DNA of 64,000 bases, taken from NCBI GenBank assembly GCA_963728205.1, contig CAVSIV010000006.1:1632001-1696000 (forward strand), read 5' to 3'. The position numbers and the translations under genes were made by a program. Shown one piece after another: positions 1-64,000 of the stretch (position 1 is the stretch's first letter; the number at the start of each line of letters is the position of its first letter). The notes beneath the pieces are model-generated. The model saw only the letters and a program-made list of their open reading frames with translations. It was not told the DNA's origin and ran no database searches. The DNA comes from an uncultured Chloroflexia bacterium. Its GTDB lineage: Bacteria; Chloroflexota; Dehalococcoidia; UBA2979.

Positions 1-684
1 GACGCCGCGAAGCTCGCCCGCAAGCTGGCCCAGCAATACGACGCCCTGAACGGTCCACGCGGCGCGATCGGCGCCCTGCATCTGATCGTGGACGTCGCGC
101 AGCCGTCGCCGCAGGCGGACGGCAGCTACCTCGCGCGGATGTCGCTCGACAACATCAGGCCGTACGTCGAGGTCGCGCGCGAACAGGGGATCCTGCTGTT
201 CCTCGACTTCCAGGTCGGCTGGGCCGACCCGCTGCAGGAAGTCGAGCGCGTGAGCCCGCTGCTGGCGCTTCCGTTCGTGCACGTCGCGCTCGACCCCGAG
301 TTCTCGACGAAGAGCGACGGTGTTGCGCCGGGGCGCGTGATCGGCACGCTCGACGCCGCGCCGATCAACGCGGTGCAGGACTATCTCGAGCAGATCGTTC
401 GCACGTATCACCTGCCGCCGAAGATCCTCGTCCTGCACCAGTTCATGGACTCGATGCTCACGCACACGGCGGACATCGAGCAGATGCCCGAGGTCGAGGT
501 GACTGTGGATATGGACGGGTACGGCCCGCCGTGGCCGAAGGCGTCGGAGTACCGCGACTACGCGATGTCGGACTATGCGCGCCGGGCGGCGATCAAGCTC
601 TTCTACCACTGGGACGAGCCGCTGATGACGCCGGAGGAGGTGCTGAGCCTCCCGAAGGCGCCGGACTACGTCATCTACCAGTAG
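1..684 (+). CDS. Conserved hypothetical protein (5'-partial; probably lipoprotein-associated catalytic-like domain)
   Basis: Frame open from base 1 to TAG at 682-684 with high-GC codon bias; motifs LDFQVG, HVALDPEF, LHQF, DMDGYG and C-terminal PDYVIYQ look like a real conserved protein; function not assignable. Confidence 0.6.
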   Translation, partial: DAAKLARKLAQQYDALNGPRGAIGALHLIVDVAQPSPQADGSYLARMSLDNIRPYVEVAREQGILLFLDFQVGWADPLQEVERVSPLLALPFVHVALDPEFSTKSDGVAPGRVIGTLDAAPINAVQDYLEQIVRTYHLPPKILVLHQFMDSMLTHTADIEQMPEVEVTVDMDGYGPPWPKASEYRDYAMSDYARRAAIKLFYHWDEPLMTPEEVLSLPKAPDYVIYQ

Positions 685-696
685 TCCAGCGCGTGC

Positions 697-805
697 TCGA
701 GCCGGGAGCGGGGAGCGACCGGATCTTCCAGGCGGCCACCGCCGCCGCGAACGCGGCACGCGCGTCGCGACGGAGTCGATCCCATCGCTCCCGCTCCGGG
801 CTCGA
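697..805. repeat. Imperfect inverted repeat between convergent genes
   Basis: tcgagccgggagcggggagcga (697-718) is a near reverse complement of tcgctcccgctccgggctcga (785-805). Confidence 0.55.
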
Positions 806-824
806 ACCGGTCGCGGGGGTGCTC

Positions 825-1477
825 CTACTGCTTCTGCGCTCGCCGGGCGCGGTGTGCGCGGTACGCGGCCATCACGTGCTGCGGGCCGCCTTCGCGCAGG
901 AACGCGATCATGCCGGGGAGGACCGACAGCACGATGATCACCGCGACGATCGGCAGCAGGTAGCGGTCGACGCCGGGGATGGACTTGCCGAGGTAGTAGC
1001 CGGCGAGCGCGACGCCGGCGGTCCAGATCGCGCCCGCCGATGACGTTGTAGGCGAGGAAGTGCGGCGTAGGTCATGCGACCGATGCCCGCGACGACGGGC
1101 GCGAACGTGCGCACGATCGGCATCACGCGCGCGATCACGATGACCTTGCCGCCGTGCCGCTCGAAGAATGCCTCGGTCCGCTCGAGATAGGAGCGCCGGA
1201 AGAGCAGCGACTCCTCGCGACGGAAGAGCGCGCGGCCGACGCGATAGCCGAACGCGTACCCGGCGGCGTCGCCCGTGACGGCCGCGACGAACGCGACCGG
1301 GATCAGGACCCACACCGAGATCACGCCCTGCGAGGCGAGGAAGCCGGCCGTGAACAGCAGGCTGTCGCCCGGGAGAAAGAACCCGATGAGCAGCCCGGTC
1401 TCGGCGAAGATGATGACGAAGATGCCGGCATAGCCGACGGCGCGGATGAGCTCGGCGGTGTCGACGCCAGGGATCAA
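825..1477 (-). CDS. dedA: DedA/VTT family membrane protein (two apparent frameshifts near 1035-1070)
   Basis: FAETGLLIGFFLPGDSLLF and ARVMPIVRTFAP in ORF 938..1477; C-terminus AIWTAGVALAGYYLG continues in another frame to the stop at 825. Confidence 0.85.
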
Positions 1478-1615
1478 CGCGGGCTCCTCGTGGCAGCGCG
1501 TGGTGGGCGGGGACGAGCGTAGCCGGTGGCGGGCTTAGGCGAGCCGCCCCGCTCACCCGGGCGGCTGGCGCGGGGCGCCTGGGCCACGCGCCGAGCGTGC
1601 GATGCGGTCGTCCGG

Positions 1616-1709
1616 CCACAGCGGCGGCAGAGATGCCGCCGACAGGCGCGCGATGGCAGTCGCGGACGGCGCCCGCGTTGCGTCGGCGGCATGTCTGCCG
1701 CCGCTGTGG
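1616..1709. repeat. REP-like palindromic element, family A
   Basis: Arms cacagcggcggcagagatgccgccgac ... gtcggcggcatgtctgccgccgctgtg form an inverted pair; the same arms recur across the window. Confidence 0.85.
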
Positions 1710-1787
1710 GGCGCAGGTGCGACCTCCGGACAACGAAACGAGCCGCCGGGGTTCTCCCGGCGGCTCGCCAGGGGCGCGACCCCCGAG

Positions 1788-3051
1788 CTACGGCATCGTC
1801 GTCATGCCCTCGTGGGGGGCGTTCACCAGGATCGCCATGTTTCCCGGCGGGTGCCGGTTCTCGCGCATCAGCTGGTGCGCCTCGCCCACGCCGGTGAACG
1901 GGAACGTGCGCGAGAGGGCCGGGTCGACCGCGCCCGTCGCCACCATCTCGTTGAGCGCGCGCGACTGCTCGTCGTTCGCGAAGTGCGAGCCCTGCAGGCG
2001 CTTCTGGCGCATCCACAGGTAGCGCAGGTCGACGTCCGCGTTGTAGCCGGTGGTGCCGGCGCAGATCACGACCATGCCGCCGTTGTCGACGACGAAGACG
2101 GACGTCGGGATGGTCGCCTCGCCCGGGTGCTCGAAGACGATCTTCGGCGCGCGCCGCTCGCCGAGGACCTCCCAGAACTTCGCGCCGAACGCGCGGGCGC
2201 CCTTCATCCACTCGCCGAACGCCGCGGCGTCGTCCATGTCCGGCAGCCGGCCCCAGTGCGTGAACGCCGGGTCCTTGCGGTTGATGACGCCCTTCGCGCC
2301 GAGGCCCTGGCAGTACTCGAACTTGTCGTCCTCCGAGACGACCGCGATCGGGATGCCGCCCATGGCCTTCACGATCTGGATCGCCATCGAGCCGAGGCCG
2401 CCGGCGCCGCCCCAGATCAGGACCGGGATCGCCCTCCTGCACCGCGTGCGGCGGCCAGCCGAGCAGCATGCCGGTACGCGGTCGCGCCGACGAGCATGTA
2501 GGCGGCCGAGGCCTCCCACGTCAGGTGCTTCGGACGCGGGTGGCACTGGGTGGTGCACCTTGGTGAACTGGGCGAAGCAGCCCCAGTTCGTCTCGTAGCC
2601 CCAGATTCTGGAAGCTCGGCGAGAACATCGGGTCGGCGCCGGACTTGACCTCGGGCGCGTTCTCGTCCCACATGCCGCAGGGGAGCACGACCTCGTCGCC
2701 GACCTTCACGTCGGTGACGTCCTCGCCGACGGCCCACACGACGCCCGAGGCGTCGGAGCCGCCGATGTGGAAGTCCTCCGTGGCGCCCTTGCGCTGGCGC
2801 GCGCCGATGACGTCGACGGGCATGCCGAGCGCGGCCCAGACGTTGTTGTAGTTCACGCCGGCGGCCATCACCTAGACCAGCACCTCGCCCGCGCGGGGCT
2901 GCGGCGTGTCGATGACCTCGACCTCGAACGCCTGGCTGGGCTCGCCGAACCGCGACTGGCGGATCAACGAGGCGTACATCTGCTTCGGCACGTGGCCGAG
3001 CGGCGGCGTCTCGCCGAGTTCGTACAGGTCCTTCTTCACGGCTTCCGCCAT
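1788..3051 (-). CDS. ccr: Crotonyl-CoA carboxylase/reductase (interrupted by an in-frame TAG and several indels)
   Basis: Fragments in several frames: [81 protein letters not shown]. Confidence 0.85.
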
Positions 3052-3250
3052 GGGTGCCTCCCCCTGCGCTGCGCCCGCCCGGCCCGGGCCGGTGGCGGCG
3101 GGTATCCTACCGAACGCGCTCGTTTGCCTCGACCCGCGGTCGCGGCACGAGCGCGGGCAGGGTACGGCACGGCCCGGCGCCGCGCGAACGCGCGCGGGCA
3201 CCGCTCGTGCGGCGGCGGTGGGGCATCGCGTGCATGGCGGCTCAGCATCC

Positions 3251-3380
3251 TGACCGGATGCCGCTCGAAGCAGTCGCTCGCGGCGGAGGCGCGGCTCGGG
3301 GGACAGCGGGTCGGCGGGCCGAGTGAGCGGCGGCTCAACAGTGACCGGATGCCGCTCGAAGCAGGCGCTCGCCGCGGAGG
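3251..3380. repeat. Two-copy 39-bp direct repeat in the ccr/NUDIX divergent region
   Basis: tgaccggatgccgctcgaagcag.cgctcgc..cggagg at 3251-3289 and 3342-3380. Confidence 0.8.
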
Positions 3381-3385
3381 GACCG

Positions 3386-3874
3386 ATGGAGGACGACGGC
3401 GCCGCGACCCCCAACCGAGCGGCTCGGCCGCGGCGCATCCGCGTGCTGGCGCTCGGCGTCGTGATCCGCCACGACCACCTGCTCATGGGGCCCGTGCCGG
3501 AATCGTCGGGCGCGACCACCGGATACCGGCCGCTCGGGGGCGGCGTCGAGTTCGGCGAGCGCGCCGCCGACGCCGTCGTGCGCGAGTTCCGCGAGGAGAC
3601 CGGCCGCGCGGTCGAGGTGCTCGAGCAGATCGAGGTGTCGGAGAACCTGTTCGAACAGGAGGGCGCGCCGGGTCACGAGGTGGTGTTCCTCTTCCGCGTG
3701 CGCTTCGCGGACGACGATGGGGTGTCGGGCCTCGGGCCGATGCCGTACTTCGAGGAGGGCGAGGGCACGCGCGAGGCCGTGTGGCTGCCGCTCGCCGAGG
3801 TGCTCGGCGGGATGCACACCGTGTACCCGGAGGGGTTCGCGGAGATCCTCGCGCGATGGATCAACCGGCTGTAG
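3386..3874 (+). CDS. NUDIX hydrolase
   Basis: Nudix box GGGVEFGERAADAVVREFREETG; GGAGG upstream of ATG 3386. Confidence 0.9.
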   Translation: MEDDGAATPNRAARPRRIRVLALGVVIRHDHLLMGPVPESSGATTGYRPLGGGVEFGERAADAVVREFREETGRAVEVLEQIEVSENLFEQEGAPGHEVVFLFRVRFADDDGVSGLGPMPYFEEGEGTREAVWLPLAEVLGGMHTVYPEGFAEILARWINRL

Positions 3875-3908
3875 GAAGTCCGGCCCCGCCCACGCCCCGT
3901 GGCATGCG

Positions 3909-3992
3909 GCAAGCGGCGGCAGATACGCCGTCGATGTGACGCGACCCGAAGGCCGCGCGCGAGCATCGGCGGCGTGCCCGCCGCCGCTTGCG
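3909..3992. repeat. REP-like palindromic element, family A
   Basis: gcaagcggcggcagatacgccg ... cggcggcgtgcccgccgccgcttgc between the convergent NUDIX and glnD genes. Confidence 0.75.
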
Positions 3993-4061
3993 CGGGGGGC
4001 GCGTCGGTGTCCACTCCGGCAGCGCGCGTGAGACGCGCCGCTCGCCGGTCGGCCCTGCGGA

Positions 4062-6431
4062 CTACTCGTCGTCCAGCGACTCGATGGCCGCGCGCACGCG
4101 CTGCTCCACGCGCTCGATCTCGTCGGGCGCCTCGACGCGGCGGCCGTTCTCGCGGCGCACGTAGAACGCGTCCACCACCTCCTGGCCGATCGTGTCGACC
4201 TTCGCGAGGTGGATGTCCACGGCCAGCGCATGCAGGGCGCGCGTGATCGCGTAGAGCAGGCCGAGGCGGTCCGCGGTCGACACCTCGAGCACCGAGTAGC
4301 CCTCGGAGGCGGTGTTGTCGACGTGGACCGTCGTCGGGATCTCCGCGCGCAGCCGCGCGTGGTGGTCGGCGGAGCCGCCGTAGGTGGCGCGCACCTCGGC
4401 GAGGCGCTCGTCGACGGGGAACTCGCCGGCCAGCGCGCGCGGCACGGCGTCGAGGATGCGGCTCCAGCGGCGGTCGTCGATGCCGTGGCCGAGCGCGTCG
4501 TCGACGTGCCAGACCTGGATCGCGACGCCGTCGTCGCGCGTGTAGGCGACGCCGCCGAGCACGTTCGCGTTGTGCGAGGCGAGTGTGCCGGCGACGGCCT
4601 GCAGGATGCCGGGCCGGTCGGGCGTGACGATGGTCAGGCGGTCGAGGCTGCCGAGCCGGTCGCGCCGCACGGCCGTGCCGCGCGGGTCGGCCCGCGCGGC
4701 ACGGATCAGCTCGATGTGCTCGGCGATGGTCTCCGGCGCGGTGCTCAGCAGGTACGACGGCTCGAGGCGCGCGGCGTGCTCCTCGACCTCGGCCGCCGTG
4801 AAGCGGCCGGCGAGCGCGTCGACGGCGCGCTGCAGGCGCACCCCCGGCGCCGTCGCCGCGTCGGGCGAGGCGCCGCCGAGCACGTCGAGCGTGCGCGTGA
4901 AGAGCGACCGCAGCAGCTGCGCCTTCCACGCGTTCCACACGGTGGGGCCGGTCGCGCGCGCGTCGGCGATCGACAGCAGGTAGAGGAGCCGCAACGTGTG
5001 CGCGTCGCCGACCGCCTCCGCGACCTCGCGGATCACGCGCGCGTCGGCGATGTCGCGCCGCGTGGCGACGGTCGGCAGCAGGAGGTGCAGCTCGACGGCA
5101 CGCACGATGCGCGCCGCCGTCTCCGGCGGCAGGCCGGCACGCGAGACGAAGCGCTCGGCGATGATCGGGCCGCCCTCGACGTGCGAGCGCTCGTGCCCCT
5201 TGCCGATGTCGTGCAGCAGCACCGCCATCAGCAGCTCGTCCTGGCTCGGCAGCTCGGCGGCGACGCGCGGCGAGTCGGTCTCGTCGTCGTCCTCGGTGAG
5301 CGCGTGGATGGCCTCGGAGACCGCGCGCATCACGTGCACGTCGACGGGGTGGATGTGGAACGGCGCGACGTGGCGGCGGCCGCGCAGGACCTCCCACTCG
5401 GGGAGGAGCCGCTCGAGCCACGCCGCGCGCGGCAGCGGCTCCAGCGCGGCAGGCCCGTTCTCGACGTCCATCTCGCGCAGCGCGGTGACGAGCCGGTCGA
5501 GGTCGCGCTCGGCGCCGGGGGCCGGCTTCGCGGCGGCGTCGCGCGGGCGAGGCCACGCGAGCCAGCGGCGGCGCGGCGCCTGCGGGCCGGCGGCGAGCCG
5601 CTCCGTCGCGGCGGCGTCGACGATGCGCATCGCGATGTACAGGTCGTGGCTCCAGCGCGCCATCTCGACGTCGAGCCACTCCGCGACGCGCGGGACGAGG
5701 TCGTCGCGGTAGAGGTCGGTCGCGCGCTCGGTGAGCGCGTGCACGGCGTTGCGCGTGGCGAGCAGGCGCTCGCGCGCGTCGGCGACGGCGGGCGGCGGGG
5801 GCGCGGGGTCGCGACCGTCCGCGATGGCGTCCGCGGCGTCGAGCCAGTGCAGCAGCTGCACGTCGCGCAGCCCGCCGCGGCCGGTCTTGAGGTTCGTCGC
5901 CTGCAGCTGCCACGGCTCGTGGGCGAGGAGCGCACGGTGCCGCTCGCCGAGCTCGGCGACGAGGGCGCGCCGCTGGCGGCGGACGAGCTTCGCGCGCGTC
6001 GCCTCGAACTGCGCGTAGAGGTCTGCGTCGCCCGTGACGAAGCGCGCGTCGAAGAGCGCCGTCAGCGTCTCGACGTTCTGCCGGCCGGCCTCGGTGACAT
6101 GCGCGAGCGTGCGGATCGAATGGCCGACCTTCACGCCGGTGTCCCACACGGGGTAGAGCAGGCGTTTCGCGTCCTCGTCGAGGCCCGGCGCGATCAGCAG
6201 CATGACGTCGATGTCCGAGTGGCGCGCCTGCTCGCGCCGCCCGTAGCCGCCGACCGCGACGACGGCGATGCCGCCCGCGCCGTGCCCGGGCGCGAGGGCG
6301 AGGAAGGCGTCGTCGAGAGTGGCCGTGAGCGCCGCGCACGCGTGCTCGCCGGCGAGCGCCAGCGGCCGCGGCACGCAGTCGGCGCGGGTGGCGAGGAAGG
6401 GCGTGAACGCGGGGTGCGCGGTGGTGGTCAT
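4062..6431 (-). CDS. glnD: PII nucleotidyltransferase / removing enzyme GlnD
   Basis: Nucleotidyltransferase motif AVGGYGR..HSDID, NLKTGRGGLRD, HD motif LLHDIGKG, two ACT domains (DRPGIL, DRLGLL); downstream of amtB-glnK. Confidence 0.9.
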   Translation of the reverse strand: MTTTAHPAFTPFLATRADCVPRPLALAGEHACAALTATLDDAFLALAPGHGAGGIAVVAVGGYGRREQARHSDIDVMLLIAPGLDEDAKRLLYPVWDTGVKVGHSIRTLAHVTEAGRQNVETLTALFDARFVTGDADLYAQFEATRAKLVRRQRRALVAELGERHRALLAHEPWQLQATNLKTGRGGLRDVQLLHWLDAADAIADGRDPAPPPPAVADARERLLATRNAVHALTERATDLYRDDLVPRVAEWLDVEMARWSHDLYIAMRIVDAAATERLAAGPQAPRRRWLAWPRPRDAAAKPAPGAERDLDRLVTALREMDVENGPAALEPLPRAAWLERLLPEWEVLRGRRHVAPFHIHPVDVHVMRAVSEAIHALTEDDDETDSPRVAAELPSQDELLMAVLLHDIGKGHERSHVEGGPIIAERFVSRAGLPPETAARIVRAVELHLLLPTVATRRDIADARVIREVAEAVGDAHTLRLLYLLSIADARATGPTVWNAWKAQLLRSLFTRTLDVLGGASPDAATAPGVRLQRAVDALAGRFTAAEVEEHAARLEPSYLLSTAPETIAEHIELIRAARADPRGTAVRRDRLGSLDRLTIVTPDRPGILQAVAGTLASHNANVLGGVAYTRDDGVAIQVWHVDDALGHGIDDRRWSRILDAVPRALAGEFPVDERLAEVRATYGGSADHHARLRAEIPTTVHVDNTASEGYSVLEVSTADRLGLLYAITRALHALAVDIHLAKVDTIGQEVVDAFYVRRENGRRVEAPDEIERVEQRVRAAIESLDDE

Positions 6432-6515
6432 GTTGTGCCGAATCGTAGGCGGGGCGTGTTACGTCGATGTGGCGCGCCGGATCGCGACGCAGGCGGCTGT
6501 GGGCGGGTCGCTGTG

Positions 6516-6940
6516 GCGCCGCGCCCGTCCCCGGCGCACCGCCCGCCCTGCGGCGGGCGGCTGTGGCCAGGCGCCGCGCCCGTCCCCGGCGCACCGCCCG
6601 CCCTGCGGCGGGCGGCTGTGGCCAGGCGCCGCGCCCGTCCCCGGCGCACCGCCCGCCTGCGGCGGGCGGCTGTGGGCAGGCGCCGCGCCCGTCCCCGGCG
6701 CACCGCCCGCCCTGCGGCGGGCGGCCGTGGCCAGGCGCCGCGCCCGTCCCCGGCGCACCGCCCGCAGGGCGGGCGGCTGTGGCCAGGCGCCGCGCCCGTC
6801 CCCGGCGCACCGCCCGCCTGCGGCGGGCGGCTGTGGGCAGGCGCCGCGCCCGTCCCCGGCGCACCGCCCGCCCTGCGGCGGGCGGCCGTGGCCAGGCGCC
6901 GCGCCCGTCCCCGGCGCACCGCCCGCCTGCGGCGGGCGGC
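6516..6940. repeat. Tandem array of eight ~55-bp units, each with an internal hairpin
   Basis: Unit gcgccgcgcccgtccccggcgcaccgcccgccctgcggcgggcggctgtggccag starts at 6516, 6571, 6626, 6680, 6735, 6787, 6841 and 6896; hairpin ccgcccgcc/ggcgggcgg. Confidence 0.95.
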
Positions 6941-6960
6941 TCGCCCGTTCCCGGGACTGC

Positions 6961-8566
<1,606 letters not shown>

Positions 8567-8654
8567 CCCAAGCCTTTCCTGGCCGTCCCCCTGGCCGCTG
8601 GGTGGGCGCCGCCGGATTCGGGCGGGCTCTGGCGGGGCAGCATCTTGCAAAGGT

Positions 8655-8670
8655 GTTTCAATGACGTTTC
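8655..8670 (-). promoter_or_regulatory. Candidate GlnR-type operator upstream of amtB
   Basis: Minus strand reads GAAAC-gtcatt-GAAAC (11-bp period) in an AT-richer patch about 90 bp upstream of amtB; resembles the actinobacterial GlnR box GTNAC-n6-GAAAC. Confidence 0.5.
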
Positions 8671-8828
8671 ACGCAGGATCGGTCGGAGCACATGGGGTTC
8701 CGAGCGGTGCCGGTCAGGCCGCTCCGGGCCGCGGAGCGGCAGCGCGGAATATTGCGTACAATCCCGCCACCCAGCCGCCTCTCCCCGTCCCGCTGGAGCC
8801 CGCGTTATCCACTCCGACTGCTCGGCTG

Positions 8829-9727
<899 letters not shown>

Positions 9728-9757
9728 CAGGTGGGCGCGCGCTCGCCGTCCACCCAC

Positions 9758-10174
9758 CTACAGCACGAAGTACAGGCGCAGCCAGTCCTCGAGATCGGCG
9801 ATGTCCACGCCGAGGCCGCTCGCGTACATGAACGACACCATGTGCGGGCTGAAGCCGTAGCCGGAGAAGCAGACGATGCCCTGGATCGGCCAGGCGCGGA
9901 TGTCCTCGATCGTGCCGGGAATCTTCTCCTCGGCCGTGCCCTTGCCGCGCTGGAACTTGCACTCGATGCCGAGCGAACGACGTGTGCTCATGTCGGTGAC
10001 GACCACGTCGATGTGGCGCACGGGGCCATAGACGCGCCGGCCGACCTTCACCTGCCGCCGCACCTGCAGGCCGAGCGAGCGCGCGATGTCGGCGCAGGCC
10101 TCCTCGAGCTCGAGCGCGCTGTGCGGCTCGAGCATCGACGGCTGCTGCGGATCGCGTCCGCGCGCGGCGGGCAT
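9758..10174 (-). CDS. Small PD-(D/E)XK nuclease-family protein (putative restriction endonuclease)
   Basis: C-terminal 138 aa of ORF 9758..11374; LEE...RHIDVV...IECKFQ..GTAEEKIP pattern; convergent with the methyltransferase. Confidence 0.75.
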   Translation of the reverse strand: MPAARGRDPQQPSMLEPHSALELEEACADIARSLGLQVRRQVKVGRRVYGPVRHIDVVVTDMSTRRSLGIECKFQRGKGTAEEKIPGTIEDIRAWPIQGIVCFSGYGFSPHMVSFMYASGLGVDIADLEDWLRLYFVL

Positions 10175-10179
10175 CGCGG

Positions 10180-11253
10180 TCAGACCGCCATCGGCTCGAC
10201 GCCGACGGCGCGGCCGGCGCCCGTGATCTCGCCCCAGGTGGCGTCGTCGAGCTCGATGCCGGAGGCGAGCCGCTCGGACATGCGCCGCCGCTCGGGCTCG
10301 CCGGCGGTCATCACGCCGTCGAAGCCGTCGCGGAACGGCGGGGTCTTCACGTAGTCGACGAGGCCGGAGAGCGCGCCGGCGAAGGCGTCGGCGCCGCCGA
10401 GGCGCGCCGGGTCGAGCGCGAGCATGAAGATCGAGTTGCCGCCGTGGGTGGCGTCGGGCCGCGTCGTGCCGGCCGGCGAGAGCGCGCCGGCGAGCAGCTC
10501 GACGGCCATGGAGAGGCCGAAGCCCTTGTGGCCGAACGCGCCGCCGAGCGGCAGCAGCGCGCCCGGCGGCCGCGACCCCGGCGGGTCCCCGCCGTAGAGG
10601 TCCCACGGGTCGACGGTCGCCCGGCCGGCGCCGTCGATCAGCAGGTCGGGTGCGAGTGGCACGCCCTTGTTGCGCGCCACGCGCGCCTTGCCCTCGGCGA
10701 TGGCCGACGTCGCCATGTCGAGCACGAACGGCTCGTCGGGGTTGCCGGTCGGCCCGGCGATCATGATCGGGTTCGTGGAGAGCCGCCGCTCCGCACCGCC
10801 GAACGGCGCGACCAGCCGCCCCGCGCCGTGGTTGTTCACGCACGCGATCGCCACCAGCCCGGCCGCGACGGCCTGCTCGCCGTAGGCGCCCACGCGCCCG
10901 ACATGCGCCGACTGGTGCGCGACCGCCACGCCGACGCCCGACTCGCGCGCCTTCGCGATCGCGACCTCCATCGTTCGCCGCGCCACGACCTGCCCGTAGT
11001 TCCAGTGCCCGTTGACGACCGCGGTCGTCGGCGTCTCGTGCTCCACCTCGACGGCGGCGCCCGGGACGGTCACGCCGGCCTGCGCCTGTCGCACGTAGCC
11101 CTCGATACGGATCACGCCGTGCGAGTCGTGCCCCTTGAGATTTGCCTCGACGAGGTGCTCGGCGACCGCGCGCGCCTCGTCGGCGGGGGCGCCGGTCGCC
11201 TCGAAGATGCGGGTCACGTAGTCGCGGAGCGGCGCGGCGTGGACGACGGGCAT
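10180..11253 (-). CDS. Ldh_2 family (malate/L-lactate/ureidoglycolate) oxidoreductase
   Basis: GHDSHG, HVGRVG, LSTNPI, LDMATS, GHKGFGL. Confidence 0.9.
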   Translation of the reverse strand: MPVVHAAPLRDYVTRIFEATGAPADEARAVAEHLVEANLKGHDSHGVIRIEGYVRQAQAGVTVPGAAVEVEHETPTTAVVNGHWNYGQVVARRTMEVAIAKARESGVGVAVAHQSAHVGRVGAYGEQAVAAGLVAIACVNNHGAGRLVAPFGGAERRLSTNPIMIAGPTGNPDEPFVLDMATSAIAEGKARVARNKGVPLAPDLLIDGAGRATVDPWDLYGGDPPGSRPPGALLPLGGAFGHKGFGLSMAVELLAGALSPAGTTRPDATHGGNSIFMLALDPARLGGADAFAGALSGLVDYVKTPPFRDGFDGVMTAGEPERRRMSERLASGIELDDATWGEITGAGRAVGVEPMAV

Positions 11254-11330
11254 CGCGGTCCCTCTCGATATGGCAGCGGGTCCGGGCGACTATAGCCCGC
11301 GATCGCAGGACGGGCGGAGCCCCGTCGGTT

Positions 11331-11542
11331 GGCGTCGAGCGGCAGCCGGGAGGTTGCCGATCCCTCCATGGCATCGACGCCAGGCGAGGTCGGTCGGCGG
11401 ATGGTCGCGGCCCCGGCCGGCGAGGCGGCCGCTGCGCGGCGAATCAATCGGCAGCCTGCCGGCAGCCGCTCGACGCCGGCCGCGGCCGCTGCGCGGGAGC
11501 CGATCGGCAGCCTGCCGGCAGCCGCTCGACGCCGGCCGCGGC
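11331..11542. repeat. Three copies of a 31-bp motif (one inverted, two direct)
   Basis: atcggcagcctgccggcagccgctcgacgcc at 11447-11477 and 11503-11533; near reverse complement at 11331-11361. Confidence 0.8.
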
Positions 11543-12855
11543 TACGGGGTCGGGCGCGGCGACCAGGCGGCGAACACGCCGTCGGCGATGCGGATCGGGG
11601 CAGCGGTCGAGTCCACGGACTGTACCCACACGCCGCTCTCGCCCTCGCCGTCGCTGCCCGCGTACACGAACTGCGAGCCGTCCGGCGACCAGAGCGAGAG
11701 CGCTCGCGCGTACTGGTCGAACGCGGGGAGGTAGTCGCGCGCCAGCTCCAGGCTCGGCGCGAACGCGTCGAGGCGGGTCGTCCTGTGCCCGTCCCAAATC
11801 GACCACCGCGTCTGGATGCCCTTCGCGTCGCGCTCGACCGAGAGGTAGAGCAAGCGACGGCTGTCGGGGCTCCAGAAGAACGCGGCGACCGGGGTCTGCG
11901 TGACGCGGATGGGCCGGCCGGTCGCCAGATCCTGCACGACCAGCGCGTCCGTGATCGCGAGCGGGGCCTGCCGCGAGGACGTCGACAGCGCGACGGTCTG
12001 GCCGCGCGACACGGGCTGCGGCTGCAGCGGCTGCGCCTGGTAGGCGAGCCGCCGCGCGTCGGGGCTGACCGCGAACGCGATCTCGCCGTCGAAGCGCAGC
12101 ACGTCGTGACGCGCACCGTTCGGCAGGGCTGCGACGAGCGTCTGCTGGCCGGCGTGCTGCGCGGCATAGAGCAGGAGGTCGCCGGCCGCGTTCGCGCTCC
12201 ACTGCGGCGCCCGGAAGCGCCCGCCCGACTGGGCGATGGGCTGCGACGCGCCGTTCACGGTGATGTTGCCGAGCAGGTCCCCACCGGCATGGAGGAAGAC
12301 GCCGCCGCCGTCGGGCTGCCAGTCGAAGTAGAGGGGCTGTCCCCCGGCGATCACGCGTGCGCGCGTGGGGTCGCCCGCCGTGTCGACCACCCCGAGCGCC
12401 GTGCCGGTGCGGCCGCTCGGCACGAGATAGGCGACCCGCATCGACGTCGGATCCCACGACAGGAAGAAGGCGGGCGCATCGAGCGGCGCCTCGGCGCGCC
12501 CGCTGCCGTCGGCACGCGCGGTGACGAGCGCGACGCGCTCGTCGGAACCCCGGCCGGTGACCTCCACCCACGCCACGCGCGAGGCGTCGGGCGACCAGGT
12601 CGGCTGCTGCGCGCGACGCCCGCCGCCGCCGTCCTGGAGGTCAATCCGTCCCTGGCCGTCCGGCGCGACGGTGAACAGTCCGCCGTTCGCGGCGAGCACG
12701 AGGATGCGTCCGTTGGTCGCCGTGATGCGGTCCACGGGCGCGGGCGTGCGCGTGGCGGCGGGGCCCCCGTCCGCGAGCGAGGCGCAGCCGGCGAGCACCG
12801 CCGTGCACGCGACGGCGACGGCGGCGAGGAGGGACAGGCGCACGCGGAGAGGCAT
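11542..12855 (-). CDS. TolB-like (PD40) beta-propeller lipoprotein
   Basis: Lipobox LAGC after a hydrophobic leader; repeated WSPD/WDPT/WQPD/VSPD blades. Confidence 0.8.
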   Translation of the reverse strand: MPLRVRLSLLAAVAVACTAVLAGCASLADGGPAATRTPAPVDRITATNGRILVLAANGGLFTVAPDGQGRIDLQDGGGGRRAQQPTWSPDASRVAWVEVTGRGSDERVALVTARADGSGRAEAPLDAPAFFLSWDPTSMRVAYLVPSGRTGTALGVVDTAGDPTRARVIAGGQPLYFDWQPDGGGVFLHAGGDLLGNITVNGASQPIAQSGGRFRAPQWSANAAGDLLLYAAQHAGQQTLVAALPNGARHDVLRFDGEIAFAVSPDARRLAYQAQPLQPQPVSRGQTVALSTSSRQAPLAITDALVVQDLATGRPIRVTQTPVAAFFWSPDSRRLLYLSVERDAKGIQTRWSIWDGHRTTRLDAFAPSLELARDYLPAFDQYARALSLWSPDGSQFVYAGSDGEGESGVWVQSVDSTAAPIRIADGVFAAWSPRPTP

Positions 12856-12969
12856 GGGGCGGAAGGCTACCCAGTCGGCGGCGGCGCTGTCCATGGGGCG
12901 CCCCGGCGCCGCCGACGGCGCGACCGCCATCTCACCGCCCGGAGAGGCGGCCATCGCGCGGGCTCCCGC

Positions 12970-13761
12970 CTACGCGTCCGGCTCGAGCGCGCCGACGTTC
13001 GCGCCGCCCCGCGCGGCAGCCAGTGCCGTCACGGCCTCCTTGCGCATGAAGCCGAGCTCCGACCCCAGCGTCACCATCTGGAAGCCCTGCTTGAGGTAGC
13101 GCGTCGTGAACTCGACCGAGCCTGTGTGGATGCCGGGCGCCACGCCGTGGCGCTTGCAGGCCTCGAGGATCCGGTCGACGGTCGCGACATGCGTGGGCTC
13201 GTTGTTGTCGCCGGTCGGCTGCAGGCCGATCGCGTACGCAAGGTCTGACGGGCCGATGTACGCGGCGTCGACGCCGGGCACCGAGAGGATCTCGTCGAGC
13301 TTCTCGATGCCCTCGGCGGTCTCGATCATCACGATGCACGCAATCTCGTCGTTCGCCCAGGACTGGTAGCCGGGACCCCCGTACATCGCGGCGCGCGCGG
13401 GGCCCGACGAGCGGCCGCCCGCCGGCGGGTAGCGCATCGCCGCCACGGCGCGCTCGGCCTCCTGCTTGTTGTCGACGAGGGGCACGACCACGCCGTACGC
13501 GCCGGCGTCGAGCACCCGCATGATGATCGACGGCTCGTTGCCGGGCACGCGCACGAACGGGATCGTCTTCGTCGTCGAGATCGCCTGCAGCATCGAGACA
13601 CACACGGGGTAGTCCGCGATGCCGTGCTGCATGTCGATGCAGAGCCAGTCGAAGCCGGCGTGCGCCATCGCCTCGGCGGAGAACGCCGAGTCGATGGACA
13701 GCCAGGCGCCGACGGTCTGCTCGCCGTTGCGCCATGCGCGGAGCACGTGATTCGGTCGCAT
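12970..13761 (-). CDS. HpcH/HpaI family class II aldolase
   Basis: DWLCIDMQHG, VLDAGA, RYPPAG.RS, MIET, YIGPSDL. Confidence 0.9.
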   Translation of the reverse strand: MRPNHVLRAWRNGEQTVGAWLSIDSAFSAEAMAHAGFDWLCIDMQHGIADYPVCVSMLQAISTTKTIPFVRVPGNEPSIIMRVLDAGAYGVVVPLVDNKQEAERAVAAMRYPPAGGRSSGPARAAMYGGPGYQSWANDEIACIVMIETAEGIEKLDEILSVPGVDAAYIGPSDLAYAIGLQPTGDNNEPTHVATVDRILEACKRHGVAPGIHTGSVEFTTRYLKQGFQMVTLGSELGFMRKEAVTALAAARGGANVGALEPDA

Positions 13762-13895
13762 GTGGGTCACCCGTCCCTTCGCGCGCGCCGGGTGGCGCGG
13801 CCCGTTTCCCGCTTCGCGGTTCGACGTCGCTGGCGACGCACGGTGCGTTCCGCGGCGCGCTCACCGCGACGGGCGCACCCGGCGGGGCGTTCGCG

Positions 13896-14900
13896 TCAGG
13901 CGAGCGCCGCCCGCGGCTGCACCTCGTCGCGGTTCGGCACGAACTCCGGCCAGCGGCCGTTCACCAGCACGTCGACGACCGCCTCGCCGACGCGCCGCTT
14001 GAGCGCGTCGAACGCGCGGTCCGAGTAGCTCGCGGAGTGCGGCGTGAGCACGACGTTCTCGAGCGTGCCGAGCGGCGAGTCGCCGGAGAGCGGCTCGCGC
14101 TCGAAGACGTCGAGGCCGGCGCCGGCAATCTCACCCGACTGCAGCGCGTCAATCAACGCCATCTCGTCGACGACCGGGCCGCGTGACGTATTCACCAGGT
14201 AGGCGGTCGACTGCATGCGCCGGAACTGCTCGGCGCCCATCAGGTGGTGTGTTTCGGGCGTGAGCGGCGTGTGCAACGAGACGAAGTCGGCGCGCGCCAG
14301 CAGCTCGTCGAGCGTCGCGACGCGCTCCACGCCGTGCTCGGCGAAGACGGCGTCCGGCACGTACGGGTCGGTGGCGATCACCCGCAGGTCGAAGGCGCGG
14401 GCGCGCTGCGCGACGGCGCGCGCGATGTTGCCGAAGGCGACGAGCCCGAGCACCTGCCCGGTGATGTGCGGCATGTGCGACAGGGCGCCGGGCCGCCAGC
14501 GGCCCCGGCGCACCGCGCGGTCGAGCGGGATCAGCTGCTTGGACAGCGCGAGGAGCAGCATCATCGCGTGGTTCGCGACCTCGGGCTGGCAGAAGTCGGG
14601 GAAGTGCGCGACGACGACGCCGTGATCGGTCGCGGCGGGGATGTCGAGCGAGTCGAGTCCGACGCCGTAGCGGACGAGCAGCTTGAGCTTCGGCAGGCGG
14701 GCGATCACGCCGCGGGTGATCGGAGCCGCGGAGACGAGGACGGCGTCGGCGTCCTCGAGGTTTGCGACGAGCTCGTCCTCGGTGCGGCCGCGACTGATGC
14801 GGAACTCGCCCCCGGCGGCCTCGATCACGGCGCGCTCGATCTCGAACGCGCCCTCGCTGGTGGCGTCGGAGTGGATGGCGATGAAACGGGGTTCGGCCAT
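13896..14900 (-). CDS. D-isomer-specific 2-hydroxyacid dehydrogenase
   Basis: RYGVGLD, GLVAFGNIA, SLHTPLT, NTSRG, GLDVFEREP, TPHSA. Confidence 0.9.
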   Translation of the reverse strand: MAEPRFIAIHSDATSEGAFEIERAVIEAAGGEFRISRGRTEDELVANLEDADAVLVSAAPITRGVIARLPKLKLLVRYGVGLDSLDIPAATDHGVVVAHFPDFCQPEVANHAMMLLLALSKQLIPLDRAVRRGRWRPGALSHMPHITGQVLGLVAFGNIARAVAQRARAFDLRVIATDPYVPDAVFAEHGVERVATLDELLARADFVSLHTPLTPETHHLMGAEQFRRMQSTAYLVNTSRGPVVDEMALIDALQSGEIAGAGLDVFEREPLSGDSPLGTLENVVLTPHSASYSDRAFDALKRRVGEAVVDVLVNGRWPEFVPNRDEVQPRAALA

Positions 14901-15048
14901 GCGCGGCAGGATCGGCGGCGCGTCCACCCCTGTCAACGCGGCGGAGCGCGAGCGCCCCGCGACGGCATCACGAAACGTATCGCCGGGGGCGGTCGGGGCT
15001 TTTCACGCTGTCGTAGGATGACGCCAACCGCGGGGGGTTCGAAGCGGG

Positions 15049-15603
15049 GTGATCCGAATGAGCTGGTACGACGTCATGCTGACGCCGCTCGGTGCGGTGT
15101 TCGTCGGCGGGTCGGATGCCGGTCTGCACCGGGTCGACTTCATGAGCAGGGCGCACGGGGTGCGCTGGTTCATGGACCGGCTCGTCGGCGACACCCACGC
15201 AGAACCGCGGCACGACCCGGACGCTGCCGGCGACGCGGTGTCGCAGCTCGCCGCCTACTTCGGCGGCACGCGGCTGGGGTTCGACCTGCCTCTGGCGCCG
15301 CGCGGCACGGAGTTTCAGCGCAAGGTGTGGGCGGCGCTGCGGCGGATCCCGCCGGGCGAGACGCTGAGCTACGGGGAGATCGCGGCGGCGGTGGGGCGCC
15401 CCACGGCGTCGCGCGCGGTGGGAGCGGCGAACGGCCGCAACCCGCTCGCAATCGTCGTGCCGTGCCACCGCGTGGTCGGGGCGAACGGTCAGCTCACGGG
15501 GTACGCGGGCGGCCTGGACCGCAAGCGCTGGCTGCTGCAGCACGAGCACGAGAAGCGCTGCGCGGCGGAGCCCGCACCGCCCGGGCGGCTCGCCCAGGCT
15601 TAG
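15049..15603 (+). CDS. ogt: Methylated-DNA--protein-cysteine methyltransferase
   Basis: GTEFQRKVW, ASRAVG, active site VPCHRV. Confidence 0.92.
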   Translation: MIRMSWYDVMLTPLGAVFVGGSDAGLHRVDFMSRAHGVRWFMDRLVGDTHAEPRHDPDAAGDAVSQLAAYFGGTRLGFDLPLAPRGTEFQRKVWAALRRIPPGETLSYGEIAAAVGRPTASRAVGAANGRNPLAIVVPCHRVVGANGQLTGYAGGLDRKRWLLQHEHEKRCAAEPAPPGRLAQA

Positions 15604-15854
15604 TTTTCGCGCTACCGGCCGCGCGCGCGGACGGGCTCACGCCCGACCGCCGCGCGGCCACTGCCTGCGCTCGTCGCGCGGGCGAGCGCCCGCGCCCCTC
15701 GCTCCGGCGGGCGCGTGGGTGCGCGGAGGGTTGAGCGTTGACGGACGACGGCTCGCGCCGTCGGCGGGCGGCGAACAGCGCGCGGTAGGATGCCGGGCGG
15801 AACACCGCGGGTGCGGCAGCCGGGCGGGCGCCGCGGACGAGGGGGAGAAGGACG

Positions 15855-16646
15855 ATGGGATCACTCGACGGCAAGGTCGCGATCGTCGTCGGCGCGAGCC
15901 GCGGCATCGGGGCAGACATCGCGAAGCACCTCGGCGGCGCAGGCGCGAAGGTCGCGGTCGGCGCCCGCACCGAGGTCCAGAAGGACCCGCGGCTGCCGGG
16001 GACGATCCACTCCGTCTCCGAGGAGATCCGCGCGACGGGCGGCACCGCGCTGCCCGTCGTGATGAACCTGCGCGACATGGACAGCGTGCGCGCCGGCATC
16101 AAGCAGACGCTCGACGAGTGGGGCCGCGTCGACATCCTCGTGAACAACGCCGCCATCTTCGTGCCCGGCACGATCGAGACGGTGCAGGACCGGCACATCG
16201 ACCTCAGCTTCGGGGTGAACCTGCTCGGGCCGATCCTCGCGATGCGCGAGATCCTGCCGCACCTGCGCGAGGCGGGCGGCGGGCACATCATCAACATCTC
16301 GTCGCGCGGCGCGCTGTTCCCGGGACCCGGCCCGTACGACACCTCGCGCAAGCCGGGCGGCGACGTCTTCTACGGCGCGCAGAAGGCCGCGATCGAGCGG
16401 TTCTCGCAGCAGCAGGCGTGGCTGCTGCAGGACGAGAACATCGCGGTGAACGTGCTGTCGCCGCAGGGGCGCATCAAGACGCCCGGCAACATCTACGCGC
16501 AGAACGACCGTGAGAACCCCGACCTCGACTTCGAGGCGGCGGACGACATGGGCAAGGCGGCGGTCTGGATCTGCGCGCAGGCGGCGAAGGACTTCACCGG
16601 GAACATCGTCTACGACCAGGAGTTCTGCAAGGAGAAGGGGCTCTAG
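15855..16646 (+). CDS. Short-chain dehydrogenase/reductase
   Basis: VGASRGIG, NNAA, INISS, YGAQK. Confidence 0.9.
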   Translation: MGSLDGKVAIVVGASRGIGADIAKHLGGAGAKVAVGARTEVQKDPRLPGTIHSVSEEIRATGGTALPVVMNLRDMDSVRAGIKQTLDEWGRVDILVNNAAIFVPGTIETVQDRHIDLSFGVNLLGPILAMREILPHLREAGGGHIINISSRGALFPGPGPYDTSRKPGGDVFYGAQKAAIERFSQQQAWLLQDENIAVNVLSPQGRIKTPGNIYAQNDRENPDLDFEAADDMGKAAVWICAQAAKDFTGNIVYDQEFCKEKGL

Positions 16647-16707
16647 CGAGCCCCTGCTCGCTGCGGCGCGGGGCGTGCATAGCGGTCGCGCAAACTACGC
16701 TGGGCGC

Positions 16708-17154
16708 ATGGCCGCCGGTTCTCCAACCCGTGCGTTGCTCGTGGTCGATCGCGTCTTTCGCGTCGCGGGAAGCGGCGTGCTGGCAGCGCTCGCCATCACG
16801 GGGGCGATGCTCGCGGCAGGGAGCGACGCCTGGCGCGTTCCGTTCGTGCTCGCGCACCTCTGCGCGTTGATCGCGCTCGTGCCGCTCGGCGTGGCGCTGG
16901 TCGTGGGCGCGGTTCGGGACGGGTACGCGCTGCGCCGCTCGCCCACGGGAGCCGTGCGCGCAGTGATCGACCGTTACCCGGTCGTCGTCGCGCTCGTCGT
17001 GCTCTCATTCGTCACCGTCGCGGTCTCGCTGTCGCAGTTCAACGGCGTGCAGTGGCTGCGCACGGTCGCCAATCTCGCGACGGTCGCCATCGCGCTGACG
17101 CTCGTGGCGCGCTATCTGCGCCGCGGTCCACCGGGACGTGCGGCGGGGCGCTAG
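16708..17154 (+). CDS. Hypothetical membrane protein
   Basis: About four hydrophobic segments; sits between SDR and MFS genes on the same strand. Confidence 0.6.
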   Translation: MAAGSPTRALLVVDRVFRVAGSGVLAALAITGAMLAAGSDAWRVPFVLAHLCALIALVPLGVALVVGAVRDGYALRRSPTGAVRAVIDRYPVVVALVVLSFVTVAVSLSQFNGVQWLRTVANLATVAIALTLVARYLRRGPPGRAAGR

Positions 17155-17192
17155 TCTCAGAGCCTCGGAGCGCGGAGGGGTGCCCGGTGGCC

Positions 17193-18482
17193 ATGACGGC
17201 GGTGCGGGCGAGCATGGAGCGACGCGTCATCGTGTCGGCCGCGCTCGCCCACGCGATGACCCACACGCTGGAGCTCACGTTCGCGGCGCTGCTCGTGCGC
17301 ATCGGCGCGCAGTACGGGGTCGACGTCGCCGTGCTGGGCGCGGTCGCGAACGCGGGGACCGTCACGTTCGGCGTGACCGCGCTGCCGTCGGGCTGGCTCG
17401 TCGACCGGTTCGGGCCGCGCACGGTGATGGTCGCGGCGATGTGGTTCGCGGGCGTGTTCGCGCTGCTCGTCGCCGCGTCGCCGTCGCTGCTGTTCCTCGC
17501 GGCGGCGCTGACGCTGCTCGGCGCCGGCATCGGGCTGTACCACCCGGCCGGCACGTCGATGGTCGCGACGGTGGCCGAGCGTCGTGGGCTTGGGCTCGCG
17601 GCGCAGGGCATCGCGGGGAACCTCGGGGTCGCGCTGTCGCCGGTGCTCGCGGTCGCGATCTCGATCGTGTTCGACTGGCGCGTCGCGTACGTCTGCTTCG
17701 GCGTGGCGGCGTTCCTGGTGGGGCTGCTCGTGCTGCGCATCGCGCCGAGCCGCGCGGAAGCGACGGTCGCGGTGGCGGCGCGCGCCCGCGCGCAGGCGGC
17801 CGCGCCGCCGCACCGGCGCCTGACGGCACCGCCGGCGGTGCGGCACTGGCTCACGCCGGCGCTGCTGCTGATCTACGGGTCGGCGATCCTGCAGGGGTTC
17901 ATCTACCGCGGCTCGCTCACGTTCCTCACGCTGCACCTGCGCGAGCACCTCGGCATCCACGTCTTCGGCTGGGATCCCGAGGCGGTGGCCGGCGCCGCCG
18001 CGACGCTCGTGCTGCTCGCCGCGGTATTCGGACAGATCGCCGGCGGCACGCTGTCGGACCGCATCCCGGTCGAGCGCGCCGTGCTCCCGTTCATCGCGCT
18101 GACCGGGCCGTTCCTCTTCCTGATCGGGCCGTCGACCGGCGTGCTGCTGCTCGTCGCGTGCGCGGGATTCGTGCTGATGAACTTCGCGCAGCAGCCGGTG
18201 TTCAACGGGCTCATCACCGACTACTCCCCGGACGGGGCAGTCGGCCGCGCGTTCGGGATCTCGTTCTTCCTCACGTTCGGGCTGGGGTCGTTTTCCGCCA
18301 CCTTCGCGGGGATGATCGCGAACCGCTGGGGTACGCCGCAGGTGTTCTTCGCACTGGGGTGCGTGTCCCTGACGATGGTCGTGGCGATGGCGACCGTCGC
18401 GCTCGGCGCGGAGCGGCGGCGGGCGCGGCACGCGTCGGCGCGCGCACGCGAGTCGGCGGCGGAGCTGGTCGCGGAGTCCTGA
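17193..18482 (+). CDS. MFS transporter
   Basis: Motif A GWLVDRFGPR, GLYHP, about 12 hydrophobic helices. Confidence 0.88.
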   Translation: MTAVRASMERRVIVSAALAHAMTHTLELTFAALLVRIGAQYGVDVAVLGAVANAGTVTFGVTALPSGWLVDRFGPRTVMVAAMWFAGVFALLVAASPSLLFLAAALTLLGAGIGLYHPAGTSMVATVAERRGLGLAAQGIAGNLGVALSPVLAVAISIVFDWRVAYVCFGVAAFLVGLLVLRIAPSRAEATVAVAARARAQAAAPPHRRLTAPPAVRHWLTPALLLIYGSAILQGFIYRGSLTFLTLHLREHLGIHVFGWDPEAVAGAAATLVLLAAVFGQIAGGTLSDRIPVERAVLPFIALTGPFLFLIGPSTGVLLLVACAGFVLMNFAQQPVFNGLITDYSPDGAVGRAFGISFFLTFGLGSFSATFAGMIANRWGTPQVFFALGCVSLTMVVAMATVALGAERRRARHASARARESAAELVAES

Positions 18483-18549
18483 GCGGCGGCGAGCGCGCGG
18501 CCGCCCGCGTCCCTAGACTGTGCGCGCGGGGGCCGGGAGGCGTGGCGGC

Positions 18550-18936
18550 GTGCTGAAGCTGGCCGGGCTCTTCGCGCTCGTCGTGGCGCTCGTGATGTGG
18601 CTGCTGCTCGCGTCGACGCTGCTCGATGGGCTGCGCAGCGGCCAGCGGGCGTCGGTGCTGGCGACGGTGACCGCGACGGTGCCGGCGGCCGCCGACACGG
18701 CGACGCCGGCCGTGGTGGCGGAGACCGCATCGCCGACGTCGAGCGCAGCCGCGGCGCAGACGCCCGCGGCGACCGCAGCCGCGAGCGAGCGGCGGTACAC
18801 GGTGCAGCCGGGCGACAACCTCACGAAGATCGCGCGCACGTTCGACGTGACGGTGGAGGCGCTCGAGTCGGCGAACCACATCACGGACCCGTCGACGCTG
18901 CAAGCCGGGCAGGTGCTCGTCATTCCGAGGTCGTAG
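18550..18936 (+). CDS. Membrane-anchored LysM peptidoglycan-binding protein
   Basis: N-terminal TM, Ala/Thr/Pro linker, YTVQPGDNLTKIA...LQAGQVLVIP. Confidence 0.88.
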   Translation: MLKLAGLFALVVALVMWLLLASTLLDGLRSGQRASVLATVTATVPAAADTATPAVVAETASPTSSAAAAQTPAATAAASERRYTVQPGDNLTKIARTFDVTVEALESANHITDPSTLQAGQVLVIPRS

Positions 18937-19021
18937 GGGCGCGGGCCGGCGGCATGTCTGCCGGCCGCTGAGGGCGGCCGGCGCCGTGCTGCTCGGCCGG
19001 GCGCGCGTGCGCGAGCGCGTG

Positions 19022-19843
19022 CTACTCGAGCGTCAGCGGCGTGTCGTCGCGGTTGGCCCACTCGCCCATCGAGCCGTCGTAGTTGCGCACGCGGTCGTTG
19101 CCGAGCAGCGTCAGCACGAAGTGGCCGAAGGCGCCGCGGATGCCGGACTGACAGTAGGTGACCGTCTCGGCGTCGGGGTCGATGCCGGCCTGCTCGAGCG
19201 CGGCGCGGATCTCCGGGAGCGGGCGGAAGCGGCGCGCGGGCGGGCCCTGCATCAGCGTGCGCCACTCCAGGTGTCGCGCGCCGGGCACGCGGCCGACGCG
19301 CGCGTTGCCGCGGTCGTTCGTGCCGTCCCACTCGTCGGGCGCCCGCGTGTCCCAGAGCGCGGGCCCCCGCCCGCCGTCGATCGCCGCCTTCAGGTCGTCC
19401 GCGAGCATCACGACGGACGCGTCCGGCCGCGCGGTGAACGTGCCGGGCGCCGGCCGCGGCGGCGCCGACGTCAGCGACCGGCCCTCGTCGAGCCACGCGT
19501 TGAAGCCGCCGTCGACGACGCGCACGTCGCGGTGGCCGTAGTGGCGGAACACCCACCACACGCGCGCCGCGTGCAGCGATGCGTTGTCGTCGTAGACGAC
19601 GACCGGCGTGTCCGCCGAGACGCCCGCGTGGCGCGCGAAGGCCTCGAACTCCTCGGCCGTCATCACCAGCCGGCCGTTTGCGGCGCCCTTCAGGTACGGG
19701 TGCGGCACGCCGACGGCGCCGGGGACGTGCGCGCGGCGGTAGGCGACGGCCTCGCCGGCGTCGATCAACACCATCGCCGGGTCGTCCAGGTGGCCCGCCA
19801 GCCACTCGGTGCTCACCAGCAGCTCGTCCGCGCGTCCGGTCAT
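19022..19843 (-). CDS. Tandem rhodanese sulfurtransferase (SseA-like)
   Basis: LVSTEWL, HVPGAV, ARVWW, DGG, active site YCQSGIR, YDGSMGEW. Confidence 0.9.
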   Translation of the reverse strand: MTGRADELLVSTEWLAGHLDDPAMVLIDAGEAVAYRRAHVPGAVGVPHPYLKGAANGRLVMTAEEFEAFARHAGVSADTPVVVYDDNASLHAARVWWVFRHYGHRDVRVVDGGFNAWLDEGRSLTSAPPRPAPGTFTARPDASVVMLADDLKAAIDGGRGPALWDTRAPDEWDGTNDRGNARVGRVPGARHLEWRTLMQGPPARRFRPLPEIRAALEQAGIDPDAETVTYCQSGIRGAFGHFVLTLLGNDRVRNYDGSMGEWANRDDTPLTLE

Positions 19844-20586
19844 CGTTCGCCTCCTTCGGCGCCGCCGGCGCGCCAGCCGTCCACCAGTCTGAGCAGCTCG
19901 GGCAGCCGCGCGATCGTCGCGTCGGGCACGACGTCGTACGGCGGCACCTCGTCGTTCGGGCGCAGCACCGCGCGCAGGCCGGAGCGGCGCGCGCCGAAGA
20001 TGTCGTCGAAGGGGCGATCGCCGACGAACACGGCGCGCGCGGGGTCGTCGACGCCCACCGCCGCCAGCGCCGAGCGGAACGCCTCGGGGTGCGGCTTCAT
20101 GTGCGTCATCTCGCTCGTGTAGAGGCGCGCGTCGATCAGCTCCGCGAGGCCGTCGCGCTCGAGGAAGCGCTCGTGGAAGGTGCGCGGCCAGTGCGTGTTC
20201 GAGAGCAGCCCGATGCGCAGGCCGCGGTCGCGCAGCGCGCGGATCGTCGCGGCGGCCTCGGGGTCGTGCGTGACGTGCGGCGTCCAGGCGTCGAGGTAGC
20301 GCACGCCGGCCTCCTCGAGCACCGCCTCGCCGACGTCGACGCCGAGCGCGGCCTGCGCCTCCGCGAGCAGATCGGCGAGCGACCCGGCGCGCGCGTCCTC
20401 GGCGGCCGTGCGGTCCCAGAAGGCGCGCTCGACGTCCATCAGCCGCGCGGTGAGGGCGTTCTCGTCCTCCGGCAGGTGCTGGGCCAGGTGACGCGCCGCG
20501 AGCCGCCACATGTCCTCCATCTCGATCGACGCGAACGTCGTGAGCGTGCCGCCCCAGTCGAAGATCACGGCGTCGATGTCGCTCAC
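19840..20586 (-). CDS. HAD-superfamily hydrolase
   Basis: VIFDWGGTL, LLSNT, KPHP, FVGDRPFDDI. Confidence 0.85.
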   Translation of the reverse strand: MSDIDAVIFDWGGTLTTFASIEMEDMWRLAARHLAQHLPEDENALTARLMDVERAFWDRTAAEDARAGSLADLLAEAQAALGVDVGEAVLEEAGVRYLDAWTPHVTHDPEAAATIRALRDRGLRIGLLSNTHWPRTFHERFLERDGLAELIDARLYTSEMTHMKPHPEAFRSALAAVGVDDPARAVFVGDRPFDDIFGARRSGLRAVLRPNDEVPPYDVVPDATIARLPELLRLVDGWRAGGAEGGER

Positions 20587-21896
20587 GCCAGCGGCCCTCG
20601 CGGCCGCGCGGCCGCCGCTCCCGCGGCCGGGCCGCCGACGACCGGCTCGATCGCGACGCGCTTGATGCGGCGTTCGTCGACGTCGAGCACCGTGAACCGG
20701 AAGCCGAGGTGCTCGACCGACTCGCCCACGGCCGGGAAGCGGTGCGTGAACGACAGCACCAGGCCGGCGACGGTGTTCGCCTCGACCTCGGTGAGGTCGG
20801 TGTTCAGCTCGTGCGAGAGGTCGACGAGCAGGCGCGTGCCGTCGACCTCGATGCGGCCGCCCGCGAGCGGGTGCTCGGCCGTCGGCTCCTCGCCGCTCTC
20901 GCTGCGCAGGTCGCCGACGACCTCTTCGATGATGTCCTCGAGGGTGACGAGGCCGGAGGTCGTGCCGAACTCGTCGACGAGCATCACCATGTACGATCCG
21001 TGCGCGCGCATCAGCTCGAGGACGTGCGCGATCGACGAGTGCTCCGATTCGAAGGTTGCCGGCCGCATCACGGTGCGCACGGCGCGCCGGTCCTCGCCGC
21101 GCAGGTGCGCGGCGCTGACGTCGCTGACGTGCACGTAGCCGACGACGTCGTCGGGGCTGTCCTCGTAGACGGGCAGGCGGAGGAAGCCGGACGCGGCGAG
21201 CGCCTCGGCGGCCTGGTGGACGGTTTCGTTCGACTCGACGGCTTCGAACTCGGTGCGCGGCGTCATGATCTCCTGGACCTGCCGCTGCTCGAGCGTGAGT
21301 GCGCCGAGCAGCCGGCTCGATTCGAGCCGCTCGATCGCGCCCGTCTCGGCGCCGACGCGGATCGCGGTCCGCAGCTCGGCGATGCCGAGGACGCCCGGCT
21401 CCAGCACGGTCTCCTGCCCGAAGAGGCGCACGGTGGCCTGCGTGAGGAAGTCGAGCGCCCACACGGCCGGCCGGGTGAGGCGCGTCCACAGGGCCATCGG
21501 CACCGCCCACAGGCGGCTGACCGGGAACGCGTAGGAGAGCGCCAGCGTCTTCGGCCCGACCTCGCCGAAGACGACGAGCAGCAGCGTGACGCCGAGCGTG
21601 GCGATCAGCACGGCGACGCCGCTGGCCGGACCGAGGATCTCGCCGGCGACGACGGTACCGACCGCCGCCGCCGCCGTGTTCACGAGGTTGTTGCCGAGCA
21701 GGATCGCGGAGAGCAGCGAGTGCGGTCGGTCGAGCAGCCGCGAGACCCGCGCCGCGCCCGGGGCGCCCTCCCGCACGAGGTGCTCGAGCCGCACGCGCTG
21801 GAGCGAAAGGAACGCCGTCTCCGACGACGAGAAGAAGGCGGAGAGGAACAGCAGGCCGAGCAGGATGATCAGATAGGGGACCACGGTGGCGCTCAC
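20583..21896 (-). CDS. Hemolysin/CNNM (DUF21-CBS-CorC) family protein
   Basis: FFSSSETAF, GEVGPK, IMTPR, VDEFGTTSGLVTLEDIIEE. Confidence 0.9.
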   Translation of the reverse strand: MSATVVPYLIILLGLLFLSAFFSSSETAFLSLQRVRLEHLVREGAPGAARVSRLLDRPHSLLSAILLGNNLVNTAAAAVGTVVAGEILGPASGVAVLIATLGVTLLLVVFGEVGPKTLALSYAFPVSRLWAVPMALWTRLTRPAVWALDFLTQATVRLFGQETVLEPGVLGIAELRTAIRVGAETGAIERLESSRLLGALTLEQRQVQEIMTPRTEFEAVESNETVHQAAEALAASGFLRLPVYEDSPDDVVGYVHVSDVSAAHLRGEDRRAVRTVMRPATFESEHSSIAHVLELMRAHGSYMVMLVDEFGTTSGLVTLEDIIEEVVGDLRSESGEEPTAEHPLAGGRIEVDGTRLLVDLSHELNTDLTEVEANTVAGLVLSFTHRFPAVGESVEHLGFRFTVLDVDERRIKRVAIEPVVGGPAAGAAAARPRGPLA

Positions 21897-21946
21897 TCCC
21901 GTTCGCCCGCGTAGGGTAGGGGAGGCGCGGTCCGCGCGGTGCCCGT

Positions 21947-22477
21947 CTACGGGTGGTGGTGCTGCTTCGCCGCCTCGATCGACCGCATGATCAGATTCTC
22001 GGCCGCGCCGCGGTCCTGCCAGCCGAACGTCTCGACGCTCTTCCCCTCCAGGTCCTTGTAGACCCGGAAGAAGTGCTCGATCTCGCGCAGCAGGTGGTGA
22101 CCAACGTGCGGCAGCTCCGTGACCTGGTTGAAGCGCGGGTCGACCACCGGCACCGCGAGCACCTTCTCGTCCTCGCCGGCCTCGTCGCGCATGCGCAGCA
22201 TGCCGACGGGCCGCGCCTCGACCAGGGCGCCCGTGAAGGTGGGCTCCGTCGTGAGCACGAGGATGTCGGCGGCGTCGCCGTCGTCGGCGAGCGTGCTGGG
22301 GATGAAGCCGTAGGCGGCGGGGTAGTGCACGGCGGAGTAGAGGACGCGGTCGAGCCGGAACACCTCGAGCTCGATGTCGTACTCGAACTTGTTCGAGCCG
22401 CCGCGCGGGATCTCGATGATCGCGTTGACGATGGCGGGTGGACGCGGGCCGGGGGGCAGGTCGTGCAGGTTGGACAC
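21947..22477 (-). CDS. ppa: Inorganic pyrophosphatase (family I)
   Basis: EIPRGGSNKFEYD, YGFIPSTLADDGDAAD, EHFFRVYKDLEGK. Confidence 0.93.
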   Translation of the reverse strand: MSNLHDLPPGPRPPAIVNAIIEIPRGGSNKFEYDIELEVFRLDRVLYSAVHYPAAYGFIPSTLADDGDAADILVLTTEPTFTGALVEARPVGMLRMRDEAGEDEKVLAVPVVDPRFNQVTELPHVGHHLLREIEHFFRVYKDLEGKSVETFGWQDRGAAENLIMRSIEAAKQHHHP

Positions 22478-22562
22478 CGGGGCGCCTCGTTTCGTGCGAT
22501 CGACGATAGGCACGGGACGGTTACGTGCGACTGCCGGGATACGATTCCGGCGGAGGGCGGTC

Positions 22563-22829
22563 ATGGCGGGGTCGCGATGGTTCCGAGCCCTGCGTCACTG
22601 GTTCGGTGCCGACGCGTCGGCGCCCGATCTCATCGTGCTCGCGACGACGCCCGGGGAGGCGCTCGTCGAGCTGTGGCGCAGCCGGCTCGCCGCGGAGCAC
22701 ATTCCCGCCGTGCTCCAGGCGCCCGGCGGTGCGGGCCTCTACGGGGGCGCCTACGTGCTGCTCGTGCGGCGGCGCGACGCGGCGCAGGCAGCAGCGGTCC
22801 TCGGCCTGGAGCCGCCCGACGCGGAGTGA
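22563..22829 (+). CDS. Small hypothetical protein (DUF2007-like)
   Basis: 88 aa; ELWRSRLAAEHIP...LLVRRRDAAQA pattern; GGAGG upstream. Confidence 0.55.
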   Translation: MAGSRWFRALRHWFGADASAPDLIVLATTPGEALVELWRSRLAAEHIPAVLQAPGGAGLYGGAYVLLVRRRDAAQAAAVLGLEPPDAE

Positions 22830-22866
22830 CACGCGATTCTGCGGGGCGGAGACGGGAGCAGCGCGA

Positions 22867-23380
22867 CTAGTCGTGGAACGCCCGCTCGCCGGCGCGGATC
22901 GGGACGCGGAGCGTGTTCTCGGCCGGCGGGAGCGGGCACGACCAGGCGTCGTTGTAGGCGCAGTACGGGTTGTACGCGTAGTTGAAGTCGACGTGCAGCC
23001 GCCCCCCGGGAGCCGGCTCCGGCTCGAGGTAGCGCCCGGCGCCGTAGGACTCCATGCCCGAGGTGGCGTCGCGGAACGGGACGAAGAGCGCGCCCTGCTC
23101 GAGGTCGCGGTAGACGGTGAGCGCGGCCTCGGCGCCGTCCACGCGGAAACGCACGCGCGCCCAGCGCGCGTAGACGGCGGTGTCGCCCGTGCTGGTCTGC
23201 AGCTCGACGCGCTCCTGCGGGTCGAGGATCTCGGGCTCGAGATTCGAGCACGAGGTCGGGGTTCGGGTCGAAGTAGCGCAGTCCCGCGAAGGACGCGCGC
23301 TGGGTCGCGGTGAGGGGCGACTGCTGGTCGTGCGCGAAGAAGTCGTCCTTCGCGCGGCGGAAGTCGTCGAGTGCGCTCAT
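22867..23380 (-). CDS. DUF1684 family protein (one apparent frameshift near 23243)
   Basis: FRRAKDDFF..SPL..FAGLRYF in one frame, then PFRDATSG.ESYGAGRYL and DFNYAYNPYCAY..CPLPP in the next. Confidence 0.85.
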
Positions 23381-23403
23381 GGATCGAGGGTAGGGCGGCG
23401 CCG

Positions 23404-24167
23404 GCAAGCGGCGGCAGATACGCCGCCGACATCAGCGCGGCCGTCGGGCCGCGACACATCGGCGGCGTGTCTGCCGCCGCTTGCGAGGGGGCGTCACGGC
23501 GAGGGGAAGTACGCCGATACCAGCGCGGCCGTCGGGCCGCGACATATCGGCGTCGTGTCTGCCGCCGCTGGCGAGGGGCGTCACGGCGAGGGGGGGTACG
23601 CCGATACCAGCGCGGCCGTCGGGCCGCGACATATCGGCGGCGTGTCTGCCGCCGCTTGCGAGGGGGCGTCACGGCGAGGGGAAGTACGCCGACATCAACG
23701 CGGCCGTCGGGCCGCGACATATCGGCGGCGTGTCTGCCGCCGCTTGCGAGGGGCGTCACGGCGAGGGGAGGTACGCCGATACCAGCGCGGCCGTCGGGCC
23801 GCGACACATCGGCGGCGTGTCTGCCGCCGCTTGCGAGGGGGCGTCACGGCGAGGGGAAGTATGCCGATACCAGCGCGGCCGTCGGGCCGCGACACATCGG
23901 CGGCGTGTCTGCCGCCGCTGGCGAGGGGCGTCACGGCGAGGGGAAGTACGCCGATACCAGCGCGGCCGTCGGGCCGCGACACATCGGCGGCGTGTCTGCC
24001 GCCGCTTGCGAGGGGCGTCACGGCGAGGGGAAGTACGCCGATACCAGCGCGGCCGTCGGGCCGCGGTCAGCCCGGCGATCGCGAAGAAGGTAAGGGGGTA
24101 CGCCGATACCAGCGCGGCCGTCGGGCCGCGACATATCGGCGGCGTGTCCGCCGCCGCTTGCGAGGGG
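23404..24167. repeat. Tandem array of nine ~87-88-bp units derived from REP family A
   Basis: Core cagcgcggccgtcgggccgcg at 23433, 23521, 23608, 23696, 23783, 23871, 23958, 24045 and 24110 (8th unit truncated); complete units carry the arm atcggcggcgtgtctgccgccgctt. Confidence 0.95.
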
Positions 24168-24177
24168 CGGTCCGCCC

Positions 24178-24954
24178 CTACGCCAGCACGGCCCGCACTG
24201 GGCGCGCGGCGCGGAGGGAGGCGACCACCACGCGCTCGACGCCCGCCGCGCGCAGCGCGGCGGCGAGGCGCGCGGCGCCGGGCGGGTCGAGGTCGGCCTT
24301 GTTCACGACCACCGCGAAGCGTCGCGCGCCGACGTCCTTGCGCCCGCCGCGCGGGTCGGCGAGCACGCGCGCGATCAGCGCGGCGTCGCAGCGCGCTGCG
24401 TCGCCGCCGGCGATCGCGCGCACGCGCTCGGGGCGGTGCACGTGATCGGCGTCGAGCGGCGCGTCCAGCGCGTCGAGCCCGACGACCGTGACGACGTGAG
24501 TGGCCGCCGGCGGGATGACGGGCTCGTGGTCGGCCGGCGCCTTGAACGGCAGCATCTTGCTGCCGTCCCCCTCGAGCGCGAGCAGCCCCAGCCCGGGCAG
24601 CGCCGCGATCCGCGCGACGGTCGCCGGCGATATCGGCCCGAGCCGCCCCTTCGCGCGGTCGCCGGCGGAGGCGACCACCAGCGGGTGCGCGGCCAGCGCG
24701 GCGCCGAGCGCCGCGGCGAGCGCGTCGTCGTCGGCGACGACCGTGTGCGGCATGCGCGCGGGCGGCGCCGGCGTGAAGCGCGTCGTGCCGGCGAGCACGG
24801 CGCGCCGGCCGGCGGCCGCGGCCTCCGCGCCGAGCCGGTACAGCAACGTCGTCTTGCCCCCACCGCCGACGATGGTCACAACGGGCACGGGCACGGCGTC
24901 GAGGTCGAGCGCCGCCCAGAGGGTGGCCGGCGGGGCGGGGGCGGTCGCGTCCAT
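24178..24954 (-). CDS. yqeC: Selenium-dependent hydroxylase accessory protein YqeC-like
   Basis: VGGGGKTTLL, GTTRF, EGDGSKMLPFKAPADHEPVIP, HRPE, VVNKAD. Confidence 0.8.
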   Translation of the reverse strand: MDATAPAPPATLWAALDLDAVPVPVVTIVGGGGKTTLLYRLGAEAAAAGRRAVLAGTTRFTPAPPARMPHTVVADDDALAAALGAALAAHPLVVASAGDRAKGRLGPISPATVARIAALPGLGLLALEGDGSKMLPFKAPADHEPVIPPAATHVVTVVGLDALDAPLDADHVHRPERVRAIAGGDAARCDAALIARVLADPRGGRKDVGARRFAVVVNKADLDPPGAARLAAALRAAGVERVVVASLRAARPVRAVLA

Positions 24955-24990
24955 CACCCTATGATCGCCGCCGCAAGGAAGGGACACAAC

Positions 24991-25656
24991 GTGACGGCCG
25001 AGGCCTCGGGGGGCGGCGCGACGCCGGCGCTGGCGGGCATCGTGCTCGCCGGGGGGCGCTCGTCGCGGATGGGACGCGACAAGGCGTCGCTCGTGTTCGA
25101 CGGCACGCCGCTGCTGCAGCGCACCATCGATGCGCTGGCGGCGGTCGTCGACGAGATCGTCGTCGTGCGCGCGCCGGGCCAGGCGCTGCCCGAGGCGACG
25201 AGCGCGCGACCGCTGCGCGTCGTGGAGGACCCGGTCGCCGGCGAGGGGCCGCTGCAGGGGATCGCCACGGGACTCGGGGCCGCGACGGCGCCCGTCGCGC
25301 TGGTCGTCGGCGTCGACATGCCGTTCCTGCGGCCGGCGCTGTTGCGTCTGCTGGGCGAGCGGGTCACACCCGAGCACCGCTGGGTGCTGCCGATTGCGCA
25401 GCACCGCCCCCAGCCGCTGTGCTCGGCCTTCGCGCGCGACGCGCTGGCGGTCGTGCAGGCCCATCTCGACGCCGGAGACCGAGCGCCGATGGTCGTCGCG
25501 GCAGAGCTGGGCTTCGTGCGGCTGCAGGAGCAGGACTGGCGCGACGCCGATCCCGGCGGGTGGTCGTTCGTCGACGTCGACACGCCCGAGGACTTCGCGG
25601 AGGCGGAGCGGGCGCTGCGCGACGGCGACGTGCCGCGGGCAGGGGACCGCGACTAG
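24991..25656 (+). CDS. mobA: Molybdenum cofactor guanylyltransferase
   Basis: LAGGRSSRMGRDKA, GPLQGI, DMPF, QPLC, DVDTPED. Confidence 0.85.
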   Translation: MTAEASGGGATPALAGIVLAGGRSSRMGRDKASLVFDGTPLLQRTIDALAAVVDEIVVVRAPGQALPEATSARPLRVVEDPVAGEGPLQGIATGLGAATAPVALVVGVDMPFLRPALLRLLGERVTPEHRWVLPIAQHRPQPLCSAFARDALAVVQAHLDAGDRAPMVVAAELGFVRLQEQDWRDADPGGWSFVDVDTPEDFAEAERALRDGDVPRAGDRD

Positions 25657-27848
25657 TCTCGGTCGGGATCCGCGGTCGCCGTCGGTGACGGGCTGGCGGT
25701 CGCTGACGGGGTTGCGGTTGCTGACGGGGTTGCAGACGGTGACGACGTCGCGCTCGCGGTCGCGGACGGCGTCGCCTCCGGGGATGCCGTGGCCGTGGTG
25801 GTGGCCGTGGCCGTGGTGGTGGCCGTGGCCGTCGGCGTCGGCGTTGCCGTGGGGCTCGCGGTCGACGTCGGCGTCAAGGTTGGCGTGACCGGCGGGCGAT
25901 AGCGGTAGAGCCCGAACGGCCATACCCAGGGCTGGAACGGGAAGTCGCCGCCGCGGCGGTCGTGGCCGTCGGCCGAGCCGCCGTCGTCCCCCGGACGCGG
26001 AGTCGCCCGCGATTGCGGGCTCTCCGGCGTCGCCGTGTCGCTCGCGCCGGGCGGGAGCGTGATGTGCAGGCGCTCTCGCAGCTGCCGGGCGATCGCGCTC
26101 GTGTCGGTCGATACGAACGTCTGCAGCGCGGTGCGCACGGCCGGGTCCGACATCAGCACGACCAGGAGCTGCGTCTGCGCGCCGTCGCTCAGCGGCGATT
26201 CGGAGCCGAAGACCTGCGTCAGCGTGGCGCGGACCTGGGGTGCGTTGCTGCTCTCGAGCGCGTCGCGGACCTGCCGGCGCGTCGCCTCGACGTCGGCCGC
26301 GGGCGTCCCGAGCAACGAGCCCAGCGGCGCGCCGGTCGCGCTCGCCCCCGGCGTCGACGTGGCGTCGCGGAAGCCGGAGCCGAAGCCGGATCCCAGACCG
26401 GAGCTCCCGCGATCGCCGCGGTCACTGTTGCCGCTCCGGTCATCGCCGCGGTCCGCGCCGCGCTGCGGCGTCGCCGTCGCCGTCGTTGTCGCACGCGCCT
26501 CGTGCTCATTCTCGCGCTGCGTCGCCGCCGCGCGCTGGCGCGCCACTGCCACCGCGTGCTCGGTGCGCTGTGAGTTGACGACGCGCTCGGCCACCGCGCT
26601 GCCGGCCGCCGTCGGCGCCTGGTTCAGCACCTCGAGCGCCGGCTTGCCGTCGACGACCGTGATGCGAAGCCCGACCTCGAGGTCGTTGCCGCTGCCGACG
26701 GGAATCGTCACGTCACCGTTCGCGGTGTGGATGACGATGTTCCCCTTGCCGTCGGCGAAGCGGCGAAGCAGCAGCGTGTAGGTGCCCGGGGTCGCGCGCA
26801 GGACGTCGATCGTCTGCGGACCGTCGCCCGGGTCGCTGGTCGTCACGCCGACGACCTGGCGGAAGGTCACGCCGTCCGGCCGGGCGCCGGTGGCCGCGCC
26901 GTCCGGCGCGATCAGCGAGGCGACGTACGGGGCGTCCACCGAGACCTGCGCCTCGGGGTGCACCGGCTCGGGCTGCGGCGACTGCGCCGGCATGTTCGCC
27001 GTCAGCTGCACGGCCTCGCCCTGCGCCACCTGCACGTGCTGCTCGCCGTGCTGCACCTGCACGAGCCCCTGCGCCGTCGTCACCGACGTCGCGCCGTTCT
27101 CGATGCTCGTCTCGAACACGGTGCCCACCGCCCGCGCGATCGCGTCGGGCGTGCGGACGATGTACGCGGCGCCGTCGCGGTGGTCGGGCACGACGTCGTT
27201 CCACAGCCGGCCGGTCCGCTGGTCGATCGTGATGTCGCGCGTGCCGTTGACGTGGACCTGCTGGAGGACGAGCTCGGTGCTCGGGTCGAGGGTCGTGGTG
27301 GAGCCGTCGGGGAACGTGATCATGGCGCGGCCGTCGGCCGCCGTGCGCACGTGAGCACCTTCGCGGAGCGCCGCACCGTCGGCGACCGTCTGCCACGTGC
27401 CGCCGTCGACCTGCTGCTGGACGCCTCCGGTGAAGACGGTGAGCGTGGAGGCCGAAGCCGTCGTCGCGCCGCGGCCGACGAGGAGCAACGCCGCGACCGC
27501 CACGATGGCGACGGCTGCCAGCGCGGGCCCGGCCACCGCCGCGAGGCGGGTGAGGCCGGCGCCGCCGGCGAAGATGCGTCCGACCGCGAGGCGCGGCCGC
27601 GGGAGGCGGTGCGGCGACTGCTGGGGGGTGCGCGCGATCTCCGCCATCAGCGCCGCGCGCAGCGCGGGCTCCGGCGGGCGCTCGGGGACGCGCGGCAGGT
27701 CCGCGACGGCGAACGCGGCGTCGAGCAGCGGGCGCAGCTCCGACGCGTACTCGGGGTAGTCCGCGAGGCAGTCGGCGACCGTGAGGTGGCCGGCGGTGAT
27801 GTCGTCGATGCAGCGGTCGATGACCTGGTCGAGGGACAGCTCGTTCAT
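25653..27848 (-). CDS. Membrane anti-sigma factor with FecR-like domain and Pro/Thr-rich tail
   Basis: N-terminal DRCIDDI..TVADCLADYPEYASELRPLL, one TM, FecR-like segment (FPDGS...VRTPDAIARAVGT); start overlaps the sigma-factor stop (ATGA). Confidence 0.75.
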   Translation of the reverse strand: MNELSLDQVIDRCIDDITAGHLTVADCLADYPEYASELRPLLDAAFAVADLPRVPERPPEPALRAALMAEIARTPQQSPHRLPRPRLAVGRIFAGGAGLTRLAAVAGPALAAVAIVAVAALLLVGRGATTASASTLTVFTGGVQQQVDGGTWQTVADGAALREGAHVRTAADGRAMITFPDGSTTTLDPSTELVLQQVHVNGTRDITIDQRTGRLWNDVVPDHRDGAAYIVRTPDAIARAVGTVFETSIENGATSVTTAQGLVQVQHGEQHVQVAQGEAVQLTANMPAQSPQPEPVHPEAQVSVDAPYVASLIAPDGAATGARPDGVTFRQVVGVTTSDPGDGPQTIDVLRATPGTYTLLLRRFADGKGNIVIHTANGDVTIPVGSGNDLEVGLRITVVDGKPALEVLNQAPTAAGSAVAERVVNSQRTEHAVAVARQRAAATQRENEHEARATTTATATPQRGADRGDDRSGNSDRGDRGSSGLGSGFGSGFRDATSTPGASATGAPLGSLLGTPAADVEATRRQVRDALESSNAPQVRATLTQVFGSESPLSDGAQTQLLVVLMSDPAVRTALQTFVSTDTSAIARQLRERLHITLPPGASDTATPESPQSRATPRPGDDGGSADGHDRRGGDFPFQPWVWPFGLYRYRPPVTPTLTPTSTASPTATPTPTATATTTATATTTATASPEATPSATASATSSPSATPSATATPSATASPSPTATADPDRD

Positions 27849-28438
27849 GACGGCAGCCCTCCCATCGCGTCGATCTCCCGGCGCAGCGCCTGCAGCGCGC
27901 GCATCTGGAGTCCGCGGACGGTCACTTCCTTGCGGCCCATGACGTCGCCGATCTCGCGCGCCGACTTCTCCATGAGGAAGCGCAGCACAAGCACCTGGCG
28001 ATGGTCTTCCGACAGCCGCTCGAGCGCCGCCTGCAGGTGCTGGTGCACCTCCTGCGTGAGGACGAGCGTCTCGGCCTCGGCGTCCTCGGGGAGCTCGATG
28101 TTCTCGAGATCCACGGAGGGGCGTCGCGCCCGGAAGTGATCGACCATCTGGTTGTGGGCCATGCGATACAACCATGCCCGGAAGGGCGCCCCGCGATGTT
28201 GATAGCGCGGGATGGCCTGCCAGGCCTTCAAGAACACCTGCTGGGCGAGGTCCTGCGCGACGTCCGCATCGCCGGTGCGATGCGAGAGGTAGCGCACGAT
28301 CTCAGGCTGGAAGCGGTCGTAGAGCCGGCCGAAGGCGGCGGCGTCGCCGTCTTTCGCTTGGTCGACGAGGGCCTGCACGACCTGCTCGTCATCGGCCTGC
28401 GCGGCCGGTGCGCTGCGACTTGCTTCCGAAGATGTCAA
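27845..28438 (-). CDS. ECF (sigma-70 group 4) RNA polymerase sigma factor
   Basis: AFGRLYDRF, AQDLAQQVFLKAW, FRAWLYRMAHN, region 4 LSEDHRQVLVLRF..EIGDVMG; start uncertain (TTG 28438 or GTG 28378). Confidence 0.92.
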   Translation of the reverse strand: MTSSEASRSAPAAQADDEQVVQALVDQAKDGDAAAFGRLYDRFQPEIVRYLSHRTGDADVAQDLAQQVFLKAWQAIPRYQHRGAPFRAWLYRMAHNQMVDHFRARRPSVDLENIELPEDAEAETLVLTQEVHQHLQAALERLSEDHRQVLVLRFLMEKSAREIGDVMGRKEVTVRGLQMRALQALRREIDAMGGLPS

Positions 28439-28609
28439 CGGGCGAGCCCCGGGGTTCGTTCGGCGTGGTCCGTCCCACGATACGCGGGGCCTCCGAGAGC
28501 AGACAGGCGCTCGGCGGACACACACGAGGGGATGGCGGTGGGCGTCCAGCCTAGCGCGCTCGCGCACCTGGCGCGCCCGCGTCGCGGGGCCGCCGCATAG
28601 CATGGGGGC

Positions 28610-30064
28610 ATGGCGCTCCCCCCGGAGTTCGACCAGCCCGCGGGCAGCGGGTTCCGGCGCATCGACCGGGCGATCGGGCGCGGCCAGGCCCGCGTCTTCC
28701 GCGTCCTCTGGTTCCGCGTGCCGCCCGGCTCGGTGGCGTGGAACGTCAACTTCCAGGCGCTGCTCGCCTCGCGCTTCCTCTCCGACATCGCGCTGCAGGC
28801 GCTGCTCTACGGCGCGCTGATCGCGAGCGCGCGCGCCGGCGGTGGCGCGCTCGACGCCGCGCTGATCGGCACCGCCTACCTGCTGCCGGGCGTGCTGCTC
28901 GGACTGTGGGGCGGGGCCGTCGCCGACGCCGTGCCGAAGCGCGTTGCGCTCGGCGGCGCCTACCTCGCGATGGGCGCGCTCTGCCTCCTCATCCCCGGCT
29001 TCTTCGGCACGCGCTTCCGCTCGATGCTCGCCGTGATCTTCGCGGTGCGCGCGCTGCACCAGGTGTCGCAGCCGTCGGAGTCGTCGGCGGTGCCGCTGGT
29101 CGCGAGCGCGGACGACCTCGCGTCGGCGAACTCGTTCCTCTCGCTGGCGTCGTCGGTGGGGGAGGTGATGGGCAAGGCGCTGCTCGCGCCGGTGATCGTC
29201 GTGCTGTTCGGCGTCGACGTCGTCACGGCGCTGGCGGGCGTGCTCTTCGCGGTCTCGGCGACGCGGGTGCTCGGGCTGGAACACGTCGCGGGGGCGGCCG
29301 CGGCGGCGCCGCCCGCCCCGCGTGCGCCGCCGGCCGGCGCCACGCCCGCCGGCGGCGCGGGGCTGCGCGGCGCGCTGCGTCCGCCCTCGATCCGGCTCGC
29401 GCTGCGCTGGCTCGTCGACGAGCCGGCCGCGTTCTGGATGCTGATGCTCGCGGCGATGGCGAGCACGGTGAACGTCGTGCTCGGGATGCTCGCGCCGCAG
29501 TACACGCTCGACGTGCTCGGGGTGGACCCGGCGAACGCGCTGTACGTCTTCGCGCCCGGCTCCGTGGGGCTGGCGATCGGACTCGGCGTCGTGCCGCTGG
29601 CGATCCGACGGCTGGGCGAGCGCGCCACGGCGGTGATCGGTTTCTCGCTCGTCGCGGTCGCGATGGTCGGGCTGGGGCTGGTCGACCCGCTGACGCGCAC
29701 GCTCGGAAGGCTGCTCGTGATCGACCTGCCGCGCGTCGGACCGCGCATCGAGATGGCGGGGCTGCTGTCGGTGCCGCTCGGCCTCGGGCTGACGCTGGCG
29801 GCGGCGGCGACGCAGACGTACATCGGCCGCTACGTGCCGGCGCGGATTCACGGCCGCGTGTTCGCACTGCTCGGCGCGATGAAGGACGGGCTCGCGATCG
29901 TGCCGTTGCTGGGGCTCGGGGCGCTGGCTGGCGTCGTGGGCGTGCGGGCGGCGATCACGGCGGCGCCCATCGCGCTGGTGGCGATCGCCTACGGCCTCGA
30001 GTGGTACGCGGCGCGCTGGCGCGCGCCCGAGCTGCCGTCGTGGTGGAGCGACGCCGGCGGCTAG
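28610..30064 (+). CDS. MFS transporter (H+ antiporter / MFS_3-like)
   Basis: GAVADAVPKR, about 12 hydrophobic helices, HGRVFA. Confidence 0.82.
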   Translation: MALPPEFDQPAGSGFRRIDRAIGRGQARVFRVLWFRVPPGSVAWNVNFQALLASRFLSDIALQALLYGALIASARAGGGALDAALIGTAYLLPGVLLGLWGGAVADAVPKRVALGGAYLAMGALCLLIPGFFGTRFRSMLAVIFAVRALHQVSQPSESSAVPLVASADDLASANSFLSLASSVGEVMGKALLAPVIVVLFGVDVVTALAGVLFAVSATRVLGLEHVAGAAAAAPPAPRAPPAGATPAGGAGLRGALRPPSIRLALRWLVDEPAAFWMLMLAAMASTVNVVLGMLAPQYTLDVLGVDPANALYVFAPGSVGLAIGLGVVPLAIRRLGERATAVIGFSLVAVAMVGLGLVDPLTRTLGRLLVIDLPRVGPRIEMAGLLSVPLGLGLTLAAAATQTYIGRYVPARIHGRVFALLGAMKDGLAIVPLLGLGALAGVVGVRAAITAAPIALVAIAYGLEWYAARWRAPELPSWWSDAGG

Positions 30065-30077
30065 CGCGAGGCGTCGC

Positions 30078-30449
30078 TCAGAACGAGGTCACCGGGCTGG
30101 AGTGGTGGTGGGCGATGCGCCAGCCGCCGTCCTCTCGGACGAAGACGTTGGTCGCCGCGAGCGGCGCGCCGGAGACGAGCTCGCGGCAGATCACGTAGGC
30201 CACGTCGCCGAGCAGGTAGACGCGCTCGCCGCCGCTCTGGATGCGGGGCTGGCCGGGGTTCGCGAGGATGGCGCGCCACGACTCGACAACGGCATCGCGC
30301 CCGGAGAGGACGTTCCACCCCGGGTGCACGCAAGCGACGGCGGCGCGCCGCGCCCAGAGGTCGTCCATGGCGTCGGCGTCCCTCGCGTTGAACGCGGCGT
30401 AGAAGGCCTGGTTCGCGGCGAGGATGTCGTCCTCGGCGTTCGCGGTCAT
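30078..30449 (-). CDS. NTF2/SnoaL-like protein
   Basis: ANQAFYAAF..D...MDDLW, CVHPGW, WRIAHHHSSP. Confidence 0.85.
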   Translation of the reverse strand: MTANAEDDILAANQAFYAAFNARDADAMDDLWARRAAVACVHPGWNVLSGRDAVVESWRAILANPGQPRIQSGGERVYLLGDVAYVICRELVSGAPLAATNVFVREDGGWRIAHHHSSPVTSF

Positions 30450-30510
30450 GGCGGCTCCCCGTCCGCGGGAACGATAGCAGCGGGGGCGGAGATCCCGGCG
30501 AGCGTCATTG

Positions 30511-30590
30511 GCAAGCCGCGGCAGATACGGCGCCGACACCGACGCGGCCGAGAGACCGCGATCCGTCGGCGGCATGTCTGCCGCCGCCGT
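30511..30590. repeat. REP-like palindromic element, family A
   Basis: gcaagccgcggcagatac ... gtcggcggcatgtctgccgccgc. Confidence 0.7.
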
Positions 30591-30624
30591 GGCCTGTCTG
30601 ACGGGGCCGGGCGCGGCGCCGGGG

Positions 30625-31683
30625 TTACGGGTACAGCGGCGTGCGGTCGAGGCCGGCGGCCTGGTCGAGGCCGAACATCAGGTTGAGGTTCTGCATCGCC
30701 GAGCCGCTCTGGCCCTTCATCAGGTTGTCGATGGACGACATCACCACGACGCGGCGGCCGTCGTCGGAGACGACCAGCGAGATGTCGCAGTAGTTCGACC
30801 CGGCCTGGCCCTTGAGCATCGGCGGGACGTCGAGCACGCGCACGAACGGCTGGCCGGCGTAGTACTCGCGGTAACGCGCGAGCAGCTCGGCGGCGGTGGC
30901 GGAGCGGGTGAGCCGCGCGTGCATTGTGCTCAGGATGCCGCGCGTCGCGCCGATCACGTGCGGGACGAAGTCGAGCGTCGCGCCCTGCGCGGCGCCGAGC
31001 CGGCCCAGCGTGAACTCCGACTCGATGACGTGCTGGTGCGACAGGACGCGGTAGGGCACCACGTTGTCGTTGAGGTGAGAGAGGTGCTGCAGCGGCGCCG
31101 GCTTCTTCCCGGCGCCGGACGAGCCGCTGAGGCTCGCGATGGAGACGGCGCCGCCCTCGACGAGGTCGTCGGCGAACAGCGGCGCGAGGCCGAGGATGAT
31201 GCCGATGGCGAAGCAGCCCGGGTTGCCGACGATCGGCGCCCTGCGGATGCGGTCGGCGTTGAGCTCCGACACGCCGTAGGCCGCGCGGCCGAGCAGCTCC
31301 GCGGCCTCGTGGTGCGCGTCCTTGATCGAGGGGTGGCGCGCCGCATAGGCGGCGTAGTCGGCGGCGTCGGCGAAGCGGAAGTCGCCGGAGTAGTCGATGA
31401 ACGGCACGCCGGCGTCGGCGAGCGCCTTCGCGTAGCCCTGCGCGACCCGGTCGGGCGTCGCGAACACCACGACGTCGCAGTCGGCGCCGATGCGGGCGTC
31501 GTCGGGCGCGGCGATCTCGAGGTCACAGCGGCCGGTGAGGTGCGGGTAGACGTCGGAGATGCGGCGGCCGGCGTCGTCGCGCGCGACGAGGGAGGCGACC
31601 TCGAAGGCGGGGTGCGCCAGCAGCAGCTCGAGGATGCCCAGCCCCCCGTAGCCCGTGGCGCCGACGATCTGTGCTCGCGGCAT
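30625..31683 (-). CDS. argC: N-acetyl-gamma-glutamyl-phosphate reductase
   Basis: IVGATGYGG, IDYSGDFR, catalytic NPGCF, SGSSGAG, HQH, IDNLMKGQSG. Confidence 0.92.
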   Translation of the reverse strand: MPRAQIVGATGYGGLGILELLLAHPAFEVASLVARDDAGRRISDVYPHLTGRCDLEIAAPDDARIGADCDVVVFATPDRVAQGYAKALADAGVPFIDYSGDFRFADAADYAAYAARHPSIKDAHHEAAELLGRAAYGVSELNADRIRRAPIVGNPGCFAIGIILGLAPLFADDLVEGGAVSIASLSGSSGAGKKPAPLQHLSHLNDNVVPYRVLSHQHVIESEFTLGRLGAAQGATLDFVPHVIGATRGILSTMHARLTRSATAAELLARYREYYAGQPFVRVLDVPPMLKGQAGSNYCDISLVVSDDGRRVVVMSSIDNLMKGQSGSAMQNLNLMFGLDQAAGLDRTPLYP

Positions 31684-31768
31684 GGCGTGTCTCCCTGGCT
31701 CGACCCGGCGAGCGATCAGGATAGAAGCGGGGCGATGCGGGTGGAAGGTGCGCGGCACAGCCTGTCTT

Positions 31769-31860
31769 CAAGCGGCGGCAGATATGCCGCCGACAGGGCG
31801 CGGACGCAGCCCGCGGCTGGCGCCGCGCTTCTGTCGGCGGCATGTCTGCCGCCGCTGTGG
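31769..31860. repeat. REP-like palindromic element, family A
   Basis: aagcggcggcagatatgccgccgacag ... ctgtcggcggcatgtctgccgccgct. Confidence 0.85.
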
Positions 31861-32026
31861 GTGACGTTCATGCGCGCACGGCGCGCCGTGGGCGGAGGTG
31901 CCCCACGCCGTGCGCGGACGTGGTCCGCCGTGGACGGAGGTGGTCCGCCCGTGGGCGGAGGCAGCCACCGGACACGGCAGGCCCGACGCCTGCCGCGCGC
32001 CGGGGTGGGCATGTACCGTCGGCGGC

Positions 32027-32548
32027 GTGACCGACGTGACATGGCGAGACGTGCTCCCGCTCGACGATCAGGCGCTGCTCGCGCAGTGCGAGGTCGATCG
32101 CTTTCGCGCGAGCGGGCCGGGCGGGCAGAAGCGCAACAAGACGGACTCGGCGGTGCGCCTGCGCCACCGTCCGAGCGGCCTCGAGGCGCAGGCGTTCGAG
32201 TCGCGCTCGCAGCACGAGAACCGCGCGCGGGCGCTGCGGCGGCTGCGGCTGACGATCGCGCTCGCGGCCGGGATGCGGGCGCCGGTAGCGCTCGACGGCT
32301 ACGCGCCGCCCCCGGAGCTCGCGGCCGCGACGGCGGGCGTGCTCGGGAAGCGCGACGCGCGCTGGCCGGCTGCCTTCGCGGCGCTGTTCGACCTGCTGGA
32401 GGCGCACGCGTGGCGGCTATCGGACGCCGCCCGCGACCTCGCGGTGACCACGGCGGCCGTGAGCCGCCTGCTGGAGCGCGACCCGGTCGTGCTGCGCGCC
32501 GCGAACGAGCGCCGCCAGGCGCTCGGTCTGCGCCCGCTGCGCGCGTAG
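32027..32548 (+). CDS. Peptide-chain-release-factor-like (RF-1 domain, GGQ) protein
   Basis: ASGPGGQKRNKTDSAVRLRH, ESRSQHENR; extra C-terminal helical/HTH-like segment. Confidence 0.82.
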   Translation: MTDVTWRDVLPLDDQALLAQCEVDRFRASGPGGQKRNKTDSAVRLRHRPSGLEAQAFESRSQHENRARALRRLRLTIALAAGMRAPVALDGYAPPPELAAATAGVLGKRDARWPAAFAALFDLLEAHAWRLSDAARDLAVTTAAVSRLLERDPVVLRAANERRQALGLRPLRA

Positions 32549-32679
32549 CCCGCGTCCGTCCCGCCGTCGCCGCCTGCCACCCAGGGGCGGCCGGAGGCGT
32601 GCCTGCCGCGCTGTCGCTACCACGGAGCGCATATAGTCCCGCCACCACTGTTTGGTCCCACCGGGAGGAAACCGCTCCC

Positions 32680-34032
32680 ATGGCCGTCAAGCGCCCGATT
32701 CGCCCCGCGGCCGTCGCGGCGGGGCCCGTTGCCGCACCCCCGCGACGCGGCGTGCTCGAGACCCTCTGGCGCCGCGAGACCCTCTACTACGGCTACTACA
32801 TCGCCTTCGCCGCGCTGGTCGCGCAGTTCGTCTCCGTCGGCAGCCAGAGCTCGGTCTCCGGCACGTTCTTCAAGCCGATGACCGACGACCTCGGCTGGAC
32901 CCGTGCCCAGTTCACCTACGCCCAGACCGTCAGCCGGTTCGTCATGGCCGGGGCCGGCTTCTTCATCGGCGTGTACGTCGACCGCTACGGCGGGCGCGTG
33001 CTGATGCTCGTCGGGTCCGTGATCCTCGCGCTGTCGCTGTTCGGCACGAGCCAGGTGCACGAACTGTGGCAGTGGCTGCTGCTGCGCGGGTTCTGCTTCA
33101 CGATCGGCGCGGCGCTGCTCGGCAACCTGGTCGTCAACATCACGCTGTCGAAGTGGTTCGTCGAGCGGCGCGGGCAGGTCATCGGGTTCTCCGCCATGGG
33201 CGTGTCGCTCGCCGGCATGGTGGTCCCGCCCGCGATGACCTGGGTCATCGACAGCGTCGGCTGGCGCACCGCGTGGGACGTGGTCGCGGTCGGCTCGCTG
33301 GTGCTGATCGTCCCGTGCGCGCTCGTGATGCGACGGCAGCCGGAGGATCACGGCCTGCACCCCGACGGGAAGACGGCCGACGAGGTGCGCAACGGCGGCG
33401 CGGCCGCGGCCGACCGGGACTTCGCGAACTCGTTCACGCGCCGCGAGGCCATTCGCACGCCGGCCTTCTACCTCATCGTGACCGCCTTCGGGATGGGCGG
33501 CGTGGGCATCGGCGCGATGCTGCTCCAGACGATCCCGTTCCTCACCGACGAGGGCTTCAGCCGCGGCACGGCGGCGCTGATGTCGACGACGATGTCGTTC
33601 CCGGCGCTGGTCTCGAAGCCCTTCTGGGGCTGGGCGATGGACGTCTGGGAGCCGAAGGTGCTGGCCGCGCTGGGGTTCGTGCTGTCGGGCGCCGCGATGG
33701 TCGTGATCGTGGTGGCGGCGAAGCAGCACGCGATGCTGCCGCTGGTGGCCGGATTCCTCGCGATGGGCTGGGGCTTCGGCGGCCAGATCCCGCTGCAGGA
33801 GACGATCTGGGCGTCGTACTTCGGGCGGCGCTACCTGGGCGCGGTGCGCTCCGTGGCGATGCCGTTCGCGCTCTTCCTGGGTGCGGGCGGGCCGCTGGCG
33901 GTGTCGTTCTACTTCGACGTCGTCGGCAACTACGACGGCGCGTTCTTCGCGGTCGGCGCGATGTGGGTGGCGGCGGCGGCGCTGGTCCTGCTCGTGCGCA
34001 AGCCCGAGCGGCCGGCGGGCCTGCCGGCCTGA
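32680..34032 (+). CDS. MFS transporter (OFA/MCT-like)
   Basis: YVDRYGGR, KWFVERRG, ASYFGRRYLG, about 12 TM. Confidence 0.88.
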   Translation: MAVKRPIRPAAVAAGPVAAPPRRGVLETLWRRETLYYGYYIAFAALVAQFVSVGSQSSVSGTFFKPMTDDLGWTRAQFTYAQTVSRFVMAGAGFFIGVYVDRYGGRVLMLVGSVILALSLFGTSQVHELWQWLLLRGFCFTIGAALLGNLVVNITLSKWFVERRGQVIGFSAMGVSLAGMVVPPAMTWVIDSVGWRTAWDVVAVGSLVLIVPCALVMRRQPEDHGLHPDGKTADEVRNGGAAAADRDFANSFTRREAIRTPAFYLIVTAFGMGGVGIGAMLLQTIPFLTDEGFSRGTAALMSTTMSFPALVSKPFWGWAMDVWEPKVLAALGFVLSGAAMVVIVVAAKQHAMLPLVAGFLAMGWGFGGQIPLQETIWASYFGRRYLGAVRSVAMPFALFLGAGGPLAVSFYFDVVGNYDGAFFAVGAMWVAAAALVLLVRKPERPAGLPA

Positions 34033-34092
34033 AGCGGCAGCACGTCTCCCGCCGCCTGCGAACGGACTGCGGGGCGGGACACGACGCGAGCG

Positions 34093-34335
34093 TTACGCCG
34101 CGGGGGGCTCGAGCACGCCCGCCTCGCGCAACTGCGAGAGGCGGCGCCACTTCGCGTCGGCGTGCGCGATGTCGGACCAGTGAATCAGCAGCGACGTGAA
34201 CTCGTCGCGCGAGGTCTCGACGACGAGTCGCTCGGTGATCTCGCCCGGCAGCTCACCGCGGTGCTCGCGGGTGAGATCGGCGAACCACGGCAGCTTGCCG
34301 AGGACGGACTGGAGCGGTGGGAGTTCCTGTTCCAT
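34093..34335 (-). CDS. Small hypothetical protein
   Basis: 80-aa ORF with normal codon bias directly downstream of clpS on the same strand. Confidence 0.55.
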   Translation of the reverse strand: MEQELPPLQSVLGKLPWFADLTREHRGELPGEITERLVVETSRDEFTSLLIHWSDIAHADAKWRRLSQLREAGVLEPPAA

Positions 34336-34378
34336 GCCTCGATGGTCGTCACGGATCGGGAATTTCTTGAGCGGCGCG

Positions 34379-34696
34379 CTATCCGCGGCGGATCGTGGCG
34401 GTGAGGCCGTGCTGCTGGAGGCGATCGCGGTAGAGCTCGGCGCGCTCGAGCGGGCACGTGATCACGTCGGCGCGGCCGTGCAGGTGCGCGGTCAGCATGA
34501 TCTCGGCCGCGCGCTCGGTGGACAGCTCGGGGACGCTCACCAGCAGCGCGTGCACGACGTGGTTCATGTCGTTCACGTCGTCGTTCCAGAGCACGACGGT
34601 GTGCGGCGGCAGCGTCTCCTCGAGCGAGCGGGTGCGCTCGCGTGTCTCGACCTCGGGGGCGGGCGGCGGCGGAGGCGGCTGAGGCGGCCGGGTCAC
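34379..34696 (-). CDS. clpS: ATP-dependent Clp protease adaptor ClpS
   Basis: VVLWNDDVNDMNHVV, IMLTAHLHGRA; start overlaps the upstream gene's stop. Confidence 0.88.
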   Translation of the reverse strand: MTRPPQPPPPPPAPEVETRERTRSLEETLPPHTVVLWNDDVNDMNHVVHALLVSVPELSTERAAEIMLTAHLHGRADVITCPLERAELYRDRLQQHGLTATIRRG

Positions 34697-35151
34697 AGCT
34701 TCCGGTGGTCCCACGAGCGCACGCGCTCGGGGTGCACGATCACCGTCACGCGCTTGTATGCGGCGGGAGGCGGTTCAGCGCCGGCGACGGGCTCCGGCCG
34801 CGGCCGGTCGCCGTACTTCGCGCCCACGAGCTGCAGCACGCGTGCCGTGCGCTGCGGGTCGCGCACGATCTCCGCCCGCGCGTCGATCGACACGCCGCGC
34901 AACTCGTTGTAGGCGGTCCCGGTCTCGGCGAGCACCGTAATGCGCGGGTCGCGCTCGAGGTTGCGCACCTTCTGCGCGCGGCCGTACGTGGTGAAGGCCA
35001 GGCGGCCGTCGTCGTCGAGCACGAACCACATCGGCACGAGGTGCGGCCGGCCGCTCGGGTTAATCGAGGCGACCTGCAGGATGCGGGCCTCGTCCAGGAT
35101 CTCGCGCTGCTCCGCCTCGCTCAGCTCGATGCGCGAGCGCTGGTTCGTCAT
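34693..35151 (-). CDS. PPOX-class (putative F420-dependent) oxidoreductase
   Basis: GRPHLVPMWF, QKVRNLERDPR, SWDHRKL. Confidence 0.85.
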   Translation of the reverse strand: MTNQRSRIELSEAEQREILDEARILQVASINPSGRPHLVPMWFVLDDDGRLAFTTYGRAQKVRNLERDPRITVLAETGTAYNELRGVSIDARAEIVRDPQRTARVLQLVGAKYGDRPRPEPVAGAEPPPAAYKRVTVIVHPERVRSWDHRKL

Positions 35152-35327
35152 GGCCTTCGACCCGCCTCTCCGTGGGTGCCGGCCGGGGCGCCGGACCCCC
35201 GCATGGTAGTCGGGCGGCGCCGCGTGGCCGAGCGTGCGCCGCGCCCGGCGGCCGACTGGATCGCGCGGCCGTGGTTCGGTAGCGTTCCGCAGCCACCACG
35301 CGCATGCGACAAGAAGGGCCCACCACC

Positions 35328-36272
35328 TTGACCTCAATCCGGAGCCGCACACTGTTCGCGGGGGTGCTCCTCGCGACCGCGCTGATCGTCGCCGCCGGCA
35401 TCGCCTCCGCCACCGGTTCGACGCCCCCCGCCGTCATCCACGCCTGCTACAGCACCCACACCGGAGCGCTCAGCATCGCCGATGCCTCCGGGTGCAAGCA
35501 GAACGAGACCGCCATCGACTGGAACCAGGCCGGACCCGCGGGTCGCGACGGCACCACGCTGCTCAGCGGGAGCGGGGCGCCCGCGCCGGCGCTGGGCAAC
35601 GACGGCGACTTCTACCTCGATCTCGACGCCGCGACGCTCTTCGGCCCGAAGGCTGCCGGCGCCTGGCCGGCGAGCGGCGTGAGCCTGGTCGGGCCTGCCG
35701 GTCCGCAGGGCCCCGCCGGTCCGCAGGGCGCGGCCGGCGTGTCCGCGGCCGGCCAGGCGTGCCCGACGGGTGAGTACGTCACCGGCATCAACGGCGACGG
35801 CACGCTGAACTGCGCGGTCGTCGCCGGCAGCGGCGCGACGACGACGTTCTACCGCGACGCCGACGGCGATACCTACGGCGACCCGAGCGCGAGCGCGCAG
35901 GCGTCCACCGCGCCCGCGGGGTACGTGTCGAACGGCGGCGACTGCAACGACGCCGACTCGGCGGTCAACCCGGGAGCGACCGAGGTCGCTGGCAACGGCA
36001 TCGACGACAACTGCAACGGCGTGATCGACGAGGTGCCCGCCACCTACGTCACCTGGTACCAGGACTTCGACGGGGACGGTTACGGCAGCATGATCTTCTC
36101 GATCAGCGCCCCGCTCGATCCCCCGCCGCCCGGCTACACGTTGACGTCCGGCGACTGCGACGACACGAACGCGAGCGTGCATCCCGGTGTGACGGAGATC
36201 ACCGGCAACGGCATCGACGACAACTGCAACGGGATGATCGACGAGGCGCCCATCGTGGACGAGGCTCCGTAG
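35328..36272 (+). CDS. Secreted protein with collagen-like segment and two Cys/Asp-rich metal-binding (MopE-like) repeats
   Basis: Signal-like N-terminus, GPAGPQGPAGPQG, two copies of DC(N/D)D....V.PG.TE..GNGIDDNCNG.IDE. Confidence 0.8.
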   Translation: MTSIRSRTLFAGVLLATALIVAAGIASATGSTPPAVIHACYSTHTGALSIADASGCKQNETAIDWNQAGPAGRDGTTLLSGSGAPAPALGNDGDFYLDLDAATLFGPKAAGAWPASGVSLVGPAGPQGPAGPQGAAGVSAAGQACPTGEYVTGINGDGTLNCAVVAGSGATTTFYRDADGDTYGDPSASAQASTAPAGYVSNGGDCNDADSAVNPGATEVAGNGIDDNCNGVIDEVPATYVTWYQDFDGDGYGSMIFSISAPLDPPPPGYTLTSGDCDDTNASVHPGVTEITGNGIDDNCNGMIDEAPIVDEAP

Positions 36273-36301
36273 CGGCGCGCACGCGCGCCGCTGCGTCGGA
36301 C

Positions 36302-36338
36302 GCGGCCCCGTGCCTCCCGGCACGGGGCCGCTTGCGTT
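36302..36338 (+). terminator. Probable intrinsic terminator
   Basis: Perfect 13-bp stem gcggccccgtgcc/ggcacggggccgc with 4-nt loop, followed by ttgcgtt, 30 bp after the stop. Confidence 0.65.
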
Positions 36339-36443
36339 GGTGCGCGGCGCGGGTCCACGCGACGCAGCGGGCACATCGCCCGCGGCGGTCCGTCCACGCA
36401 TACTGAGCGTCGCCCCGTCGGCAGTCCGGGAAGGCGTTGCGCG

Positions 36444-37421
36444 TTGCTCCTCGACCTCGTGCTGGTCGTCGTCGGGCTGGCGCTGCTGCTGGGCGGCGCA
36501 TGGCAGCTCGTGCGCGCCGCCGTCGCGGTCTCGCTCATGCTCGGGGTCAGCCGCGTAGTGGTCGGGGCCACCGTCGTCGCGTTCGGCACCTCGGCGCCCG
36601 AGTTCGTCGTGAGCCTGGTGGCGGCGCTGCGCGGTGCGCCCGACATCGCGGTCGGCAACGTGGTGGGGTCGAACGTCGCGAACGTCGCGCTGGTGCTCGG
36701 GGTCGCGGCGGCAATCCGGCCGCTCGCGGTGTCGTACCGGCTGCTGCGCTGGGAGATCCCGGTGCTGGCGGTGGCCACCGCCGCGCTCATCCTGTTCGCC
36801 GAGAACGGGCATGTCGGCCACGCCGAGGGCGGGGTCATGTTCGCCGGTCTGATCGCGTTCGCCGTGCTCTCGCCGCGGCTGTTCCCGGAGCTGGCCGCCG
36901 CCGCCGAGGAAGAGGCGGAGGCGACCGCAGAGGCGGAGCGCGCGGGCCGCCTGCCGGCGCCGACGCTGCGCGCGGTCGCGCGGGAGCTGGGGTGGATGGG
37001 CGCCGGCATCGCCGCGCTCGCGTTCGGGGCGAACGCGGCCGTGGAGGGGGCGTCGTCGCTCGCGAGCGCCGCGGGAATGAGCGAGCTGGCGATTGGCGTC
37101 GTGATCGTCGCGATCGGCACGAGCCTCCCGGAGCTGGCGACGAGCGTCGTGGCGGCCGTGCGCAACGAGGACGAGATCGCGGTGGCGAACGTCGTCGGAT
37201 CGAACATCTTCAATCTGCTCGGGGTGGCGGGCCTGACGGCGGCGGTAGCCGGCCTGCCGGTGCGGCTCGACCTCTACCGCTTCGAGCTGCCGGCGCTGGC
37301 GGCGAGCACGCTGGTGCTCGTCCCGCTGGCATGGCCGCGCTACGAGATCAGTCGGTTCACTGGCGTCGCGCTCGTGGGGGCGTACGTGGCGTTCGTCGCC
37401 GCGACGCTGGCGTGGTCGTAG
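36444..37421 (+). CDS. Calcium/sodium antiporter (YrbG-like)
   Basis: Two alpha repeats: GTSAPE..GNVVGSN and GTSLPE..ANVVGSNIFN. Confidence 0.92.
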   Translation: MLLDLVLVVVGLALLLGGAWQLVRAAVAVSLMLGVSRVVVGATVVAFGTSAPEFVVSLVAALRGAPDIAVGNVVGSNVANVALVLGVAAAIRPLAVSYRLLRWEIPVLAVATAALILFAENGHVGHAEGGVMFAGLIAFAVLSPRLFPELAAAAEEEAEATAEAERAGRLPAPTLRAVARELGWMGAGIAALAFGANAAVEGASSLASAAGMSELAIGVVIVAIGTSLPELATSVVAAVRNEDEIAVANVVGSNIFNLLGVAGLTAAVAGLPVRLDLYRFELPALAASTLVLVPLAWPRYEISRFTGVALVGAYVAFVAATLAWS

Positions 37422-37437
37422 CCGTTCGCCGGGAGTG

Positions 37438-38199
37438 CTAGATCAACGGCCACGGCACGCAGCGGTAGCCGAACATCTCGGGGAGCACCGGGTGCGCGAG
37501 CAGGTCCGCGCACCGGCTCGCGAGCGCCGACACTTCGCGACGGGTGAGGCAGTCGCGCAGCGGCGCGGCGGGGGCGCCGTCGACGAGACAGTCGGCGGCG
37601 CGGCGCACGTCGCGCAGCCACGCCCGCGGGAGGCGCGTGCCGGCGTAGTCCCACACGACCGTTCGCACCTTCTGCTCCTCGTGGAAGCAGAGGCCGTTGT
37701 CGATGCCCCAGACGTGGCCGTCCGGGTCGAGCAGCAGGTGGCCGCCCTTGCGGTCGGCGTTGTTCGCGATCAGGTCGAAGGCCGCGAAGCGCACCAGCTG
37801 GTCGTCGAAGTCGTCGCGGTCGCGCAGCTCGAAGTAGTGCTCCGCCGGGTCGTGCTCGATGAACAGCTGCAGCGAGCCGGGGCCGTGCGGGCCGTCGACC
37901 TCGACGGTGGGCGGGACGAGGTCCCAGCCGAGCAGCAGCGCGAGCTCGTAGGCGGCGATCTCGCGCCGGTAGAGGTCGCCGGGGAAATCCCACAGCGGGC
38001 GCTCGCCGCGGCCGGGCTTGTAGACGCCGAGACCGGCGCCCGCCTCCGGGTGCTCGAGCTCGGCGATGAAGACGTAGTTGGACGAGTCGTAGACGAGGTG
38101 CAGCTCGCCGATGGCGGCGGTGCGCAGGGCGTCGACGACCGACGGGTCGCCGGGGCGCCAGTCGTTGGTGATGGTGCCGTCGGCGCCGATGGCGGTCAT
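37438..38199 (-). CDS. SCO1664-family PI3/PI4-kinase-like protein
   Basis: YKPGRGERPLWDFP, REIAAY, NADRKGGH, IDNGLCFH, PWPLI. Confidence 0.85.
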   Translation of the reverse strand: MTAIGADGTITNDWRPGDPSVVDALRTAAIGELHLVYDSSNYVFIAELEHPEAGAGLGVYKPGRGERPLWDFPGDLYRREIAAYELALLLGWDLVPPTVEVDGPHGPGSLQLFIEHDPAEHYFELRDRDDFDDQLVRFAAFDLIANNADRKGGHLLLDPDGHVWGIDNGLCFHEEQKVRTVVWDYAGTRLPRAWLRDVRRAADCLVDGAPAAPLRDCLTRREVSALASRCADLLAHPVLPEMFGYRCVPWPLI

Positions 38200-38251
38200 G
38201 CGCCTCGTCCTCCGGGAGCCGCGGTGACTTCGATTGTAGCCGCACGACTCC

Positions 38252-38340
38252 CGTCAAAGCGGCGGCAGACATGCCGCCGACAGAGCGCGGCCTCATGGGC
38301 CGCGTTGGCATCGGCGGCGTATCTGCCGCCGCTTGACGGG
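38252..38340. repeat. REP-like palindromic element, family A
   Basis: ccgtcaaagcggcggcagacatgccgccga ... tcggcggcgtatctgccgccgcttgacgg. Confidence 0.85.
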
Positions 38341-38350
38341 AGTCGTGCGG

Positions 38351-39190
38351 CTACTCCTTCGGGGGCGGCGGGCCCGTCACGACCTCGCGCGCGGTGACGC
38401 CGAGGCCGGCGCGCATCGCGCACGTGTGCATCATCAGCGTCGCGACCGGGGGGAGCGCCGCGTCGACGGCGGCGTGCGCCCGGGCGACGGCGTCGTCGTC
38501 GAGGCCGGCGCGGCGCAGTGCGTCGGCGTCGGCGGCGAGCGGCTGCGCGAGGAAGCGCGCGCCCGAGCGCGCGTAGAAGTAGAGCGCGCGGCCGCGGCGC
38601 CGGAAGTCGGGGTAGGCGACGAGGTGCTGCAGCTCGGCCCACGCCGGCTCGAGGTAGCGCGGCCAGGTCGCGACGGCGCGATAGACCTCGGGGGGCTCGC
38701 GCAGCCGCAGCGCCTCCGCGATCTCCGGCAGCGGCGGGCGGTCCGGCGGCGCGAGGGGGATCGCGGTCGCGAGGTGCGCGTCGTCGCGCTCGGTCCGCGC
38801 CCGCGGCTCGGCGCGCCCCTGCCCGCCGACGCTCGCGCGGTCCTTCGCCTCCGCGAGGGCGGCGAGGAGCAGCAGGAGCTGCGGGTGCGTCCAGTGGAAG
38901 ACGTCGAGCACGGCCTCGACCTGCGCCATGTCGTCGCCGTCGAGCCCGCCGGCCTGCAGCGAGTCGCGCGAGAGTACCGGCTCGTAGACGGCCTCGACGG
39001 CGTCGAGCGCCATGTCCGTCATGTAGAGCGCGCTGCCGAGGAATCCCGCGGTGTCGACCGACGGCGCGAGCTGCGGCCACACGCACTCGAGGAAGCCGTC
39101 GACGGCTCCGAGGTCGCGCACGGCGCCGGGGACGAAGGGGATGCGCAGCGAGCGCGCGATCTCGTCGAGCAGGGAGTCGGGTGCCGGCAT
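38351..39190 (-). CDS. DehI (group I haloacid dehalogenase)-like protein
   Basis: Two-repeat helical pattern: EIARSLRIPFV..FLECVWPQL and EIAEAL..YRAVATWPRYLEPAW; recognised by pattern only. Confidence 0.55.
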   Translation of the reverse strand: MPAPDSLLDEIARSLRIPFVPGAVRDLGAVDGFLECVWPQLAPSVDTAGFLGSALYMTDMALDAVEAVYEPVLSRDSLQAGGLDGDDMAQVEAVLDVFHWTHPQLLLLLAALAEAKDRASVGGQGRAEPRARTERDDAHLATAIPLAPPDRPPLPEIAEALRLREPPEVYRAVATWPRYLEPAWAELQHLVAYPDFRRRGRALYFYARSGARFLAQPLAADADALRRAGLDDDAVARAHAAVDAALPPVATLMMHTCAMRAGLGVTAREVVTGPPPPKE

Positions 39191-39420
39191 GCGCGGAGGA
39201 TAGCGCCTCGGTGCGGGCGGACCGGCTGCAGCGCCGGCCCGACGCGCGACTCCCGTCGTTCCCGCGCGCCGTCGGTGGCACGCCCGCCCCGGTCGTGTAC
39301 GGGCGAGCGCCCGCGCGTCTCCGGGGCGAGACCGGCAATTCACTGGTACCCCTGCCCCGCCGTGCGCGCTGCTCCTTAGCGTGATCCCCGTCGCGAGACC
39401 AGGGCCGGTGGGAAGGACGC

Positions 39421-42400
39421 GTGCCGCTGATGCGCCGCGAGCCCTGGCGCGCCGCGCTCATCGCGGTGGCCGTCTTCGCCGTCGTCCTCGTGCTGACCGC
39501 GCCCGTGCGCGTCGCTGCGGACGACGCCGGCGCGGGCGCGCCGCCGTCCGCGGCGGAAGCGCCGACGGCGACGCCGGTCGCGACGGCGACCGCAGCCCCG
39601 ACCGCACCCGCCGAGATGGCGGGCACCCCGACGCCGACGCCCACGCCCTCGACCACGCCGACGCCGGCAGCGACGCCCACGTCGACGCCGTCAGCGACGC
39701 CCGCGTCGACGCCGTTGCCGCAGCCCGCAGCGACGTCGACGCCGTCAGCGACGCCCGCGTCGACGCCGTTGCCGGAGCCCGCTGCGACGTCGTCGCCGTC
39801 CCCGGTACCGACCGCGACGCCTTCCCCGGCGCCCGTCGTCGGCCCGCCGCTCGACGGCGCCGTCTACAACGGCGACTTCGAAGGAGCGCCGGGCCTCGAC
39901 GGCTGGACGCACCACGGCGGGACGCTGGAACTCCGCGACGCAGGCGGCGGCCACGCGGCTGCGCTGTCGTCGGACACGACCTCGACCAAGTGGCTCGAGC
40001 AGCCCGCAGGGGTTGCGCCCGGCGGGGCCTATGCGCTGAGTGCAGACGTCGCGGCCGATGCCGGCGTCGACGCGGTGTGGCTGCGCATCGCCTGGTATGC
40101 GAGCGCCGACGGCAGCGGGTCGCAGCTCAGCACGTCGGACTCGGCGGCGGTGGGCGCCGCCGAGTCGGCGCATCTCGACACCGGCTCGCAGCAGGCGCCG
40201 CCCGGCGCGCACAGCGCGCGCGTGCGGGTCGTACTGCGCCCGGCAAGCGGCGCGCCCGCCGAGGTGCTGGTCGACCACGTCGCGCTCGGCGCGGCGATCG
40301 TCCCCACGCCCACCCCGACGCCGACGGCCGCCCCGACCGCGACACCGACGGCTGCTCCGACCGGGACGCCGACGGCCGCCCCGACCGCGACGCCGACGGT
40401 CGCCCCGACCGGGACGCCGACGGCCGCCCCGACCGCGACGCCGACGGCTGCCCCGACCGCGACGCCGACGGCCGCCCCGACCGCGACGCCGACGGCTGCC
40501 CCGACCGCGACGCCGACGGTCGCCCCGACCGCGACGCCGACGGCTGCCCCGACCGCGACGCCGACGGCCGCCCCGACCGCCACCGCGACGTCCGAGCCGT
40601 CGGTCACGCCCACTCCGAGTCCGACTTCCACGCCCACGCCAACCGCGACGCCCACGCCAACCGCGACGGCGACGCCCGGCCCGACCGCATCGCCCGAGCC
40701 GACGTCTCCGCCGGGGCCACCACTGCTCGAGGCCGTCTACAACGGCGACTTCTCGCTCGATCCGGACCTCGACGGCTGGGTTGCCCACGGCGCGGAGGGC
40801 ACGGTCGCGGAGGACGCGGCAGGCAACCGCAGCGCGCTCCTCACGTCGCACTCGTCGTCGACGACGTGGCTGGAGCAGCTCATCCGGGTGACGCCCGGAC
40901 ACTGGTACGCGGCGAGCGCGGTGCTTGCCCCCGGAGACGGCGCCGACTCCGCGTGGGTGCGCCTGGCCTGGTACCCGAGCGATGACGGCAGCGGAAGCCA
41001 GATCTCGACGGACGACAGCGACTCGGTCGTGAGCGGCGGCTCCGCGACGGCGGTCCTCGATGCCGTCCAGGCGCCCGCAGGCGCGGGGAGCGTGCGCATC
41101 CGCCTGATGCTGAGGCCGGCCGGCGACGGCCCCGCGACGCTCACGGTCGACGACGCGGCGATCGAGGCGGTCGACGCGCCGGCCGCGGCGTCGGCGGGTG
41201 CGCACGCGCCGGTTCTCCTCGCGGCCGTGTTCAACGGCGGCTTCGAGGATCCGGCCGGTCCGCTCTTCGGCTGGACGCCCCACGCCGCCGACGCGTCGAC
41301 GGTGGATCACGCCGGCGGGCACGCGGCGGTGCTGACGTCGGACGGCGGGACGTCGACGAAGTGGCTCGAGCAGCTGGTGCAGGTGGAGCCCGGGCACTGG
41401 TACGCGGCTGCGGCGTCGCTGACCGCGGGCGCGTCGGCGCAGGCGGGATGGGTGCGCATCGCCTGGTATGGCACGCCCGACGGCAGCGGCGGCCAGCTCT
41501 CGACGGACGACTCGCCCGAGGTGCCCGGCGGGATGGAGTCGCTGGTCTCGACGGGGGCGGTGCAGGCGCCCGCCTCCGCCCTGACGGCGCGCGTTCGGCT
41601 GATGCTGCGGCCGGCATCGGATGCGGTGGCGTCGCTGGTCGCCGACGACGTCTTCCTGATCGAGACGGCCGCGCCGCCGCCGAAACCCCCGAAGGCGAAG
41701 AAGCCCACGAAGAAGAAGAAGAAGGCGGACCCCGGAGACGTGCCGATCCTCGACGGCGCGCTCTTCAACACGGACTTCAGCGCGGACGTCGGGCTGGACG
41801 GATGGGCCACGCACGGTGGGGACCTCACGCTGGCGCCCCTGCCCGGTGGTGACGGCCAGGAGGGCGTGTTCACGTCGACGACCGCCTCGACGAAGTGGAT
41901 CGATCAGAAGGTCGGCGTGCAGCCGGGCGACTGGTACGAGGCCGGGGCTCGACTCGCCGCCGACGGCGGGGTCGCGTCCACGTGGGTGCGCGTGGCCTGG
42001 TACCGGACGGACGACGCCAGCGGCTCGCAGATCTCGAAGGACGACTCGCCGCCACTCGAAGACGCGTCGGCCGGAGCGTCGAGCTCCGACGCCGTCGCGC
42101 GGGCGCTGACGCTCGCCGACGGCGCGCCGACCGAGCTCTCGACAGGGCCCGTCCAGGCGCCCGACGGTGCGCATAGCGCCCGGTTCCGCCTGATGATGCG
42201 GCCGCGCGGCGCGTCGCCGGCATCGCTTCGCATCGCGTCGGTCTCGTTCGCTCGCACGTCCGCGCCCGCACCGACCGCGACGCCGTCCGCCACGCCGGCG
42301 CCCGCCGCGAACTCGACGGCGAGCAGCCTCTCATTCGAACGGCTGACCGACGGCGACTTCGAGAGCGCGCCGCCGCTGCAGGCCTGGACCGCGCACGGCG

Positions 42401-43662
42401 GCACCGCCGCGGTCATCCCCGATGGTCCCGGCAGCGGTCACGTGGCGACACTGACATCGGCGAGTGCGTCCACGAAGTGGCTGGAGCAATCGGCGCTCGT
42501 GACCCCCGGGGCCCACTACCGGCTGACCGCGGACCTGGCGCCCGACGCCGGGGTGGACGCCGCGTGGGTGCGGGTCGCCTGGTACGCGACGATGGATGCC
42601 AGCGGTTCGCAGCTGGGGATCGAGGACTCCGCGCAGATCGCCGGCGACGCGCCCGGGACGGCCGTCGCGGTGGACCTGGCGGCTCCGCTCCACGCGCGGA
42701 GCGCGCGCGTGCGGATCATGCTGCGGCCGGCCGGGGTGGCGGCGGCGACGCTGGCAATCGACGACGTGCATCTCGCGCGCGCGCCGGGGGCGCCGGCCGA
42801 CGCGCCTCCTGCGTCCCCGTCGCGCGAACGCGAGGCGGCGGCAGGCCGTGCGTCGGGGACCGGCGCCGCCGTTGCTCCGCTGCTTCGCCTGCCGCGCGCC
42901 GAGCTCGCCGCCGCCCAGGGGCTCCTGCGGATCACCGAGCTGCTGCCGGACCCCGTGGAGCCGGGCTCGGACGCGGATTACGAGTGGATCGAGCTCACCA
43001 ACGTCGGCGTGGCGCCCGCTCCGCTCGCCGGCATGACGATGTCCGACAACCGCGGCTCGATCACCTTCCCGGACGTCGCCCTTGCGCCCGGCGCGTCGCT
43101 GGTCGTCGCCGGGGCGCACGCGAGCGTCGCCGCTGCGGTCACGTACTACCCGCCCGGCGGCTTTGCGAACGGGCTCGGCAACAGCGGTGACCACGTGGAG
43201 CTGACTGCGGCCGACGGCCGGCGCATCGATGCGCTCGACTACGGCTCCGACCGCACGTTCGCATCGTCGCCGGGGGCCCTCCACACCGGCGCGCCGGCGA
43301 CCGCGAAGGCGATCGAGCGACATTTCGACGACGCCGGCACGCTGCTCGAGGCCACGGTGTCGGACGCGGTCACGCCCGGGCGCGCGACGGTCGCCCATCG
43401 CGCGCGCGGCGACGCGCTCGCCGCCGAGCGGACGGCCACCGCTGCGGCCGACGACGCACCGTCCGTAGCGCGCAGGCCGACCCCGCCGGGCGCCCCGGTG
43501 CTCCCGCCGTCCGCGCTGGCGCCGCCGCCGCAGGCCGTCGGCGCCGGTGCGGGACAGGAGCGCACCGCGTGGCTCGTGATCGCCGCGGCGATCGCGCTCG
43601 CCGGCGCGATCCTGGGCGTGCGGAGGTGGCGCGGCCGGCTGGCCGGCGGTCGGGCGGAGTGA
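39421..43662 (+). CDS. Large secreted, membrane-anchored protein: five CBM-like repeats, Pro/Thr linkers, lamin-tail domain
   Basis: Signal peptide; five ~145-aa repeats (NGDF..GW..HG...TKWLEQ...W.R.AWY...DGSGSQ...QAP..A.SAR.R.MLRP); [17 protein letters not shown] lamin-tail domain; C-terminal TM followed by RRWRGR. Confidence 0.85.
40310..40590 (+). repeat. Coding 12/24-bp tandem repeat (PTAA/PTAT linker)
   Basis: ccgacggc(t/c)gccccgaccgcgacg repeated within the surface-protein gene. Confidence 0.9.
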
Positions 43663-43663
43663 C

Positions 43664-44626
43664 CTACGGCACGAGGACGACGCGGCCGACGGCCTGCCGG
43701 CTCTCGATGAACGCGTGCGCGCCGGCCGCGTCCGCCAGCGGGAACGTGCGGTCGATGACGACCGCGAGCTCGCCCTTCGCGACGTCATCGAGGTGCCGCT
43801 GGATCATGTTGTAGGCCCGGTCGCCCGTGATCTCCGCGCCGAGGTAGACGCCGGTGAGCGACCGGTTGCCCTGGCCGAGCCCGCTGACGTCGAGCAGCCG
43901 GCCGCCGCGGCTCGCGTTGCCGACCGTGATCGCGCGACCGCGGTACGCCAGGGATGCGAGGCTCTGCTGGAGCACGTCGCCGCCGACCGGGTCGACCACG
44001 AGGTCGCAGCCGCGGCCCTCGGTCAGTCGCATCACCTCGCGCACCAGGTCCTGCGTGCGGTAGTTGATGCCCTCGTCCATGCCGAGCGGCCGCAGCCGCT
44101 CGAGCCGGTCATCGGCGGATGCCGTCGCGAGCACGCGGGCGCCGGCGCGCTTCGCCAGCTGGATCGCCGCCGTGCCGACCCCGCCCGCGCCGCCCTGGAC
44201 GAGCACGGTCTCGCCCGCCTGCAGGTGCCCGAACTCGAAGAGGCAGTCGTCGGCGGTGCCGAACGGGATCGGCACGCAGGCCGCCTGCTGGATGTCGAGC
44301 CCGTCGGGGACCACCCACGTCGACCGCACCGGGACCGCGCGCAGCGCGGCGTGTGACCCGAACGGGCTCACCGTGACGACGCGCTGGCCGACGTGCCGGT
44401 CGGTGACCTGCGCGCCGACTTCGCGGATCACACCGGCGTTCTGGTAGCCGACGATGTGCGGCGTCCCGGCCATCTCGCCGCCGGCGCGGCTGAGGACGTC
44501 GCCGCCCTCGATGCTGATCGCCTGCACCTCGACCAGCAGGCCCTTCGGGTGGCACCGCGGGTCCGGCACGTCCTCGTAGCGGAAGACGTCGGGTGAGCCG
44601 GTGCTGTAGTAGACGGCGGCCTTCAT
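43664..44626 (-). CDS. MDR-family NADPH:quinone oxidoreductase
   Basis: GETVLVQGGAGGVG, DLVVDPVGG, GRVVL. Confidence 0.9.
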   Translation of the reverse strand: MKAAVYYSTGSPDVFRYEDVPDPRCHPKGLLVEVQAISIEGGDVLSRAGGEMAGTPHIVGYQNAGVIREVGAQVTDRHVGQRVVTVSPFGSHAALRAVPVRSTWVVPDGLDIQQAACVPIPFGTADDCLFEFGHLQAGETVLVQGGAGGVGTAAIQLAKRAGARVLATASADDRLERLRPLGMDEGINYRTQDLVREVMRLTEGRGCDLVVDPVGGDVLQQSLASLAYRGRAITVGNASRGGRLLDVSGLGQGNRSLTGVYLGAEITGDRAYNMIQRHLDDVAKGELAVVIDRTFPLADAAGAHAFIESRQAVGRVVLVP

Positions 44627-44706
44627 GCGCGCTCCTCTCGAACCGTTCGCGCAGCGTACGCTCGCGATCGGCCGCGTCGTACTATGCCGGGCGCAGGAGG
44701 TGGGCG

Positions 44707-45876
44707 ATGGAGTTCGGCTGGAACGACGAGCAGTCCGGGTTCCGCGACCAGGTCGGGTCGTTCATCGACGAGCACTGGACGCGCGGCGCACGGCGGCGCG
44801 ACGACCTCGAGCCCTGGGAGCGCGTCCGCGAGTACCAGAAGCGGCTCGCCGAGAGCGGCTGGCTCACGATGTCGTGGCCGAAGGAGTACGGCGGCGGCGG
44901 CGCCTCGTACTTCGAGCAGCTGATCTTCGCGGAGGAGTCCACCTACGCGAGCGCGCCCACCGGCGGCCAGGGCGCCGACCGCGTCGGCCCCACGCTGATC
45001 ATCCACGGCACCGAGGAGCAGCGCCGCGAGCACCTGCCGCGCATCGCCGGCGCGGAGGTCGAATGGTGCCAGGGCTACTCCGAGCCGGGCTCCGGCTCCG
45101 ACCTCGCCTCGCTGCAGACGCGCGCCGTGCGCGACGGCGACGACTTCGTGATCAACGGACAGAAGATCTGGACGTCGGGCGCGCAGCACGCCGACTGGAT
45201 CCACGTCCTCACGCGCACCGATCCCGATGCGCCGAAGCACCGCGGCATCTCGTACTTCATGCTGCGCATGGACACGCCCGGGATCTCGCTGCGCCCCATC
45301 GTCCAGCTTCACGACGCCGCGGGCTTCAACGAGACGTTCTTCGAGGACGTGCGGGTCCCCGCGAAGAACATGATCGGCGAGGAGAACCGCGGCTGGTACG
45401 TGTCGACCACCACGCTCGACTTCGAGCGCTCGGGCATTCACCGCATCGCTGCCGCGATCCCGCCGTTCCGCCGGCTGCTCGCGCACGCCGGCGAGGCGGA
45501 CAGCGCCGGCCCCGGACGGCGCATCGTCGACGACCCCATCGCGCGCCTGGCGCTCGCCGACACCGCCACGGAGATCGAGGTGGGGCGGCTGCTCGGCTAC
45601 CGGGTGACGTGGATGCAGGCGCAGCACCTGGTGCCAAACATGGAGTCGTCGATGTCGAAGATGTTCGGGTCGGAGACGCAGCAGCGGCTCGCGCGGCGCG
45701 GCATCAACATGCTCGGCCTCGCCGGCGCGCTGCGACCCGGTTCGCGCGGCGCTGCGATGGGCGGCGAGTTCTGCGTCTACTACATGTCGAGCGTGTCGCT
45801 GACGATCGCGGCCGGCACCAGCGAGATCCAGCGCAACATCATCGCCACGCGTGGGCTTGGACTGCCGCGCGGCTAA
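44707..45876 (+). CDS. Acyl-CoA dehydrogenase (FadE-like)
   Basis: WPKEYGG, WCQGYSEPGSGSDLASL, NGQKIWTS, GTSEIQRNII. Confidence 0.93.
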   Translation: MEFGWNDEQSGFRDQVGSFIDEHWTRGARRRDDLEPWERVREYQKRLAESGWLTMSWPKEYGGGGASYFEQLIFAEESTYASAPTGGQGADRVGPTLIIHGTEEQRREHLPRIAGAEVEWCQGYSEPGSGSDLASLQTRAVRDGDDFVINGQKIWTSGAQHADWIHVLTRTDPDAPKHRGISYFMLRMDTPGISLRPIVQLHDAAGFNETFFEDVRVPAKNMIGEENRGWYVSTTTLDFERSGIHRIAAAIPPFRRLLAHAGEADSAGPGRRIVDDPIARLALADTATEIEVGRLLGYRVTWMQAQHLVPNMESSMSKMFGSETQQRLARRGINMLGLAGALRPGSRGAAMGGEFCVYYMSSVSLTIAAGTSEIQRNIIATRGLGLPRG

Positions 45877-45926
45877 CCGACGGAGGCACGGGCCCCGCGG
45901 TCGCGGGGTAGGACGGTGGGCGGGCC

Positions 45927-46499
45927 GTGGCGGCGGCGGAGCGTCGGATTACGATCGACGGACGGCTGGCGCTCCGCGCCTGGCGGGCCGAGGACGTGCC
46001 CGCGCTGTACGCCGTCATCGACGCGAACCGCGACTATCTCGCGCACTGGCTGCCGTGGGCCGCCGAGTGGGACGCGGCCGAGCGGCCGCGCGCGTTCGTC
46101 GAGCGCGCGCAGGCGGGATACGAACGGGGCACCGGGCTCGACCTCGCGCTCGAGCGCGACGGCGATATCGCCGGCGCGATCGGCCTTTCGCCGATCGACC
46201 CGCGTGCCGCGATGGGCGAGATCGGGTACTGGGTGGCCGAGCCACACCAGGGCCGCGGCTTCGTGACGCGCGGGTGCCGCGCGCTGATCGCACATGCCCG
46301 TGACGCGCTGGGCCTGCGTCATTTCGTGATCCGCGTCGCCACCGAGAACACCCGCAGCCGCGCCGTCGCGGAGCGCCTCGGGTTCTCGCTCGTCGCGATT
46401 CGCGCGGAGGTCGACCCGCCCAGGCACGGCCGCTCCGGTGATGAGGCCGTCTACGTGTTCGACGTCCCACCCCCGGGGCGACCGGCATCGCGGTCCTGA
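45927..46499 (+). CDS. RimJ/RimL-family GNAT acetyltransferase
   Basis: LAHWLPW, EIGYWV..HQGRG, NTRSRAVAERLGF. Confidence 0.88.
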   Translation: MAAAERRITIDGRLALRAWRAEDVPALYAVIDANRDYLAHWLPWAAEWDAAERPRAFVERAQAGYERGTGLDLALERDGDIAGAIGLSPIDPRAAMGEIGYWVAEPHQGRGFVTRGCRALIAHARDALGLRHFVIRVATENTRSRAVAERLGFSLVAIRAEVDPPRHGRSGDEAVYVFDVPPPGRPASRS

Positions 46500-46506
46500 C
46501 ACGCCA

Positions 46507-46796
46507 GCAGGCCCCCGTCGTCGGGGGCCTGCGCTTCGGAGCCGTCGTCGTTCGCTTCGGCGAGTGCGCCGATCAGGGTGACGGTCGCGGTGAGGTTCCG
46601 GGTCACCCTTGTCCTGGTGAGGAGCAACGCGGGCTCGCGGGCTGGACATCGCTGTGCAACGGACCGGCACCCCCTTTCGTCGAGTGGTCGGGTACTCGTT
46701 CCCGCCGTTGCGAGGATGATCGTGATCCGCTCCGCCGATCCGAAGGGACCAAGGTCCCGCAACATTTCGGGGGCCACCCCGACAGATTGCGGGGCG
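46507..46796. ncRNA. Candidate structured non-coding RNA (family unassigned; minus strand favoured)
   Basis: Intergenic, with nested complementary segments: 11-bp hairpin 46507-46532; cttcgga/tccgaag and tcggcg..gatca/tgatc..cgccga closing stem; agggtgac/gtcaccct; gcaacg/cgttgc; cgagt/actcg; gggacc/ggtccc; cccgcaa/ttgcggg. Confidence 0.5.
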
Positions 46797-46903
46797 CGGT
46801 CCACGCATGCTTGACGGCGCGGGCCGCCCGGCCCGAGAGTACCGCGGGCTAGCGCGCGCACCGATGTCCCGGGCGTGCGTGACGCGGTCGATCGGACGGC
46901 GCG

Positions 46904-48199
46904 GTGACCCTTCATCCCTCCGATCGCGATACGTTGCTCCCGGGCCGTCCCATTCCACCACGCACGCTCTTCCTCGCGCAGGCCGCGCTGCGCGGTTTCG
47001 CGATCTCAGTCGCCCTCACCGTCTACGGGCTGTACGTCGTGCGCGACGTCGGCATGACGCCGCTGCAGCTGGTCCTCGCCGGCACCGGTCTCGAGGCCGC
47101 GACGTTCCTCGGCGAGATCCCAACCGGCATCGTCGCCGACGCCTACAGCCGGCGGCTCTCCGTGATCGTGGCGTTCGCGGTGACGGCCGTCGGGTGGGGA
47201 CTGATGGCCGCGGTGCCGACGTTCGCGTTCGTGCTGGTCGGTCAGATCGTGTGGGGGATCGGCGCCACGTTCGGCAGCGGTGCTCGCGAGGCGTGGCTGA
47301 GCGACGAGATCGGCGAGTCGGAGGCCGCGCCGCTCTTCCTGCGCGGCCAGCAGCTCTGGCTCGCCGGCCACCTCGGCGGCATCCCGGTGTCGGTCGCGCT
47401 CGGCCTCATCTCGCTGCGCCTCGCGATCGCCGCCGGCGCCGTCGTGCACGTCGCGTTCGTCGCGGTGCTGTTGCTCGGCATGACCGAGCGCGGCTGGCGC
47501 CCCGCCCCGCGCGGCGGCCGCGGCGTGCTCCGGCGCATGGGCGACACCTTCGGCACCGGTGCCCGAGCCGTCCGCTCCAGCCCGGTGCTCGTCGGCATCT
47601 TCGTGATCGCGCTCTTCGTCGGCGTCTCGAGCGAGGCGCTCGACCGCCTCTGGCCGCTGCACATGGTCGATCACTTCACGTTCCCGCCCATCGGCGGGCT
47701 CGGCCAGGTCGGGTGGTTCGGGGTCATCCAGGCCGGCTCCGTACTCGGCGCCATCGGCGCGACCGGCCTCGCCCGGCGCTTCACCCGGCTCGGCAGCGCG
47801 GTGTCGCTGGCGCGCACGCTGACCGCGATCACGGTCGTGCTGATCGTCGCGGTCGTCGTGTTCGCGACGTCGAACGTCTTCTGGATTGCGCTCGTCGCGT
47901 TCTGGATGACCGACTGGGTGCGTACCACCGAGGATCCGCTGCGCCTCGCGTGGATCAACCGCGGGCTCGACCCCGGCTCGCGTGCGACGGTGCTCTCGAT
48001 GTTCGGGCAGGCCGACGCGCTCGGGCAGATCGCCGGCGGACCCGCGCTCGGCGTCGTCGCCACGCTGCGCGGCGTGCGCATGGCGCTGGTCGCCGTCGGC
48101 GCGGTGCTCGTCCCGACGCTCCCGCTCTACGGCGGGCTGATCCGGCGCGAGGGCCGCATCGAGGTGGACGCCGCCGGCGGACGCGGCTCCGCCGCGTGA
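46904..48199 (+). CDS. MFS transporter (TetA(P)/DHA3-like)
   Basis: EIPTGIVADAYSRR, SGAREAW, RATVLS. Confidence 0.85.
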   Translation: MTLHPSDRDTLLPGRPIPPRTLFLAQAALRGFAISVALTVYGLYVVRDVGMTPLQLVLAGTGLEAATFLGEIPTGIVADAYSRRLSVIVAFAVTAVGWGLMAAVPTFAFVLVGQIVWGIGATFGSGAREAWLSDEIGESEAAPLFLRGQQLWLAGHLGGIPVSVALGLISLRLAIAAGAVVHVAFVAVLLLGMTERGWRPAPRGGRGVLRRMGDTFGTGARAVRSSPVLVGIFVIALFVGVSSEALDRLWPLHMVDHFTFPPIGGLGQVGWFGVIQAGSVLGAIGATGLARRFTRLGSAVSLARTLTAITVVLIVAVVVFATSNVFWIALVAFWMTDWVRTTEDPLRLAWINRGLDPGSRATVLSMFGQADALGQIAGGPALGVVATLRGVRMALVAVGAVLVPTLPLYGGLIRREGRIEVDAAGGRGSAA

Positions 48200-48221
48200 G
48201 CGGCGCGCCGGCGCGCTTCGG

Positions 48222-49403
48222 TCAGTCCGCGGGCGGGTCGTCGAGCGCGGCCGCGGCGATCGCCTCGAGCGCGCGCGCCTCGATCGGCGGGTTCACGAGG
48301 CCCGTGCGCACGTCGCGGAAGTAGCGCTCGAGCGGCTCCAATCGCTGCAGCCCCACGCCCCCCACGAGCCGCATCGCGATCTCGGCGACCTCGACCGCGG
48401 TGTTCGTCGCGAGCATCTTCGCCGCCGCGACGTGCGCGCCCAGCGCCGCCCGTCCCGCCGACGGCGACGCGTCCCAGTCCTCGGCGGTCGCGCGCAAGAG
48501 GGTGCGGGCGGCGAGCAGCGCGGCGTCCATGCGCCCCACCTGCTCGCGCACATAGGGGATCTGCGCGATCGGGTGCGGCGCCCCCGTCGGCTGCCGGGTG
48601 CGCGCGAAGTGCACCGCGTAGTCGCGCGCCGCCGTCGCCACGCCGAGGCTCGCCGCGCCGATCAGCAGCGGGAACCACGCGCCGCCCGTCGCCATGCCGG
48701 CCCCGCCCGCGCGCGGGTCGCGGCGCGACGTCACGTCGTCGTCCGTCACCGGCACGTCCGTGAAGAAGACGTCGTGCGAGCCGGTCGCGCGCATGCCGAG
48801 CGCGTCCCACGTCTCCTCGACTCGGATGCCGGGCAGGCCGCGCCGCACGGCCACGCGGCCGACGTCGCCCGAGCCGTCCTCGAACGCGGCGTAGGTGATG
48901 AAGTAGGTCAGCGCCGGCGCCATCGTCGTGAACGTCTTGTGGCCGGTAAGGCGCCACCGGCCCGGCCCGTCCGGCGCGAGCGCCGTGCGCGGCCGCCCGC
49001 CGCCCTGCGGCGAGCCGAGCTCCGGCTCCGCCGCCACGTTGTTGAGCAGCGCGCCCTCCTCGACCACCGCCCGGAACAGCCGCGTGCGCACGGGCTCCGG
49101 CCACGCGCGCGCCGCCGCCTCGGTGCCGCAGGTCATGAGGTGCATGCCGACGGCGAGCGCGGTCGAGCCGTCCCCCTGCGCCAGCGCCAGCTGCGCGAGC
49201 ACGATGTCGGCCAGCCCGTGACCGCCGCCGCCGTACTCCTGCGGCACCGACGCCGCGAGATAGCCGGCCTCGCGCATCGCGTCGAAGTGCTCGAATGGGA
49301 ACGACGCGTCGCGGTCGTGCTCCGCGGCGTGCGCGCGGAAGCGCTCGGCCAGCCGCTGCGCGACGTCGAGCAGCGCGGCCTGGCGGTCGGTGCGGGGGTT
49401 CAT
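48222..49403 (-). CDS. Acyl-CoA dehydrogenase-like flavoprotein
   Basis: HDRDASFP, VPQEYGG, GHKTFTT, WDALGMRATGS, LERYFRD. Confidence 0.88.
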   Translation of the reverse strand: MNPRTDRQAALLDVAQRLAERFRAHAAEHDRDASFPFEHFDAMREAGYLAASVPQEYGGGGHGLADIVLAQLALAQGDGSTALAVGMHLMTCGTEAAARAWPEPVRTRLFRAVVEEGALLNNVAAEPELGSPQGGGRPRTALAPDGPGRWRLTGHKTFTTMAPALTYFITYAAFEDGSGDVGRVAVRRGLPGIRVEETWDALGMRATGSHDVFFTDVPVTDDDVTSRRDPRAGGAGMATGGAWFPLLIGAASLGVATAARDYAVHFARTRQPTGAPHPIAQIPYVREQVGRMDAALLAARTLLRATAEDWDASPSAGRAALGAHVAAAKMLATNTAVEVAEIAMRLVGGVGLQRLEPLERYFRDVRTGLVNPPIEARALEAIAAAALDDPPAD

Positions 49404-49480
49404 GGCAGCGAGCGTATCCGCTGCGCGCGCGGAGGCGCGACCGGCGGGCGGGCTCGTCGGACGCTGACTATGCTCGACGC

Positions 49481-50212
49481 GTGCTGCAGGCACTCACGAT
49501 CGGCGCGGTGGCGTTCGGCATCGGGTTGAGCGGCGCGCTCAGCCCGGGCCCGCTCACGGTGCTCGCCGTGCGCGAGGCGCCGCGTCGCGGCTGGTGGGCC
49601 GGCCCGCTCGCGACCGCGGGGCACGCGGTCGTCGAGGCGGTGCTCGTGATCGCGCTCGCGCTCGGACTCGCGGCGTTCGTGAAGCAGGGGACCGGCACCG
49701 CGGTGATCGCGTTCCTCGGCGGCGCGCTGCTCGTGTGGATGGGCGTCGGCCTGCTGCGGACGTTTCCGCACGCGTCGCTCGGCGGCGAGCTCGCCGTCGT
49801 GCGCGCCGAGGCCGCCGTCGCCGATCGCGCGGGGACCGGCGCGCCGCCCGCGGCGGCGCCGCCGCCTCGCGCCCGCGCGCCGCGGCCCGACCTGCGCGCG
49901 CTGCTCGCGGTCGCCCCGATGGGCGCGCTGGTCAGCGTCGCCAACCCCTACTGGGTGATCTGGTGGGCGACGGTCGGCACGAAGCTCACGTCGGACTCGC
50001 TGTCCATCGGCTGGCCCGGCCCGCTGGCCGTGTTCGCCGGGCACATCCTGTCCGACCTCGCATGGCTCAGCGGCATCGCGGCGCTCGTGTCGTCCGGCGG
50101 ACGCCGGTTTCGCGGCGACGGCTGGTATCGCGGGCTGCTCGGCGCCTGCGGGGTGTTCCTCGTCGCGATCGGCGTGTTCTTCGTCGTCAGCGGCGCACGC
50201 TTCCTCGCGTAG
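49481..50212 (+). CDS. LysE family translocator
   Basis: SGALSPGPL, GHAVVE, ANPYWVIWW. Confidence 0.85.
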   Translation: MLQALTIGAVAFGIGLSGALSPGPLTVLAVREAPRRGWWAGPLATAGHAVVEAVLVIALALGLAAFVKQGTGTAVIAFLGGALLVWMGVGLLRTFPHASLGGELAVVRAEAAVADRAGTGAPPAAAPPPRARAPRPDLRALLAVAPMGALVSVANPYWVIWWATVGTKLTSDSLSIGWPGPLAVFAGHILSDLAWLSGIAALVSSGGRRFRGDGWYRGLLGACGVFLVAIGVFFVVSGARFLA

Positions 50213-50338
50213 CCCGGTCCCGGGCGCCGCGCCGTAATACATCGCCCGGCCAACTGCGCTTCAATCTCTGGGCGCGAGATCGACCGCCCGCCGCGACCTC
50301 GCGTCCCGAACCCGTGTGAGGAATCGAGGAGGAACCGG

Positions 50339-50695
50339 ATGCCGAACCCCGTGGTGCACTTCGAGATCGAGGGGAAGGACGGGCCGAAGCTCCAGCAGTT
50401 CTACGCGGACCTCTTTGGCTGGAAGATCGACGCGAACAACCCGATGGCCTACGGCATCGTGGACAACGCCGGCGAGGGCATCAACGGCGGCGTCGCCGCC
50501 GGCGACACGCCGTACGTGACGGTCTACGTCGCGGTCGACGACCCGGCCGCCTACCTGGAGAAGGTGAAGTCGCTGGGCGGCGCCGTGGTGATGGACGTGA
50601 CCGAGATCCCCGGCATGGTGACGATGGCGCAGTTCCGCGACCCCGAGGGGAACATGGTCGGGATCATCAAGAACGAGCCTCCCCAGGCGGGATAG
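50339..50695 (+). CDS. VOC/glyoxalase family protein
   Basis: VVHFEI, FYADLFGW, FRDPEGN; GAGGAGG RBS. Confidence 0.92.
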   Translation: MPNPVVHFEIEGKDGPKLQQFYADLFGWKIDANNPMAYGIVDNAGEGINGGVAAGDTPYVTVYVAVDDPAAYLEKVKSLGGAVVMDVTEIPGMVTMAQFRDPEGNMVGIIKNEPPQAG

Positions 50696-50700
50696 GCGCG

Positions 50701-51765
50701 TCAGGCGGGCGGGCGACGTTCCGGTCGCTCGGGGTGACCGGCACCGGGAGCCGCCCGCCCGCCCCCGCTGCGCTCGTCGCCCACGACCGTGGGCTGAGGC
50801 CGGGGCTGCGCATGACCGTTCGTCTCGACCTGCGCGGGCTCGCCTCCGCGGCCGCTGAACTCCACGCGCCGGCGCGGCGTCGCGTCGATCTGCAGCTGGA
50901 ACACGTCCGGCCGCGAGTAGTGGCCGGCGATGTCGCCCATCGCCTTCCGCTCGCGCACCGTCTCCAGCGACACCTCCGCGGTGACAATCGTCTCCGCGCC
51001 CTGCGCGGCCTCGGCGACGACGCGGCCGCGCGGGTCGATGATCTGGCTGCGCGGCGCGAAGCGCGGCGGCGGCATCTCGCGAAAGCGCGGCGGCACGTCG
51101 TCGACGGACCCGCCGCCGCCGACGCTGACCACGAACGCGCCTGCCTGGAACGCGAAGGCGCGCGCGAGCAGCTCCGACTCCGACCCGGCGACGTCCGGCC
51201 AGGTCGCGACGTGCACCTGCGTCCCCTGCGCGGCGAGCGCGTAGCCGGGCAACATCATCTGGTGCTCCCAGCAGTTCAGCCCGCTCAGCCGCGCGTACGG
51301 CCGGTCATAGACGACGAGCGACGCCCCATCGCCCTCCGCCCACACGCGGCGCTCGGCGTCGGTCGGCTTCAGCTTGCGGTGGCGGCCGAGGATGCGCCCT
51401 TCGCGGCCGATGAAGAGGAGCGTGCAGTACACGCTGCCGCGCGTGTCCGGGTCGAGCTCGACGACGCCAATCGCGACGTCGGTGCCGGCGCCCCGGGCCG
51501 CTGCGACGAGCGCGTCGGTTTCGGGCCCGGGCACGCGCACCGCCTGGTCGATGTACGCCGCGCGCGCCTCGGTCTGCGGTCGGCTCCACGGATGGCTCGC
51601 CCAGTACGGGTAGCCCGGCAGCCACGTCTCGCCGAACGCCGCGAGGTCGGCGCCGCGCGCGCCCGCCTCCGCGATCAGCCGCACCGCCTTTTCGGTCGAG
51701 GCCGCCCGGTCGAAGAAGCAGGGCGCGGCCTGCACCGCCGCCAGCGTGAGGGTGTCGTCGCTCAT
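50701..51765 (-). CDS. Nitrilase / carbon-nitrogen hydrolase
   Basis: Triad motifs [23 protein letters not shown]; GHYSRPDV. Confidence 0.9.
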
Positions 51766-51898
51766 GGCAGCCTCCTCCGCCGGCGAGGATAGGCGCAGGG
51801 AGCCCGGCGGGGGCGCCGTACCGCGGCCGGCGCACGACTCGCATCGCCGAGCCGGCTTCGCCGGCGGATACGATCTCGCCGCACCGGGAGGTCCGCCG

Positions 51899-52348
51899 AT
51901 GACCACGCCCCACTACCAGCGCCCGAACTTCTTCACGCAGCACGTCTTCAACCCCGTGGTCGCATTCGCCACCGGCGTGCTCGGCATCAGCCTGAAGGGA
52001 TCGCGTGTCCTCTCGGTGCGCGGGCGCACGACCGGCGAGTGGCACAGCACGCCGGTCAACCCGCTGCCGTTCGAGGGCCGCCGCTACCTCGTCGCCCCGC
52101 GCGGGACCACGCAGTGGGTGCGCAACATTCGCGTCAGTCACGAGGGCCGCCTCCGCCACGGCCGGCGCCGCGAGACGATCCGCGTCGAGGAGGTGACCGA
52201 CGCGGAGAAGCCGCCGATCCTGCGCGCCTACCTGCGCGCCTGGGCGTGGGAGGTCGGCCAGTTCTTCGGCGGCGTCGGCCCCGACGCGCCCGAGTCCGAG
52301 CTGCTGCGCATCGCGCCGTCGCACCCGGTCTTTCGCATCGTCGAGTAG
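51899..52348 (+). CDS. Deazaflavin (F420)-dependent nitroreductase-family protein
   Basis: [25 protein letters not shown]. Confidence 0.85.
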
Positions 52349-52426
52349 CGGCCGTGGCCCGGCGCCGCGTGGGGCTGTGGGCGGCATCGCGGGGCGAAAG
52401 AGGGGGCGTCCGGGCCCGCTCGCCGG

Positions 52427-53812
52427 CTAGCGCTGCAGCAGCGCCGCGATCATCGCGCGCGCCACCGGTCCGGCCTGCGTCGAACCCGCGCCCGCGCGCT
52501 CCTTCAGCACCGCGACCGCGATCCGCGGGTGGTCGACCGGCGCGAACGCGATGAACACCGCGTGCGTCGGCTGCCCCGCGAAGACCTCCGCGGATCCGGT
52601 CTTCCCCCCGACGGTCACGCCCGGGATCGCCGCCGTGTTCGCCCAGCCCACGTCCACGCTGTGCTGCATGATCGCGGCCAGCGCGTGGGCGGTGTCCGCG
52701 GACATCCCGCGCCGCCACGTCGCCGGCGCCTCGTCCATGAACAGCCGCGGCACCGGCACCAGCCCGTTGTTCGCGGCGGCCGCCGTGATCAGCGCGAGCT
52801 CGAGCGGCGTCACCAGCAGCTCGCCCTGCCCGAAGGCCGTCGACGCGATCGCCGAGTCGCTCGTCAGGAACCCCGGCCCGCCGACCTGCCCCGCCGACGT
52901 CGTGAGGTCGAACGGCACCGCGTCGCTCACGCCGAGCGCGTCGGCCATCGCTTTGAGCCGGTCGGCGCCGAGCTCGACCCCGAGCTTCGCGAAGAACGTG
53001 TTGCACGAGTACGCGTAGGCGTCGGCGACCGTCTGCGTGTGTTTGCCGGGCGGCTCGTTGTGGCTCGTGATCGTGTGGCCGTCGATCGTGATGCTCTCGG
53101 GGCAGGTCGCCGGGTCCGACGCCTTCACCAGACCGGCCTGCAGCGCCGCGGCGAGCGTGACGGTCTTGAACGTCGACCCCGGCGTGTAGAGCCCCTCGGT
53201 CGCGCGGTTGAGCAGCGGGCTGTTCGGCTGCGCGCTCAGCGCCTGCCAGCCGGCGGCGTCGACGTTGTTCGGGTTGAACGTGGGGTTGCTGACCATCGCC
53301 AGCACCTGCCCGCTGACCGGGTCGATCGCGACCGCCGCGCCCGGCGCGCCGCCCATCGCCTGCTCTGCCGCGCGCTGCACCGCGGGGTCGAGCGTGAGCC
53401 GCACGTCGGCGCCGTGGTGTGGCCAGTGCACGAGGTTCTGCAGGCTCGCGATCAGGTCGGTCGGCGCGCGGCCCGCCAGCCGGTCGGCGGCGGCCGCCTC
53501 GGCGCCGGCGGCACCCACGCCGGCGATCGTGTAGCCGACGACCTGCGCCGCGCCGGGGTCGGTGTAGTGCCGCGCCGGCTTGCCGTCGGGCCCCGTGACG
53601 GTCTCGGCGAGCACGTTGCCGTCGCGGTCGAGCAGCCGGCCGCGATCGCCGGTCGTCGCCTCGCGCGCGATGCGGTCGCCGTTCACCACTGCGTCGTGCC
53701 GGAGCGAGTCGGCGCGCACGACCTGCCAGTAGCCGGACGCCAGCGCCAGCACGAAGAAGCCGCCGAGGAGCACGATCCCGGCCTGCACGCTGCGTCGGAC
53801 GAGCGGGCTCAC
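52427..53812 (-). CDS. pbpA: Class B penicillin-binding protein (PbpA-like)
   Basis: N-terminal TM, RGRLLDRDG, SxxK (STFK), SxN (SCN), KTG. Confidence 0.9.
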   Translation of the reverse strand: MSPLVRRSVQAGIVLLGGFFVLALASGYWQVVRADSLRHDAVVNGDRIAREATTGDRGRLLDRDGNVLAETVTGPDGKPARHYTDPGAAQVVGYTIAGVGAAGAEAAAADRLAGRAPTDLIASLQNLVHWPHHGADVRLTLDPAVQRAAEQAMGGAPGAAVAIDPVSGQVLAMVSNPTFNPNNVDAAGWQALSAQPNSPLLNRATEGLYTPGSTFKTVTLAAALQAGLVKASDPATCPESITIDGHTITSHNEPPGKHTQTVADAYAYSCNTFFAKLGVELGADRLKAMADALGVSDAVPFDLTTSAGQVGGPGFLTSDSAIASTAFGQGELLVTPLELALITAAAANNGLVPVPRLFMDEAPATWRRGMSADTAHALAAIMQHSVDVGWANTAAIPGVTVGGKTGSAEVFAGQPTHAVFIAFAPVDHPRIAVAVLKERAGAGSTQAGPVARAMIAALLQR

Positions 53813-55113
53813 GTCGCCCCTGCCTCGTCGACGGCCGCCCGCGGCCGCGCCGTCGCCACGATCAGCCCGAGCGCGGCCCAGTTCATCACCATCGACGATC
53901 CGCCGTAGCTGAGAAACGGCGTCGTCAGCCCCGCGAGCGGGAGCACGCGCAGCGCGCCGCCGATGGAGATCAGCGCCTGCAGTCCGAGGCTGACCGCGAG
54001 CCCCACCCCGAGCAGCAGCGCGAAGGGATCGCGCGCCCGTCGCATCACGAGCATGGCGGCGCGGCTGACCATCAGCGCGTACAGCAACACGACGGCCAGC
54101 GCCCCGACGAGCCCCCACTCCTCGCCGATCACCGCGAACGGGTAGTCGGTGTGCGCGGCCGGCACCAGCGTGGGGAAGCCGTACCCCGGACCCGTGCCGA
54201 TCACGCCGCCCGACGCCATCCCGCCGATCGCCGACAGGCTCTGGTAGCCGAGACCCCGCGGGTCGTTCCACGGGTTGAGCCACGCGGAGATGCGCTCGTG
54301 CACGTGGCCGGACAGGTGGTACGCGGCGAACGACAGGACGACGAACAGCACCGCCCCGATCACCACGTAGTCGAACCGCCCGAGCGCCAGGTAGAGGACC
54401 GCGAGGAACGTCGCGAACAGCAGCAGCGCCGGCCCGATGTCGTGCTGGAACAGCACGATCAGCAGCGACAGCGCGACCATCGCCGCCAGCGGCAGCAGGT
54501 CCTCGAGCGGCGGCATCGAGAGCGGACCCAGCCGCCACGCCGCGCCGGTCAGCGGCTCGCGACGCGACGTCAGGTACCCGGCCAGGAAGACGACGAAGAT
54601 GATGCGCAGCAGCTCGGACGGCTGAAAGGTGAACGGCCCGAACGCGAGCCACAGGCGCTCGTCGCTCCCGCCGGGGCCGGTGCCGAACGCGAACGTGAGC
54701 AGCATCAGCGCGATCGACAGCGTCAGCCACGTGTACTTGTAGCGGCGCGCCAGTTGCACGGCGCTCGGCAGCGCGATCACCGCGACGAACGCGGCCCACC
54801 CCAGCGCGGCCCACATGATCTGCCGCTCGAGCAGGTCCGGGCGCACGCGCGCCACGCTGACGGTGCCGAGCGCCACCGTCGTCCATGCGGCGCCCACCAG
54901 CAGCGAGTCCGCGCCGCGCCCCAGCACGCGCAGCACCGCCGGCGTCAGCAGCGCGAGCAGCCCGAGCGCGCCGAGCTCGACGAGCGTGCGCGGCGGCGTC
55001 GCCCCGTGTCGCATGCTCACGACGACCGCTGCCGGCCCGAGCACGAGCAGCAGCGCGGGCAGCAGCACCGCCGCGGGCGACCGGGGCGGCCGGGCGGCCG
55101 GCAGCGCCGTCAC
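53809..55113 (-). CDS. rodA: SEDS peptidoglycan glycosyltransferase RodA/FtsW
   Basis: FQPSE, HDIG, GYQ, AHTDY, PFLSYGGSS. Confidence 0.9.
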   Translation of the reverse strand: MTALPAARPPRSPAAVLLPALLLVLGPAAVVVSMRHGATPPRTLVELGALGLLALLTPAVLRVLGRGADSLLVGAAWTTVALGTVSVARVRPDLLERQIMWAALGWAAFVAVIALPSAVQLARRYKYTWLTLSIALMLLTFAFGTGPGGSDERLWLAFGPFTFQPSELLRIIFVVFLAGYLTSRREPLTGAAWRLGPLSMPPLEDLLPLAAMVALSLLIVLFQHDIGPALLLFATFLAVLYLALGRFDYVVIGAVLFVVLSFAAYHLSGHVHERISAWLNPWNDPRGLGYQSLSAIGGMASGGVIGTGPGYGFPTLVPAAHTDYPFAVIGEEWGLVGALAVVLLYALMVSRAAMLVMRRARDPFALLLGVGLAVSLGLQALISIGGALRVLPLAGLTTPFLSYGGSSMVMNWAALGLIVATARPRAAVDEAGAT

Positions 55114-55670
55114 GCGTCGCGCTCGACGGCCGGTATCGACAGCGAGCCCCCGGCCGTGTCTTCGGCCCGCGGCGTCGGCGCGACGCGCTCGACGAGCCGC
55201 AGCCCCACGGGCCCCACGTCGATCAGCGCGCCGGCCGTCAGCGGGACCGCCGCGTGCACCGGGCGGCCCTCGACACGCGTGCCGTTCGTCGAGCCGAGGT
55301 CCTCGATCCACCACGTGCCGTCGCGCCAGCGCACGCGGGCGTGGCGGGTCGACACGCGCGGGTCGTCGAGGTGCACGCCGCAGTCGGGGTCGCGCCCGAT
55401 CGTGGTGACGGCGGCCAGGGGGACATGGCGCGGGCGCTCGTCGGCGTCGCCCTCGCCGGCGAGCACCTCGAGCCAGGCGGGCGCGCGCGGCTGCTCGGCC
55501 CCGCCCACGGCGGCGCGCCCCGCGATCGCGATCGCGCCGGAGGCGCGCAGCTCGCGCCGCAGCGTCGTGAACCCCGTGAGCAGGAACAGGTACAGCACCG
55601 CCACCACCGCGACGCGCATCGCGAAGACGGCCAGCGACCAGGCTTCGGCCGGCGTGAGGTTACCGGCCAC
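55110..55670 (-). CDS. Membrane-anchored FHA domain protein (FhaB-like)
   Basis: N-terminal TM; IGR, VSTRHA, DLGSTNGT. Confidence 0.88.
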   Translation of the reverse strand: MAGNLTPAEAWSLAVFAMRVAVVAVLYLFLLTGFTTLRRELRASGAIAIAGRAAVGGAEQPRAPAWLEVLAGEGDADERPRHVPLAAVTTIGRDPDCGVHLDDPRVSTRHARVRWRDGTWWIEDLGSTNGTRVEGRPVHAAVPLTAGALIDVGPVGLRLVERVAPTPRAEDTAGGSLSIPAVERDA

Positions 55671-56427
55671 GGACGCGCTCCGAGTCGTCGTGGTAGGTGA
55701 GCTCCGTGGAGCCGATGGCGAGCCGGTCGCCGTCGTGCAGCCGCGCGAAGTGCGCGCGCCGCCCGTTCACGTACACGCCGTTCGCGCTGTCGAGGTCGAA
55801 GACGACGCGCCCGCTCCCGGCGCGGCGGATCGCCGCGTGGTGGCGCGAGACCGCGGCGTCGTCGAGCACGAGATCGGCATCCTCGCCGCGGCCGATGCGG
55901 AACTCCGCGCGTGTGCCGAGGTCGGCGGCGCCGTCGCGCGCGACCGTGAGCCACGGCCCGGCCGGCCGCGCGCCGGGCGCCATCACGAGCGTGCGCCCGG
56001 CCGCGGGCCCGGTCCCCGGCCCCACCGCGGACGCCGCGCCGGCCGCGATCGTGTCGGCCGCTTCCGGCACGGCGAAGCCCACCGCGATGCGCAGCGCGCC
56101 GCCGGGCAGCGCGCCGTTCGGCACGAGGTGCACCGTGGCCGGCTCGATCAGCGACGCGCCGCGCTCGGCCGCCGCCTCCTCCACGCGCCGCTCGAGGCGC
56201 TGCTCGACGGCGTCGACGTCGGCCGTCATCCGCGCGAGCGTCCGCGGCGCGACCTCGACGCGGTAGTAGTGCGGCGCGAGGCGCTCGTGGCCGTCGACGA
56301 GGATCGCGTCCTCCATCGCCGCCTCCAGGCGCCGGGCCACGCGCGCCGGCGGCATGCGCCCGGCGAACAGTCGCTCGACACTGCCCTCGACGATCGCCGA
56401 CAGCGCGCGCTCGACGCGATTCAACAA
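55660..56427 (-). CDS. FhaA-like protein (DUF3662 + FHA)
   Basis: N-terminal RVERALSAIVEG..P..VARRL..APHYY; FHA IGR, VSRHHA, DLDSANG. Confidence 0.85.
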   Translation of the reverse strand: MLNRVERALSAIVEGSVERLFAGRMPPARVARRLEAAMEDAILVDGHERLAPHYYRVEVAPRTLARMTADVDAVEQRLERRVEEAAAERGASLIEPATVHLVPNGALPGGALRIAVGFAVPEAADTIAAGAASAVGPGTGPAAGRTLVMAPGARPAGPWLTVARDGAADLGTRAEFRIGRGEDADLVLDDAAVSRHHAAIRRAGSGRVVFDLDSANGVYVNGRRAHFARLHDGDRLAIGSTELTYHDDSERVRGR

Positions 56428-56559
56428 CGGCGGACGCTCCTCCGGGGTGGTGCGGTTCGTCGGCGCGACGGGCCTCGGTACAATCTGAGTGTCGCACGCG
56501 AGATTACGCTCCGGCATGGCCGGGGGCGAAGGGGTGTCGATGGGCGGGGCAGGGCGCGG

Positions 56560-58032
56560 ATGACGTGGTCGCACGCGGTCGAGGAGCGGTACGCGCTCGA
56601 CGAGCCGCCCGCGCCCGGCGCCGTCCGCGGCACGGACCGCAAGCTCGACCGGCATGTGGTGCTGTGGACGGTCGAGGGGCGCGACCCGCCGGCGCGCGAG
56701 GCGCTGCTGGCGCTGGCGCGTGGCTGCAGCCGGCTCGCGCACCCGCTCTTCCTCAAGGTGCTCGACGTCGCGGACGCGCCGGCGCGGCTCGCGGTCGTGC
56801 TGCAGTCGCCGGGCGAGGCGACGCTCGAGCAGCAGGCCGGCTCGCTGCCGACGCTCGTGGCGGTGTCGCTCACGCTCGAGGTCGCGACCGCGCTGCAGGA
56901 CGCGCGGCGCGTGGGTCTGGAGCCGCGGCAGCTGCCGCTGCGCTACCTGCACTTCGACCCCGAGGGCGTGCGCATCGACCCGCTCGGCGTGTTCGCCGCG
57001 ACACCGCGCGGCGCCGCCGCGAACGGCGCGGAGCCAGATGCCGCGGCGACGCCGGCGGTGTCGCTGCTGTGCGACCTGCTCGAGGAGTTGCTCGGCCGGA
57101 CGGAGGGCGCGCCCGACCGTTTCGACCCGGGTCGCGGGGCGGCGCGCAGCCTCGTCGCACGCTGGCGCGAACGCGCGGCAGCGCAGCCGGCGGACGACGG
57201 CGCGCTGCCGGCGTTTGTCTCGGAGCTGCGCGTGCTGCTGGGGCGCTGGGAGGGGCGCGCCGCGGCCGAGCCGGCCGCGGACGTCGCGCCGGGCGCCGCG
57301 ACTGCGGCGGCGCCGCAGCCGCGCCCGGCGGCCGCCGCCACGCCCGAAGCGCCGACCGTGCGGCTGCGGCGCCCGCCGGAGTCCGCGCTACGCGCGCGCC
57401 GCGAGGCGCGCGGCGGGGCGAGCGGCTGGCGCCGTCTGCTGCCGCCCCCGTTCCGCGGCGGCGAGCCCACCGCGCCGGCCGCGACCGCGACCACCACCCT
57501 CGCGCTCCCCGGGGCCGCGCCCGCGCGTCGGGGTCGCGCGGACGCCGGCGGCGCCCGCGTCGGCGTGCGCCCGTTGCTCGTCGTGCTCGCGACGCTCGTC
57601 TTCGGCGGCGCGGTCCTGCTCGCGGTATCGCCCGCGGCACGCGACACGCTGCGCGCGCACGTGCCGGCCCTGCCGGCGATCACGCTCGGCGGCGAAGGCA
57701 ACGGCGGCGGCGCGGGCGGCAGCGGCGGCTCGCAGCGCGCCGTCGCGACCGCGCCGGCGCCGGCGGCCGGGAAGGTGACGGTGAGCGTCGTCGCGCAGGA
57801 GCCCACCGTGGTGCGCGTCACCGTCGACGGCGCGCAGGCCTACAGCGGCACGCTGCGCGCCGGCCAGGGCGGCTCGTGGCAGGGGACCCAGCGGGTCGAG
57901 GTCTGGACGGACCACGGCAAGACGCTGCAGATCACGATCAACGGCTACGCGCTGGGCGCGTACTCGCCGGCGATGGGCCACCCCGACTGGAACCACATCG
58001 ACTACGGCTTCGGACCGGGCTGGAAACCGTGA
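56560..58032 (+). CDS. Degenerate kinase-like domain + TM + RodZ-like (DUF4115) C-terminal domain
   Basis: Kinase N-lobe remnants (DRKLDRHV, LAHP..LKVLDV) without the Gly loop, VAxK, HRD or DFG; TM LLVVLATLVFGGAVLLAV; C-terminal VRVTVDG..YSGTLRAG..LQITING. Confidence 0.7.
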   Translation: MTWSHAVEERYALDEPPAPGAVRGTDRKLDRHVVLWTVEGRDPPAREALLALARGCSRLAHPLFLKVLDVADAPARLAVVLQSPGEATLEQQAGSLPTLVAVSLTLEVATALQDARRVGLEPRQLPLRYLHFDPEGVRIDPLGVFAATPRGAAANGAEPDAAATPAVSLLCDLLEELLGRTEGAPDRFDPGRGAARSLVARWRERAAAQPADDGALPAFVSELRVLLGRWEGRAAAEPAADVAPGAATAAAPQPRPAAAATPEAPTVRLRRPPESALRARREARGGASGWRRLLPPPFRGGEPTAPAATATTTLALPGAAPARRGRADAGGARVGVRPLLVVLATLVFGGAVLLAVSPAARDTLRAHVPALPAITLGGEGNGGGAGGSGGSQRAVATAPAPAAGKVTVSVVAQEPTVVRVTVDGAQAYSGTLRAGQGGSWQGTQRVEVWTDHGKTLQITINGYALGAYSPAMGHPDWNHIDYGFGPGWKP

Positions 58033-58938
58033 CCCGCGAGCCCCGCGACGCGCCGAACGGCGATCCCGCCGGCGAGGCGGCCGAAGAGCCGAGCGCCGCC
58101 CACGCCGCCGACATCCGTCCCGGCGCGGTGCTCGCCGGCCGCTATGCGATCGAGCGCACGATGGCGACCGGCGGCATGGGCGCGATCCTGCTCGCGCGCG
58201 ACCGGCTGCTCGACCGGCCGGTCGCCGTGAAGGTGCTCCACCCGTACCTCGCCGGCGGCCCCGAGGCGCAGCGCTTCCTCAGCGAAGGCCGCGTGCTGGC
58301 CGCGCTCGTCCACCCCAACCTCGCGGCCGTCTACGACATGGACGAGGCCGACGAACTCCCCTACCTGGTCATGGAGTACGTCGAGGGCGAGAGCCTGGCG
58401 ACGCTGCTCGACCGCGAGGGCCGTCCACCGCTGGCGACGTCGGTGGCGTGGGCGACGCAGAATCTGCGACGCGCTCGAGTACATCCACGAGCGCGGCGTC
58501 GTGCATCGCGACGTGAAGCCGCAGAACCTGATCGTGACGCCGTCGGGCGCGATCCGGCTCGTCGATTTCGGCATCGCCCGCGCGTCGGACGCGACCGAGC
58601 TGACGATGCCCGGGTCGATCCTCGGCACCGCGCACTACCTCGCGCCGGAGCTCGTCGCCGGCGAGCCGGCGTCGGTGCGGTCGGACCTCTACGCGCTGGG
58701 CGTCGTGCTCTACCGGCTCTTCACCGGCCGGCTGCCGTTCCCCGGCGACGACCCGCTCGCGGTCGCGATGCGCCACCGCACGGACCCGATACCCCCGCCG
58801 TCCGAGGTCGTCACGGACCTGCCGCCGGGCGTGGAGGAGATCCTGTTGCGGCTGCTCGAGAAGGACCCCGAGCGCCGCTACGCCAGCGCCGGCGACGTCG
58901 CGGTCGCGCTGGCCGGCGTGCGCGCCGCGACGGGGTAG
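58029..58938 (+). CDS. Hanks-type Ser/Thr protein kinase, catalytic domain only (apparent +1 indel near 58461)
   Basis: TGGMG, VAVKVL, HPNL, then HRDVKPQN, DFGIA, GTAHYLAPE, SDLYALG in the next frame; no TM or PASTA. Confidence 0.88.
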
Positions 58939-58947
58939 GGGCCACAT

Positions 58948-59042
58948 CCCACAGCGGCGGCAGACATGCCGCCGACAGGGCGCGGACGCAGTCCGCGGCT
59001 GGCGCCGCCGATCTGTCGGCGGCGTGTCTGCCGCCGCTGTGG
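58948..59042. repeat. REP-like palindromic element, family A
   Basis: cacagcggcggcagacatgccgccgacag ... ctgtcggcggcgtgtctgccgccgctgtg between the convergent kinase and lhr genes. Confidence 0.88.
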
Positions 59043-59071
59043 CGCAGTCAGGGGCCGTTCGGGTCGAGGAG

Positions 59072-62000
59072 TCAGTCGCCCGCCGGCACGGGCGGCGCGA
59101 AGTGGCCGCCGGGACCGCGGAACCGCAGGTTCGCGGTCGCGTCCTCCGGCAGGCCGTCAATCAGGACGATGCTCTTGCCCGGCTGCGCGGGAACGCGCGG
59201 CCCGTGGATCGCGATGCCGGTGAGGTTCGCGGGGTCGACGGCGCTGATCGTGACGCGCGTGCCGGCGGGCGGCTCGCGGCGGACGCGCCGCAGGATGGTC
59301 ACCGCCTCGGGCAGCGCGTACTGCTCGCCGACGAACCCGCCCACGAACCGGCCGCCGCGCACGGTGCCGCGCGCTTCCATGCGGCGCATCGCGCGCAGCA
59401 CCTCGCGCCACGGCAGCGCCACGCTCTCCTGTCGCGCAAGGTCGCGGAAGACGACGCCGTAGCGCCGCAGCAGCAGCATCGCGCGCGTGCTCGGCGAGCT
59501 CGTCGAATTCGTCCGACGGGGTCGACCTCGGGTGCGCGGACGAGCGACCAGCGGCCGGGTGGTCCGCCACCCGCGAACATGCCGCCGCGCAGGTAGTTCC
59601 CGCCGCGCGGCGCGCGCCGCCGAGCCGGACCGGCGCCCATGGCGTCGCTTCCGCCGGCGATCTCGCGCAGTCCCTGGAAGCCGTCGGAGGCGACCGAGCC
59701 GCCCGCGATCAGCTCGCGCAGCCCCTGCTCGACGTCGCTCGCCAGGCGGCGCGTCGCGGTCACGATCTCGTCGAAGAAGAGTGCGCCGCGCTCGGCGAGC
59801 AGCGCGTCGATCTCGCCGGCCGCGCCGGCGGTCGGCGGCGCTGCGGCCTCCGAGCCGCTTCCGCTCGCGGCTCCGCCGCGGGGCGGCCGCCGCGCACGGC
59901 CGCGAGCAGCGCCGGCAGGTCGCCGCGCGCGGCGAGCGTGACCGGGGTGGCGCGCGTCGCGGCGGTCGTGCTGGCGCGCGCGCCCTCGGCCGCGGCGCGG
60001 CGTGGCGTGAGGCGCGCCCACGCGACCTCGCCGGCGAGGCAGAGCTCGTCGAGCCACGGCGGCTGGTAGTCGCGCACGCGCGCCGCGATCAGCTCGGGCT
60101 CCCACGCGCCGGCCGGCGCCTCGAAGCCCTGCAGTCGCACGAGCGCCTCGCGCACCCCGCCGCGGCCGTGCAGCTGCTGGCCGGGCTCGAGGTGCTGCCA
60201 CCGCAGCAGGAACCGCATGAAGTCCTGCTGCGAGACCGGGTCGATCTCGCGGCGCAGCCGCTCGAGCGTGTAGCGGTGGATGCGGGCGAGCAGGCGACGG
60301 TCGCAGTATTCGGTCTCGGGCGGCATCTCCGATGCTGGAAGAGGCTTCGCCTGCGGCTCGCCGGGGGCGGGCGGCGTGAACGTCCCGGACAGGACATCAC
60401 CGCCGGCCTCGAGCATCGTCAGACCGTGCCGCGCGTCGTCGACGGCGAGACCGGCGCGCGCGGCGAACTCGGACGCGGTCGCGACGCCGATCGCCTCGGC
60501 GTGCCCGCGCAGCAGCAGCATGCGCGCGGCCTCGCGATGCTCGACGCGCGTCGCGACGCCGTCCGGCAGCGCGAGCGCCGGCAGCGCGGCGTCGGGGTAG
60601 AGCAGCCGCACGACGTCCCGGTGCTCGGCGGGGAACCACAGCCGCGCGCCCGCGTGCTCGAAGACGCCGGCGCGCCCGTCGGCGGCGAGCGCGTCGAGCC
60701 ACTCGCTCCAGTCGGCGACGACCGGCTCGGCGACCGCGACGAGCCCGAGCAGCGCGTCGTGCACCTCCTCGGCGTCGCGCGGGTCGGGCCACGCCTCGTC
60801 GGCCACCCGCGCGATCGCCTCGGCGTCGAGCGCGCCCAGGTCGCGCGCGTCCTCGGGGAGCGTGCGGCGCAGCGTGACCGCGCGCGTGCGGCGCTCCTCG
60901 ATCGGCGCGTCGTCGAGGTACGTGTACGGCCGCCCGGTCACGATCTCGTGCGCCATCGGCGACGGCTCGACGGTGTCGCGCGCGTGGTAGCGGATATCGC
61001 CGCGCTCGACCCGCTCCAGCACGTCGACCAGCCCCGGCACGTCCATCGCCTCGACGAGGCAGTCGCGCATCGTCTGGTGCATCAGCGGGTGATCGGGGAG
61101 CGTGAGCGGGCCGGTCACGTTCTCCTGGCAGCCGACCTGCTCGGGGAAGACCGCCGCCATCAGGTCGTCGGCGCGCATGCGCTGCACGAACGGCGGCACG
61201 CGCCGCCCGCCGCGCTGCCGCGGCACCGCCAGCGCGCGCGTCGCGTTCCAGCGCCAGCGCGTCGGCCACAGCGGCACGTAGAACACCGACTGCTGCACGG
61301 ACTGCTCGGCGTTGCGCGACGTCACCCACTCGATATGCCTCTTCGAGCGGCCACGAGTGCTGCGGGCCGGCCGAGAGCAGGATCGCGTTGTCGTTCGCCG
61401 CGGCCTGCAGCTCGAAGTCGAACGCGACGCAGAACCGCTTGCGCAGCGCGAGCCCCCATGCGCGGTTGATGCGCATGCCGAACGGCGCATGCACGACGAG
61501 CTGCATCCCGCCGGAGTCGTCGAAGAAGCGCTCGAACACGACGTCGGTGTCCGACGGCACGACGCCGAGTCCGTCTCGCGTCGCGCGCACGTAATCGATC
61601 ATCTGCTGCGCGCCGAGTTCCGTGAGCGCGCACTCGGCCTGCAATCGCTCGCGGAGAGACTGCCTGTCGTCCAGCCCCGCGCCGATATCCCGCCGCAGCT
61701 GCCCGACTTCCTCCGACAGCTCCACGGTCCGCCCGGGCGCCTCGCCGAGCCAGAACGGGATCGTCGGCGGCGCACCCTGCGCGTTCGTCACGCGCACCGT
61801 CGACTGCTCGACGCGCTGGATGCGCCACGACGTCGAGCCGAGCAGGAAGATGTCGCCTGCCTGGCTCTCCATCGCGAAGTCCTCGTTCACCGAGCCGACG
61901 GTGACGTCCTCCGGCTCGGCGACGACGCGGTAGTCGCCCATCTCGGGGATCGTCCCGCCGTTGGTGATCGCGGTGAGGCGCGCGCCGCGGCGGCCGCGGA

Positions 62001-63441
62001 CGACGCCGTTGATGCGGTCGCGATGGATCAGCGCCGGCGCGCGACCGGCGCCGTCGCCCAGGCCGTCCGCCAGCATCTGCACGATCTCGTCGAAGTCCTC
62101 GCGCGCCAGCGACGCGAACGGCGCGGCGCGTCGCGCGAGCGCGAAGAGGTCGTCCTCGCGCCAGTCCTCGCACGCCGCCTCGGCGACGATCTGCTGCGCG
62201 AGGACGTCGAGCGGCGCGACCGGCTGCTGGATGCGGTCGAGCCGCCCGGCGCGCACCGCGCGCACGAGCGCCGCGCACTCGATCAGCTCGTCGCGTGACG
62301 TCGGGAACAGCCGGCCGTGCGGGCGCAGGCCGAGCGCATGGCCGGAGCGGCCGATGCGCTGCAGGAACGTCGCGATCGCGCGCGGCGAGCCGACCTGGCA
62401 GACGAGGTCGATCGCGCCGATGTCGATGCCGAGCTCGAGCGAAGCGGTCGCGACGAGCGCCTTGAGGTCGCCCGCCTTCAGCCGCTGCTCGACGCGCAGG
62501 CGGCGCTCGCGCGACAGCGAGCCGTGGTGGCTCGCGACCATGTCCTCGCCGAGCCGCAGCGCGAGGTGGTGCGCGACGCGCTCGGACAGCGCGCGCGTGT
62601 TCACGAAGATCAGCGTCGTGCGGTGGCCGGCGACCAGCTGGGCGAGCCGGTCGTAGATGTCGGCGAACTGCTCCTTCGACGGCACCGCTTCGAGGTCGCT
62701 CGGCGGCACCTCGACGTGCAGCTCGAGGTCGCGCTGGTGGCCGAGGTCGACCACCTCGCACGGCCGGTCCGCGCCGACGAGGAAGCGCGCGATGTCCTCG
62801 ATCGGCCGCTGCGTCGCGGAGAGGCCGATGCGGGCCGGCGGGGCGCCGGCCGCGATGTGCTCGAGGCGCTCGAGCGACAGCGCGAGGTGGCTGCCGCGGC
62901 GGTCGCGGGCGAGCGCGTGGATCTCGTCGACGATCACGGTGCGAACGTGGCGCAGCGTCTCGCGGCCGCGTTCCGCGGTGAGCAGCAGGTAGAGCGACTC
63001 CGGCGTGGTGATCAGGATGTGGGGCGGGCGGCGGACCATCGCCTGCCGCTCGGACTGCGGCGTGTCGCCGGTGCGCACGCCGGTCCTGATCGCCGGCGGG
63101 ACGAGCCCGAGCTCCGCGGCCACCTCGGCGATGCCGGCGAGCGGCTCCTCGAGGTTGCGCTGGATGTCGTTGCCCAGGGCCTTCAGCGGCGAGACGTAGA
63201 GGATGGACGTCTCGTCGGCCAGCTCGCCGCGCTCCGCCGCGCGGAAGAGCGCGTCGATGCCGACGAGGAACGCGGCCAAGGTCTTGCCGGACCCGGTCGG
63301 CGCTGCCAGCAGCGTGTTGCGGCGCGCGAGGATGTGCGGCCACCCGGCGATCTGCGCGTCGGTAGGCGCGCCGAAGCGGCGGCGGAACCACTCGCGAACC
63401 GCCGGGTGCAGGGCGTCGAGCATCGAGGCGTCGTCGGTCAC
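59072..63441 (-). CDS. lhr: Lhr-family ATP-dependent helicase (several apparent frameshifts)
   Basis: [35 protein letters not shown]; C-terminal [27 protein letters not shown]; frame breaks near 61335, 59870 and 59480-59520. Confidence 0.9.
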
Positions 63442-63457
63442 GTGTCCCCCGCGCATC

Positions 63458-63471
63458 CGAACATCCGTACT
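63458..63471. promoter_or_regulatory. Candidate LexA (SOS) box upstream of lhr
   Basis: CGAAC-ATCC-GTACT matches the GAAC-N4-GT(T/A)C pattern; overlaps a TACAGT -10-like hexamer on the minus strand. Confidence 0.6.
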
Positions 63472-63530
63472 GTATCGCGTTTCCGGGCGCGCGGCAGGCC
63501 TCGGGTCCGCCGTGGATCGCGATCCACCGT

Positions 63531-63620
63531 CAAGCGGCGGCAGACATGCCGCCGACAGGACGCGGACGCAGTGCGCGGCTGATGCCGCGCTTCTGTCGGC
63601 GGCATATCTGCCGCCGCTTC
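63531..63620. repeat. REP-like palindromic element, family A
   Basis: aagcggcggcagacatgccgccgacag ... ctgtcggcggcatatctgccgccgctt. Confidence 0.88.
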
Positions 63621-63724
63621 GGCTTTCGGCGAAGCCGAGACCTGCCGTACGCCCGATTTGGACGCGTGCACTCCGTATGTGCTAGAAACCGAGCCGCCAC
63701 CGCCCCCGGTTCCACGGAGTCGCA

Positions 63725-64000
63725 ATGCCCCTCGACCCCGTTGCCCGCAAGCTGCTCGACACCTTCGCGTCGGCAGGTCTCCCGCCGATGCACACCCTCC
63801 CGGCCGCGACCGCTCGCGAGATGTCCCGCGCCGGGCAGGCCAACGTGCCGCCCGGCCCCGATGTCGCGCACGTCGAGAATCGCACCGTGCCCGGTCCCGC
63901 CGGCGAGATCCCGGTGCGCGTCTACCGCCCGGGCGACCGGCCCGACCTGCCCGTCCTCGTCTGGTACCACGGCGGCGGCTGGGTGATCGGCGACCTCGAG
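63725..64000 (+). CDS. Alpha/beta hydrolase, HSL-family esterase (3'-partial)
   Basis: MPLDPVARKLL..., IPVRVYRP, VLVWYHGGGWVIGD; runs off the window end. Confidence 0.88.
   Translation, partial: MPLDPVARKLLDTFASAGLPPMHTLPAATAREMSRAGQANVPPGPDVAHVENRTVPGPAGEIPVRVYRPGDRPDLPVLVWYHGGGWVIGDLE

Follow-up and report, generated by a model that had tools for sequence, protein, structure and literature searches.

A dead receptor-like kinase with an external RodZ_C domain, encoded beside a sensorless kinase and an extra cell-wall enzyme pair in Dehalococcoidia

Introduction

It is an open question how kinases of the PknB type are activated and how conserved genes of the fha-rodA-pbpA-pkn cluster control RodA-PbpA, and the activation mode of these kinases is described as highly debated (PMC13434768). 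Wild-type PknB is reported to be stimulated by kinase-dead PknB, an effect abolished by the substitution L33D (10.64898/2026.10.08.757607). The pseudokinase domain of mycobacterial MviN forms a back-to-back homodimer via equivalent residues, and its phosphorylated Thr recruits FhaA, upon which synthesis is inhibited (PMC12599244, PMC10166564). E. coli RodZ is reported to act via MreC, with most of its periplasmic part dispensable (PMC13584716).

Here, we describe a locus from a member of the Dehalococcoidia, a class that has mostly lost its cell wall (PMC10284905). It encodes a membrane protein with a dead kinase domain and an outer RodZ_C, whose neighbours are a kinase without sensor and a further pair of cell-wall enzymes. 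The earlier note on this DNA did not recognise the architecture as one already described, and we likewise found no description of a pseudokinase-TM-RodZ_C protein with a sensorless kinase in the literature. Searches joining RodZ, PASTA, and DUF4115, or pseudokinase, Chloroflex-, and RodZ, returned nothing, among the papers listed for DUF4115 with kinase, none concerns such a protein by title or abstract, and two surveys of bacterial pseudokinases do not mention a RodZ or DUF4115 domain.

Results

The window, a stretch of 64,000 nucleotides from genome G000, contains a gene for a 490-aa protein (P0001) whose stop codon overlaps the start of a Hanks kinase gene in the sequence GTGA (58029–58032), as had been read before from the letters. 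The fhaA, fhaB, rodA, and pbpA genes each have a Pfam match and do run divergently from this pair (Table 1), and FhaA and FhaB have intact pThr-binding motifs.

Table 1. Features of the pseudokinase-kinase locus (window coordinates).
Feature	Coordinates	Strand	Evidence
Pseudokinase-TM-RodZ_C protein, 490 aa (P0001)	56560..58032	+	ORF, Pfam, AlphaFold model
Hanks-type pseudokinase domain, about residues 5–234	56572..57261	+	AlphaFold, PknB superposition, column table, 20-row alignment
Thr266 in EAPT-VRL, predicted phosphosite/FHA docking site in disordered juxtamembrane linker	57355..57357	+	Invariance, motif counts versus shuffles
Single TM helix, residues 339–357	57574..57630	+	Hydropathy 2.62
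RodZ_C (DUF4115) beta domain, predicted to be extracytoplasmic, with aromatic C-terminal extension	57772..58029	+	Pfam PF13464, beta-rich model, invariant columns
Hanks Ser/Thr kinase lacking TM and sensor, frameshifted near 58461 in the assembly	58029..58938	+	Pfam, intact orthologues
fhaA (FhaA_N and FHA), start codon uncertain	55660..56517	-	PF12401 E 5e-19, PF00498 E 2e-17
fhaB (N-terminal TM helix and FHA)	55110..55670	-	PF00498 E 9e-20; TM 13–31
rodA-type SEDS glycosyltransferase (the genome's third SEDS gene)	53809..55113	-	PF01098 E 7e-69
pbpA-type class B PBP	52427..53812	-	PF00905 E 1e-56, PF21922; SxxK, SxN, KTG motifs

The N-terminal domain of the 490-aa protein, previously proposed to be kinase-like, has a protein kinase fold. 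Its AlphaFold model (pLDDT 85.8) superposes on PknB (1mru; VIA Z 17.3, rmsd 3.9, 210 residues aligned) and matches kinases in Foldseek (E about 2e-8). The catalytic motifs are replaced as the earlier note had said: VAVK reads VVLW, which places Trp36 at the beta3 Lys, HRD reads PRQ, and the Gly loop is gone. In addition, the alphaC Glu is Leu52, the alignment has a gap in place of the activation segment, and the column aligned to DFG reads PLG, with an invariant Asp140 one position before it. Among the orthologues, 0/9 pseudokinases retain the Lys, alphaC Glu, His, Asp, Lys, Asn, or DFG Asp, and all nine lack the beta3 Lys, HRD Asp, and DFG Asp together. Across 20 homologues, which are 32–40% identical to the 490-aa protein, Trp36 replaces the ATP-binding Lys in 20/20, and R10, Y11, D26, L29, R31, D69, and D140 are invariant.

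Ordinary Hanks kinases (16 sequences) conserve 79 columns, eight of which are kept in 9/9 pseudokinases, and seven of these eight belong to the N-lobe (R10, Y11, D26, L29, R31, A53, and D69). The same residues are conserved in 13–16 of the 16 ordinary kinases and may therefore serve folding or homodimerisation. L29 and D69 match the residues of the PknB back-to-back dimer and align with MviN residues 43 apart (in the motifs DTALDR and RVLDV), the same spacing as in the reported dimer residues L750/D793 (PMC12599244) and L33/D76 (PMC13434768). Descent from MviN was hinted at by a nine-row profile, which matched the MviN domain best among PDB entries (E 2.7e-8), and was not upheld by a 20-row profile, in which MviN and PknA score alike (the tree was built without MviN). 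Tandem duplication of the cassette kinase was also considered.

Thr266 lies in a linker with a pLDDT below 50, is invariant in 20/20 homologues, and has a hydrophobic residue at +3. The motif acidic-Pro-Thr-x-x-hydrophobic, which was defined after the first nine sequences had been seen, occurs in 8/9 linkers (0.47 expected from shuffles) and, in its strict form, in 6/12 later-found proteins (0.53 expected); all these sequences are kin. A looser pattern, widened to admit Met at +3 for the 12 later proteins, matches 12/12 (3.4 expected). Beyond the single TM helix follows the RodZ-like domain that had been suspected there, now a RodZ_C above the Pfam cut-off (residues 410–465, PF13464, E 2.1e-6, 28 bits, cut-off 23.9). 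It is the best conserved part of the protein family, and its aromatic C-terminal extension is conserved and family-specific. P0001 has no Pfam match to the MreB-binding HTH_25 or to MurJ, and no match to NF033483 (PknB/Stk1 PASTA kinase).

The downstream gene had been described as a soluble kinase with intact motifs and without TM or PASTA. The motifs are indeed intact and TM and PASTA are lacking, but the gene is not an intact ORF here: its N-half (58029–58460) and C-half (58462–58938) are in different frames, with one extra base between them. This frameshift is likely an assembly error. In relatives, the gene is uninterrupted (full-length in G016, G021, L186, and L188, and 59–66% identical to the halves in the window where compared). 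In two metagenome loci, the partner kinase carries a TM, so that "sensorless" is its constant property and "soluble" a derived state. The kinase lies directly downstream of the pseudokinase in 9/9 full-length loci, and keeps the Lys, Glu, and both Asp, and in 6/8 relatives no other Pkinase match reaches E<=1e-20; the two genes are always adjacent and their subclades match. Against NF033483, the G016 and L188 kinases reach 326 and 376 bits (cut-off 450), and they have no PASTA. The C-lobe is shortened in 6/8 relatives, and the kinases of G072, G074, and G075 stop soon after the DFG region, a pattern that fits decay. Complex prediction for the G016 pseudokinase and its kinase gave 0.82, compared with 0.70 for one unrelated control, and carries no weight for or against binding.

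The protein family is present in 25/99 family genomes, nine of which have the full pseudokinase plus kinase. The other 74, many of them incomplete and including 3/3 others of the genus, have no match to the module, which is dispensable. A neighbourhood survey, as earlier suggested, placed the pair divergent from rodA-pbpA on one contig in 7/9 genomes, with fhaA adjacent in only 2/9 loci. Chance is excluded because the architecture is conserved in nine genomes and 11 further protein clusters. No orthologue was found outside the family in samples of 400 phylum and 400 class genomes, where the inspected matches are either RodZ or ordinary kinases (one unpublished genome, G263, is part of the phylum sample and counted in that tally only). 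Word-index searches returned the query alone or, in one case, a single protein of the fusion form besides it.

The RodA-PbpA pair, which had been proposed as the target, is the neighbour of the kinases but an accessory third SEDS-bPBP pair: PbpA orthologues occur in only 22/99 family genomes, all within the 25 that have the pseudokinase protein family, and G000 has three SEDS genes, including a dcw-type and an MreB-linked one. The cassette of fhaA, fhaB, rodA, pbpA, pseudokinase, and kinase contains no mreC. The only PP2C_2 match of G000 is on another contig, and G021, G075, and G020 have none. The HTH_25-TM protein of the family terminates in PASTA (6/6 tested) and is encoded elsewhere in the genome of the window. 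G000 also has a PknB-PASTA gene (C6:1,799,358–1,801,403), which is likely a contaminant because the contig tail that carries it is foreign in its tetranucleotide composition and contains none of the host repeats, of which C6 has 88. The objection that the genome has its own PknB-PASTA, and hence nothing is split, is doubtful on this account.

Twelve genomes have a different form, in which the FhaB helix is fused to TM-RodZ_C. Kinase, pseudokinase, and FHA domain are gone, rodA-pbpA is kept, the Thr motif occurs in 0/12 linkers, and the helix is conserved; according to the PbpA tree, this fusion apparently arose at least twice independently. The metagenome locus L188 has the order PP2C-pseudokinase-kinase(TM)-fhaA-fhaB-rodA-pbpA. 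Three proteins (P0067, P0081, and P0121) are one-chain active kinase-TM-RodZ_C proteins with intact catalytic motifs, and hhalign aligns the P0001 type with this kind over 381 columns (probability 99.6).

Discussion

The analysis shows a kinase fold that has lost its catalytic residues, the order of the domains, and the neighbouring genes, and it shows that Thr266 and the back surface of the N-lobe are invariant. The dead-kinase membrane protein is likely the receptor and phospho-docking component in a kinase made of two proteins, which would switch the extra cell-wall enzymes. We give somewhat better than an even chance to the specific reading that it is a dead single-pass receptor and phospho-scaffold, with catalysis supplied by the neighbour and the accessory RodA-PbpA as the regulated pair. 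Thr266 would be phosphorylated by the partner kinase, and pThr266 would recruit the FHA domain of the membrane-anchored FhaB (and FhaA), bringing the FhaB helix beside TM-RodZ_C so that RodA-PbpA is engaged. The dead domain might also dock back-to-back on the kinase's N-lobe and stimulate it, by analogy with kinase-dead PknB in vitro, a step that we rate a little below even. RodZ_C may contact the synthase or the cell wall, and both sensing by RodZ_C and contact between the two kinase domains would be part of such a switch. In lineages with the FhaB-helix fusion, the assembled state would have become permanent and the phospho-switch would have been given up. The invariant Thr, the retained dimer-surface residues, these fusions, and the one-chain active kinase-TM-RodZ_C proteins favour this reading. 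The frameshift in the window, the shortened partner kinases, the conservation of the N-lobe residues in ordinary kinases too, the rarity of an adjacent fhaA, the dispensability of the module, and a cassette without mreC, through whose product E. coli RodZ is reported to act, weigh against it.

An elaborated version is doubtful in our view. It envisages a pair with HER3/EGFR logic that senses the wall via RodZ_C, activates the sensorless kinase back-to-back, and uses one phospho-Thr to clamp FhaB on RodA-PbpA; the pair would have been born of an ectodomain exchange between a PknB-like kinase and RodZ, which would have left the family's RodZ with PASTA, and a constitutive fusion of FhaB and RodZ_C would have taken its place more than once.

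The same observations can be read in other ways. The protein could be an MviN-like brake without allosteric coupling, a homodimer via the N-lobe that is only a substrate, whose pThr266 captures FHA proteins so that they are inhibited or sequestered instead of forming an active synthase complex. MviN itself provides the model, with its homodimer and an FhaA-recruiting phospho-Thr that inhibits synthesis (PMC12599244, PMC10166564), and the nine-row profile ranks its domain first; the 20-row profile removes that preference, kinase and pseudokinase stay adjacent with matching subclades, and repeated fusion of the FhaB helix in lineages that lost the kinase and kept rodA-pbpA points more readily to an assembled state that is of use than to a permanent brake, all of which makes a brake unlikely. 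Smaller still, in our estimate, is the chance that the protein is a RodZ-like accessory subunit of RodA-PbpA, in which the kinase domain and the neighbouring kinase are decaying remnants of a pknA-pknB-type pair that no longer signal. Loss of both domains in the 12 genomes that retain TM-RodZ_C and rodA-pbpA, the frameshift in the window, truncated kinases in several relatives, the missing PP2C_2 matches, and the superior conservation of RodZ_C would all fit, but intact full-length kinases in four loci, intact FHA pThr-binding motifs, and the invariance of Trp36, the N-lobe residues, Asp140, and Thr266 at 32–40% identity speak against decay. An atypical enzyme or nucleotide binder is very improbable. 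It would use Asp140 together with an Arg at the HRD-Asp position, found in 8/9 pseudokinases, and new chemistry is known in some bacterial pseudokinases (PMC12599244), but that Arg is lost in half of the later homologues, and the Trp at the ATP-binding Lys and the absence of a Gly loop and activation segment speak against this reading.

If the two-protein kinase holds, allosteric activation and catalysis would be set apart by a natural dead partner that retains the residues of the dimer surface, in a system of two proteins that could be rebuilt in vitro. The family also forms a natural series: a cluster complete with phosphatase and membrane kinase stands at one end, a kinase-free fusion at the other, and soluble or truncated kinases lie between. 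This series suggests that the FhaB helix and RodZ_C have a role that can be tested, and the family adds a pseudokinase family in a wall-poor bacterial class (PMC10284905).

Among described systems, mycobacterial MviN/MurJ (ActPs3; PDB 3OTV, 3UQC, 3OUN) likewise has a dead Hanks fold without activation segment before a TM helix, conserved Leu and Asp dimer residues in the N-lobe, a Thr that follows closely on the C-terminal side of the domain, an FHA partner (FhaA; a predicted partner in the present case), and a link to peptidoglycan synthesis. Unlike MviN, the 490-aa protein is stand-alone and single-pass, with no flippase fusion and RodZ_C outside, and is encoded in Chloroflexota beside its own kinase and rodA-pbpA. 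By motif description, it is set apart by VVLW, LEPRQLPLRY, and DPL, compared with VALT, LSIDHPSR, and Y with a missing DFG in MviN/ActPs3. The fhaA-fhaB-pstP-rodA-pbpA-pknA-pknB cluster of Mycobacteriales also combines fhaA, fhaB, rodA, pbpA, and two kinase-fold genes, and L188, with its PP2C phosphatase and a TM kinase without recognised sensor domain, is closer to it. Here, however, the ectodomain-bearing kinase is dead, RodZ_C replaces PASTA, the active kinase has no TM in the family, the gene order is divergent, the G000 cassette has no PP2C, and the RodA-PbpA pair is accessory.

RodZ (HTH_25-TM-RodZ_C) is likewise single-pass with RodZ_C outside and tied to a SEDS-bPBP pair, but the pseudokinase takes the place of its MreB-binding HTH. 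The one-chain kinase-TM-RodZ_C proteins have the same domain order with catalytically intact motifs, and may be independent fusions. GLW pseudokinases share the Trp at beta3, yet have GLW for HRD and LLLL/W at beta3 and are mainly proteobacterial, whereas the loop here is GLEPRQ and the host belongs to the Dehalococcoidia. PknB/Stk1 combines active kinase, TM, and PASTA in one chain, which the pseudokinase-kinase pair does not fit. Eukaryotic HER3-EGFR is a receptor pseudokinase/kinase pair, and the likeness is one of analogy only: a dead receptor is proposed to be allosteric activator and carrier of phospho-docking sites, with a different interface.

A membrane protein with a pseudokinase domain

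The 490-aa product of the pseudokinase gene joins an N-terminal pseudokinase domain to a single transmembrane segment (TM; residues 339-357, hydropathy) and a RodZ_C (DUF4115) domain (residues 410-465; Pfam E 2.1e-6, 28 bits, cut-off 23.9), the order that the earlier note had read from the sequence. No kinase family was matched in a Pfam scan of the N-terminal half. Its proposed kinase-like character is borne out by an AlphaFold model of the domain (pLDDT 85.8, pTM 0.83), which matches protein kinases in Foldseek (E about 2e-8) and aligns with PknB 1mru in VIA-align (Z 17.3, rmsd 3.9, 210 aligned), by ESM Atlas features, which likewise indicate kinase-like clusters, and by PDB searches, in which a 4-row profile matches M. 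tuberculosis PknA (E 1.6e-5) and PknB. In the full-length model the linker is disordered and the C-terminal domain is rich in beta structure. A 9-row profile gave the MviN pseudokinase as best PDB match (E 2.7e-8); the special kinship this suggested was dropped because PknA, StkP and MviN are level at about 2-5e-8 with 20 rows.

Nine pseudokinases were compared with 16 ordinary Hanks kinases from the fetched loci, and eight of the 79 conserved columns are fully kept (R10, Y11, D26, L29, R31, A53, D69, and A115). The loss of catalytic motifs noted earlier extends to all nine: the beta3 Lys is Trp, the DFG Asp is Pro, and the alphaC Glu and the catalytic-loop His, Asp, Lys, and Asn are kept in none. 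The activation segment is absent from the pseudokinases in this alignment.

Features of the cassette and its surroundings (window coordinates)
Feature	Position	Strand	Remarks
Small gene	51746-52348	+	Weak F420H2-dependent quinone reductase match around Pfam cut-off; convergent with pbpA; beside the cassette in none of the first 8 loci checked
rodA and pbpA	52427-55113	-	Pfam FtsW/RodA (rodA); transpeptidase and PBP_dimer_2 (pbpA)
fhaB		-	Pfam FHA
fhaA		-	Pfam FhaA_N and FHA
Pseudokinase gene	56560-58032	+
Cassette kinase	58029-58938	+	Frame interrupted near 58461 by a single extra base
REP-like palindromic element	58949-59042		About 94 nt; 158 places in genome; just past cassette kinase stop
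Lhr-like helicase gene	59072-63456	-	Crosses three reading frames; probable assembly indels
REP-like palindromic element	63533-63623		Second copy

Gene neighbourhood and distribution

As claimed from the sequence, the pseudokinase stop codon overlaps the GTG at 58029, and the pair is divergent from fhaA, fhaB, rodA, and pbpA, all four with Pfam matches. The arrangement held in a neighbourhood survey: the kinase directly follows in 9/9 full-length (pseudokinase-TM-RodZ_C) loci, and seven of these also carry a divergent rodA-pbpA on the same contig, separated from the pair by an FHA gene. The G074 contig stops after fhaB, and in G021 fhaB-rodA-pbpA lies on a separate contig; fhaA is adjacent in the genome of the window and G016 only. 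Among 16 metagenome loci, two of which repeat genomes already counted, seven have the downstream kinase, seven the fusion form described below, and two are too short. One of them (L188, 52% GC) encodes, on one strand, PP2C, pseudokinase-TM-RodZ_C, kinase-TM, fhaA, fhaB, rodA, and pbpA, matching the mycobacterial operon in gene set (10.1101/2024.08.13.607006). Both the architecture and its conservation are evident. RodA and PbpA share one open frame, a natural SEDS-bPBP fusion, in 20/23 loci and are separate in the window, G065, and L188 (relatives noted: L019, L022, L023, L052-L064, and L170-L172).

The protein was matched in 25 of 99 family genomes: nine matches are full-length, 12 are short fusion forms, three are short forms with two TMs and no adjacent rodA, and one is a fragment. 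Eleven more full-length proteins came from a search across 1.84 billion representatives, and samples of 400 genomes from the phylum and 400 from the class gave no orthologue outside the family. At E under 1e-100, 22 of the 99 have a PbpA orthologue, all within the 25, and the other 74 have no match at E 1e-60; much of this co-occurrence is simple linkage, in a set where many genomes are incomplete. Mur ligases, two MreB genes, and three SEDS genes are present in the genome of the window, which makes the cassette rodA-pbpA an accessory third pair. Most orders of Dehalococcoidia have lost peptidoglycan, an ancestral trait of the class (PMC10284905).

A RodZ-type HTH_25 protein is near-universal in the family (56/61 genomes sampled). 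In 6/6 tested, this HTH_25-TM protein ends in PASTA, not RodZ_C (e.g., C6:1004846-1005685 of the window's genome, L116; also L117-L145); a counterpart from another family in the class has RodZ_C at its end. RodZ_C itself is nearly confined to the cassette (24/25 family matches), and three proteins (P0067, P0081, and P0121) carry an intact Hanks kinase, TM, and RodZ_C in one chain. PASTA on the HTH_25 protein and RodZ_C in the cassette may possibly reflect a swap of ectodomains between RodZ and a PknB-like kinase. The PknB-PASTA gene of the window's genome is actinobacterial-looking, lies in a C6 tail of foreign composition without the host repeat, and is likely contamination. Outside the window, foreign tetranucleotide composition and absence of the host repeat mark the tails of contigs C6 (beginning near 1.76 Mb) and C1 (beginning near 1.20 Mb), which are likely chimeric assembly. 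The RodZ_C subtype of the cassette, with its aromatic C-terminal tail, is also present on other proteins (P0040, P0042, P0047, P0048, and P0051; L024, L025, and L065): some have it behind a Cys-motif N-terminus and a domain that resembles a hydrolase (fold judged by eye; no Pfam match in P0040), and others are two-TM proteins without adjacent rodA.

The cassette kinase

The earlier note described a soluble, sensorless kinase with intact motifs beside the pseudokinase. The gene is adjacent, but its frame is broken: against the intact G016 orthologue, one frame covers residues 6-121 and the following frame residues 122-276. An assembly error is the explanation we favour, with some reserve, since other such breaks occur in the assembly, including the adjacent gene, which we take from its sequence to be Lhr-like. 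Seven of 58 genes matched by relatives' ORFs are multi-frame: besides the kinase and the rodA/pbpA boundary, these are a doubtful case of low identity and four clear rows spread over three places. No sensor domain was recognised, as claimed; the kinases of metagenome loci L186 (cut by the contig end) and L188 likewise show none but carry a TM, so loss of the membrane anchor is likely secondary.

Lys and Glu are kept in 9/9 cassette kinase rows and both Asp in 8/8. G016 and G021 have full-length kinases, those of G004, G065, and G076 are shortened, and those of G072, G074, and G075 stop shortly past the DFG region; these last (L054, L051, and L052) are minimal kinases of ~185 aa that have Lys, Glu, and both Asp but neither the activation segment nor the bulk of the C-lobe. 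Pseudokinases form one group (100/100) and cassette kinases another (92/96), with matching subclades, and 6/8 relatives have no Pkinase match at E<=1e-20 other than the cassette kinase.

A possible phospho-dependent link

Twelve genomes carry, divergent from rodA-pbpA, a gene whose product combines the FhaB N-terminal helix with a linker, a second TM, and RodZ_C. The fetched loci of this fusion form have no kinase, pseudokinase, or FHA matches, and 10/12 genomes lack a Pkinase match at E<=1e-20. On a quick PbpA tree (SH-aLRT support only), G069 is separated from the other 11 and falls within a full-length clade that has strong support, so the fusion would have arisen at least twice; the G069 FhaB helix resembles that of the same clade. 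The fusion suggests joint action of the FhaB helix and the TM-RodZ_C unit, which a phospho-link would normally connect.

Thr266 is invariant in 20/20 homologues, and the rest of the linker is unconserved. FHA domains prefer a hydrophobic residue at +3. The strict motif acidic-Pro-Thr-x-x-hydrophobic, defined after the first nine linkers had been seen, occurs in 8/9 full-length linkers versus 0.47 expected from shuffles, and in 0/12 fusion-form linkers. Twelve proteins found later have it in six cases versus 0.53 expected, and a looser motif, widened to admit Met, in all 12 versus 3.4. The pThr-binding motif is intact in 9/10 FHA frames inspected (that of G065 was mis-picked). Thr266 invariance and the linker motif are a first pointer to mechanism, of which phosphorylation, binding, the ligand, and the direction of control are all inferred. 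Thr266 may parallel MviN Thr947, which PknB phosphorylates, recruiting FhaA (PMC10166564 and PMC12599244).

L29 and D69 of the pseudokinase align to MviN residues 43 apart, the spacing of the back-to-back dimer residues L750/D793 and L33/D76 (PMC12599244 and PMC13434768); with PknB numbers mapped by motif position, they probably occupy these dimer positions. Kinase-dead PknB stimulates the wild-type enzyme, an effect lost with L33D (10.64898/2026.10.08.757607). The placement may be a second pointer to mechanism; alternatively, both residues could be retained for a pseudokinase homodimer or for the fold.

Comparison with known systems

'RodZ' and 'DUF4115' are absent from the main text of two pseudokinase surveys, and no description of a pseudokinase-TM-RodZ_C protein was found in literature that included few subscription journals. 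On defining features, the protein falls outside MviN/ActPs3, the GLW pseudokinases, PknB, and RodZ. By analogy, the cassette would work like an MviN-FhaA module placed in a pknA-pknB-type cluster.
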